64,000 nt of DNA from Sphagnum compactum (Eukaryota). This document shows, in pieces, positions 1-64,000 of the stretch (within the stretch, counting starts at the first letter, position 1; every line of letters begins with the position of its first letter). The notes under the pieces are model-generated. The model was given only the letters and a program-made list of their open reading frames with translations. It was not told where the DNA came from and did no database searches. Location of the stretch: positions 558,001-622,000 of the forward strand of contig OZ234494.1 in assembly GCA_965153455.1 (NCBI GenBank). The letters run 5' to 3'. The position numbers and the translations under genes are program-made.

Positions 1-276
1 GGTGCCGGGATGTGCTGCTGAAGCCAGTGGGTTGATAAGTCATGGCAGCTTGTCACTGTGATTCATGATGAAGGTGGGTGATTGGTCTGACACTTTGTGA
101 GCAACTCTCTCTCATAAGGTTATGACTGCATGCACTCTCATTGTTGTGCTACTGTCAAATTGTCTGTTGTTGTGGAGATTTCTCTATAGACTCTCTCTCA
201 TCATCACTCTCCCCATGTAGTTCTTTTTGTTCCCTCCTCACAATTCTTGATCGTGGTGGTCGTGGTGGTGTTACAG

Positions 277-1228
277 TTGGCGACTTTGATGAGCCAAGGC
301 CAACTGCTGCTGGATGACATTATCATCTGACTCTTATCCAAGCACCTTGAGGAGACCGTGGAACCTGGCCGATCAGGCTTCATCCTTGATGGATTCCCTC
401 GCACACTGCATCAAGCAGTAATAATGTTTTCCTCTTTTTGGCAGTATTGCTTGATTTTTGCAGATTTATATGTAATATTGGGGTGGGTGGAATTATATTG
501 AATTCTGCTGACTATGTTCTATGTGTGCCATGGTGAGCATGAAAGCTTTTAATCACTGGGAGAGTCTGAAATTGTGGGTGTGTAGGAAATGATGCAAGAA
601 ATGGCAGATGTTAAATTGGTGGTGAATCTGAAGCTGAGGGAAGAGGCATTGATAGCCAAGTGTTTAGGCCACCGTATTTGCAGTCAATGTGGGGGCAATT
701 TCAATCTTGCAGGATTAGAGATGGAGGAATCAAGTAGTGCACCTCGCATCTTCATGCCACCACCCTCCTGTGCCCCCAAAATGACCACCCGTGCCGATGA
801 CACAGAAGAAGTTGTCCAGAGACGCCTACACATTTACTATGAAGTGGTTTGTTCATTGAATTTGGGACATTGACTACTAACTAGATCCAGGTTATAGATG
901 TGCCTAGTAAGCTTCCTGCAGCTCTCATGACCCTTTAGTGCTAGAACAAAAGTGCTCATCCCCATGACTGCAACATGGCAACTGAAAAAGAATTTGATCC
1001 AAAGAACTTGAATCGACTTCCAAACTGATGCAGGGGTTTTTTTTTTTTTTGGGTTTCAATCTACGGAGCAAACCAGTGGAAGATTTCTAGTGCAGGAGTG
1101 GAAAGCTGCTGGATTTTGAGGTGTCTGGAGGGATACCCGAGATGTGGCCACATTTTCTGGCAGCGCTAAATATTGATGAGAAAGTACACACAAACAACCA
1201 TGACAACAGTCAGAAAATGGCAGTGTGA
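277..1228 (+). pseudogene. ADK: Adenylate kinase (plant organellar type with Cys-LID) pseudogene, last three exons; no upstream exon recognised in window
   Basis: Exons 277-417, 586-846 and 1067-1228 give GFILDGFPRT, KCLGHRICSQCG, RADDTEEVV and GGIPE. In-frame TGA at 328-330, in-frame TAG at 1088-1090, and the last acceptor reads CGG (1064-1066) instead of CAG. Confidence 0.9.
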
Positions 1229-1595
1229 TGACAATGGGCATTCCAAAATGTATCTTAGTAGTCCTTGCACTACAACTACTACTACTACTAAACACAATAC
1301 TACGATTGGGTATGTACCCATCATCAGATTCTTCCTCACAGTTTTCTTCTTCTTGGAGAAAAAAGAGGGAAAAAAATCTTGGTCTTCAGAGGTTGGTTCT
1401 GTTCTTTTGTGGATAATTTTATTTTCGTATAGTGGGAGGACATCCTTCCTTTTGTATTGCAGGAAATGCAAAAGCCCTTTCCCCTGTGATCTGATGATGA
1501 TGATTTCAGACAGTGTTGTAAATTATGTCAGTTCTTTTCCCCCCTCTTTCATTTGATTTATGGTCCAGTTTTGGGAGGGTAACGTCTTTCTCTTA

Positions 1596-1763
1596 TGTAC
1601 CCTGAGGGTAAAACCCAATGACTGTATATTAACATACCCTACCCATCGCACTCAAACATGTCCTTGCCCTACCCGAACCAACGATTACAAAATAAAGTTA
1701 TACCCTTATTGGGTCTTACCTCAATGTCTGAAATTTGGCAGGGTGCCCTTACGCTGAGGATAT
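1596..1763. mobile_element. Possible degenerate MITE
   Basis: Imperfect inverted ends (tgtaccctgagggtaa / ttacgctgaggatata) and internal repeated taccc motifs. Confidence 0.3.
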
Positions 1764-4700
1764 ATTTGTGAAATTGAAGGGTAAAAGACAAGCGTAACCA
1801 GATTAGACCATTACCTCTGCTGATGCCTGATTAGAGCTGAGATGTTGTGGATACCAGCATAATCAAAACAATCGCTGATAAACTCCTGGACACATAATGC
1901 TGTGTCCATTTACACTGTAGCAATGTGCTGAGGGTCTTACATGAGCAACGGAAGATGTTGAATCCATGACACAAGCTCATGCTGGGCTCCACGTTATTTT
2001 CAGTGGCAAAGCATCACCAAATTTGTACCATGAAATGGGTATGACAACGATGACACACAAAATGGTATGGTCGTTGGTCCAATGATCCATCTTCTATCTC
2101 ACAGGGTGAAGCTGCTAACGCATTCCATCACAGTCATAATATTAGAAACAACACCACAGTCGACTAATTTTGCAAAGCAAATCTTTTGATGATCAAACCT
2201 GCATCTGATTTGAAAACACAAATCAATTGTCAATAGAACTATTATTGTTGATTGACACATGTTTAAACTCTGGGTTCATCTATCAATGAGTGTTCTCAAT
2301 GGGCTCTCTTGTTAGGGTTGTTAGCTCAGCTGCTGTTTTTACTACCTGCGTCCTAGTAAACCCACTAGCCCTTACCTACATATTAGCCGTCCACATGACA
2401 CCATGCATGGGTGAGGTTTTGTTAAACAAAAATTCCTCATCTACCTGAACAGCAATGCAACCTACCATCATACAACACATGCTCTCATCTCCATATGCAC
2501 AAATAAACTCATCAGTCCTTGGAATACACAATTGAAAACATTTGAAGGTGCTTGATTTTGGAAAAGATATTTTACCTTTTCCCTCCTCACAAAACCTGTT
2601 GCAAATATGCAAACTCCAAAACAAAGTAACTCATTTTAAGAATGCAAATCCGCTAACTTAATAATGGTTGTCATCCATGTTCCTTCAGCCATGTTCCTCA
2701 ATGTACTATATTGAACCTCTGTAATCAGTGTCTGCTTCCAGAATATTAGATTAAGAATCCCAAGAATCCTAAGACAATAAATCATTCCAGAAAATCACAC
2801 TTCCGTGTTATATCAAATTGTTCTGATATCAGCAAGATATGAAAAAACCTTAAATACGAGGGTTCAAATATGGTATGAAAAGCAATTCCATCCAGTTTTT
2901 CAGGACCATATGTAGCATCACATTCAGTAGCTTGGGTTGCGTCACAAATAGCACCAGGACATGCACTGAAAAGAAACACAAGTCTTCTTTAGCTTTGTCT
3001 GCTCAAATCACAATGAGCCTGTGCAGCATGTGAATCACAGCAGTTTTAACACAACTAAGACGTGCATCACAACAGTTTTTTGTGCATGTGAAAACCATTC
3101 TATTACAAAACTCTGAATTCTGAAAGAATTTTGTAATAGAATGGTTTTAACATGCACAAGAAAAATCATCAAACATTTGCAAGGGCGGTGTGAAGCAAAA
3201 CAACCAAAAGTAAAATAAACTACCATGGTGATACTTGGGTATTTGCACTTCAAACTATTTCACCAGCAGAAGTGAAGAAAACAGACCCTAAAGGTAGATA
3301 CAGCCACGATAGACTTTGAAATGGCAATACTGCAACAAGCTTCAAAGACACCAAATACTTAAGACTGACCCATCAATAGATGATTGGTACAAACAAACTA
3401 GGAACGAATCTATGACCAAGTGCACTCACAGAGGAGAGCATTCACACCTTGAAGAAGCATGCCCAGTTCCCTAACTTTCACATACTGTTCGTAGATCCTG
3501 TCTCCTGGGCATTTACTCCTGTTTCTTCCAAGGCCATATCACAGCTTCTGAGCAGAAAGAAAAGACCAAACCCAAGGCAAATACCTAGTCTGGAAAACTT
3601 GCTTCACAGTGTGCACAAAACCACAGAACCACAATATGCTCTAGAACAAGAGTTCCAGGATTCTATCCATTTGCTGCTTCTTCGTAGCATGAAATGCAAA
3701 CTGCTCAACTGGCTGACAATCTTCCACTTTACAGCAACAACTCTCTCATCTCTGTTTGCATTGACACAGCAAAAAGCCCACTTCTCAACCAAGAAAAAAC
3801 CTATCTCGTATATCTCCACACACAAGACGCCTTCTCTAATGGAACCTGGCTGAAGAACGCTCGTGAAGAAAACACAGACTGCATGAAGAGAGAGAGAGCG
3901 AGAGAGATATGTGCAAAGTTCACAGTTTTAAGACCACATTTGGATTGTTACATACAAATCCAGGCACACACCCACCAGCATCACTGTGAACAGAACAGAG
4001 AGTGGGTGTTTAAATAAGATGATATACCTCAAGAGAAGACAATACTTCACATCCAAGACCCACTGCCATTGAACCTGCACACAAAAAGATGGAATGGTTA
4101 ATAAGAATGGTCTAAACAGACATCTGAATGGAAGGGAGACACAAAAGCTGTGTTCCGCCTTGGCAATTACCTCCTTTGCCCATGGCTGCAAAACTGGATT
4201 GTTTACTAGATAAGTAAATTAAAACAGCTTTACTACTTGTCACTACACCACCTTCAGAGGCAACTAGAGCTCTTTGCTCAAGAAATGAAGACAAAAAAGC
4301 ACAAATATCTCTGGCAGATAAAAGAGGGGGTGGACTCCCTCCTCTTAGAATACTCAAATGCAACGATCTTTGAAAACTGAAAAAGCCTTAACACTATATC
4401 AAACAACAGGGAAAGAGGCAATAGAGATATTGATCCTGGATTTAGGGTTGTAGTAGTAGTATTAGTCCAGTTAAATTAAGTGTTAGTTGATAAAAAGGGT
4501 CAAGGAAACTAAGTGATGTTAGCAAAGTACCTTTCAAGGACATGGCGTCAAAAGTGGTCAGCAGTGTGATCAGTCAATGGCAGAGGTCAGAAGAAATGGT
4601 ATCTGCTTCCACTTGGTCAAATGTCAGTAAAGCTTTACCACAACCAGCAAGCACAAATCCATACTCCACTGGTGAATTAGCACTCACTGCTCAACGAGTT

Positions 4701-5878
4701 ATGTAATATATAATCATATTCACCTTTCTATGCACTTTGTGAATACCCATTAGTTGTTATATATCACTACATTCTGGCACTCAGTCATCATCAACCCTAA
4801 ACCCCTAAACTTGCACAGGCATAAGGTACACAGCAACCAACCCAGAAGAAAAATACCCAAGGGTGGTGGACAGCCCACAGGGCAGAAAAAGTCAAGTGGA
4901 GAATTGAAACTACCTAGAGAGATGAACATCAACCAACTTGGTACCCTTTGAATTTGAGCTTCATTCCACATGACAAACTTGCCGTTACATTCCACACAGA
5001 ATCACCACTTTTACATAGACACCCACTACTCTGTCATGGTATTATAACACAAACACTACTCTTCCAGGTGTGGAGCATGTACTACTACCTACACTCAAAT
5101 CTCTTCAACATGGAACTGATAGACAAACACTAAACTGCAAGCCACAATCAGACCAGCAATTAGACAAACTAAAAGGACACACTACAAACCTGATGACTAT
5201 TCTTGTTAGTCGAGAGCATGCGCCAAGAAGGTGAAACCTCAAGTTTCCTCCTATGGTGCTGTCCTTGCGAGAAAGTGCCACTTAGTAGTAAGTAACCCAA
5301 GCTTCAGATGGGTCCCTTCCCTAAATACAGATTCCCTAAACCATCAGTAGCACCTTCTATTGATGACACATTGGAATTAGTCACAGATTTCCACATAAGA
5401 GACTGCATCAGCCTCTCAAAAAACCTGTGAAACATGTGATCACAAACATTATGGGCCAGAGCTTGGCTATGGAACGAACTATGCGCTTCAGTGACTTTGC
5501 TACACAAACGTTTTCCAAAATGCAACGGCAGCAGATATTGGTTGAAAGCTTGAATGTAGGATCTAACAACATGATAAAGCACATTGATATCATGATCCAT
5601 TCCATTGCTGCCGAACTGAGCGAACTTTCAGCTATGAAGTTTGTCACTCCGACAAGGCCTAGCTACAAAAGAAACACCAATTTTTTTTGTGCCTTACAAG
5701 CACCCAACACACCTCTGTGTTGCCGCACTGTGTTTTCCATGCCATCGACTTTTAGATCCACAGTAATCTCGATGCCAAATTGCCACGTCAAAAAACCTTC
5801 TGTCTGATGCAGAGTAACCCTCAGGAAGGAGTTTTAACAACAGCATCCCTGGTAAAAGCCACTGCAGCCATTGATTGC

Positions 5879-8800
5879 CTAACGCCGAGTTTTGGCACGC
5901 TTCATGCCCGGGTTGTTAAAGGGAGATACAGTGCCACTCATATATGCAGGGCTCTCCTCACGGAGGGTGCCATTAAGAATAGCTAGCTCCCGAAGCTGGG
6001 CCTTCTTTACCAGGTCAAATGTCTCATCCTGAAAGTGCAAAAGCCCAGCCATTGTTGGGTTAGTCCTTACTAATTCCTGCATTGATTCACTTACAATTTG
6101 CAAGCCCCTGCTGTAAAACTCTCTTTGGCCAATACAGTTTGATCTTGAAAACTGTCTGAAAGCACCCTGCACTTCACAATACCTGTACATTGCATAACCT
6201 AGTTCGGCACTGAACAGGTTCTTACTGGAAGATCATGGAGTTACCGGAGCACTTACCACCGGTTTCAGAAGCTCCTGGAGGATCTCACGGGCATGGATGA
6301 GTTGGCTATCAATAATATTTGCTGGCAGTTCAGCCTCCACCAATACATGCAACGGCTCATTCAAGTGCTCAAAACCAGGCTTGTCTCTCATCTTGTCTTC
6401 CTGCAGAGACCCAGACAAAATAAATAAATACCTTTATAAGTATTGAGAAACTTCTCCATACTTGCAAATTTGTGTCAACCCAAAATAGAATTAAGAGTTG
6501 ACCTGATCATAAGGTTGCTGGGATTTTCAATCAAATCTGACAATGTAGAAGCAAACAGGGGAAAAAAATGGAAAAAGCAAAAAAAAAGGAGATCCAACCC
6601 TAGAAAACAGAGAAGAAAAAGACCCAAAAAAATCTAAATCTGAGTTTTTCCTTCTAATGGCACATGCATCTCCAATATATTGATAATAGTGCAACCAATC
6701 ACATGGTGATGATGTCTGGATGAGACTGACTTTGGCAGTGTCTTTGATTGAACCTCGACCACGGATCAAAACCCGACAGCCAGTTGTTGCCTCTACACGC
6801 TTGAGTGAGTTTCCACGCGGTCCCAAAATCCTACCCACAAAGTTGAACTGCAGGATCCACAAGTTGCTTACATTAGTAGCATGATCAGGACAGAGCTCAA
6901 CTGGTGGGTGTGATTCACTACTAAGTATCAACTTCCACCTCAAGGTAAAAAAAATGTGCCCTTTTGTGCTGGTGCTAAACACCTCACTGTATGCCATGCA
7001 TGCATATCTATTACAATTCCAACTGCATGACATTCAGACGAAGAAGCACTTAAGGAGGGGGGATGACAACTCCTAGCCATGAAAGTAACAAAATCTGGTA
7101 AGCAAATCTCCTTTGCTAATAATACTATGCATAACACCAGAACTACCAGAAACAGTGGTATGTACTGCTGCTGCTACACACATTGGGGTACTTATCAACA
7201 GGAACTTCGATGCGCTGTGTTTTTTTTACTATTGTCCCAGATGCAGTCCCAGGAGGCCCATGCCAGCCTGCATGAGGAATTGCAACCCGCTGCTGTTGGA
7301 CACAAAATAACAGACAAAATAGTACTATTAGTACTTCCTCACAAGCCACAGAGTAAAAACCCTAGATTGCATCATCTTCGAATATGGAGTCAGACAGAAA
7401 AGAAAAACAGCCCTTGGAACAAGAGTGAAAAGGGATCAGATAAGACAAAAAGCATTACATCACCCCCCCAGCCATTAAGATCGCCTGGAGATCCAGTATT
7501 CATCAGTGTGCCTGCTGATAATGGGCTCCCGTGGTCAAGTCCATCCTGGTCCAGAAACGATGAGTTTCCCACAAGCGCCATAACTCGCACCATCTCTGTA
7601 TTAAAGGCAAAGACAAGAGAGCAGTATAAGTATGTGCAAATCTACTGTAAAGTCATAAACGGCAACTGATGGTGTGCATAGTCATTTCAAGCCAGGTGAA
7701 GCAAGCAAAGCAACAAGAATGAGAGATTATATAAGACTTTATACACAGTATGCTTCCCCCTCAAGGACAAGTGATAAAAATAGCAAACAATTTTTTTCCA
7801 ACAATCCTCCAATGACATGGTTATCTACTGACTGATATCCTTACCCTGGTTCAACAGGCGACTGCAGTTGGGCAGAACTTGCATAAAAGGACCCAGTTTT
7901 TGCCTTTCTGCCAACAATTCTGAAAGATACCTGCAAAGCAATACTCACTAGGCCCTCTGAGCAACAACAACAACCACCATAGTAAAGTCAACTCAAAGGA
8001 AGGAACCCCCCTCCTCCTCATGGTGCCAAACACCCCCCACTGTGAATCTGCAGGAAAGCTTCCATACACAAGGCCTTGATAAGAGAAAAGTAGTAATGAA
8101 CACCCCACCATCCTAATAGGCCCTCCGAGCAACAACAACCACCACAGTAAAGTCCAATGGGAGGAAGGAACCCCCTCCTCCTCATGGTGCAAAACACCCC
8201 CATTGCGAATCTGCCTGCAAGCTTCTATACACAAGACCTTGATAAGAGAAAAGTAGTAATGAATGCCCCACCATCCTAAGAGAAGTTGTAGGGACTCTGG
8301 AAAACAGGTAAAAGAGGAAAAATCCAAGCCCAAAAGAAACAGATAAAAACAGAAAACAATGACAGCTGACTCAGAGCAGTTTGAAGAACAGAGACAACAG
8401 TCACATGTGTGCATGCATGTTCAGAGAGACATTCTTCAACAGCAACAATGTATGATATTTTGGGCTGCTAAAAATTCAACATCCTCCACATTATACCACT
8501 GTTTATTTCTTTGGGTTCCTGTCACAAGAACTCAACCATGATGCTAGCTCACTAGCTCAACAAAACCCTGAAAAAAGGAGAGAAGAAGAAGACCCAACGA
8601 AGCTAATAAGAAAGAGGAACAAAATGGAATGATGGTGATTGGAAACCAAGCCTCAAGAACAAACAGCAGAACAACAATCAAAAACATACATAAATACCCA
8701 TTGCATTCTATCCCATTGCACCCATCTGATCTGACATACATCTGCACACTGTCCTCACCTTTGGTTTGCTACCCTTGAAGAAACAGAAATCAAAGGTGCA

Positions 8801-9716
8801 AACTTCACAACTACAACATTGAGAGTTTTAGTGCTCACTCACTCATACCTCTACAAAACTGACCAAGGATGATCTAATTCATCAGAGTGTGGAGATCATC
8901 ATATAACACACACATACAACAGACATGGTCTTGCAAGTTTGAAGAAATGAAGTGCTGATGCTGAGGAAACAAAAAAAAAACATGTCATGACTTGGGGAGG
9001 AAACCCAAATGCAGAAACAAAATTACCTCACACAAGAAGAAGCCCTGAAGAAGAATCTACATTTGCGCAAGCAAGCTCAACAAGAACACAAGCAAAAACC
9101 CCTTTCAGATTTACACAATTCCATTCCATCTCTGTGAAACCGATGATCGATCAATCACTCAATCTCTGTGAATCTGATGATAGATCACTCAATCAATATG
9201 AAACTGAGGATCGATCACTCAATCTCTATGAAACTGAGGATCGATGGATTGATCAGGTTGATTGCAACAGAGTATGTAGATCATATGTTCACAGCACAAC
9301 AGACTTTCAGATCTTGCAGGTTTCCAAGAAAACAAACAGAAAGGAAGAAAAAGAAGCAGAAGAAGGTCGTCTTGATCGATGCAAAGGAGGGACATGAGAT
9401 GTGTGTCAGACTTGGAAAGACACAAACAAATACAGAAAAAAACCCTAATTCCCTAGCTAGCTAGCTGTTCTTCACAAAGCAAAGAAGCTCTCAAGCAGCA
9501 TGCAAGCAAAAATCTGTGTTGAAGATGATGTGGAGATGATGTTGCAAACAAGGGATGGATACTACTACTGGGAAGGAAGGGTGTGATGGGTGATGCGTAC
9601 TTTTCATGTTCAGCAGTAGCGGCAGCACTGGAGGAGCGCAAGGCTCCAATCTGTGGAGAGGAGGAAGCTCCCGGCGATGGTGAGAAGTGCTGCATACCAT
9701 TGTACCTCCCCGCCAT
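5879..9716 (-). CDS. STAR/QUAKING-like KH-domain RNA-binding protein (SPIN1-like), 7 exons
   Basis: Exons 9716-9601, 7930-7845, 7595-7459, 7292-7182, 6847-6731, 6400-6257 and 6028-5879, all GT-AG and in frame. QUA1 ([20 protein letters not shown]), KH ([19 protein letters not shown]...RGRGSIKD), QUA2 ([13 protein letters not shown]), C-terminus MKRAKTRR. Confidence 0.95.
7950..8280. repeat. ~165-bp direct duplication in KH gene intron 1
   Basis: aggccctc(t/c)gagcaacaacaac and ccctcctcctcatggtgc each occur twice, about 165 bp apart. Confidence 0.8.
9140..9250. repeat. ~30-bp minisatellite in KH gene intron 1
   Basis: Three to four copies of gatcgatcactcaatctctatgaaactgag-like units. Confidence 0.7.
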
Positions 9717-12096
9717 AACTAGCTAGCTGGCTAGCTAGCTAGCTTTGCCCCTGTTGTGGGTGCTGTGTTGTGTGCACTGTGCTGTAGCAGCATTACATGC
9801 ATGCACTCACTCTCTCCACTCTCTCTTTCTTCAGGCCCTCCTCTCAACACTCTTCTTCAGTCCAAAACCCTTTTGGATCTCCTTTTGTCACAAATGTGTA
9901 TGCAGACAGACCTGGTGCAAGGAAGAACGACAGCAAGAAGATGCAGAAGAAGAAGAAGAGGCAACTGATGACATCTGGAGGAGGAAGAGCTTGGACACAC
10001 AATAGAAAGAGAGAAAGCGGACACAAGGGGGGCTCCGAGTGGGCCCCGGAAGATTGATCGCAAACGCTCGCGTAAACCCTTAGGTCTTGGCCAAGAAGAC
10101 ACTCAGAAGAAATTAGGGTTTCGATCAAAGAGGTGCAGATCTGGTAAGAGAAAGAAAGGACTTGGGTTTTTTCCATTCACTATCTTCGAGAGAGAAAACA
10201 AAATAAAGATTAACGAATTGTTTCTTATTTCCATCATCAATTGGTCGGTCATTTGTTCAGTCGTGGATGTGAAAGAGATGGTGGTGGTCGTGGTGGGTTG
10301 GTTTGCAACAATGTGATTGAACATACCAATCTTCTGCCATGGTGAGATGGTGGAGTTGTTGTGCATGGGAGCCATTATTTGAAAGCTCCTCCTCTCTCAT
10401 CATGGAATCATGGATCCAGCAAACCTTCAAGAGGGAGAAGGTGGGTCATGTCACAGACAATAGGAATTCCTCGAAGTTTGTAGAAAGATCCTTAAGGTAT
10501 ATGATGTGTGAGGATACAATGCGTCAGCTGGTTTTTGTATGGTGTGAACAATGAAGGTACTCTGCATGATAACACCTTTCCATTAGGTTGTTGTGATTGC
10601 AGATTCTGTGATTGTAGTAGCTTTCCATAGAATGCAACACATACATGCATGACACTTCTTCCAACTCAAGCTCAGGTAAGATTCTGATGGGTCACTTGGT
10701 CTAGCTAGAAAGCAGTTTTCATAGAGCCAAAATTCCAGAGACCATTGACAACAATTTTTTTGTTGAACTTTTGTTTAGTGTAACAGACTTTCATCTAGTA
10801 GCAGCATACCTGCACTCAGTCAGATGTATTTTGGCAGTCTCTTTTAAACTGACATCATGGTTCTTTGAATGTGCGCCACTAGGAGGAGCCAAACCTAAAT
10901 CAAGGAACCACAAAACTCTTCTGCTCAAATTGTTGCCAGTACAGGCAGTAATTTCACAGAAAGAGCTTGCATGCAAGCTCCACTACTGATATAAAGGTAG
11001 TAGTGTCTCATGAAAGTCATGTCTATAATAACCTCAACAGGAAAAGAAGATCTCTCTGAACGTGGAAAGTTTGAGGATCTGTGCTGTGGGAGGCACACAT
11101 TGAATATTCGCCACATTTCAGTTACACTGGAGCCATGCCTCCAAAAGTGAGGATCCATGGGAGACATGGCTCAACATTGTTAGTTAGACAAAATCTAGAC
11201 TGCAAAATCCAGCTATTCTGCATGACACCTGTATTCCCCATAGACTGACAGTTACCACAGGTTCCAGCATCCTCAAACACAGAATGAGGGAATTGTGGAA
11301 AATCTTCCAGCAAGGCTTACAGTTGGGCTAACATAAACTTCAGATGTACCAACTGCACTGTTGGAATGATGACAAATATGAAATAGAAGCTACCTTAACA
11401 ACAACGTCAACCATTTCAAAATCTCTAGAGTTCTGAAACTTGCATCTATGTTTTGTAGTCCCCAGATCAGAAATCACACAATTTTAGTCCAAATATCTCA
11501 GATAGATTGAATACCCTTTGAAAGAGAAATTACCACTGGAAAAGTTCCCTTCTACAGAGGCAGGGTTGATATACAAATGCACGGGGATTGTCTATTTTGT
11601 TCATCCACCTTGACCAAAAATGCACAATTTGGAAAAAGAACAAAGCTTCTGCACTTCCATCAAATACTTACTGTACAGTCTTCAGAAGGAAAAACAGGCA
11701 AAGTTAAATTGCTGGAACCAAGCCTATGCAGAAGAACCAGCATCTTCCTCTGAGACATTATATTCAAGACCTATAGAACACAACAACCCAACTGCATAGG
11801 CATATATCATAAGGGCTATTTGCACACACACCCCAAAATGAAACAGTATTGAGAAAATCAATGAGAGTTCATAAATGACGACCACCTTCTACAATCAACT
11901 AGGATCCTCCAAAAGAAAAGGAAAAGAGAAAACATTTCATCTGTTTTTGTGCACCTAGAAGAGCAGCAAACTCCTACCTAAAAATGTGATTTGCCAAAGT
12001 TCTGACACAAAAAGGCCCAGAAGACATTGCAACACAGTAGAGCATATACAAAAAGTGTTCACAGTTACCATGGTGTCTGCCAAATGAGACTAGACA

Positions 12097-13655
12097 TCAA
12101 AGAGTCATCCCACCACCAGTCTGATGAAGCATTGCATCAATCTCATCCCCATCCTCCATTTCCAGCTGTGCAACAAAACCATCCACCAATCATTTATTCC
12201 ACAAGTGGTAATAAAATATTTTCCACACAGATAGATAATTGATGAAATAGACAAAAAAATTATCAAACTCTTCTTCAATCCATTGAAAAGCATCAAAATG
12301 AGGAGAGACGTCACCAAAGATCAGAGGAAGGAATGAGAACCTCTGCAGGAGTCTGTTCGGCTCGGAGACGTCTGCCATCAAAAAGGAAGGCAATGGACTG
12401 AGGGTCCACAGACTGACGGTCACAGTATGCATGCATCAACTTCTTCAGTGTGGCTGTGCTCTTGATCCTGAAGAAAACCTCTCCACCATCCTGCATATTA
12501 CATTCAGCCACACATCAACCCTCTGTGAGGTCTCCCCTTTTTTACTCCCCATCTAGAAAAAAATACTGTTGTCTTCTAAGACATGCATACATGGAGATGC
12601 CCCAACCTCTTCCACATCACCAGCAATAACAAGCTTCTGGAAATAGATTGTTCTTTCCATGGAGGGTATGTGCAGTCCTTCCTCAGACAAAAAGGACTGA
12701 ACCCCATTCCCAAGCATAATATCCATGATCATGCACACAGGAATTTCATTCATGCTCAAACTTCAACTCTTTGGCTGCAATCAAACTTTGGTCGTTTCTC
12801 TGAACAAAACAAAAGCTTGGAATTTAGGCTAAACCTGTACCCTTCGAGGGTCCTAAACAAAAGGCTGCACTGCTCATTTCCATAGACCCAGATCTCAAAT
12901 ATCCGCCAAAAAAACAGCACCTCCTCCATAAAGGGTTATGATCTACAATGGTCCAGTTCCTAATCAGGTGGTCTGTCTGCCACGGGGTATTGAAATTTCT
13001 CTCTCTCACAGTGGAATTACAGAGAAAAAGCTCCTTGAAATCACAATGTTCAACATCACCATATACATAAAAACACATCATTTCTGAAGAAGTTCTAAAC
13101 TTCACAGCCCCTCCTCCTGACTGACCGACCAACAGACCGACCTACCTACCTACCTTATGGCACTGAGGAGAAACACATAAAACAAGAGAAGAACTGTCCA
13201 AATCTTTACAGAACAAGAGAAGAAAGAAGTTGCAAACTCTACTACAGACACAAGAAGAAGAAGAAGAAGAAACGTCTAAAGCTTTTACAGAACAAGAGAA
13301 AAGAAGGGTTCAAACCTTTACAGAACAAGAGAAGAAGAAGAGTTGCAAACTGTTCTACAGACACAACGAGAGAAGAAGTAGAAACCTCTAAACTTTTACA
13401 GACACAAGACAAAAGAAGTGTCAAACCCTTCTACAGACAACAAAGCCAAGAAGGATGTAAACTTCACAGGGTGCAAGAGAAGAAGAAAAAGAAAGAAAGA
13501 AAGAAAGAAAGACAAGAACTGAGGCTGGACTATACCTGGCCTTTGACCTTGAGGTTGATGTGCGCCCCAGCACCAGCAGCGGCACCGTCCAATGGCTTCT
13601 TCTCCTCCTCTTTGTGAAGACCTGTGTTGTTCGCAGTATCTTCCACACCAGCCAT
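12097..13655 (-). CDS. SUMO: Small ubiquitin-related modifier (SUMO1/2-type), 112 aa, 3 exons
   Basis: Exons 13655-13536, 12490-12341 and 12165-12097 give ...[20 protein letters not shown]...[38 protein letters not shown]. The di-glycine motif is followed by a short propeptide. Confidence 0.97.
13175..13430. repeat. ~33-37-bp degenerate minisatellite in SUMO intron 1
   Basis: Repeated ttacagaacaagagaagaa-like units, about 7 copies. Confidence 0.65.
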
Positions 13656-13929
13656 GATACTATTATTACAACTGCAGCAACAGCAGCAGCAGCCTGATGC
13701 TGACGATAATCCTCACAAGATTTTTGTCTCTCTCTGTGCACTCTCTCTGCACTCCTGTCCAATTGCAAATCCTTTATTCCCTCCCACACAAGTCTGAAGC
13801 ACGACGGCACAACAAGAAGAGCCAAGCTTCCTCACCAAAGGACTCTTTGCACTCTTGTTCTTCTTCTTGTTCTTGTTGTTGTTCTTCCTCCCCCGGCGCA
13901 CAAGGTCCTCACTTCCCCCCTCCTGGCCG

Positions 13930-16253
13930 CCCGCAACCAAACCCCAGCCAAAACCCTAAAACTGCTGCATCCTTTTCTTCCTGCTGCTTGACTTCTTCGT
14001 GGAGGGACTTGGAATTCGTGGAGGGCAAGCCACTGGCGCTGCTGCTTCTGCTGCTTCTTCTGCTGCTCCGATGCAAAGGAAAGGATTCGCGAATCCCTCC
14101 TTCCATTCTTCTCAATTTGCAGATGGAGAGATGTGTTGTTCCTTCCCTGCTGCAGCAGAAAGGAAGGAAGAGAGAAATTAGCTTCTGAGCCCTTTGGCTG
14201 CAGTCCAGACATGCGCAGATCTTGCTGCTGCTTCTGCTTCTTCTGCTCCCATACTTGGAGGAAGAACTTCGTCCTCCCAACTAGGTACCTCCTCCTCCTC
14301 CTCTTTCCTACTCTTGGGTCAATTTGGCTTCTTGCTGCTGCTGCTGCTGCAGCATTTTTGAACCCTCTTCTTTCCTTGACTCTTTTGTTCAATGAAGGAA
14401 GCATCAATCCATCTTGTGTTTTGAAAAGTTGTTGATGTGCTATGGAGGAGTTTGATATATGAAGAAACTTCTTTGAAAGCATGAAGAACTAACTTCTTGT
14501 AGTTACAAGACTGCGTGCAAACATTTGAGTTTCATCAGGTCCTAACTCTGCTGACTTCCTTGATGCACTCTGAGTGTATTTGTATGCCTGCTTGATGCTG
14601 CTGAAGTACCTACACTTGGGGTTGTCAACCAATTTGGGAAAGGTATGATATGTTGTGGTGATTTTGGGTTATGGGTACAGGGTTTTTGTGATGGATTTGC
14701 AATTCCCTCTGAAGCAGAGGCAGGATTTGAGGGGTTTTGTGATGAATTTGCAACTCCCTCTGAAGCAGAGGCGGGATTTGAGGGATTTTGTGATGAATTT
14801 GCAACTCCCTCTGAAGTGAAGTTGGGATTTGATATCTGGGTAGCACCATGGGGAGGATGGATATACATGGTTTTACATTGCTTTGTTCATGAAGAATGCA
14901 TCCCCAGCTTCCAGAAACCTCACCTACATGGTGTCTGTCTCTTGCTCTTCTTCACCCACATTTTGTGCTTTGAGAGATGGGCTTCCAAACCTCACCTACA
15001 TGGGGTCTGCCTCTTACTCTCCTTTACCCTTGTTTTGCACTCTAAGAGATGGAAACATTCAATTTGGGTCTGTATTGTGTATGCCCACCCCATTGTCATT
15101 AGGAGCTGATGAAGTCAGTGGTGGGGAGTTTGTCGTGGCAGCTGCTCATCATGGCTATTTTTATGACAAAGGTGACAGTTTGTGACTGACGATTTGTGAG
15201 TGACAGTAATGAGGTTGTTATGTCTACATGTCTACACTTGTTCTTGTCAGTTTTTGCTTTGGGGTGCTTAAACTGAAAGAATGCATAACTTGAAAGTGTT
15301 GTTGTGGAGGTTTTTCTTTTTTTTTCCTTGTGCAACTGCATGTATCCTATTCTCTAGTAGAAGTGCAATAACTCTTTTTTGAAGAGAACCCACAGTAAAC
15401 AGTTTTTCACCGTTTCAACCACCGTTGCAACTGTCATAAGGTTATGACCACACTCATTGCCATGTTACCCTCCAAAGTGTTATTATGTGAAGTTTTCTTT
15501 CTTTTACTTCAAAAATGTGTTTTGGAACCTTGGTTCTGGCTTCCTGATCATGAGTATGGAGATCTCTCGAATTATCATGACACTTTTTTTTTTTTTTTCA
15601 TGGACAGTTTTCACAAAATGAGAATCCAAGGGAAAAGGAGGGGTGGCCTGCATTAACATCGACGGGATGACTTATCTCCATGGCGAACACTCTCAAAGGA
15701 GGCTGTTGTTGCTAAGGCAGGTGGGGAACTAGGTGAGGTCGAAATAATCCCAGCAACCATCAACTGCTGGTTTGTTCACCATGTCAGCATTCAGGGTTTG
15801 GATTCTCACTTATGGCAAACACACCATCTTACTCCATGATCATAATGAGGTAAACTGCTATGTCAACCAGACTACCTATCATATGTTGTGCTCAACATCG
15901 TAAAATTATTGTTCCTGACAAATCTGCAGAATCACTACTTCATGTGTTTTTCCAATCTTCAGTGGCTGACTGAGCTGCTGACTACTGGATTATATTGCTC
16001 CAATGCCATATGATCATCACTTCCGAGAACAAAGTCTAAAATAAGGTGGTCAAGCCCAATGTGGTCCTCCATGCTGCGATTGTTTTAAGCTTGCTCTACT
16101 AACTTTTTTTTTTCTGCCCTTTGCTGATGTGCAGTTTCTGAATGAGAGCATTTGAAAGGAATTAGAGTGTATGAAGAAATCATCAAAGCCTACACCAGTT
16201 ATCCAAAGTCAGCAGATACGGAAATAGTGGCGGAGTTATACAAGGTTCAATGA
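13930..16253 (+). pseudogene. ACY1: Aminoacylase-1 (M20 peptidase family) unprocessed pseudogene
   Basis: Collinear remnants: QPNP...LEFVEGKPL..LL..KG.D...SILLN..VVP (13930-14210); GFVMNLQ/PSEAEAGFD...PASRNLTYM (14681-14930); WPALTST/DDLSPW...AGG...EIIPA...FGFSLMANT/ILLHDHNE (15608-15849); FLNE/HLKGIRVYEEIIKAYTSY...VAEL (16135-16253). Multiple frameshifts. The metal-binding middle exons were not found. Confidence 0.85.
14681..14835 (+). repeat. 51-bp x3 tandem repeat made from an aminoacylase exon start
   Basis: tttgtgatg(a/g)atttgcaa(c/t)tccctctgaag recurs at 14685, 14736 and 14787. Confidence 0.9.
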
Positions 16254-17421
16254 TAAAGGAAGAAGTACGTGTGTGCCATCTGTTATCGAAACTTGCTCAT
16301 CCCAAGACAACATATCAGAACCTTCTGGAAGTTCTTATAAAGATTTGAAGTTCCGAATTGCTTCCAAATAGGTACCGCATTGACACAACATTTCATGTCT
16401 TGTAAGCGTCACGCTAAAAACTTGCCTCTTACATCCTCTTGCAATGTGTTGCACGAGTTGTTCCTAATGACTTGCTAATCTGTTAACATTCCTTACTCCC
16501 ATCAACCATCACAAATATCTTGCAAACATTCCCCACCCATGACATTATTATTTTCTCCACAATCCAACTCTAGACCTTGGGCATGTCTTCGTGACATCCC
16601 AAAACAATCCTTGATTTCTCATCACTTCCACATCCTCCCCTAAACACTTATTGTACATGGGTTACAACAAGCAAAACCACTTGCATTTGATCAAAATCTC
16701 ATATCAATAAACTTAAGAAGAGTCCATGAATGCCTACAATCTATATTTAAACTACTCATGGTGGTCTATGGTAGGAATAGATTTTTGATTCACAATGTGT
16801 GTGATAATAATAGGGCAATTTTAAAGGTGATTGAAAATGTGGCAAAAAGAAGTGTTGACATTAATAGTTTCAGGCAACAATCGAGGAGTAAAGATGGCAT
16901 CTAACATATCCTTGTATTTGGGAAGACATCATGTTCCCAAAAGGTCTTTTCAAGATTGACAAATCTTCCAAATTTTGGTACGTGCACCATGAAACAAACA
17001 CCATAAATTCAAAAGCATGCAAAGAAAAAATCCTAGTACATGTACCATTGAATTATCTTAATCCATAGAAGTAATAGCAGAACTGGTCTTCTTTTGATCT
17101 ATAAAACTAGAAACAACATAAACATGTATTAAAAAATAAATGCCAATGGTTTTGCTAAAACCGATTATGTCCCCAAAACTCAAAACAACAATGGCAAAAC
17201 CATCATGGGCAAGATGAACAATAACTTCCACAATAGCAGACTCAATAACAAAGGCAACATCAACACTTCCATCAATAATGCTTCCATCATGATTACGTGT
17301 AATGGATTTTGGACATCTTGTAGCTAGGTAGTTTTAACATTCTTGTGGAAAGTTGAAAATGGGAAAAAAAAATTGTCAAGCAAGCTGAAAATCTATTCAA
17401 ACAAAATGGGGAAAAGATTAC

Positions 17422-18900
17422 CTTGTTATATTATGGTGGGCAACTGACTCTTCACTAAATGCCTCTTCATAACACAACAAGCGAGTGGATCACAACTCAC
17501 CATTGATGATCCACTACATTACTCTATCACGCATGTGTTTATCAATTTGGTTATACCTACACACACAACAAACCACATAAAAAAATTAAAATGAATTTTT
17601 TTTAAACATCAGCTAAGTTTGTAAAACAAGAAAAACACAAAAGAAAACCTAAAAAACAAAAATAAAACACAAAGTTTACTTGTCATACAAAATGGGATCC
17701 TTGTGACCCATTACCTTCATCCCATATTCTTGAAGAACAAGCACCTCTTCCATCCGAATGATTCCAATACCTTGGCCAGTCTTGTTAAACAACACCTTTT
17801 CTTGTAAATTAAAAAAAATTATTGTCAACTTTTCAAAAATTAATCACAGTTAATTACATCCCATTGGAGACACAGTAAACCATACTTAATTTTTAAATCT
17901 CCACTTAAACCTATGGTGTAAAACCAACGGATGTGGCCCAACTTACTTGGTCACTAGGGCAGAAAGTAGGATATATGGTGGCAAGCAATTTGCTTGTAAG
18001 TTTCAATAACATCTACAACCATGTAAACCATAGTAGGGCGATGCCAATTTGTAAAACAATAAGTGATATCTATCAACTAGTTTTTGGAGGCCCCTTAGAA
18101 AAATCTTGAACAACATGAGTAGGCAAAGAAGGCAATTGAACTTGTCAAAATCCACATTACAAAGTTTAGAACACCCCCTTATAAAAAAAATTGTGCTTGC
18201 AAAAGTATTCAAATTTGAAATTCAAACTAGATGGAAATGTTGAGCTAATATCTTGTGTTCCTCGACAATGGATAGCACATTTAATTTTTTTCACAAACTT
18301 GTGAATATTAATTATTGATGTTCAAAAGATTACTTCATCATTATCAACTGTAACATGGTGATACTTCAAATTTGTGAAGATATTAAAGGGGACGACATGT
18401 GTTTTACATGATTTAGCCTCATGTTGTTATTGTCATTGCTTTATAAATCTTCCAATACCATGTATCAAAGGCTACATGCTACAAAATAAACCAACCAAAA
18501 AAACATAGATAATAGATATAGTACAAATGCACAATACAATTACTGTAAAGGCACAAAAAAAATTTAACAACAATATAATACTTGAATGATACAAAAGAAA
18601 ACCTAAACCCTAACCCTTTTTTAAAAAGCAAAAAGCTGGAAAAAAAAAATCAAAAAATGAACAAAAATTTGTATTTGGTTGGAGGATATAGGCTACCATC
18701 TTTTTTTGCAATTTGCAAAAACAAACAGGATAGCATATTGATGAGATTTTTAAAAAAATTTCGTTTTCAAAAAGATCAACAATGTATTTTTTCATGTCAT
18801 AATCACAAAACGTTCTCCATTCATCAAAAGCATTTTTCACCCACAACTTTGTTTGTTTGCCCATTCTCCACCCTCTTTTGTTAACATTTTCCATCTCTTT
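17422..18900 (-). mobile_element. Decayed intron-containing Crypton-like tyrosine recombinase (DUF3504-type) transposon
   Basis: Motifs in the expected order on the minus strand: WVKNAFDEW (18843-18817), AKKDGSLYPPT (~18710-18678), LIHGIGRFI..FNIFT, VLSIVEEHKIL, HNFFIRG (~18195-18175), WFTVSPMGCN (~17882-17853), NKTGQ...RMEE...MKVMGHKDP..YDK|Y. A GT-AG intron at 17679-17557 precedes the presumptive catalytic Tyr. Many stops and frameshifts. Confidence 0.7.
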
Positions 18901-20220
18901 ATTTCCAATATTGAAGAAATGAAATTTCAAAAATAGCTCCTTAACAAGAGAGTCACAATTAGTCATTTTAACAACTTTAAAACCAATAACCTCCTGACCA
19001 AAAGGAAGAAACTAAAAGTTAGAATGAATAAAAAATATAAAAGTAACTCTAGCATTGATGTTGGGATGATTAGGAGGATCATGTACATAAAAAAAAAACC
19101 TCACAAGTGTGATGAGAAATAAAATCAAATGTAGAAGCATTAGGAAAATACCAAATTCTTCCATAATGTGAAAAATGTAAGGGTTGAATAAATGCCCAAA
19201 CACATTACTATCTACTTTAGGATGGAATTTAATAGAATTAGGAGGAGGTTTATTAATTGAAATATCAAAAACAAGATCATGGTTTTCAACATTCTTCACA
19301 CTACACATAAATCTTAGACCCATTTCTGGACCATAATAACTCATCAAACATACTAGCAATTAAACAATGTCGGTGTAATAAATGGTGTAACAAAAGAGAA
19401 ACCATAAAGTTGAACATTATATACTTCACAAGGCATAGAAGACAATGTTAATGTAGTAGGGAAAAAACTAGAAAGTTACATGTCAAATAATTCACAAGGC
19501 AAAGATATTGATTAAAGCAAGGTCTCACTTAAGATTCTAATAACATTTCGAACACCTTGATTGGTACAAAAAAAATTCACAACTTTAATAACAATAGACA
19601 TTGTAGAAAGAGGGAAAGATAAAGGATAAACACAAAAGGAAGAAGTATTTGACATTATAAATTTGAAAATGTAAATGCAATTGAAACTTACAACCACACA
19701 AACAAATGCATAAAACTCTTCTAAACAAAAAAAACACAAGAAAACCTGCACACATGAAACAAACATAAAAACTAAAAAAAGAATGCAAACAAATTGAACA
19801 ACAAGAAGGGAAGCATAGAAAGGATGTTCAAGGGGGGAAATGAGGAATGAAAAAATGCAACAATCAAAAGTAGTAGTAACAACTACAATGTAGGATAACC
19901 ACGTTGGCGAATGTAAGTGTAGTAAAAAAAGAAGAGACATTAAAATGCAAGAAAAGCCGATATGTTGTCGAGGAAGAAACACACAACAACATAAAGAGTT
20001 GAAGAAGCAGTCACACAAAAAAACCAACCAACACAAAAATGAAACAAGACAAAAATGATGAAAAGTTCATACACACCAAAACAAATGTTGAAAGAATTGA
20101 AATGAACAGAAGCTGAGTTCACCAACACATCATTGATGCATTAAGATACAAAACCAAAAGAAAACCACACAAAAAAATTTAGCAATGGAAAAATAATAAA
20201 AAAATGAAAACAATGAAGTT

Positions 20221-20283
20221 CTGACATGCAAGAAGACAATGGAGATTTTGCTGACATGCAAGAAGACAATGGAGATTTTGCTA
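20221..20283. repeat. 30-bp tandem duplication
   Basis: ctgacatgcaagaagacaatggagattttg occurs twice, with a related copy near 20388. Confidence 0.8.
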
Positions 20284-20650
20284 AGTTTGCCAATGTCTCG
20301 TTGATGCATTAAGACACCAAAACACACACACACACACAAACAATAACAATGGGGAAGAAAACAAAAAAAATGAAAATGATGAAGTTTTGACATGTAAGAA
20401 GACAATGGAGAAGAGAAGAAAAATGAAAACGATGAAGCTCCAATGTGCGACATAAACAAAAGAAGGAGCCTTATATGTTTTGCTCATCATCGCATTCCCT
20501 TTTATTTTAGCTAGAAAGAAGTTGGAAAGAAGTTGTAAACATGTAAAAAGATGAAGTTGATGGGGGGAAAAAAATGCATCGTTTTATGTAGGAGAAGGGT
20601 ATTTTAATAGACCTTTCTCCTATACTTAATGACTTACCAAATCATTAATA

Positions 20651-21138
20651 CTAGTGGGTACCCGTGACCTTTGGACACTGTGAAGTCCCCCGGTTTCTTT
20701 AAACCAAGAGAGACACACACAAAGGCGCAAAGCAGCTATTTTTATTTTTATTTTATTTATTTTTTGTGACGAAAATCCGTTGAAAAGTCCCCCATGAAAA
20801 CATACATGGTGAAGCGAGCATTTTGAAAAATTTTCAAAAAAAAATAAAAATCGCCACATTTCCAGGAGGGGAAAAGAAAGAGTTTCTTGCATGGTCACTT
20901 TATCTAAAATCCATAACACGACCCGCACCTAGCGTTGGAACATTTTAGGCCAGGTGTCTCTCCGCCACCACGACCCGCACCTGGCGCTGGAACATTTTAG
21001 GCTAGGTGCGGCTCATTTCGGGACCTTGTTTCTGTCATCTGGGGGGTTGCATAATCGGCCTCACAAAGACTGTTAGCGGGTTGGAATGGACATGTTCAGA
21101 CAGACACACTGACAGACCAAGTGAATTAATATATAGGA
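20651..21138 (-). mobile_element. Non-autonomous Helitron
   Basis: Minus strand begins A|TCCTATATATTAA and ends imperfect hairpin (cagtgtcc-aa-ggtcacgg)...CACTAG|T. Inserted in an AT dinucleotide with no TSD. Internal ~51-bp duplication (cacgacccgcacct..gctggaacattttaggc). Confidence 0.75.
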
Positions 21139-22880
21139 TTCTTATAAAACCATGTGTCATGCTAGGTTGAATTTTAGTTGTAGGACATCCCTACTTAATA
21201 TGACTCTTCATCGTCACCCCATGTTAGTGTTTGCTTAATGTGAACAACGGCATTTGAATTTTCAAATGAAGATTATTAAACTTTCATTCTTTTGTTTTCA
21301 AAGCTTAAAGGTCGAGATCTCGTGAATTTTTGTTATTCAATTGTGTTTTAATTATTATTAGTCTTATCTTAAGATTAATTGTATTCATTGAAAGTCGATT
21401 TTATTTAATTTGACAAAGAGAATGTTTTATTTCTAAAAATAATAATTTTGGCACAAGATTTAAAACTTTCAAGTTTGGGTTCTTTTATGGTGTGATGTAT
21501 GAGATTCTTATGATGTAGAAGGATATCTAAGCTTTTGTTGTATTAACAAAAAAATAGTGAATAAATAGAATTCTTAACTGATTTAGAATGAACAAATCAT
21601 TGGAGTTCATTGAAAGCAATGAAGATTAAGGCATTCTAATTGAACCAAATCCATAATAGATAAACATGTGATACACCAATTCATTAGTTGTTGGCAATAT
21701 ACACAACAATGTCATTATCATTTATATTAGGTATTTTTTAAGCATTTCAACCAACATGCAATTTTTCATTGTTGTGTTGAATGCCATCACATTGTGATCA
21801 TCATAGTTTAAACCATTGTACAAAACTTATTTATTAATAATAATTTGAATGTTGTTATGAAGTGGAGGATCTGGATTGATAATCAAATTTTGGTTTTGAT
21901 TTGGGTGACAAGTGAAATATAAAAGCAAATTGGGGCTAAGCAAAACAACTCATGATGATGTATTTCATAATATTTTTACAATTGTTCAATTGTTCACATG
22001 TTCAATTGTCTACCTCCTTTAATGATTTAAGAATAAACAAGTTTGTTTACATCTACAAAAACTCTAAACACATGTGTCTTATACAAATCCATGACACACT
22101 TTGATGATAAGTTTTTGCAATTCAAAGAACATAGACTTGTGTTCAAATTAAAAATACAAAAGATATTCAAATCAATAAACTTTATGAACCAATGGTATGT
22201 AATTTGTAACATACCCAAGAAATTATATGTGCTTTTTGTTCAAACTAATGAGTCTTGAATCTAATTTCCATTAACATAATAGTGATAAATCATATGATAA
22301 ATAATTAAACAGAAGGTTGCATGTTATGTGTTCCAAGCTATGCATGAAGCTTTCACCATGTAAACTCCCAAGTTTATTTTCAATTCATTAATAGTAATTT
22401 TGATACATCATTTTTTTATTTTTAAAAACTTTGTTTAAATATTAAAGTAAGAAGAAATTAACAATCAATTATTTAAAATATCATTCTAAAATATCTTCCC
22501 ATTCTAATTGTATAATTCACCTAACGATCTTGAATTGTTAATTTTAATTCAATGATTTATTTTAATAAAACGAGTTAGGAAAAAAAAACATATATGTTTA
22601 ATTTTTATAACTTGAATTAACTTTTAAATTAATTATATCTAATGTTCAAAACATGAATCATTTCATAATCCAATTATATCACATTTTTAGAATTTCATCC
22701 AAGTTTATGCCATTAAAATTTTATATTTGAAATGCACGTTTAAATTAATTACTATATTTTTTATTACATGCTGTAAACCAAATGTGATTTCATTAGCAAA
22801 TGATTGAAAAATGGACATAAACATGGGATATAAACATGTTGGAATATGAAACGTATGAACATTCATTTGTTCATATAGAA

Positions 22881-23639
22881 CTCGTGTGGCCTGTGCTGTT
22901 GGCCCAAGTGTTACCACGTCCTCAACTGATTTTTCCTTCCAAAACTTGGTTTTTTGGAATTTATTTGAATTTTCAGCAGCAGAAATCACTTAAAAATCAA
23001 TATCTCCCACATTTTGAATGCAAATCTTACCAAAATAAATTCCATTAAAATCCCACTCATCAAGATCTTTCCAACAACACCAAAGGCACATTCCAATTCA
23101 TCCGAACTTTTCAGCTATGATTCAATTTTAATTTAATTTTCAGTGAAAAAATCATTCAATATTCAAGAACTTCTACACCGCAAGTCCAAAACACCATGAA
23201 ACAAAGTTGATGCACCCCTCCTCCTCGAGAGCTTTCCAAAGAGACCAAGAACAAAGTTGATGCACCCCTCCTCCTCGAGAGCTTTCCAAAGAGACCAAAA
23301 ACAAAGTTGATGCACCCCTCTTCCTCGAGAGCTTTCCAAAGAGACCAAGAACAAAGTTGATGCACCCCTCCTCCTCGAGAGCTTTCCAAAGAGACCAAAA
23401 ACAAAGTTGATGCACCCCTCCTCCTCGAAAGCTTTCCAAAGAGACCAAGAACAAAGTTGATGCACCCCTCCTCCTCGAAAGCTTTCCAAAGAGACCAAGA
23501 ACAAAGTTGATGCACCCCTCCTCCTCGAAAGCTTTCCAAAGAGACCAAGAACGTGATCTAAAGCATCCCGGTTCAGTGGATCTTATAAGTACAAACAAAA
23601 CAAAACAAAACTAACTAACTACCTTCCTTCATAGATAGA
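22881..23639 (-). mobile_element. Non-autonomous Helitron-like element carrying a 50-bp minisatellite
   Basis: Minus strand begins A|TCTATCTATGAAGG and ends with a GC-rich degenerate hairpin then CACGAG|T (CTAG variant). Noticeably less AT-rich than its flanks. Confidence 0.55.
23201..23550. repeat. 50-bp x7 near-perfect tandem array
   Basis: acaaagttgatgcacccctcctcctcga(g/a)agctttccaaagagaccaa(g/a)a starts at 23201, 23251 and so on to 23501. No unique spacers. Confidence 0.97.
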
Positions 23640-26600
23640 TTTGTTTTATTCACAAATTTGAAATGCTATAAAGGGAATCCAATTTGAATCCAATTGATAA
23701 CCATTTAGTTTTTCCACACTATTACTCATTGAGTATATTAGATTTTTAAAAATGTGATGAAATCCTGATAGTTGGTTTGATTAAACTTGCAAATAGAAAA
23801 TATGCATGTGCATTTGTCACGTTCTAAAAATATATATATCTTCAAACATTGTACTAAAACTTTATTGCTTGAGAATTATATTACTATTTTAATCATTACC
23901 CAGTTCCAACAATAATAATATTCATGTTTTTGGGTGAAGTTATAATTAGTTCTTATTAAAATTTAAGGATCAAATGATGACAATGTGCATGAAAATATTT
24001 AAATTTGGAGTTGTTCTAATTCAAAAACTTGAAAATAACAAGTGCATGATAACTAATGCACATTACTCAATTAACATGAATTTAAAGTGAGATATTCATC
24101 GTGTGAAGATTAAGTCTAATAACATAATGGGTTGGGACTAACTTTCACCTATATATGTATGTTAAACCATTATTCAAGTGTGTCATGGAACTAAATAAAT
24201 TCATAAGAAAAATGAAAATTAATAATTTAAGAATAATTGATGACCAAAAGTTGAAGGAAATTCAAATTAAACGTTGAATCTTCCACTAAGAAAAAGGTTT
24301 GTAAACAGTTAAATAGAACAAGGAAAGTGATATCAAAATTAGATGAACTTAAAAGGTTTGAAACATGAAACATGACTTACACCAGAGCCTAACAATTTTT
24401 AAAATCAACCTTTTTGAAAGATCATGGTTTAATTATTATTATTATTATTATTATTTTGATGTGTTGTTTCTTTTAGAAATCCCTTGTTTCATTTTTTAAA
24501 AACTCAATTCTAGGTGTTTGTTGTGCTTCAAAACATTATTTGAAATTTTATGACCTTCTTTTGATCATGTAACCAAAAAACCCACATTTGTTTAAGAATC
24601 TTCACTTTTACATCATGTATTATGTTAATTCACAACGCATGTTCTCAAAGATAATTGGAGCAATTTTTTTAAAAAGGTAATAAATAACTTTCAATGCCTA
24701 CATGAATAAAAGTTTAATTATGAATGACTAGGTTTTTTTTGTTGCTATTGATTAAACTATACTATTTTATGTGAAGTTTTCCAATAACGATGCAATTGTA
24801 ACGTTTTGTCCCTACCATCTTCTAGTTTTATTTTAAGTTGTGATTTATGAATGAAATATTCATCATTTTTGAAGTTTTAAAAAATAATTAAAGGTTAACA
24901 AAAGGTTTTTCCATCGTTTATTATTTTTTCTACAAAATGTAAGGCTGTACTTTTTATTAACACAAATGTATTGTTTTCTTGTTTCATGTAATTTTGCAAT
25001 TGTTTTATTAAGCTTTTCAAAATTTCCATTAAAACTCCAACATTTGAAAATCACTACATAATCATCTTATGAAAATTAACTTGAAACCTGTGTAAAACAA
25101 AAGTAATTACATATTGTACTTTCAACTATTCAAACTCCAATTTAAAATAAAATTATGATTGCCTACTTTGTGCTTATGAAAACTAGCTTTTAATGGCACA
25201 CTAGTAGGATATGGGCATCTTGTAACTCTCATTTGCAACTAGTTTTCAATTACAAATAACATATGGAATTGAAAATTGTTATAGTTAATTTTAAAAAATA
25301 AATCATAGTGATTTAAAACAAATTACACTCTATTTTTAGTTGCATGGGACAAATTAACGTGTATATACGAGATCAGTAGACACTTTCTTTCATCTTATTC
25401 ATGGAAGGCCAATTGCATATATGAAATGTAACTACGTGTAATTGAAATGAACCTCTTGTGTATTATGACATTTGTCTATGGTTTTGACCAATTATTTCAT
25501 GACACATGGCAATTTAAAGGTTATTTCGATATTTAATTCATTTAATGTCGATTATAGCATAGGCTGTTGATATGTGGCACTTAAATAGGATGTCAATACA
25601 TGGTGTTCAGATAGGTAACAATTAGTTAGTTAGATAAGTTTAGGTAGGTAATTAGGCTTTACTAAATATATAGGTGGGCCTAGGTAGCTAGGTAGGTAAA
25701 TAATTTGGGATAATCCTATTTTAGTTTAGGTTTAGCCAAACCTATTTATTGGTTCATCCCAAATGCCATCTGTTTTTTAATATTCATAATGCATCTAATT
25801 ATATATTTTACAAATTTGAAAGGCAGGACAAACAATATGGGATAAAAATTTCAATTGTATCCTAGTTACAACTTAGTTATAACTATTGTTTGATTAGTAA
25901 ATATTATATTAACATAATATACCTACTAGCTATATTACACATTATAAATAACAATAACTAGAAAGTAAGAATATTATAAACTATAATACTAACTATTAAT
26001 ATTGACATTAATAAATATTAATATGATTATAATTATTGTAGCTATAATTATTTATAGGACTAGATGATTAACTACATTATTATTATCATAATTAATATTA
26101 TACTTAACAATTGATAATGCCCTAGGTTAACCTAGGTTATGGTAACTAGCTAATTAGTTGAAGTCAAGGTGTTTAATAAGGTAATAACATTATTATTATT
26201 ATTATTATTATTATTGTAGCTGATAGGGTAGGGTAAGCTAACTTTGTTAATTATTAACATTAAGTGTATTAACTTAAGTATATTAAGGATACTAACTTAA
26301 AATATGTGTGCTATATAGTGGTATAGTACTATTTTAAGTTATATACATATATAATAACATTATATCTCTATTATTTTGCAACTTGCAAATGTAGAAACAT
26401 AAAAAGATCAAAATCAATTCCTTGGATTTGTTATATAATTACAAACATTAGAAAACAAAAGTGTATTTACAAAAGACAAAGAACCTTAAAATTGACTACA
26501 ACAATATTGTGATTTGATTTATACAATTAATCATTTTCAATTTTTAATGTGTTGTTATTAATAAATGTAAACATAGATTTCCGAATCCTTTTGTTGATGT

Positions 26601-28035
26601 TTCATAGTAAAGATGTGGACATGTAATTAGATGATGATCATTGCAAGCAAAGATGATATGTCGTGTTGGATAGTGGTCTTGAATAAGTGTGTCAACATAT
26701 TCAAGCTCTACACGTAAGCAAGACACATCATACTATGATTTTTACCTCTTTTGCCAAAAGTCTTTTGTTCTTTTGTATTTTAGTCCTTGCATTATGTGAT
26801 CTTGTTCCTTTCACAACTCACATCAAAAATACATTGTTTTGTGAATAAAACAATGTTGATAATAAAATGTTGGCAACAATAAAGAGGTAATTTTCCAATT
26901 TTTCACATGTAATCTTTGATGATCATCCACCATAGGAATGAGCCAAATTTGGCTAGAGGTCAGACTAAATAGTATATTGTTTTTAAAAATCATGCTTAGT
27001 TCCAATGACCTAAAGAAACTTATTGTCTAATTAATCTAGCAACTTGTAATTGATTTTCTTTCAGAACATATCAATTTCTTAATTTTTTTCTTAACAAACC
27101 ATGCGTAAAATTCACACTAGATGTTTTCAATGTCATCATAATGTGAAAATTCACCAAAATCCTTCCATTGTGAAGATGTAAGCACATGTTACTCTTTTAG
27201 CTTGATTTGAAACTCTTTTTGGTTGTCAAGATAGGTTTCCAATATTTAAACCTACACCATGCACTATATTAGGACCTGTGTTTTTGACATGTAACAATCC
27301 ATATGATCGAAAATCCATAGTCAATCAAAACATCACAATGTTTTGGAAAAAATTACATGCATATACCAATTTGTTATGCAATTATCCTCTATAACACTTG
27401 CAGGCAATAAATAATATGCGCCTTTCTATTTTTTGCATTGGCTTTTGAAAAAAATTAAAATTACGTTATGTTTTATCATCACAAATTCAAAATGTGAATT
27501 GAAGTTACGATTGTCCCCCAAAATTCATCTAAATCAGTTAATAACAAAATTTCAAGAAAATCATTTGTTATATAAGTTTGGAACATTTATGAAAATTGTG
27601 TTTGAGTTTTGATTTACCACCACATTGCCTCTCATGATCGTTTAAAAACAAATGACTTGTTAAAACATGTTTAAACAAATTAAATGTGGGCTTAAAACTT
27701 ATGGGGTTATTGCATGTCAAACACAAGGATTGGGTCATCAAGCTTTGTTCGTCAAGCTTTGTTGTGTAATTATGGCTAGTAATTCAACAAACAAACATCT
27801 TTAACATCATATAATGCAATGGTGCCACTTGTTACAAATGCACAATTTATAAAATAAAATAAAATGCAACAACAATGTTGTTATTTGACCATTGTGAACA
27901 AGGTTGGCACATGACATTTTAAACACCATTTAATGATGATATTTTCAAAAAAATTAATTGGGTTTAGCCCATGATCCAAAATATTACTTGAATAACAACA
28001 TGGAAGTTGTCCCTAAAAGATACAATTCGTGGGAG

Positions 28036-28038
<3 letters not shown>

Positions 28039-28071
<33 letters not shown>
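28039..28071. repeat. (CA)n microsatellite
   Basis: Direct reading. Confidence 0.95.
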
Positions 28072-28073
<2 letters not shown>

Positions 28074-29038
28074 GGTTCTACCCACTTTGAGCAAAATCCT
28101 TATTTAACAAAAAGACTTCAAATATAAACCATCCCAAGTGAACAATCAAGATGTAAAAACAAACTATTAAAATATAAAGTGATTTCCAACTTCAATTTGC
28201 AACCACTTTAATTTTTGATCCAATGGTCAAGATCTAAAACGATTGAGTATATAATGCATAAGTCATATAACACATAGTATTTGGAACCATTCTCTAACAC
28301 CAACACATTCATATTTGCGGTTTCATGCCATGTTCATAAAAAAAGTCCAATGGGAAACATAAAATAAAGAACAATGCCGAATTGATTTTTAGTTGTGAAA
28401 AACCACCTTGAAATGCATATGTTGGATCATTTATGCACAAATGGTTGTTCAAAATGCTGAATATATTGAACTATGTTGCTCGTAGGGAGGGACTTTGGTT
28501 CAATAATTCCATTGTTATTGATTGCTAAACAACAATGGCTTTGCTAGATGTTTAGTGCAAGTTGTGTATCGTGTTCATTATGGTTTGTATTGTAGTTTAT
28601 GCAAAGGCCCTTGCAATTGAAAAGAGAATGTATGGGCAATTTTCAGAGTGCACCTACAAATGCTGAAAACCATGAGACTAAAGAATCGCACTCATAAACC
28701 AATAAGAGATGTGTTTTGTAGACTTCGTCATGTGGCTGTGAAAACAGTTTTGAGACACAAACAACACAACCAAATGAACAGTGGACATTGATCACTTCCA
28801 CACTTAAATCCCAAACTGCAGACAAATTGATCATCCTCTCTTCCACCCAAATTAAACCTGACACAGCCAGCTGTGAAAACAAACCAATTATTCTCATGAA
28901 TTGATTGACAAAGGAGAGTTGTATTACCTCCTACGTAGCCACACAAAGTCAGGCCATCTTAGAGAGCCTGCCAACTTGGAGTGCCTCTACTTTTAGACTG
29001 GAATATCTGGACCCCTTGGGTCACACAATATTCAAATT

Positions 29039-32000
29039 TTAACAAGTCGTAGGAGAAAGTGTAACTTCAGCACTGCATACGGGACAAACCTGTACAGAAA
29101 CAGACAGTAATACATCTCTATCAGATTGTGCAGAAACAGCCAGTAACACATCTCTCTGACATTGGTAGGAAACTACCCCCATAATAAAACTTTGAAGGGT
29201 CTCCCAGCATTGTGTTCATCCCACCAAACCAAAAAATGAACATGACAAGAATGAGTGCAATCATAACCTTGTGAGTGTTGGTAACAAAGTATCAGACCAT
29301 CAAATTATTACACAAAAATTTATGTCCTGCTGTCACATAATTGTCTGGCAGAAATGTGAAGATTCAGTCATGAGGTTGGCTAGCACTCAAGGGACTCAAC
29401 CGGCTGTGAGTATACTTTAAGGCAATCATATAAATTTTGGGTGAACAGTATGTCTTGCGAAATAAGAAATCTACCTACTCATGATTAAGAAAGCCAGAAC
29501 CAAGGCTCAAAACTTGCAAGAAAAAGTTCTTCTTTCCTGGTTCTTCTGTCTGTATCTGGAAATCAGAAAAACCATTCAAGGGGAGAACTTGAATGAAGAC
29601 CAATAAAACTAGCAGTTTGTTCACCCCATACTATGGTTGAGGTGTCTAGCAGCAATATGGAAATCAGAAAAATGTTGGTTAACACCCAGTAGCTATCTCA
29701 CAGATCAGCTCATATCATGAGGCAAGAAAGCAACCAAAGAGAATTTGTGGACAAAAACCCTCAAACCCTCAGGCCAGTGCTGGTGTAAGCTAAAACATAT
29801 GCTTGCCTCTATATAAACATGACTGATAATCTGTGACCTGTTGCATGAAGCATTTATGCAAGCATGGCCATTCAACAAGTAGGAGATAGAGGTCAGTTGA
29901 ATCTCAGACCTTATTTATTTGCAGCCACTGTTGGATGCATTCAGAGTGGTACTGATGCTTGCAAGGCAGGGTCAGCATTGAATCACCTGCTTCATATTCA
30001 TGTCGACAGACCACACACCTGGAGTCAAACAACACATTGCATTAGTACATCAGAACAAGCATCAACTTTTTACTGAGAGACACTGTCAATATCAGCCCTC
30101 TCCTGAACAAGAGGAGGGTCATGCATAGTGAACCAAAAACACACCAGAAGAGACTGCAACATCTCAAATACAATCGAGTCATTTGATGCAATTCATCACC
30201 ATGGCCCACACCCCTAGGCCATGTGGCAACTATCTCAGATGATTGAGCATGCCATTTCAACCTTCATGAAACATCCCCAATCAACCACCACTCCAACAAC
30301 AGTTGTACATGAATAACAAAGATAGTGAGAGCAAGAGAGTCAGGAAGATCTCACTGTTCTTGGTCATTTGAGCCATCTTGCTGAACAGGCACATATGAAG
30401 ATCCTGGTAGAGCAGAAATAGCTTGGACAGACAACCCTTTGCTCTCACTTCCAACTGCCTCTCCCAAAGCTATCAACTCCTGTATTTCAAACAGTAGGGG
30501 AGAAATCAGAACCAAAACATGGATTGCAGCACTAAGACCCTCAACACTGTTCAAAATCACAGATGTTCCCTGGATTCCCTACTAGCCCAAAAACATCAGT
30601 GGCTACTGAACATACAGAGGGGAGCAATGCAGTATGAATCTGCCCTGCTAGACCTGGTGGCCACATAAACTAGCAGTTGACATTCACTATTATAACAGTG
30701 TCAACAGAAACAGTGCATTGTCCAATTTTCCAACACAGCTGCCAGGAGTACAAAAATCCTGACCTCATAAGACATATTGTCAGGATCCACATCCTGCCAC
30801 ATGTTTTCCTGCTCAAAATCAAATTCAACAACAGCATGCTTAGTATGAAAACAAGAGCAATTCACATGATTCCATGCGCAGATATGGTATGCAAAATTGT
30901 AATCTATGTGAGCAAGACTTACTGACAAAATGTAACCTATATGACTGCATATACCAATTCAAAGGAAAGTTCAATGTTTGCAACTTCTCTAACAGCAAAT
31001 GGCTCACCTCAGAGTCATTGCTGTCACTCTCATCCTCCACTTCAACTGCCAAACATAACAGCAGATGCCTCAGTTGACCCACCTATTACATGAGTGTATT
31101 AGATTCCTTGTTTCTCACATAGTTTAGTCCAATCTCTGAAAAACAACCACACTGCAAAGAGCAACCTGCATAACAATTGCTTGCGATAAAATGTGGCACC
31201 TCACACCAGAAAAGGAAACAAGGACTCACGATCATGTATGCCAGCAAGTGCCATCAATCGTGCTGTGGTGTCACGATCCTCTTTCTCCTGCAGTGCCCGT
31301 GCAAATGCCTCGTCACTGTCGAACAGAGATCCATCGATGTCTCCTTCTGTACTGACACCTCTTTCCAGTATCTCCCCTTCCTCCTCATTTTCCTCTTCCT
31401 CTTCCTCTTCTTCCTCTTCTTCCTCTTCTGCAGCCTCTCCTTCTTCCTCATCCTCGTCCTCATCCTTGTCAGCTGGAGCCTCAAGGTCATCACCACCAAA
31501 GTCATACTGTCCTGATCCCCTACCAGTTCTGTTGAACTCATTACCCTCACTCATGATGCGTAGTAGAAGGTACGCTCTCTCCTGCAAAAGAAAAAGAGTA
31601 GAGCAAAGCTGAGTGGCCATAGGAAACTGCTCTGATTCCAGAATCCCATCCATTGATGCACCAATTGCTTGCTTGTCACACACAGGACAAAGATCCTAAA
31701 TCCTGAGCTGAACTCCCTCTTCTGGAAAACACCTATAGCAAGTGGGCATGTGAGACACCTTGGGAACTTCTCCAAGAGAATAAGCATGGATGCAAGTGAG
31801 TCCCTAATGAAAACACTCAAATTCCCCATCACAAAACCATATAATGTCACATTTTTTCTCAATGAACACAGCTCACCAAACACACAAGCCCACATATCAG
31901 AGAAATCTGTATGACAACAATTTGAAGGTAACATGTCAATGAGTGCAGTCAGAGGGCTATGAGAGTTGCTCACAAAGTGTCAGACCATCACACTCATTAT

Positions 32001-32484
32001 GAACAGCAGTGACCAACTGCCATGACTACCCATTGACTTCATCAGGCCCCAACAATGGGTGTTAGATAGACATATACAAACACACAAACCCAAATGCTGG
32101 TCACAGTTTTATATACAGACATCCATCTCCAAAAGTATTGAGAGCTCCTCCAAAAACACATTGACAACGAAGAGTAGAGAGAGTTTTAACTGACAAACAG
32201 AGAAATACCTGATCCTGCAGGGCTCGAGCTAAAGCCATGTCTGCATCAACCTGAGTCAGGCTTGTGAAGGGTGTTCTTTTAGCAGGAGCAATGCTTGTTT
32301 CTGTTGCAGGAACTTCTTCATCACTACTCTCCCTGGTACTCACCCCTCCTATGCTACTCTCTGTACTCTGTGTGGTCCTAACCATCTCAGCCCTCTTCAC
32401 ACTTTGCGAACTCTCTGGCTGATTCTCCTCCTTGCCCACATCTACATCTGTGGCTGGGGCTGAAGTTGCTGCCTTACTGTCCAT
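29039..32484 (-). CDS. BBR: E3 ubiquitin ligase BIG BROTHER-related (RING-H2), 7 coding exons
   Basis: Exons 32484-32209, 31581-31230, 31045-31008, 30808-30764, 30479-30355, 30018-29910 and 29089-29039. Motifs RTPFTSLTQVDADMALARALQDQERAY, DSDEAFARALQ, VDPDNMSYEELIALGEAVGSESKGL, and RING CVVC...[25 protein letters not shown]. Confidence 0.95.
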
Positions 32485-34713
32485 TAAGACACCTCCTTTG
32501 CTTCCCTTTCTCCCCTATAACCTGACTTCCCCTGTCAGAGAAAACACTGTAGGTTTAGTGGCAACATTTCTTCAATGCCTGAACCCAATATTATATAGCT
32601 ATCTGCCCATTTCGCAATATCACAATTCTAGACATGCACTCTTGGGCAAGACATCAGGCAACACCCTACTGGAGCTTAAGAAACAGCAACTGCGTGGTAG
32701 GGTATTGGCCTCCAACCAGTAACTATCTCTTTTTAGCTGAAGAGAAAAATGAGAAAACTCCACCACAATTCGAAACTCGTCCTACAGATGATGATGCATA
32801 CCCATCTATGGGGCAGAGAACAGGCCATCCATCATCTACTGAATAAGAGTCTCAGATCTCTTCCTTGACAACAAACAACTATTCTCAGAACTCGAAACCA
32901 AATATCTTTTTTTGTTTCCAGTCGAAGTTGTACAACGGTCAGAGAAGCGAAGTCCTGGTCCTCTGTTTCCTACTGCAGGTTCCATGCTACACAGGTTCCA
33001 ACAAGAGAGAGAGAGAGACACACACACACATGCACACATACAGAAACCCTGACAAAGAGACGGAGACAAGAAGCAGGCGCTCAATGAAAACACTATTACT
33101 GGCAGACTGATTCCCTCAGCTTCTTCTTCGGCCAAAAGACTTTTTTTTCCTTCTTCGAAAGCCCTGACAACAGGAAGCAAAGAAGAGAGAGAGACAGAGA
33201 GAGAACCGAACCTCCCACAATGGCAAAACAAAACACAACAATAGAAAAAAGAAAACAGATTCAAGGTTAAACAACAACCAAAAAAAAAACAAAGGGAAAG
33301 AGGACAAACGAAACATACCTCCTCCTGGCAAGTCTCAAAGTCCCCTGGTTTACCACCGACCAAAGGAACCAGGCAACAGCAATGAGTGACTTCCTTTCTG
33401 GTCTTTGTTTTCTGGAGACCGACTTTCTTCCTTGTCCTTCTCTTCCTCCTCACTACTATCCACACAAACAAATACGAAGAACCTGTTTTGAGCAGCAAAC
33501 CGAAGACTCTCCTTCTTTGTTCCTCTTCCGAAAAAAGCGATCTCGATTCCCCTCCACCGAGAGAGAGAGAGAGAGAATCCGCGTTTGTCTTAAGGCTTTT
33601 TCTTGAAAGAAACCTGGATTTCCCGACTCAAATTGCGATGCTCACTGCGTTCAGCACCATTAAAGGACTCCGATCCTTTCGCAAACAGCAGCAAGCGTGC
33701 ACGCTTGTGGTTCGATTCTTCTTCCGCGCGCTTACTCTTCCGCTCGCGCGCTCGCCCGCCCGCGTGCTTCTCACTCGCACCGCCGGCAACAAAGGAAGAA
33801 AAAGAATCTTTTTCTTCCTTCGTTCCTCTTTAGGGCTATTTGTAGTATCCACATTAATATACGAACCGTATCCACATTAATATACGATAAAATATACGAT
33901 TATGTGTACATGAATTCGAGAAAATACGAATTAGTACATACTCTTTTGTCTTTTCTTTCTGCCTCAAGGAATCCCGAAAAAGGAAAATTTTGTTTAGCAA
34001 ACACTGCCTTTTTTTTGTGGCTAAATTTAGTGATTTGGTTAAAAGGAATTTCAGAATGGCTAGAAAATATGTTTTAGCAAAAATTAAATTAGTTAATTTT
34101 TTTGGGTTTTTCTAGTTGCCACATTTCTCTTATGGGTTCTAGCATGTAGCCAAAAATGTGAAGCAAATCTTGATTTTTAAAAAAAATTCATATCCTGTTA
34201 ATAGCCAAATCTGGCTAAACGTTATAAATCACAAATATGGGGGAAAAAAAAAAAAACCATGAGCAAACTGCACCCAAAATTTGTTTGGTAGTTGAACTCC
34301 GTTTTATTTTTTTTATTATTACCAAATAAAACGGATATACACAGTCTTACATACCTTGTACTTATACATTTGCATCGTACCTAGGGGAATACGGAACTGT
34401 ATACAGCGTATATGCACATGAAACGACAACATATGAATTAATGCATACATACATACACATCAACATATACTTTTTAAAAACGTACATACAGGTACCTTTG
34501 TGTATTACGTAGAAATTGTACAGAAATACGTGTATTTGTACATAATAGTATTACTATATGTAATTTATGTATGTACGTATGTATGTATGTGAGTTTGCAT
34601 CGAATCCAGGCCATTGACCCAAATCGGATGCAGTTTCTGTACATACATACATACATACATACGTACAGTATCCAATATACGTATGTGCTGTAATATTGTA
34701 ATACTATTATACT

Positions 34714-37600
34714 GCGGAGGTTGGGTACCAGTGAATTGGCCGGTTATCAATCTTTTATAACCGCTGGGTAGGTTTTTTTTTTTTTTTTGGCAATTTTTTT
34801 TGGGTGCCAGTTACGTTATCAATATCATTATCTTACAAAATTGGTTGTTATTTAGGTTATCAATATTGGAAGGGTAATAACTGCCAATTATGCATAAAGG
34901 TCGGTTATCAAATAATTGATTCATAACCACCAATTATTAGCCAGTTATAGCGGTTTTAATAAAAAATAAAATATATATTTTTAATTGTATGGGCACAAAT
35001 TTTTACAATAAATTAAAACAAGGGTTATTGTAAGTACATACAAAGGTTTCACTAACCAAATAACATTAAAACTTAATTATCTAATTATTTTAAATATATG
35101 TTAATTTTTATTTATATATATTTTTTCAAAAATCAGTTGTTTGCAATGTCAAAAGTTCTAAAATTTTGTTCAACATTATTATTAATTGCCTACCCTAAAG
35201 CTTGGTGGATGTGGTGTGCTTAACTAATGCAAAAATACTTGGCAATTTTTTCCCCTCTAAATCATAGGAATTGTAAGAAATTTTTAGTTTTATTGTAAAA
35301 TTGAAAAAATGAAAAAAAAAAAATCATCACCCACCAAATGTTATTTGTTAAACAATTATTTAATTTATTTATTTTTCCTTATATGTTTGCTTTGTTATTT
35401 TATTTTTGGGGTTGATTTCTTCAACTTCTAATACACCATCACCCCATCTTCTTATAAACAATTTTCATCGATACCTAACTATTTATTTCAAATTTTTAAA
35501 TAGATTTTTCCATGTATATGCAGTACCCATGTAAAAAGACTCATTTAAATAGAATTTGTCCATTCTTTTTCCACGTGAAAAACAAGTACCTTTTCAATTG
35601 ACATGTTTTTACAATACATAATATGTGAAAATTACATGCAAATGAATCAATTCATTTTGTGATTTCATATTACCCATTTACTAGAATATTATAAAAGGAG
35701 TTGAAATGTGATTTCATTCAAATCACACATAATTTCTACTTTCTTTGTTTTGTACAAGTTTGGGGGCTAAATTATGACCAAAAAAATTCCATTTTGGAAT
35801 TGGTGTTTTTATATGTAGATAAATTAGCCAAAATGTTATAATAATAAAAACATGGGTGTTAAAAAGTCGTTTGAAAAACAAACTAAGCAAAATGGAAAGT
35901 GTTGTTACAATCCAACTACGTTTCATGCAATGATAATTATTACACGATCGTATTCAGAGGTCAAATTGCAACATAGGAATTCATTTCATCTAAATACATT
36001 GTCAATGTGTTCATCTTTCATGATAAAATTAATATTTCATTGCCATTGCATGATTGATACATGCATATGGTTGCAAAACATCAATTCACTTACAAATTCA
36101 TTCATCACATTGGATGGCCATGCATGCTCATTGTTTAACAATTTGTTTTAGAATAAACATCAATGATCATTGTCAACTTGTGTAAGGACAAATTGTGATT
36201 GTAAAAAGTGGTAATGGATTGGGGATTGCAAAAAATGATAGGGGATTTTAGGTCTTTAGATTTGTGAATACTCATATTTTCAATGAAACTTGGTTAATGG
36301 ACTTTTTTATATTCACATTTCATTTGTTTTGTATTGTAATCATTATTTGTTATTTTGGTGCAATGGTTTTCACCACATGTGCATTTGAAAATGATGAAAT
36401 CAATATAGTTAAAAAAAAATTTAATAATTCATTACTTTCATCATTCATGTGTGAAAAAGAAGAAGTTAAGTTCAAAAAATGGTTTCATTTTTCCATACAA
36501 GGATTCACCAATTGAAATCTCAAAAAGTTTAAGAAAAATGGTGGTTAAAATTCTTACATTTGGATTAGACGATGAAAAGCTAAAAAACACATCCAAGGTT
36601 TGAAAAAAAAATCATTAAAAAATTATGTTAAGGAATCGTCACCAATGATACTCATAAACATGCATGTTATTTGTAAACATAAAGCAACAAGATTTTTTAA
36701 TGTTTTTGAATAACATGATTTTTATAACATTAATCCAAAAATAGAAAATTTTAACACATTATCCAAAAATTTGAACCTTGCACCTTTAGAATACCATGGA
36801 GCAATCTTTTTCATTGGGTTACCATAATAAATTCAAAATATAATGGAGACCTTTCATGCTTATTCTTGATTGTCAAAAATTTGGAATTCAAAAGTTTTTG
36901 AAAAATCTAAATATTTTCACAAAATTTGATGAATATCAATCATAGGTATGGCATGTTTGTATTCCGAGTTCAATGTTAATGTGAATTAGCATACTTTGAA
37001 TTTTATGTTGGTTGACATCATCATTTGATTTGGAATATAAACATAAATTTAAAGCTTTTTATTTTCACATCACAACAATTATGTTAGTTCATAAAATAAG
37101 TTCCTTGTCAGTCTTTTCTCCATGATTATGAGCCCTTTATGTTCACCATCAATGATAAGTTTCACATAACAACTTTTTCAAAATTATTTTACAAATCGTT
37201 GATGAAAATGATAATTACTTGTCATTTTTACTTACAATTGTAATGATAAATTTACTTTAGTGTAGATAAACTTGAAAATGTGATAATACAAAAAACATGG
37301 TTTAAGGAATGAAATCATGAGCCAAAAAAACTTCAAATTGCAATAGTAAAGGATAGTTCAAATGCCATCAAACAAATTTTAATCAAAATGGAAAATATTT
37401 GTAAATCCTTATTTTTCAATTGTTCCCAATGAACTTCATGTTGAACAATGATTTGTTGTGTATTAATAATGAAAGTGAATTAAATATTACAAATTCACTT
37501 TTTGCAAACAAAGACCTTTTGAAAATTTGAAAGGTTGCCCCTTTCTTTCTTTCTCATGTGGGCATATATGTCAGGATGAAGGTTGGAATAATACCTTCCA
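34714..37600 (-). mobile_element. Highly decayed hAT-like DNA transposon relic
   Basis: taaccg/cggtta subterminal-type repeats at 34735-34960. Minus-strand fragments FDGI*T (~37370) and GEHKGLII (~37145) resemble the hAT DxWT and HTG motifs, in the right order. Confidence 0.3.
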
Positions 37601-37928
37601 AAAGGTTCCATTAACTTCAAAAAACAAAATTTGGAATAAGAGATAGTATCAAGTTTACAACCATATTATTATATAATTAATTTTCCCCTCTATTTTTCAA
37701 GAAATAATGAAGATGAAAACATCAAGGGGTTGAAGAAGGTTGGGTGAGGAATCATGTTGACAATATTTGTTTCAACTTTTAATCTTTTATAAGTATTGGG
37801 AAACATTTTGAACAACTCAAACCCATTTTTTTAATAGTGAAATTGAAATGTGTCAAATGACACCAAGCTCATTAAATTCAAACATATTTTAATTATTGAG
37901 GTTTCATTTTAAAATTTCAAGAATGAAG

Positions 37929-37974
<46 letters not shown>

Positions 37975-38089
37975 ATTCTCAAAATGAAGATGCAACCCCA
38001 AAATAGGACCTTCCTTTTGAACTCATTTTCATCTAAGTCAAATAAAAGATTTTTGTGTGTTTATTCATAATAACACAAGCCTCATAGCA

Positions 38090-39390
38090 CAATAATGCAA
38101 TTTGAAAGCCTTGTAAGTCTATGTCCTTTGTTTCGCATATAACACAAAACTAATGTAATTTGAAAGTCTTGAAAGTCTCTAATTTTTTCCTCATAAGTGC
38201 TAGATACCATCATAACACAAGAATGCAACTCAAAGGTCTTGAAAATCTCTCCTTTTCAACATATATAATCACAAAACTCTTAACACAAAAGAAATGCAAA
38301 TTTGAAGGTTTTTGAAAGCCCTCTCTGTGAGCTTCATATAATCACAAAACTCACATCCAACCCAAAAAAGAAACAATTTGAGGATCTTTGGAAACCTCCC
38401 CTTTTTTAATGCAAATATACCCCTCAAATAACATAGCACCAAAAAAATTCCAAAATTTTCGAGGTTTTCAAAAGCCTCTCCTTAAACTACATGCAACAAC
38501 AAAACTTTTCATGATTAACAAAAAGAAATGTAAGTTGAAGATCTTTGAAAACCTCTCCTTAAGCCTTCATGTAATGACAAAATTTTCCATAACCAACAAA
38601 AAGAAATGTAATTTCAAGTCTTTCAAAGTCTTTTCATTTTTGATTCATGAATGATCATCACAAACATTCGGATTCATTTAGTATATAAGAATGTGATTTG
38701 GAGGTCTTGGAGGGGGTTCCTTTTTAACACACATAAGATACTCACCCAAGAATAACATAGAACAAAGGAAATGCCAATTTTGAAGGTCTTTCAAAACCTC
38801 TCAAGCCTTCATCTAACAATAGAACTTCCCATAACCAACAAAAAGAAATGCAATTTGAAGATCTTCCAAGTCTTTGCTTTTGGACTCATGAATGATCATC
38901 ACAAACATTCGGATTCATTTAGTATAAGAATGTGATTTGGAGGTCTTTGAAAGGCTCTACTTTTTAACACACATATGTCCTCACCCACAAATAACATAGC
39001 ACAAAAGAAATGCCTATTTTGAAGGTCTTTGAAAACCTCTTTCGTTAAGCTTCATGTAAGTAACAAGACTTTCCAATAACCAACAAAAAACAAAAGCAAT
39101 TTGAAGATCTTCAAAGTCTTTCCTTTTGGACTCATGAATGATCGTCACAAAACATTCGGATTCATTTAGTATAAGAATGTGATTTGGAGGTCTTTGAAAA
39201 AGGCTTTCCTTTTTAACACACATATATACTCACTCGCAAATAGCATAGCACAAAGGAAATGCCAAATTTGAAAGTTTGAAGGTCTTTGAGAACCTCTCCT
39301 TAAGCTTTCATGCAACAACAAAACTTTCCATAACCAACAAAAAGAAATGCAAAATGTGTTGAAAGGTGTTGAAAATCTCTCTCTTCTTTT
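38090..39390. repeat. ~243-bp tandem repeat (3 full copies plus degenerate subunits)
   Basis: tcatgaatgatc(a/g)tcaca(a)aacattcggattcatttagtat at ~38645, ~38887 and ~39132. Recurring ttgaaggtctttgaaa subrepeat. Confidence 0.8.
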
Positions 39391-40497
39391 GTTTTTTTGA
39401 CTAATGGGTAAACCAACAAGACAAAGATTCACATAGCACACAAATTTCCTTGAAAAGGATTTCATGAGAAACACTTGACACAAAGTACTTTACAAAACAA
39501 AACAAAAAAACACTTTGAAAGTTTTCTTTTGAAGAAGAAAGGAAGACAACTAGTGCAAGATTTGCTTGTTGTGGTTGTTGCACTTTTTTCACAAGTGTGA
39601 TTTTCGAAAAGAAGAAGGAAAAAAAATGAAAATCCTCATATTCAGGATGTGTTTGTTGTTCTTATACCTGGGCGGAAGTTTGCCTTGTAGTTAAGAAAGG
39701 AAAAAAAAGAAGAAGAAAGAATGCTGGAATTGTTGTTATTGTACCTTGTGGGAAGTCTACACCTTCTGGAAACAAAGATGGAGGATGCAGGATTTGTTGT
39801 TGTTGTAGTACCTTTGTCACAAGTCTGCCTTTCAGGAAGACGAAGAAAGAAGAAGAGCAAGAAGAAGAATGCATGATCATGTGTTTGTTGTCAGAAGTCT
39901 GTCTTCCAGACAGAAAGACAGAAAGAAAGAAGAAGAATGCAGGAAATTTTATTGTTGTTTGTTGTTTGTTGAAGCTTGTCAGTAGTCTGCCGTTCCTTCG
40001 AAAGGAATGGTAACGCTCGTTTGTTTGTTTGTTTGTTTGTTTCCTCGTTCCGTCTCCAGGTTCTTGCAGGAAGCTGTCGTGGTGACGCATGTCCACAGGC
40101 AGCGACGATAAGCGCAACAAGAACGACAACGACACATCCGCTTTCTTACTTAACTACCACGTGTTGCCGACTCGAGAGAGCATGCATGGCATCCATGACG
40201 TGTGCGACGATCACTGGGAAAGACTCCTCCGTCTCTCTCTCTCTCTTTCTCTCTCTCTACTGCTGTCTTTGTGGTCGTGCTTCTTGAACACTGCCTAAGA
40301 AACTGTTGTCTGTTTGCATCGTCTTTTTTTGTCCAGTTTGATGATGCATCACGCTGGTTAGCATCCGACAATTTTCCGTTTATCGAGATTCTTCTTTCGA
40401 TAGAGGTCGAGGATTGTCTTCATCGCTGTGTGTGTGTGTAAAGCTTTTGCCTCGGCGTGCGGGGTTTCTTTCTCAAAGCAAGCAAAGAAAAAAGAAT

Positions 40498-43474
40498 ATG
40501 GGAAGAATAAGAGGAAACAAGAGCAGGGTGAGTGGGAGTAATGGCAGGGAGAAGCTACAAAAGGAGGCGCGACATCGCAGGCATAAGGAGCGACAGAAGG
40601 CGGCTCGCTCGAGTTTGCTGGGTTGGATTCGTGATTTCCTCACGGCCGATTCCTTCATGTATGGTCCCTTGTTAACACAACAGCCGAAGTTTCCCTCTCT
40701 GTCTACAGACTCCCCTCCTGCTCCGCTTTCCCACGGTATGTATTCTCTCCGTCTGCTTTCTCTTCCCACAGAAAAACAATTGTTTGCAGATTGCAAAGCT
40801 TCGAGCGGTGAAGTCTACACTCTGTTGCAGTATTCTTTCTGAATTCCTGCACAACGACAGTTTTACTGCAGCAGCAAAGATCGCAGTGAGAGTTTGATGA
40901 GTTTGTCTAGGGTTGTTGTTGTATATGGGCTACACATGCAGGTGGAGATCATGGACATGGTGAGACTACAGGTGGTGCAGCAACAGCTGCAGGAGAAGCA
41001 ACAGCAGCAACAGCTGATGAGCAAGACAAAGATGTCACAGAAGCTGGAAGAACCTCAGCAGTACAAAGTGGGGATGAAGAGACAAGCAAGCTCTATCAAG
41101 GATCAAGATCGACAACCACCACCACATTCTTGTCTGTTCAACAGACTGTGAAAATCCCTGCTGCAGAAGTTGCCTCCACTCCAACCACTGCTGATTTGCA
41201 GCAACTGAAAAGAGTTGCACAAGCACACATGCGGGAACTAGAAGATGAGACGTTTCTGCTGCTCGGGGAGCATGAAGAGGGCACATCTTCCATGACTGGA
41301 TCCCATGACTACAAGGAAGATTGTATTCCTTTGGACCATGAAATCGCACAAAAGGTACAATCCATGCCACACCACAAACCCTGTCTCAGCACTTTTTTGG
41401 ATTCATGACACTGCACAACCATCCCAGAACCAAGTCTCATCACTTTCTGGATTCATGGCATGGTTTCATGGTGAAACCATGCCACAACCATGTCTCAGAT
41501 CACTTTCTGGATTCATGGCATGGCACAACCATGGCACATCACTTTCTGTAGCTTCAGAAAGAGAATTATGCTATCAATCAAGTGTTTGAACAGCAGTTGA
41601 GTTGCTTCGCCACATTCTCAAATTTTGGACCCATGTGTGATATGGTAGACAGACCTGGTTGAGCTTTGAATGGACTTCACTGTGTAAATATGGGTTTGGT
41701 TTGCTGTGTCTTTTGTTTTCGGTGAGTGCAGGTAGCAAAGATGCTGGTGTGCAAAGTAGGGGGCAGGTACTCGAAGGAGTTGGGAATCAATCTGGATGTG
41801 GGTGATGTGGAAGTGGAGAGATGGTTTTTGGCAGTCACTCTCTTTCACCGGCATCTGACTTTTGATGTACTGAAGCAGACCTTCAAGGTACATATGTAAT
41901 AAATGTTGATGTTGAATCTAAGCACAATTCTCATCAATTTTGATTGTGTATGTGTGGCTGAAACTCCTTTTGGAAAAACTTTTTTGCCTGCGATGGTTCC
42001 AATCTGTTCTGGGAGGGGAAAAAGATGGTCTAATCAGTGGTGTGAATTGAACTCTGGGTTGTGCAGAAACTGGGAGATGCTGGTATTGCAACTGTGGCAG
42101 ACTCACTGAAGTTGGAGGAGAGTGAAGTTGCAGACATTCTGGAATCATCAGGCTACACCACTTACAAGCACAGGTATTTGCTTTTAACATGAATTTTCCT
42201 TGGGCACTTCTGGGCATTGGAGCAGTTTTCTCTCATGTTGGATTCATGCTGTCATCTTCTTTCTCCTGCTGCTGTCTTGTCTTGCATTCTATGTTCTTGG
42301 CATCACTTTTATGTTGGATTGCGTGCATCTTGCTCTGAGCTTTCTGTGAACAGCAGTCATTTTCTTCTGTTGTGAGCTACTGCTGCTTATCTTCATGTGG
42401 TGTCTAAAACTGTCCTCTCTAAACATGCATCTGCAAAGGATGCAGGGCAGCAGCTCGGTTAAGAAAATTGGCAATGCAGTTGGAGGTAGATTACAAGGGC
42501 AAGGTGTCCTCCATGAAGACCATGCTTGATGCAAGTGAACTAAGTCGGCAAATCAGCAGCCTGCATGGCTTGAATTCCAACACTGCCAGCATCTTCTTGA
42601 GGTACTCTTCAGTCTCTTTCTTTAGTTTGGGGAGTCACTAGACTGCATGTGGAAAGATTCTTCAGTAGTCCATTGCTTCAAGAGCTAAATATGGCCAAAA
42701 GGTGTGAGCCTTTAATCAAAGTAGACAAGGGTATCTTCATCTGTGCATCAAATGTCTGGAGTTGAACTGTTTGTTGGGTGTTCTTTTGTATGTGTAGGGA
42801 ATTGCGAGGTGTGTGGCCTGGAATATCTTTAAGTTATGACAGGCGCACTACCAGAGCTGCTGCACACTTAGGTCTTCTAGATCCTGATGCTGATGATGCT
42901 TCCAACAAGTTCACAAGGGGCTTGCAGAACTCTTTGAAGCCTATTGCTCATGCAACAGGTATTGTCATCACAACCCCTGGTTTGGGAAATCACTTGTATC
43001 TTTGTGGGTAGGTCACACAGGAAGGGGGTTGGATGTAGGGTGCTGAAGTCATTCTTCCTCTGAGTTTCCAGTTTTGCCCTGACCTACAGTGCTGGATGCA
43101 TTTTCCATGTTACCTTAACCATGAGAAGCCTCCAAAGTGACAAAGATCTTAGAATGTCATCGGCTTGAATGTTGTGGGTACATAAGCTTGAATAAGTCCT
43201 GGCCTCAATGGGAATCTGCCATCACTGACTTATCACCAGATTAGATTTGACAAGTTTCAAGTTTAATTCCTTTTTGCATATTCAAGTTTAATTGAGTGTA
43301 CTTGCTTCAGGAGTTGGGTGCTGACTTGGAGAGGATGCACTGGGGTTGGTGGATGCAGGAAAAGATGAAAGGGATCTGGAAGTATCTCTTGTGAAACTAG
43401 GCCTTTCTCATGAACGCCATTATCGGGATTGCCCAGGTGGGGTTGCCTGTAACTTTCTTGCCTCCGATGTGTAA
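40498..43474 (+). CDS. Uncharacterised 448-aa protein: basic N-terminus and DSFMYGPL motif, acidic linker, bacterial-type HhH-GPD-like C-terminal domain; 7 exons
   Basis: Exons 40498-40735, 40942-41354, 41732-41887, 42067-42173, 42446-42601, 42798-42958 and 43359-43474 total 1347 nt, all GT-AG, with no internal stop. C-terminal part: GGRYSKELGINLDVGDVEVERWFLAVTLF...GYTTYKHRAAARLRKLA...LHGLNSNTASIFLRELRGVWPG...AAAHLGLL...RDLEVSLVKLGLSHERHYRDCPGGVACNFLASDV*. Confidence 0.85.
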
Positions 43475-46322
43475 GTAGAAAACAAAAATAGTGGAGGTAA
43501 ACCTGTGAAATGCATAGGTTTATTGAACTTGGATATCGCCAGATTGAAATGATGACAATGTCCTCAAGGCTTATTTGGAGATATTGCCCTTCAACCTGAG
43601 AGTGAAGAGTGTAACAGATATGACATCCTAGAGCACAGAAGGGGTCACGTTTTTTGTCTAGTGATGCACATACCATTGTGAAAATGGTAACACTTTTTTG
43701 TGTAATCAAGTTCTTGTACATTTTTGTCAAATAATTTACAGTTTCAGCTGACAGAAAGCAGTTGTACAATTACTAGATAGCTTCTGGAGAGCAGATCTTG
43801 TGTATCATGTTCTCCTGCATTTCCTGCTCTCAATCTCCACAGTTGGTGTTTTTTTACTGGCATGTTTATGCAGGTCATTTTTAGATGTAAGAATGAAGTG
43901 TTTAGTTTTGTGATCTAGTAATACTCTTTGTCAATTTGCTGCCTGGATAAAAATGCATCTTTGTTCCCTGCTGGGGAAATATGCAGCTGGGTGTCTTTTG
44001 TGGGTCTCATGCACCAGCTTGAAGTATGGCTTTTTATCTTGTCTTTTTATCACTCACTTATATACCTGAGAGCTGTCAAAGTTTCAATTGAAGATGTGAA
44101 GACCACAGGCATTTTATATGGATGGAAGATGGTTTGTTGACTTTGCCCAGAGCAGAAGAGACTCCGCAGCCATATAGGATTTGGGATGCAATTTTGGGTT
44201 CAACTGGGAATCAATTTGTGGGTGAAAGCTGGAGACCTAGCTGTACTCTTCTCTGGGCAGGTTTTTGTAACCAAATTAATTTTGCACACCATGGAGTGTC
44301 ATGAGCACAGATGGGCAAGAGGGAACCACCAGCCACTAGTGCACCAAGAGGGATGGATGCTGGGTGGACAGGCAAACACTTATTTCATTGGGTTGCAGTT
44401 CTATAGTTAACCATGAGGTTGAGCTCAGTCAGTGTTTAGTATGTATGTACCTATCTGGTAACCCACTAGCCCTTACTTACTTGCTAACCATTTACATGCA
44501 TCTATTCACCCAGTATTGTCCCTACCTACTTACATACTAGACCTATTTTTCACAGGACAGGTTACCAAGGTGAAACCCAACTTCAACTCCGTTGTTGAAT
44601 TTCCATACACAGCTGAGTCATAAGAGGCTTCCAATGGATGGTGCACTAGTGACTGTCGGTGCACTCTACCTGAAAGAGAAGAGGTCCCTACCTCCTCAGG
44701 TAATCTGCACCTCCACTGTTGCTTACTTGCCAACCCGTTTGGTTTTCTATTAAAGTCTGTATCTGTACAAATTCTGCCACATGATCAACCCTAAGTTTTG
44801 CAATAGATTCATTTGTGAATCATCATACACTTGACATCACCATCTAGAAGCTTGGGTGATAAAACCTGTTGGTTTTGTTGGCTCTGCCTGCAAGGAAAAA
44901 AAGACAAGACTATGGGATTGATGATGCGATATTGCCTCCTCCGGTGATATCAGACTGGTATGTTCTTCCATACCAGTACTACCATAGTAATCTAGCAGGT
45001 TGGTTGGGCGGGAAATTATTGTGATAAACAAAATTCAGAACAATTTGAGAAATTATTAAGGTGTACTTAACAAGTAAAACACAACACCTTAATAATTTCA
45101 CCATGGTTATATCAGCATCTTAGGAGAAAATCTATTAAATATTCAGCATCAAAGTGCAGAACTGGTTAGGCTATTATCGCGTGTTCTACATGTGATTAGT
45201 TTGAGGTCTATTGCATCAACATATTAGCAAGTGTTAAGTGTCTCTCCACATGTCTAGTGAAAGCAATTCATTAAGGTCAATTTTTTATATTATTCAAATA
45301 ATTATTTTGATTTTGAATAAAAGCTTATAATTTGTGATTAATTTATGTATTGCATTACTATTATGTATACAATTATTAAATGAATGTATGATAAATATAA
45401 TGTACATGTCTTTTAAGTATGTATGTATGTATGTATGGCATGTAGTAACCAATGTATTACAAAAATATTATAATTAAATATAATATAGTATTGCTTATTA
45501 ACATAATATTACTAGTTATTTTTTTCATAATGTAATATGAAATATGAATACCAATTTTATTATTAATTAAAATAAATGATTTTTTCCCATTTTATTTATG
45601 TTTGTCATAAACTCTTTTGCAATAATCAAATGTTGCAACTTGTCAAATCACCCTTTTTTTTATTAATGAAGAAAGGTTTTGTGAGTTGTTATTAAATAAT
45701 GAAATTTAAATATGTTTTCTTTTAAATGGTTTGAAATTTGTATGTTTCAGCTTTCTTATATACGGTTTAACTATGATCCAGAATTTAGCTCCACCTTCAA
45801 TTCCCATTTTAACTTGAATTTGACAAATTGTGAGAAGTGCACATGGATTGAAGATTTTGCTTATTTTTGCGATTAGTTTTACTTAGCACCACCAATCATA
45901 AAATAGCAAGAGGATCAAATGTACAACTTCTGCATTAGAGCAAAGAACAAATGAGTCATCCCTCAAGTAAATTATTTTCACCTATTCTTTCCCTAAACCC
46001 TGAAGCTATTGAACACGAACATATGCAGACCAAAACCATCTCAATCTATGATGTCCAAAAGAAAAGGGTAGTCATTCGAGCAACCACCATTTTTATGTCA
46101 AAGACTAGTTCACACACAAAGTCATACTTAATTCTTATGAAAGATTGAACTTTGAGCATGAAAAGAATGTTGATTTTCTATATTGAGTTTTGGGCAAGAA
46201 CCTATTACCTGAAAACATCACGAGAGCAATAGAATAGTATACAGTCAATTGATTTCCTCATGTGTGTTTGTTTTCCACTACCGACTGGCATAGAATACCA
46301 CTACACTTTGAAGTTTCAGCTG

Positions 46323-49061
46323 CTACATCCTGTCAGCAAGATTGTGCCTTTGTAGTCTATGGATTGCTAGCTGCACAGCTGGTAGTTTCCGCTGAACCTG
46401 CTTCCAAATCATGTTTACAGCATCATCTGTCTTTGGTGGGTGTTGGTAATGAAAGTGATGTGACACTTCCTTCAGCCTCTTCCACATCCGGAGCCAATGC
46501 TCTTTGTCAATGTTGCGTAAATAGTTCAGAAGATAGTCTCCAGGGCGGATAGCTTCCTCAGCTGAGAAAAACAATGCAAACTCTGTGTAATCAAGTTCAT
46601 CCTCAAATGGCAGTTCTATTTTATCGCTCACAATGACAGGGACACAGTGGCTCGCAATTGCGTCAAAAAGGCGACAAGATGATGGTGTGTCTCCAGCTGG
46701 ATGCAAGCAAAACCGTGATGAACGCATACCCTTAGTTGCCTGCAAAAAAGACACGGGCACAATAATAAATCCATTAGCAAGGAGGAGTCCTATGCCAGAC
46801 AGCCATGACCCAGTAGCATTCACACATCTACAGATGTCAATTTCTTTTAAGGAGGCAAGAGTTGTTGAGGACCCAAAAAGTTCACTCTGTTTCCTACATG
46901 GCATCAAAGAATATTGGAGAAAACTCAGAAACCAGAGTTCAAGGGCAGCTAGAAAGGTTAGGTGAGATTGTAAAAGAACGAATACCTGCTCCACCCCTTC
47001 CTCTGAGGGGAGGCTATTCACAAAGTGCACATCTGTTCTGTTCTCTAAAAGCTTTGCCAATTTTCTCCTCACTGTCCCATCCTGTTGAATGCACCATCCA
47101 ACAATGCCCGATGTGATGAGGAAGACAAAAAAACAATGATGGACTCTCTCACACTGTGGATGATATTGCAAGCATGCAAGCACACAACATGAACTTCGGT
47201 AAGAAGATCCAAAACAAATGCAACATTATCCCACAGGACAAAAATCTAACCTCTCTTCTCAATTCAACACTGTGCTCAAATCTGGTGCCTATCCAACAGC
47301 CAACATTGAACTTTTTTTCTGTTTTCAGGTCTTGCTAGAATTTAAATTGAAACCAACAACCATGTGAAAAGAAACTGGAGGAATTATCTTTGATCTTCGT
47401 GCCACTTGCAAACACATTCATGGATTGAAAGAACCATAGATGATTGCAGAAGCAAAATCTGTACTCACATCCTTGCGCTCGACTCTTCCTTGGAAAAATA
47501 AGAGGATGTTCCTGGATGCAAATGGGTCAGCTATGCTGTCGTCATCATTCTCTTTCCACATGGGCACTACATGCTCATATGGAGCTACAACATCCTTCTG
47601 AAGCCGCGCAATCTCCTTTGGATACCGCCCAAAATCTGCAACTATGAGAATTGAGTCTTTAAGCCTCTCTCTGTAATACCTGTCCATAAATAACCCAACA
47701 TCCCCCCACCCGAAGTCTCAATCATTGACAAAAGAAAACCACCACAAAGTGTTCTTGTACTCAAAAACCATCGTAATCTGTTTTTCTCTCTTTGCTTCTC
47801 AAACCGGTCTCCAAATGTTGCAACACTCACTGTTGTTTTCTCTCATGAACAATACTCACAAAGCAGAATTGTTTTGTTACTGAATCCTAGAATTAGCAAG
47901 CAAGCAAGCTGGAGACAGCAACAGAGACAGTTTCAGAAACCAGCTCTGAAAACAGTACCTAAACGCATTTGGATGATGTGCAACGATGACATGATCATGC
48001 CCTTGAGATGCTTGCCACCATTTTGACTCCATCAGCATTTCCACCACACCCATCTGCAACCGCCCCCCAATTACTGAGACCAGCTCAAGAATGCCCATAT
48101 ACTTTGCCATTGTTACTGATCACAGAGCTTGACAGTAGTGTGGGTTTCTCTTAGTTTCCAAGATGACACTGATACTGCTGAGCTTGACAGTAGTGTGGGT
48201 TTTTCTTAGTTTTTGAGATGACATGGATATTGCTGAGCTTGACAGTAGTGTGGGTTTTTCTTAGTTGCTGAGATGACACTGATATTGCGGAGCTTGACAC
48301 TAGGGTTGGTTTTTCTTAGTTTTCAAATGACAAACAGAGGCACATAGGGAGAGAGAGTTAGAGAGTAGCAGCAGCAGCAGCAGCAACAGCATACTTACTT
48401 GGAGAAGTTTGTCAATCTTGGCTTCAGGTCCAAGCATAATACGACCATAAGTGTTGAAGGAAAGTGATGAGAAGAATGGCACAAAGAAGACATCAGCTTG
48501 CTCTGGATCCTTCACTCTCACAGCTGCCTTCTTCTCCTCCTCCTTCCCATCATGATTGTGAGATGGGTCATGGTCATCCTGCAGCATGTCCAGCATCATC
48601 CAGTATTCCACACTATGTTGTCTGTTGACTCCCCATCTGGTCTTCAGTGCTGGAGCAACCTCTTGGTCTGTCCATGGAAGCTCCTGGCTGATCCCATCAT
48701 CCTTCTTCACCATCCCCAGATTGTACTTCCGAGGCAAATCATACATAAAAACCTTGAGAGGTGAGGAGCATTCAATGTTTGCATCCCGAATCCTCACCCC
48801 AACATCATCCAGATTCATAGCAGAAACTGATGATGATGATGATGATGATGATGACGATGCATCCGAGAGATTCCCACTCTGCCAAGATCTTATACTTTCG
48901 CGAATCCTGCTGAAAGACAAGGAAAGAGATCTGGCCTCAGGGTAAATCACAGACGGAAGCAGAAGAAGAGCTGCAACACAAATGCTTGTGAGCACCAAGA
49001 TCACCGGCTTCTTCATCATCATCCCCTTGCCTCCTCCCATCTGCATCACCATCACCATCAT
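46323..49061 (-). CDS. GT47/exostosin-family glycosyltransferase (ARAD1-like probable arabinosyltransferase), 5 exons; start Met uncertain
   Basis: Exons ~49061-48399, 48053-47959, 47679-47469, 47081-46986 and 46739-46323. N-terminal TM anchor, [74 protein letters not shown]. Confidence 0.95.
48110..48330. repeat. 55-bp x4 intronic minisatellite
   Basis: gagcttgacagtagtgtgggtt..cttagtt at ~48125, 48180, 48235 and 48290. Confidence 0.9.
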
Positions 49062-50269
49062 CTTCTTCTTGGGTACCCCAACTCCCTAGTCCCCGGAGAT
49101 CCCCGTCCGTGATCGCGGGACACACGCAGTTTCAACCTCCTCAGGTCCTCCTCCTCTCTAGGACTTGAAGAACTCCATGATCTTGTCGCTCCTCTGCGCC
49201 GCGGACTTCATGATTTCCGATCTGAGTACTTGCGCTTGAAACCAGACAGGAGGAGGAGAAGAGAACAACTCTCCGCTGCTCGATTTGCCCTTCTTTCATT
49301 CCAATTTTCCAGCACCCAAAAAAAGCTTCTTCTTCTTCTTCTTCTTCTTCGTCCAGATTGCTGCAAAATCCTGGCGCTCTGACTCATGGATGATGTCTAG
49401 AATCTTCTTTGCAGCATTCCGCATTCTTATTCTTGCTCCTCCGACGTTGCTCCGCCTCCTCCTGCTCCTGTTTTCGAAACACCGGAGAGTCTCAGCAAAC
49501 ATCATCCTAGAGATGAATCCTTTTGTCACAACAAGTACCCAAATGCAGATTTCTCAAAATCCCCTCACAAACAACACGAGAAGAATGCGAGGAGGTGAAG
49601 GAAAAAAATAATCTCACCCATTACAAGGACTACTGCAAAAGCTTTGAAGCAGCAGAAAACGAAACAAAGGAGGAAAAAAGATCCAGGAACCCCAAGACAC
49701 GAGAGAATTCTACTCCAACTCATTCATTCTAGAACTAGATTCAATCCATCAGAGTCCAAATGCGCACCAACTTCATCGCCTCCGCCTCCGCCGCCGCCGC
49801 CGTCATGGTAGTCTTAGAGCAGGATCTGGATCTCTTTTCTTTCTTCCACAACAAAACACACCATTGAGTCACATGCACAAGTGCATTAGAAGAGCATTGT
49901 TTGTTGTTCACACGACTGCTGCATGCAACAACAACAACAACTCCATCTCCATCTCTCTCTCTCTCTCTCTCCTCTCCTCTCTCTCTCTCTCTATACAGCA
50001 ATTGTCAAAACAGTCAAAAGACACAAGAAGCCCAGAACTCTTATGAAAAACATTATGGAGGGAAGGAAGGAAGGAAGGAAGGGCCCACAACAACAAGTCC
50101 ATAATTCTGGGAAGGAGAAATTGCCTGACATACTCCACACTTTCTGGCTACCTAATCATGAGTAAGGGAAAGGAGGGAGAGAGAGAGAGAGAGAGAGAGA
50201 TTGGATACAAACAAACAATTTCAAAAATATTTTTCTTGTTGGGCATTGTCTTGCAATTGTGTCAAGATC

Positions 50270-51140
50270 GATCGATGTCACTTTTAATTCGTTGCTTTTG
50301 TTTAGTGTTTGTCATTACAAGTCTTGCAATTGGGTCAAGTTCGATGTCACATTGAATTCATTGCTCATGTTTAGTGTTTGTGGTTGCAAATCTTGTAATT
50401 GGGTCAAGTTCTAATTTGTTGCTTTTGTTTAGTGTTTGTCATTACAAGTCTTGCAATTGGGTCAAGTTCGATGTCACATTGAATTCATTGCTCGTGTTTA
50501 GTGTTTGTGGTTGCAAATCTTGTAATTGGGTCAAGTTCGATGTGTCACATTTAATTCGTTGTTTCTGTTTAGTGTTTGTGATTGCAAGTCTTGCAATTTG
50601 GGTCAAGGTTCAATGTCACATTTAATTCGTTGCTCCTTGTTTAGTGTTTGTGGTTGCAAGTCTTGCAATTGGGTCAAGTTTGATGTCACATTTAATTTGT
50701 TGTTCCTATTTAGTGTTTGTTGTTGCAAATCTTGCATTGGGTCAAGTTCAATGTCACATTTAATTCGTTGCTCGTGTTTAGTGTTTGTGGTTACAAATCT
50801 TGCAATTGGGGCAAGTTCGATGTCGCATTTAATTTGTTATTCTTGTTTAGTGTTTGTGGTTGCAAGTCTTGCAATTGGATCAAGTTCCATGCTACGTTTA
50901 ATTCGTTGCTCTTGTTTAGTGTTTGTGGTTGCAAGTCTTGCAATTGGGTCAAGTTCGATGTCACATTTAATTTTGTTGATCCTGTTTAGTGTTTGTTGTT
51001 GCAAATCTTGCAATTGGGTCAAGTTCGATGTCGTATTTAGTTCGTTATTCTTGTTTAGTGTTTGTGGTTGCAAGTCTTGCAATTGGGTCAAGTTTGATGT
51101 CACATTTAATTCATTGCTTTGGTGTAGTGTTTGTGATTGT
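50270..51140. repeat. ~69-bp x ~13 tandem array upstream of the GT47 gene
   Basis: Repeated unit atgtcacatttaattcgttgctcttgtttagtgtttgtggttgcaagtcttgcaattgggtcaagttcg. Confidence 0.95.
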
Positions 51141-51986
51141 GAGTCTTTCAACTTCATCAACATTCATGCTACATGTAATTTGTTGTTCCTTGTTTAATGT
51201 TTGCCAAAGAAAAAATCAGTCAATTTTGTTTTGTGACATCCTTAGAAAAAAAAATTCTTTTGTAAAATTGCAAAATACAGTAAAGTTATTCGTAAAGTGA
51301 CCCTGCTTTGGGCCTTTCCTTCATCCCTCAACCCCTCTTTCAACCTCTAAACTAACTAACTAAGCACTGTTGGTATCTGCAAAGTAATGAAATTTTCTTA
51401 AAATATGGGTATGAAATATTGAAACTCAGGATTAAATGCACCGTGGTTCAAAAATATTTTATAGTTGCAGTACACACAGCAATACGTTTTTTTTTTTTTT
51501 TTTTTCAGTGTTCTTTTAGAAAAATCTCCCTTTATGTCCCAAGAGGGGGATTTTTGGTGCTGTGTTTTCCTTACTTTACGGATAACTTTAATAACTTTAA
51601 CCGTGGGTAGTAGACAAACAAGACTTCATAGAAGCCATAGTATTATTATTTTTATTATTTACTATTTATTATCATGGTCGTTGGGTTTCATGAAAATGGA
51701 AAGCCACCTACCAAAAGCTTTTTTTTTTTGCTGCTTTTGCGAAGCTCAGCAGCCATGCCAATTTTATTTTATTTTATTTTATTTCTTTTCCTGTGATACC
51801 TCGTGGGTGGGTATCACATGAAAATAAAATAAAAATAAAAAGTGATGCCCAATTTTTTACACCCATCATCGACAAGAGCTTTAAGAAAAATTTCGAGACT
51901 CCCTTAACTCAACTCAAGCTTTTTATTTTTGCAAAGCCTAGTGGCCATTTCCCCTCCCCGCCCCCCAAATGATACCCGGCAAGTAC

Positions 51987-52203
51987 ATGGTGTGTTCACA
52001 CTTGGTGTTAGGGACTCTAGTGTTGAGTCCATTATCACCATACTAGTCATCAACGACTTAAACTTTTACTTATTATGAAGATTTTATGTAAAAGCAACAT
52101 TCGCTTAACATTAAAGTATCGCCCATTTAACATTGGGTGCCACCTAGGATGCCACCTAGATTTACATCTAACATTAATTTAATATCATGTGTGAATGCAC
52201 CAT
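51987..52203. mobile_element. MITE with ~15-bp imperfect TIRs
   Basis: Left atggtgtgttcacac and right gtgtgaatgcaccat (reverse complement atggtgcattcacac). Confidence 0.6.
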
Positions 52204-55200
52204 AATATACATATCAAACCCTATATATACCTAGGTCGCTATGTATACACTAGTGCAATACTAGTTTTAAGTTAGGTAAAAAAAATGGAACACCCAACCA
52301 CTTGAAGTGATGAGTTGATGAAGCCATGCATGCACTCATGAAGCTTGGTTTTGTTTATTTTTGGTCATTTGAGACTTTGAAGTTACGCATACTTCATCAA
52401 AGCTTGAAGTTTGGTCTTATAAATTATGTCTTCCAACTTTGTTTGTACGGGGCTCAATTATTTCTTTTTCTCCTTTCAATTGAAATTGTTGGATTCAATT
52501 TTGCCCTTTTGTTCATTCCAAATTTTTTTTTAATGATTATTTTTTGCACACATGACTTGCAATTGGAGCTGAATTTTTTAAGGCTAATGAATATTATAAA
52601 ATTAATAAATGGAAAAAAAAAGAGAATCCTTTCCTTCCAACACCAAATTTTTTTATTAAAAAAATCTGAATTTTAAAGTCTTGATATGATTTTTTTTTTA
52701 TCATGTTCAACCAACATCATGGATACAAGTACAAGCATAGAGAGGGAAACATGTCTTTGTTGTATACAAATTCAAAAAGCAATTGAATGATTTTATAAGT
52801 TCCTTTTCATTGTTTTTATAAGAAATTGTAATGTGAACAACTAACTCTAAACGAGTTAAGGATTCAAAAGGATTTTACATTTCTTTACACAACATTTAAT
52901 ATATTATTGAAAATTTTCTTTTGCTCAATATCTCAATATATTAATTATAATATAATCACTATAAAAAATTTCAAAGTTAACCTATGCAATCCTTTGGTCA
53001 TTATAATTATTTTTTGGAACCCTGACTTTGAATGGATCTAACATCAAAATCCAAAAGATCTTGAAAACCCCTTTCCCCTCCCAAAAGGAAGCAGGCATGG
53101 GCTTCTTGGGTGCATGCCATATCACTTCATTGGCCACGCAATTTTATTTTTTTTATAAATTTTTATTACCCATTTTTTGCTTAGACTTAATGCCCTTTCC
53201 TTTGATTGACCTTGGGTGAACCAACTACCATATAATTTTTAAACCTTGAGTTTGGTGAGCAATCAATCTACCTTTAAAACTTCTTTGAAACCAAGAACAA
53301 TTCAATAATGTCTTTTAACTATATGCATGCCATGTGATAGTGTTATATGATACCACATGATGCTTTTTAATCAATAAAGCTTGCATTTTGACCTTTCATG
53401 CCTATCTCCAACAAAAAGGGATGTAAGGAAGGAAACAAAAATTGCTAAAATGCACATAGTGTTTTAAAATGTAAAGAAATCACCTTAGTAACCTCAGTTT
53501 CCTCCTTTTAAGGACCTTAAATCAATCCACACTAAATCGTAATGTAAAGAACTAAGAAAACGTTGTGTTTCATCTTCAAATATTAGAAAGAATCAAAACA
53601 ACACAAGAAACGCATTAAATTTTTTTGTTTTTTGTTTACATAGAGGAAGGGTTTATCTTTAAACCTTTCTTGGATCTTCGACAACATCACTTGTTATGTT
53701 GGCCTTGTGTTTCTTAAATCAATGAAAGGTCTAAAGATAGATTGGTTGCATCTGCATGTATATAGCTCATGAGGTCAATCAACCAAGAAAATCACCCTTG
53801 GCTTCGCTCAACAAGTTTCAAAACCCTTGTACATATGTCCTTATTTTGACATAGTGAAATAAAAGTTTTCATATCTCAACTCATGTATATTTTGGCACTC
53901 ACACACAAGATAGTTGAGGTTCTTTACATGAAACTTGTTATATTAAGATTTTGAAAACTTGTTAGTTTTTTCAGACAAGGTTGAAGGTCTTTTTTTCGAG
54001 TTCGAGTGCAATAGGAAAAACAAGAACACAACTAGCAAGCACATCACAACCTTGAACTCAAAATGACATAAGGAAAGATTCCTTACACCTTGATTCAAAG
54101 TATGGCAAAGTGTATTAGAGTTCAAAGGTGAAAGGTTTTTGTTTTAGTGAGCAAAGTTGTGTTGGCTTCTCTTTGTGTCTTGTGTCATCTCTTTATCCCT
54201 CTCATTGATTTCAAGGTGTTGTATGTGATAACTTATCACACATTTTTACATAACAAGTATGAAAAAAAGAAATTCGACTTCTTTTTACGTCAAAAACATT
54301 TAGAAACAAAATTGATAATATTCAAAAACAGAATCGAAGCAACTAATAGCAAAAACTAATACTAAGTTTAAAAATGAAGTTGAATGAAAGGAGTTCTTGA
54401 ATCTTTGCAATGTTCCTCCCTCCATCATCAAAGTAGACAAGATTTTGAACATTTTCAAAAGTAAACAAAATCTTGCACATTTTGAAATTTAAAAATGTGC
54501 GTGTAATTCACTAATCCTTGTTCACTAGACTAATAAATTCGTTATTTTTTCACTGGTCCCCCCATTCATTACAACCAGTGAATTCACTCAAAATCCAATG
54601 AAATCACTTGCCATACATGGACACCTTTTGCTGTAGTGTTTTCATGTGGATTGAAACATTTGTAGTTTAAAATTCCCTCATACATTTGAAACAATAAAAA
54701 ACCTAAACCTTTCTAGGTTTTCTATATGAGGTGAGAAATTTATACATTCGTACTTTGGACAATGTGAGTTGTTCCTTGGGAGTGCATTGAAAAAAAGTTC
54801 ATTGCAAAAAGAGTTTTACAGGCAATATAAATAATTAATTAATCACATATGTTTTAACAATCAACAATAGATCATAATAGGGCTATGTTGTTTATTTGGA
54901 AATTGCCAAATCTCACTAATTGGGTTTCTCTCAATAAACCGACCTAAAAAACAAACCATGTAAATTTACCAAACCTTTGTACCCAACTAATTCTTAAAAT
55001 TTATTAAAAATAAAATAAATAAAACCCAACCAATTTCTATTTTGAAAAATAATTTTAAAAAAAAAACCCAAACCAGATGATTGGTTTGAAATTGAAAAAA
55101 TCAATTACCTGAAATTAAATTTTCTTTGAAAATTCATAAAACCACCCAACAACACTAGTACTCCAAACCCTAACCCTAAAAACACATTCTCCAAATAATT

Positions 55201-55209
55201 GTCACCTCC

Positions 55210-55950
55210 TCAAGGGACAAAAGCTTATGGGATGTGAATTGCAGGGACAAAAATTCATGGGACCTGATTTGAGGGGTTGGAACCTCATGGGACCTAAATT
55301 GAAGGGACAAAAGCTCATAGACAAGAGAAGACTTGAGGATACAAGATTCATGAGACTTCTTCAATTGAGAGGACAAGAATCACACAAGACCTGCATTTGA
55401 GGGGGGGATAAAAATAGGGTATCGGAATTGAGGGGAGGAAAAATATACGGGACCTGAATTGAGGGGACAAAAACTCCAAGGGACTTGCACTGGAGGTACA
55501 AAAAACTCTTGAGACCTGAATTGTGGGTACAGAACTCACAGGATCTGAGATGAGGGGAAAAGAAACTCATGGGTGAGTAAGAGGGGACAAAAATTCTCAG
55601 GACCTGCATTGAGAGGACAAAAACTATCGAGACCTACATTGAGAGGACAAAAACTAACTATCGAGACCTACATTGAGGGGACCAAATTCACATGATCTGA
55701 ATTGAGGGGACAAATTTTCACCAGACCTGAATTGAAGGGACACGGGACCTGAACTGAGGGGGGACAAAAAATCGCACGGGACCTGAACTGAGGGGGGACA
55801 AAAATTCACAGGTTCTTCTATGTTTGCGGGGACAAAAATCACAGGACCTGAAATGAGGGGACAAAATTACTCACGGAACCAACTGCATTGAGGGGACATC
55901 ATTTCTCGATTCTTGTCCCCTCAGTTCGCGGGACCTGAAATGAGGTGACA
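55210..55950. repeat. ~31-bp degenerate GGGAC-rich tandem array (transposon subterminal-like) upstream of DGK
   Basis: About 20 units like gggacaaaaa(n)ggacctgaattgag. One inverted unit (tcttgtcccctcagtt) near 55910. Confidence 0.8.
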
Positions 55951-56017
55951 AGAAACTCGGCATCTCAAATCGCATCACCACCATGCAGTTTGCAGTTGCA
56001 GCAGAGTGCGCGAGTGC

Positions 56018-56053
<36 letters not shown>

Positions 56054-56521
56054 TTCCTGCGATCGGCCTGCGATTCCATGCAAATCCTTTCTTTCCCGGA
56101 CACAATTTGGCGATCGGCTACAGCTTTTGTATGCGCAATTGCAGTCGCAGAATGCGCATCAGACAGCGCAACGCAGGAAACAGTTGATCAGTAAGTAACT
56201 TTTTGTATTATGCTTTGAAGGATTCTGGATTGAAGTCATGGCGTTCTTCTTCTTCTTCTTCTTCTTCTTATTATTATTATAGTGGTTCTTTTTCGGTTTC
56301 TTTTCCTTGATGGCGGTCTTCTTGTCGTTGTAATAGTTTTTTTTTTTTTTTTTCCGTTTCTTTTTTTCTTGATGGCGTTTTTCAAGTGGTAGTATAGGAG
56401 GCGTAGCTGACCGCTCTTGGATAACAACGTGGAGAATCGGAGACTCTGCTAAGTGTTTTGGTGAGGAGAAAGCTGCGGCTAGTGTTTGCAGTCAGCATCG
56501 TCGACGTTGTTTGGTGAAGCT

Positions 56522-59500
56522 ATGGCGTCGAGAGCAGAGGAAGAAGGAATTATTACGTTGAGGAACAGCAGCGGAGAAGATGAGTCTAACGACAGGGACG
56601 AGTGCTCCGACTCCACATTTCAACGAGAGTCCGATGGTGTCCAGTGCTCTTCTTGGCATTGTAATTCGTCCCTGGAGAAGCGGACGGCGACGACCTCCTG
56701 CGGCGGCGTGTTACGGCACCAGACGCTCCCACAGCCCCTTACAACGCCTTGTCCTCTGGAACCTGAACCTTCGACCTCGACTGCCGCCGTCGCATCCGAA
56801 CCACGTAAGAAGTCGCTTCAGTTCATTGCAGGATATGTTTGTTACACTCTTGCAAGCCGGTTTTCTCTTTTTGTAACTTCATTTCTCTCGCTTCTTAGCT
56901 ACAGAAGAGAGGGCTGTCACGTGCTATGTACGGAAGCCTGCAGTTTTTGCATTGCGTGCAGATGATCTTTCCGTGAAATTCTGCCTCCGCTTCATCAGAA
57001 CAGGAAAAAAACAGAAAGAAAAGGAAGAGAGGAATCTGAGTCTTACAGTGTAATCTGAACTGTGTCTCATCAGTTCCCGAGTTGAAAAGCAGCTGGATGA
57101 GTGATTCCGAGCTGAGATCGATTGTGAAGATTCCAAACTACCTAGCGGAGGCTATGGCGGATGCTGTGAGTTCAAAGGGCTCTTTAGATCTTGCAATGCT
57201 ATCCTCAAGTAGTCTGGCAGCAGCAGATCATGCCACACCATCTTGTCCTGTCTTAGTGTTCATCAACTCCAGAAGTGGGGGACTTCTTGGTCCAAATCTT
57301 TTCATACATCTATCTGAGCTCATCAGCCCACTCCAGGTTAGCAATTTCTCTTTTGCATTGAAGACATGAATCCGATCTTGCAACAATTTCCTTCTCTCTA
57401 TAAATCCATGGCACTCAAGTGCCTTGTGTAATCCAACACTATAAGTCCTGAGGCAGCACTTTTCCTTGCACCCCAAGTTACCTCTAGCCAGCCCTCAGGC
57501 AATGTGGTTTTGCAACAGGTGTATGATTTGGCACGAACTGCACCAGGTGATGTGCTTGTCCATGGGTTAGGCCTGTTAGAGAAGTTAGCTGAGGCAGGTG
57601 ATGCATGTGCGCAGGCAACCCGCACTAACCTCCGCATCATGGTTCTTCCTGTTCCTTTTCCCTTAGTAATTGCTTTTGTGAGTGGGCACAAGAGTTTAGT
57701 GGATTACCCACAACCCAGATGTAGTTGAGTATGCACAATAGTTCCAATTAGCCATGGCATTCATTATGTGTTCTCTTATGGTAAATATGTGAAGTCTTTT
57801 TGCTTTTTCTTTTTTTTTTCCTCATCGACTCATGAATTGTCAATGTTGTGATTGCCACCTACACTCTTGGTAAAGCTACAAATCAGAGCGTTCCAGATGA
57901 ATAGGGAAGCATTGCTTGAATCATCACAGAGTTGACCCCTTGTTCAATCAATTCTGGAGGCTTGTTACATACACAAGTCCAGTATGTAGAAGGTACACAT
58001 CAGCTTTGCATTGTTTATACATGGGAGTTCCATGTTAAGGGCTGGCAATGTTGATGTGACAAGAGACACAGGCTGTTCTCCTGCATCAATGGTGTTCAGT
58101 GTATTTCATCCTATACCAGGCATATTGCACTTTGGCCTGTCCAAAATTTCTTATGTCCTGAGTCTCAACATTTCAAAATATTGTCCAAATGGCCGGTATT
58201 GCCTCAACCTTTATTTAACACAATCTAGAATCCATAGGATGTTTATCACATGGAGTGGTACTGACAGAACAACAATTTAGGGTCTTCTTTTTGTGGAACC
58301 TGAAAGTGTTGAGAAGAGAGACTTAGGAATAGCTTATTATGCGCCCCTCTAGATTATCCTTGTATTTGGGGGAAAGGGCACACTTAGGTGAAGTGTTGGA
58401 ATATGAGGACAACAAAAGCGCAACTTTGGTGCTCTTTTGATCTGCATTTTTTTCTCAGGATTCTCGGGATTTATATTGGAACTCATTGTCTGGTCTGCCT
58501 ATTTGAGTCTTCAATTAGTTGAGTGTATTTGTAGCCTTTTCCTATCTCTAGATAGTGTAAAATTGCTATACATCTGCTCCAATCTTTGAAATAAGCCATA
58601 GAAAGCAAGGATGTGGAGGATTGCAGGTGGCAGGTGGCGATGGGACAGTTGGCTGGGTACTGTCAGATGTAGATGCATTGCATTCTACTAAACCTAATGC
58701 TCATCTTCCACCTGTTGGCATAATCCCTCTTGGCACTGGCAATGACTTGTCACGCAGCTTTGGCTGGGTCTGTGAAGTGAAATCTCTTTCCTCCTTTGTT
58801 CACAGTTAAAATTTCCCATTTATTTTCATGTCAGAAATTCCTACTTGTTGCTAGGTGTGTTCAGACTCATTTCCTGGACCTTTGGAAGGATCGGTGACCA
58901 TGTGATATATTGAGGTAGATTGAAAAATCTGACTGCAGGGAGGAGGGTTGATGTGGGCAACACGTCGAAAGGTCAAGAAAGTGCTTGTCAAAGCTATCAA
59001 TGCTACCATTGCCCCACTTGACAGGCACTATTTTCTTCTCCCTCCTTTCCTTATTTGTGATGCAAAATAAAGCACAATCAGAGTTCACTTGGACAAGTCA
59101 TAGGGAAGAGTAAACTTCATGCTGAATATACTCTAGTAGATTCAGAAGTGGTTGCCTTAATCATGAAGGACCAGGTTTGCCATTTTTATCACCTGGTAAG
59201 GAGAGAGATGTATATTTCAGCACAAGACATATGTATTTTATGTTTGAGTGACAATATTATGTTGGCAGGATTAAAAGAGAAACAATAGCTCAGGTAGTGA
59301 ACCTTCTTCCTGCATTTGGCTTGAGTTATTCATTCCACCAACCTTTCATCATTAGCAACAATGGCAAGTTACTGACATACTGATTACATCAATGTTGCTA
59401 GAGTCTGGCAACAGCAAGACCTCTGGCCTTACCTTTCATCCATTTTTTCCTTCAGGGTGAGACATAGCATCTGCTGTTGGATAGTCACTCTTTCCTTTAA

Positions 59501-62500
59501 TGCATTTTGGGTAGAGTTTACAATCAAGGGGGTTTATGACACCACCTTGAAGATGGAACTTTTAGCAACAACGTTGCAGTTTAGCCTATCAGATTCTTTG
59601 TGGGAGGCTCCAGGTAGTCTTTGCACCAATCTGATGTGAAAGACCCAACATTATATGAGAAAGAATGTCACATCTCTTCAAATTTCGAAACCTTAGGGGG
59701 CAGGGAGGGTAAACTCTCTCAAAATGCCTAAGGACTTTAGAAACTGAGAGGAATTTTGAAAAATCCTCAAACTGAGAAGCGACAGAAGAGAGAAACAATG
59801 AAAGATGAGTAGTGTCCAACTGCCACTTCAGAGAAGGAAAGAAAGAAAAGAGTAAATTGATTCCCACAGAAAGATAAACAGAATAGGAGAAGTGTGCTTT
59901 AATGGAGAGAGGAAATGCAGCTGGCAGGTCTTCCTATCGCCATCAGCATCTCTTAGTAAGGTGCATCTACGCTTGCCACTATCCATGCAACAAATTCAAC
60001 AAGAAGGCAATGTAATTGTATTTAACCAAATCAGGATTCCCTCTGCTTTGTTTTCATTTACTGCTTATTCTTGTAGCTGTCAAACTATTCATTCTTCATT
60101 CAGTTTATTTCTTCTGTATTGTCCTTCAAGTTCTCCAGGATGATGATCAACTAGAGCAGATTGATACCTTCATAAAATTTATGGTTCACTATAAGGAAAT
60201 GGAACAGATCTCATGGCTATGCAGTGAAGGAGATTATGATTTACATGAAGGGAATTTCACAGATTCTAACCACCAATCAGGGCATCCATACCTTATAAGA
60301 GTGACACAGAAACAACAGAGATGGAATGCTCTTAGTTGTTACTGTGAACAAACATGGGCCACAGGAAACCTTCATCTATTGGATAATATTGTTTCTGGTT
60401 TAGGTGGAAATGACTCAAGGTTACTTCCAAAGTGTTCTGTCGGGCCTTCTCTGCAATCTCATGGATGTGATTATAGTTGGATACAAGTATCCAACATTCT
60501 ACACTATTACACTAATATTTGTGACTTAATGGTCTCTTCTGCCTGAGCTGTCAACCAGAGGTTACATAGCTTCAGTTTTTTCATTTCTTGCTGAATTGCC
60601 AAGTGCAGTGTAATGATCTTTTCTCTCTCTTTTATCTTTCTTTTTCTTCTTTCACACTTGAGGATCTGCTATGGCTAAAACTCATGCAGGCTTCTCCTGA
60701 TAAGGATGCCAACTCTGATGGTCAGCAGCTATACCGGGCAACGTTCTGCAATTATTTCAGCATAGGTGAGGAGTGCATCTCCCTTCAGTGTTCAGACACA
60801 GTACTGGTTCAAAAGCCTTGCTCCATTCCTTCCCAAGCTCTTAGTGCCAAAACTTCTCTTGTAATTTTTATATGGCAAAGAAGGGCAGATGCCTTTCACT
60901 TTTGAGACGTTGCTTTATGGGTGTAGGGATGGATGCCCAGGTTGCATTTGGATTCCACAATTTCCGTAATCACATGCCTTGGCTTGCTAGAGGACGTATA
61001 GCAAACCAAGTTCGTCTTTTCTTTCCCTCCCCCTAGCCATTCTTGTCTACTCCTGAGTTTGAGAAGCTCATGGTTCTTTCTCCTGTCAGCATATTCTACG
61101 AGTCTCTGGAGCTAGTTATATTTTCAGTTCATATAGTTGGGAGGAGTACTAATTGAATGGTCTGTTTCTTTTCCTTAACCTTTTGTAATTACCAAACTGG
61201 TTGCTTGAAGGAAGTGTGCGTATATCGCACCACTGAATCCCAGTGGTGCGCATCTAGAGCCATCTATTAGTTTCACCCATGCCTGCACATGTGTGAAGAC
61301 CAGGGAAATCTGACCCCACTAACTTGGTGACAGGGTTCAATAATTTTAGTGTTTAGATCTTGAACACATCCTTGTTCAGACCTCATGCATGAAATGCTTG
61401 GAATGACTAATTCTTAGATCTAATAAGATATTGCATATACCCACATTCCAAACCTATTGCACTGTCTTATTGTAGTTACTACAGCTGTGAACTTTGACCT
61501 TGCTTCACTGTTGCCATCTACCCAGCTTCTCATGAATGGTGTAGTTAATGGAAGTTTCTGATTAGGGAAAGTTAACCTTCATCATCACTCATGATAGGAG
61601 AACCTTACATGGGGCTTTAGGCATTTGGGACATTAGACATGAAATTACCTTTTTGAGGAGAAATCACTGAAGGTAAATGAACTGTTGCATATTTTTCCTG
61701 ACAATTAACTGATTTCCCAACTGCTTCTTCTTTTGCGGTCACTGATTTGATTGGTCCACAGTTAGACTTATCATCCCTTCAATTCCCTCATGGCTGTTGT
61801 GTCATGGGTCTCAGCATGAACCCTTGTTTAGATCTTTGCATTTGCATCATGTCCAAAAGTATTTGAGTTAACTATGGATAGAGAACTTGGTTATGTAAGT
61901 CAGGGTCTGCTTTCTGCTTTCTTACAGATGATATATGGAGGCTTCTCTTGCACACAAGGCTGGTTTTGCACCCCATTTAGTAGGTGAAGCCCTAGCCTTT
62001 TTTCTTTAATCCCTCAAAACTGATTGCCTGATTGTTCATATGAAGTTTGTGCTATGCCTCCAAGTCTATTGTGCAGTTTGGGCCAGCTGTGTTTAAGGTG
62101 AAGAAGGCTTGATCTATCTCCTTCAGTTTTCTCCACTTATACAGTGTGCAGTCTACATGAACTCAGTTTGGCAAGTTATCATGGTACAGGAAGTGATTAT
62201 TGTTTGGGAACTTTTGAAAAATAATTATGCAAAACCTGATTGCTGGTGGGCATGAGTCAGTGGAGTCAAGAATGTTGTGCGCCTGTTCATCAAAAGGCAA
62301 CAAACTAACACCAAGGAATGGGAGCAAGTGGAAATACCATCTAAGTAAGAGATCACCTATCAAATCTTGTCCCAAATAACTTTCCAATCATTTTCATTGT
62401 AGCTTTAATGAAATTCTGTTACACTGCATCTATGATTCATTCCTGAGATCCTTTGCAGTGTGATGTTGATAACTTTATACTAAAAGGATTTTGTGTTTGG

Positions 62501-63803
62501 GATGGATGGAGCATACGAGCAATTGTGATACTGAATGTGCAGAGCTATGCTGGAGGCAAAAACCTATGGGGTTGGCCTGGATTTGCAACTTTAGCAAAGG
62601 TGGTACAATGCTGGATAAATCAGACTGCCTTATTTGGTGTGTTATGTCAAATTTGGATGCATTTCATCTGTGATTGTCATTACATATCACTCTATGCCTT
62701 CACTCTTGTTCTCGTTTTCTTAATGAGCTCATCTCCCTGAAACCTTCTTCATATAGGCCAAGACTCACCCATCATCTGTCCACTGGACCTTGCTTTGGAC
62801 AATTAAGAAAAGCTTTTGTGTGGTTGGTGGTGGGTTTATCCTCTGCCCACCCTTCATGTTGTCTTATCAGTGCATTTTTTGTGCTTTGGGATGATAGAGA
62901 GGATTTACAGAAGCAAAGCCTGATGATGGGCTTCTTGAGATTATTGGATTGCGTGATGGCTGGCATGCAGCATTTATTATGATCAGCGTCCTCACAGCTA
63001 TTAGAATGTGCCAGGTACTTGCATGCCAGAGCAACTCAGATGCAAGCCTGACCATGTGCAGGTTGACAATCTTAGTGATATCTCCCTTGCATTCGTCAAC
63101 TAGATGTGGGGTTATGGATTAATTCGGGTCCGTAGGTGAGCAAGTATTCTGTCATTGCTCTTTGAAATGTGGCATTGCAGGCATGTCTTGTCATCTTCAC
63201 ATTCTATGATCCAAAAGCAGATGTTTCATTTCTGAGATTGGCTGAAGCTTAGATTCATAGTTGAGACAACGTGGAACACAAAATACATTTATAACTCACT
63301 CTGCCTTGTGGGTCATTAGGACAGGGATTGAGGTTGTGTATGATGTGTTTATCCCATGCAATAGTCAGAAATTACTTGCATTCTTGGAATTCACGTGTCT
63401 TTAGGTCATGTTAGTTACTTTTCTGCTTTTGAGTATAATAGTGGATGCACTGGCCATTTGAAGTGATGTACTGCTAGAGTTCTATGCAATACTGTTTCAA
63501 ATCTCAACTAGACATTTGAACCTAGTTGGTATGAAGATGATTTCTCCTCCAATGTGACAGTGGTGCCTATCACTGTTCCACTTTCTCTTGGAAACAACAT
63601 TCTTTATATCTCCGGATGTCTAAGAGCAGGCAGAAGCAGTACGACTGGAGCTGAGTGGAGATCGGTCAATGGGCTACTTACAGATGGATGGAGAGCCCTG
63701 GCAACAACCCTTGTGTCAATCAGACCAGCCTGCTACAATTCTGCAGATTGAGCAAAATCTAGCTCCATTCATTATGTTGCGTGCACACAGAAAATACAAG
63801 TGA
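56522..63803 (+). CDS. DGK: Diacylglycerol kinase (plant cluster II-like, no C1 domains)
   Basis: Exons 56522-56804, 57074-57336, 57519-57641, 58627-58767, 58939-59024 (GC donor), 59921-60011, 60690-60765, 60927-61009, 61928-61983, 62261-62344, 62512-62599, 62898-63014 and 63630-63803. Motifs [72 protein letters not shown]. Confidence 0.93.
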
Positions 63804-64000
63804 GTACATACACCAAGCAAATGCACTATGTATTTGCATTCTGTTGCTTGTTTTTGCTCAAGTTTTGTTTACAGTCACAAGCTCAAAAGCACTACTGACA
63901 TGTCTTGTGAGATTTCAAATATACACAGAATAACTGACAATTTATTGGGCAATTTGTTGGCCATCCAAGATGACCAAGTCCCAAAGAAATGGGACCCTTT

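Follow-up and report, generated by a model that had tools for sequence, protein, structure and literature searches.

Published accounts of Cryptons and DUF3504 genes cover fungi, animals, stramenopiles, and a green alga. Does the minus strand of a stretch of Sphagnum compactum DNA (64,000 nt; hereafter, the window) hold the remains of such an element? The earlier note had read positions 17422–18900 as a fossil, intron-containing, Crypton-like tyrosine recombinase (YR) transposon in a land-plant genome. The host is indeed a Sphagnum-like moss, and we consider it likely that the minus strand at ~16497–20240 carries the long-dead remains of one copy of a compact, YR-only DNA element of the DUF3504/CryptonA kind. 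Its sole gene, with two introns and probably a third, would have encoded a Cre-like tyrosine recombinase that had its own C-terminal domain. The assignment to a Crypton-type family is made because of the homology and fold of the relatives, the number of dispersed and decayed copies, the absence of reverse transcriptase (RT) and RNase H, and the retention of introns.

We located the gene by translating the minus strand. All nine motif strings listed in the earlier note were found in their places: WVKNAFDEW (18843–18817), HGIGRFI (18462–18442), and FNIFT (18387–18373) in frame 2; KKDGSLYPPT (18706–18677) in frame 1; and LSIVEEHKIL (18275–18246), FFIRG (18188–18174), SPMG (17870–17859), NKTGQ (17786–17772), and MGHKDP (17711–17694) in frame 0. 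Exon 1 (18676–18966, decayed) covers the protein's N-terminal region; its motifs WVKNAFDEW and KKDGSLYPPT align with WARRTFDEW and KKDGTLYPPT in Riccia proteins. It has a candidate ATG at 18966–18964 and a single frameshift near 18755, where the reading passes from frame 2 to frame 1, and it is backed by tblastn of P0090 (residues 6–109) as well as by the translations. Intron 1 would occupy 18479–18675. We infer it because the spacing between PPT and AIGR is ~200 nt in the relic versus ~7 residues in relatives, similarity between copies drops across it, and an intron at this place is read through in P0111 and P0114 but spliced in P0110. Its acceptor AG (18480–18479) is intact, its donor has decayed with the GT gone, and it contains a telomere-like GGGTTAGGGTTTAGG stretch.

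Exon 2 (17680–18478, decayed) represents the catalytic core, as delimited by alignment with intact relatives, tblastn, and translations. It includes the Arg of FFIRG (18179–18177), the K-T-G-Q box (17783–17772), and the His of GHKDP (17705–17703). The part 18121–17966 is read in frame 1 and bears the Lys of SKN, the beta-hairpin lysine motif, at 18085–18083. A frame-0 string, KIFLRG, was considered as the Arg-I/hairpin region and dropped, as tblastn with P0113 reads that stretch in frame 1 (GASKN*LID). Intron 2, which had been proposed as a GT-AG intron just before the Tyr, lies exactly at 17679–17557 (123 nt; GT at 17679–17678, AG at 17558–17557) and splits the Lys codon immediately preceding the catalytic Tyr. 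The tblastn alignments show a 41-residue gap at the same point, and the same intron is read through in other copies (P0011, P0030). Exon 3 (17422–17556, decayed) opens with the Tyr codon TAT (17555–17553) and continues ...DRVM*WIINGE...EEAFSEE, aligning to KYDQ..NRAMQRIICGE..FDEAL in relatives. The GT directly after it (17421–17420) is a third donor, and a third intron is probable. Intron 1, this third donor, and the frame-1 part of exon 2 go beyond the earlier note.

The relatives of the relic were identified with protein searches. When the frame-0, stop-as-X read-through was compared by phmmer with 1.84 billion representatives, 96 matches came up at E ≤ 1e-3, including 15 at E ≤ 1e-10, with the best E-values down to 1e-17. 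In tblastn, residues 6–352 of a 431-aa Riccia protein were collinear with 18993–17448, with no second match in the window. Given the 96 matches and this collinearity, the motif resemblance is judged, on sequence comparison, to lie far beyond chance. That the similarity is fortuitous, or that foreign (fungal or animal) DNA entered the assembly, is extremely improbable. In favor of foreign DNA, the Pfam-named groups nearest to the family belong to animals and fungi, but the contig carries plant GT47 and KH-domain genes, and related contigs with flanks 89–95% identical have the relic at the corresponding position. The named relatives belong to bryophytes (Riccia sorocarpa, R. fluitans, Calypogeia fissa, and Physcomitrium patens).

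Family membership rests on these relatives, since the translated window has no Pfam match of its own. Nine window pieces and two stop-as-X read-throughs, scanned at E ≤ 10, yielded nothing relevant, the sole row being a weak DUF269 (E 0.092). Among the 18 relatives scanned, DUF3504 was detected at E ≤ 0.1 in 10. Three of these exceeded the PF12012 gathering score of 29.7 bits (P0029, 31.7; P0047, 30.1; P0043, 31.7) and seven fell below it; among full-length proteins, three of six were below, at 19.9–28.2 bits. The YR/DUF3504 hit anticipated by the earlier note was therefore obtained for the relatives and not for the window's own pieces. The nearest ESM Atlas clusters were annotated DUF3504/Phage_integrase/QRICH1 (score 0.97).

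The fold was assessed on an intact relative. A sequence profile of the family had no match in the PDB at E ≤ 10. An AF2 model of the Riccia protein P0100 reached a pLDDT of 74.2, with most of the core >85, and Foldseek against the PDB placed Cre/Tre at the top (E 1.8e-8, target TM 0.59, ~360 columns). Altogether, 44 PDB fold matches were obtained at E ≤ 1e-3, with QRICH1 (9hjt_H) also among the model's fold matches. The match of the two-domain fold extends over Cre, Tn1549 Int, XerA, XerH, IntI, and lambda Int at E-values from 1.8e-8 to 2e-3, although sequence identity to Cre and the bacterial and phage integrases is only 12–14%. The Riccia relative, from which rather than from the relic the model was built, is accordingly predicted to have a two-domain Cre-like fold (core-binding plus catalytic).

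The active site departs from the textbook R-H-R-Y tetrad in that Lys replaces the first His in all family members seen. Intact relatives have the set R (FFIRG), K (SKN), K-x-x-R, GH, and KY; the relic has R, K, K-x-x-Q, H, and Y amid 12 stops. The suggestion that the HxxR box appears here as KTG(Q/R) was borne out: the K is family-wide, and Gln (codon CAA) stands in the relic at the second catalytic Arg position, where relatives have R. This CAA would have come from CGA. In P0117, which has a canonical NHSSR, the H aligns to the K of the plant family. Type IB topoisomerases have a Lys at the same position as the K of K-x-x-R. The variant may be catalytically competent.

Copies of the gene were sought by running an 8-sequence alignment against metagenomes. 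From 391 pattern matches, 168 relatives were confirmed and 80 loci were fetched; they come from eight metagenome datasets, and several closely related mosses may be represented among them. The 80 loci fell into 29 distinct groups (≥85% identity over 1 kb). Although the window itself contains a single copy of the element (tblastn), the possibility raised beforehand of a single-copy host gene is refuted by the 168 related stretches in at least 29 distinct loci with differing neighbors: the ORFs beside them belong to host genes as varied as RRM, ADH, 2OG oxygenase, and kinase genes. Similarity to window positions 14–24 kb was found for 58 of the 74 non-orthologous loci, nearly all of it within the element (63–78% identity); eight of the 58 also match a 50-bp repeat array at 22.9–23.6 kb. 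It is this dispersal of copies from which we infer mobility. Among the 78 fetched loci matched by P0100, 77 contain stops, the exception being an 88-residue fragment, and no intact element was seen among the fetched loci. The copies have the same exon–intron layout, which speaks for spread as DNA.

The extent of the element was estimated from similarity between copies. The common unit measures about 3–4.5 kb and holds only the recombinase gene with its introns; between groups, similarity is confined to ~3 kb upstream and ~1.8 kb downstream of the anchor. The 5' non-coding part (18967–20239), as delimited by similarity to paralog copies, consists of 18967–19411, common to several paralog groups, and 19412–20239, present only in the closest group (L013/L015). 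Subterminal ~168-bp repeats lie at ~20012–20483. On the other side, a 3' non-coding tail (16497–16769) is defined by paralog similarity reaching 16497 (L077) or 16544–16574 (L013, L044–46). This tail has been shortened by deletion relative to orthologous loci, and loci L002, L003, L013, L045, and L077 run on together past the relic's 3' end while the window does not. Cryptons are expected to lack TIRs and long repeats and to end, on each side, in short direct repeats of 4–6 bp. In alignments at both edges, we saw no convincing inverted or direct repeats at the ends, no target-site repeats, and no empty sites; similarity fades into T-rich and GA-rich low-complexity DNA.

The outer regions also bear on whether a larger element, mobile or virus-like, once carried the YR gene as cargo or as one module, with only its most conserved part still recognizable. 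A tandem array of 50-bp units (23149–23602) does recur 2–5 kb from the relic in five other groups (L009, L020/21, L050/53/56, L058/60/61, and L074), and the outer 5' part, 19412–20239, is shared with one group only. Nevertheless, the distance, side, and orientation of the array differ between loci, most long loci share nothing past the 3–4.5 kb unit, and host genes start within a few kb, leaving a larger element very unlikely. The array also produced a zf-FCS (MYM-type zinc finger) match at 23159–23557 (E 6.6e-4), which we rejected as spurious; it falls inside the 50-bp repeats, and no stretch of it passes alone.

Linkage of the YR gene to RT or RNase H had been named as grounds against a Crypton. 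Neither RT nor RNase H nor methylase domains were detected in 64 ORFs of window positions 14.5–30 kb or in 119 ORFs around the 29 related loci. There is accordingly a decidedly slim chance that the gene derives from a DIRS/Ngaro-type retrotransposon, as its recombinase module, with RT/RNase H lost or located elsewhere. In such retrotransposons, the YR goes together with RT/RNase H (and methyltransferase), and the terminal repeats are inverted or split direct ones. Among eukaryotes, YR genes otherwise come from DIRS-like elements, which include a class whose YR N-terminal domain is related to plant ALOG proteins (PMC3537659). Against this origin stand, besides the missing domains, a common unit of ~4.5 kb at most and the introns kept in the copies. 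In addition, the YRs of DIRS and Ngaro elements are without any DUF3504 match according to Kojima and Jurka (PMC3212892). The YR-only DNA element remains the better description.

Beyond exon 3, decayed coding-like sequence at ~16400–17340 had been suggested as a C-terminal extension. The extension is real and was mapped to 16770–17333. Its block at 16960–16770, whose conservation among copies is of the coding type, reads CLPKYKDMLDAIF..INVNT..HIFNHL*NCPIII, corresponds to an open 205-aa frame in one copy (L043:6455–7069), and finds its homolog at the C-terminal end of the Calypogeia fissa protein P0113, which matches 20 of the 80 loci. Four of five translations of the block had no Pfam match and one had a weak Ig_PIFI match (E 0.012); GCR1_C, the C-terminal DNA-binding domain of CryptonF, was not found on the block with Pfam. 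Mismatches between copies were most frequent at third codon positions, then first, then second, in exon 2, exon 3, and the C-terminal block, and intron 2 was without this pattern. Because the pattern marks the exons and is absent from the intron, the family is, on the strength of these substitutions, taken to have once been under selection.

The window's own copy is old and inert. Across the homologous segments, it has accumulated 12 in-frame stops and at least four frameshifts; exon 2 has 10 of the stops and three of the frameshifts, and exon 3 has two stops. With this damage, a Gln for the second catalytic Arg, and the 3' deletion, the copy has no present function. In comparison with six orthologous loci (L001–L006), the relic is ~85% identical and its flanks are 89–95% identical, the block of reduced identity running from 16496 to 20650. 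The insertion is common to orthologous or homeologous loci and is thus old.

We compared the family with known YR systems. CryptonA and the fungal subfamily Glomhopper are DUF3504-encoding YR DNA transposons (PMC3212892; PMC13465315). The likeness lies in compactness, a single YR gene whose relatives in part match Pfam DUF3504 above its cut-off, introns in many copies, mostly truncated or decayed copies, and no long terminal repeats or RT found. Here the element sits in a moss and has liverwort relatives; DUF3504 is called widespread in Opisthokonta in the Glomhopper paper (Krysinska et al. 2026, PMC13465315). A further difference is the Lys for the His of HxxR in every member of the plant family seen. 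A C-terminal domain is conserved in the plant family, whereas animal Cryptons have none according to Kojima and Jurka 2011 (PMC3212892).

In the green lineage, CryptonF-1_cRei of Chlamydomonas reinhardtii is an active Crypton and, like the moss element, a YR-only DNA transposon (PMC9977147). It also offers the best-supported mechanism: a 5-bp terminal motif recombines with a target that matches it, and excision and rearrangements occur (PMC9977147). However, it belongs to another Crypton group: CryptonF carries the GCR1_C domain, per Kojima and Jurka (PMC3212892), and the moss C-terminal block is without a Pfam family and the moss element without a definable terminal motif. By analogy with Cryptons, the active ancestor of the moss element may have been excised as a circle by its own recombinase, and its transposition mechanism would be of this kind.

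The animal Crypton-derived DUF3504 genes KCTD1, ZMYM2/3/4, QRICH1, and KIAA1958 belong to the same domain family. In contrast to these conserved genes, the relic is a dead, dispersed repeat, and the relic consensus keeps the His and Tyr motifs. Host-looking relatives do occur in mosses. In Sphagnum magellanicum CY35_16G002800, a recombinase-like domain is fused to BTB/POZ and the GH..KY motifs are lost; at Physcomitrium patens loci, a related domain is fused to Coilin_N and truncated before the catalytic C-terminus. These fusions, with their catalytically altered or truncated domain, resemble the animal DUF3504 domestications and are candidates for domesticated host genes.

Such genes, together with the failure to find termini or target-site repeats for the relics, lend something to the idea that the copies are pseudogenes of a domesticated DUF3504-like host gene family multiplied by ordinary gene duplication. 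We nonetheless regard it as unlikely. The copies occupy at least 29 loci with unrelated neighbors, their similarity is limited to the gene plus 1–3 kb, and nearly all fetched copies are dead. Moreover, the relics keep GH..KY and the INVNT/NCPINI block that are missing from the BTB and coilin genes, and no relic carries BTB or Coilin_N.

In the literature searched, with Repbase and subscription journals outside its scope, we found no description of a Crypton/DUF3504 element from a land plant, and the YR-only family seems to be undescribed in this group. A broader history has, in our estimate, somewhat less than an even chance: an old CryptonA-like lineage of the bryophytes' own, with K-x-x-R and a private C-terminal domain, maybe intact in Riccia and Calypogeia and extinct in Sphagnum, that was repeatedly turned into moss host genes. 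A bryophyte lineage would broaden the known range of a rare transposon class. The family's recombinase active site, a naturally occurring K-for-H variant, would also lend itself to testing: the liverwort proteins, being intact, could be expressed, and the moss domestication candidates could be knocked out in Physcomitrium. If this history is true, the moss host-gene fusions would constitute a plant counterpart, arisen independently, of animal KCTD1, ZMYM, and QRICH1.

All the motifs named in the earlier note for the tyrosine recombinase (YR) relic were recovered when the minus strand of window 17,400–19,000 was translated in three frames. WVKNAFDEW (18843–18817), HGIGRFI (18462–18442) and FNIFT (18387–18373) lie in frame 2, KKDGSLYPPT (18706–18677) in frame 1, and LSIVEEHKIL (18275–18246), FFIRG (18188–18174), SPMG (17870–17859), NKTGQ (17786–17772) and MGHKDP (17711–17694) in frame 0. 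The SKN lysine, which had been overlooked, sits in 18121–17966 (frame 1). The GT-AG intron placed before the Tyr proved exact: it spans 17679–17557 (123 nt; GT at 17679–78, AG at 17558–57) and interrupts the Lys codon directly ahead of the Tyr codon TAT (17555–17553). Another GT, at 17421–20, directly follows exon 3. Intron 1 was placed at approximately 18675–18479 because of collinearity with relatives; its acceptor AG lies at 18480–79 and its donor has decayed. The intron-1 site is unspliced in P0111 and P0114, gene calls from another plant, and spliced in P0110. The homologous segments of the relic contain 12 stop codons, and the reading frame switches once in exon 1 (2 to 1) and three times in exon 2 (2 to 0, 0 to 1 and 1 to 0). 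The relic, on the margin of AT-rich DNA, has a GC content of 0.317 versus about 0.43 in the genic flanks. A telomere-like GGGTTAGGGTTTAGG stretch was seen inside intron 1 (window about 18600–18625, minus strand), and a related TTTAGGTTTTCTTTTGT word occurs again in intron 2 (repeat D12, 17622–17653 / 18576–18607).

A Pfam search with the window's own pieces and their stop-as-X read-throughs found nothing. Exhaustive phmmer comparison of the frame-0 read-through (P0003) with 1.84 billion representative proteins yielded 96 matches at E ≤ 1e-3, of which 15 passed E ≤ 1e-10; no match reached E ≤ 1e-30. The majority of the 96 were short gene calls and represent decayed copies in their own right, several of which (P0011, P0030) read through the same intron as that of the relic; a few were intact proteins. 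The named relatives were bryophytes without exception: Riccia sorocarpa (P0100, 551 aa, labelled DUF3504 domain-containing protein in UniRef; P0101, P0102, P0090, P0029 and P0112), Riccia fluitans (P0084, P0086), Calypogeia fissa (P0113) and Physcomitrium patens (P0103). In a tblastn search, residues 6–352 of P0090 (431 aa) were collinear with window 18993–17448, with no second match anywhere in the 64 kb.

DUF3504 was detected at E ≤ 0.1 in 10 of the 18 relatives scanned and exceeded the Pfam gathering score in three; five of the 18 also had a sub-threshold Phage_integrase match. Among full-length relatives, DUF3504 was below the Pfam cut-off in three of six. Neighbours of P0090 in the ESM Atlas were DUF3504, Phage_integrase and QRICH1 clusters from cnidarians and molluscs (score 0.97, structural TM 0.59). 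The AlphaFold pLDDT was 44.5 with seven sequences and 74.2 for the P0100 model built from 20, the core of which was mostly above 85. Foldseek comparison of the P0100 model to the PDB gave 44 matches at E ≤ 1e-3, the best being Cre/Tre (E 1.8e-8, target TM 0.59, about 360 columns), followed by QRICH1 (9hjt_H), Tn1549 integrase, IntI, XerA, XerH and lambda Int. The family sequence profile had no match in the PDB.

Intact relatives carry the active-site Arg (FFIRG), Lys ((T/S)SKN), N-K-(S/T)-G-R, GH(R/K)D and KY. P0117, a distant relative above both the Phage_integrase and the DUF3504 cut-offs, carries canonical NHSSR. Because its His aligns with the Lys of the plant family, H-x-x-R of the superfamily corresponds to K-x-x-R here, and the suggestion that KTG(Q/R) represents the HxxR box was correct. 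The Gln codon of the window is CAA where relatives have Arg, and we infer a probable CGA-to-CAA change behind it. Type IB topoisomerases have Lys at the position of the HxxR His, so by analogy Lys need not abolish catalysis.

The C-terminal extension suggested earlier was real, given its coding-type conservation, an open frame in one copy and homology to a liverwort protein. The block lies downstream of exon 3 at window 16960–16770 (minus strand) and has the motif FWNxMFEKELPKYKDxLDxIF..INVNT..HVFNHLxNCPINITYVVD. Mismatches between copies are most frequent at the third codon position, then the first, then the second, both in this block (0.310, 0.219 and 0.167) and in exon 2 (0.351, 0.309 and 0.253); intron 2 lacks this pattern. 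At locus L043 (6455–7069), the block forms an open frame of 205 aa. The block and the C-terminus of Calypogeia P0113 are homologous, and the last 102 residues of P0113 matched 20 of 80 related loci at E ≤ 0.01 (best 1.2e-5). No Pfam family matched the block. A domain of ~60 residues, ..LPKYKD.LD.IF..INVNT..GHVF.HL.NCPINITYVVD, is common to the moss relics and the liverwort protein (P0113 residues about 355–420); a DNA-binding role for it is only a guess.

Pattern matching against metagenome contigs returned 391 hits, 168 of which encode a relative. The best 80 of these 168 loci, all from eight datasets, were analysed and collapsed to 29 groups (≥85% identity over 1 kb). One group (L001–L006) is orthologous or homeologous to the window locus; its flanks are 89–95% identical and the relic about 85%, so the insertion predates the split from these loci and evolved faster than its flanks. 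Among the 74 other loci, 58 had DNA similarity to window 14–24 kb, nearly all within the element (63–78% identity); eight of the 58 also matched the 50-bp repeat array at 22.9–23.6 kb. Coverage by paralogs peaks over the exons, drops over intron 1 and is thin at 16,497–17,400 and 19,000–19,411. P0100 matched 78 of the 80 loci, with stops inside the alignments in 77, the sole stop-free locus being an 88-residue fragment. The exon-intron layout is identical throughout the copies. That the copies make up a host gene family is the less likely explanation of this largely stop-ridden set. In L031, the exon-1 region occurs twice about 2 kb apart (2184–2802 and 4262–4880), likewise in L032; this is a local duplication inside one copy.

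Between groups, similarity extended at most about 3 kb upstream and 1.8 kb downstream of the anchor (19 long representative loci). The closest paralog group (L013/L015) matched window 16,546 to 20,239, and the longest shared pair was L003 and L013 (4.3–4.5 kb), with similarity fading outward into T-rich (5') and GA-rich (3') DNA. No convincing terminal repeats of the element were found in the window, which at 16,497 has lost sequence still common to the orthologs and three paralog groups. Repeats of ~168 bp toward the outer 5' side (window about 20012–20483; pairs 20112/20280 and 20187/20353) coincide with the point where the element ceases to resemble its closest paralog. Indels distinguish the orthologous loci precisely at the relic's 3' edge, where the window's 203 bp (16293–16496) compare with about 1.5 kb in L002 (4382–5883) and about 0.6 kb in L003 (7361–7947).

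Linkage of the YR to RT/RNase H, as in a DIRS module, was checked on both scales: RT, RNase H, methylase and integrase domains were found in none of the 64 ORFs (≥55 aa) in window 14.5–30 kb, which had just four weak, unrelated domain matches, and in none of the 119 ORFs (≥110 aa) surrounding one representative locus from each of the 29 groups. Domains in the latter were of host type and varied by locus (RRM, zinc-binding dehydrogenase, 2OG oxygenase, protein kinase, Kelch-like). Both a DIRS module and cargo of a larger element are less likely readings. Weak UvrD_C_2 and Herpes_Helicase matches (E about 1e-4, below cut-offs) in ORF L038:10689–11111 (minus strand) may be what is left of a different mobile element close to one of the copies. 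Window genes include a GT47 exostosin gene, ARAD1-like (46326–49085, minus strand, at least two exons), with an exon sharing 97% identity with a Sphagnum tenellum protein and 83% with one from S. troendelagicum, and a KH-domain gene (KHDC4/BBP-like; 5882–7033, minus strand). The GT47 identities mark the host as Sphagnum or a near relative. The 50-bp units form a tandem array at 23149–23602, in which a 154-nt stretch is registered seven times; five other groups (L009, L020/21, L050/53/56, L058/60/61 and L074) have similar arrays within 2–5 kb of the relic, at varying distance and orientation. A weak zf-FCS Pfam match on the translated array was probably spurious.

The best reading of the relic is a Crypton-like DNA element of the DUF3504/CryptonA kind, with a YR as its only gene, that died long ago and is one of many such copies in a Sphagnum-type genome. 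By analogy with known Cryptons, the element would have been excised as a circle and re-inserted when a short sequence at its end recombined with a matching target, which is Goodwin's model as cited in PMC3212892; Crypton mobility was directly observed in Chlamydomonas (PMC9977147). Kojima and Jurka (2011) recorded Cryptons from fungi, stramenopiles and animals, Chlamydomonas being the only 'plant' species in a figure legend of theirs (PMC3212892), and the 2026 Glomhopper paper describes DUF3504 as widespread in Opisthokonta (PMC13465315). We found no land-plant description of such an element in the literature covered, Repbase, Dfam, supplements and subscription journals being outside its scope; the words Crypton and DIRS are both absent from the Sphagnum genome paper.

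Recombinase-like regions also occur in annotated moss gene models. Sphagnum magellanicum CY35_16G002800 (P0248, 813 aa; 74-member cluster) shares this region with Riccia P0100 at 38% identity along 401 residues (E 1e-74). It retains FFIRG and NKTGR, has other residues in place of the GH..KY motifs, and carries a BTB/POZ domain (61.9 bits) at its C-terminus. P0248 resembles animal KCTD1 (BTB and DUF3504) and may be a domesticated Crypton gene. Two paralogous P. patens loci, LOC112277641 and LOC112281767 (P0103, P0104, P0258 and P0265; several isoforms), join a coilin N-terminal domain (PF15862) to a recombinase-like region of which the first two thirds are present, and their proteins stop short of the K-x-x-R, His and Tyr motifs. 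As annotated, the BTB and coilin-N fusions look like domestications parallel to those of animal KCTD1, ZMYM and QRICH1.
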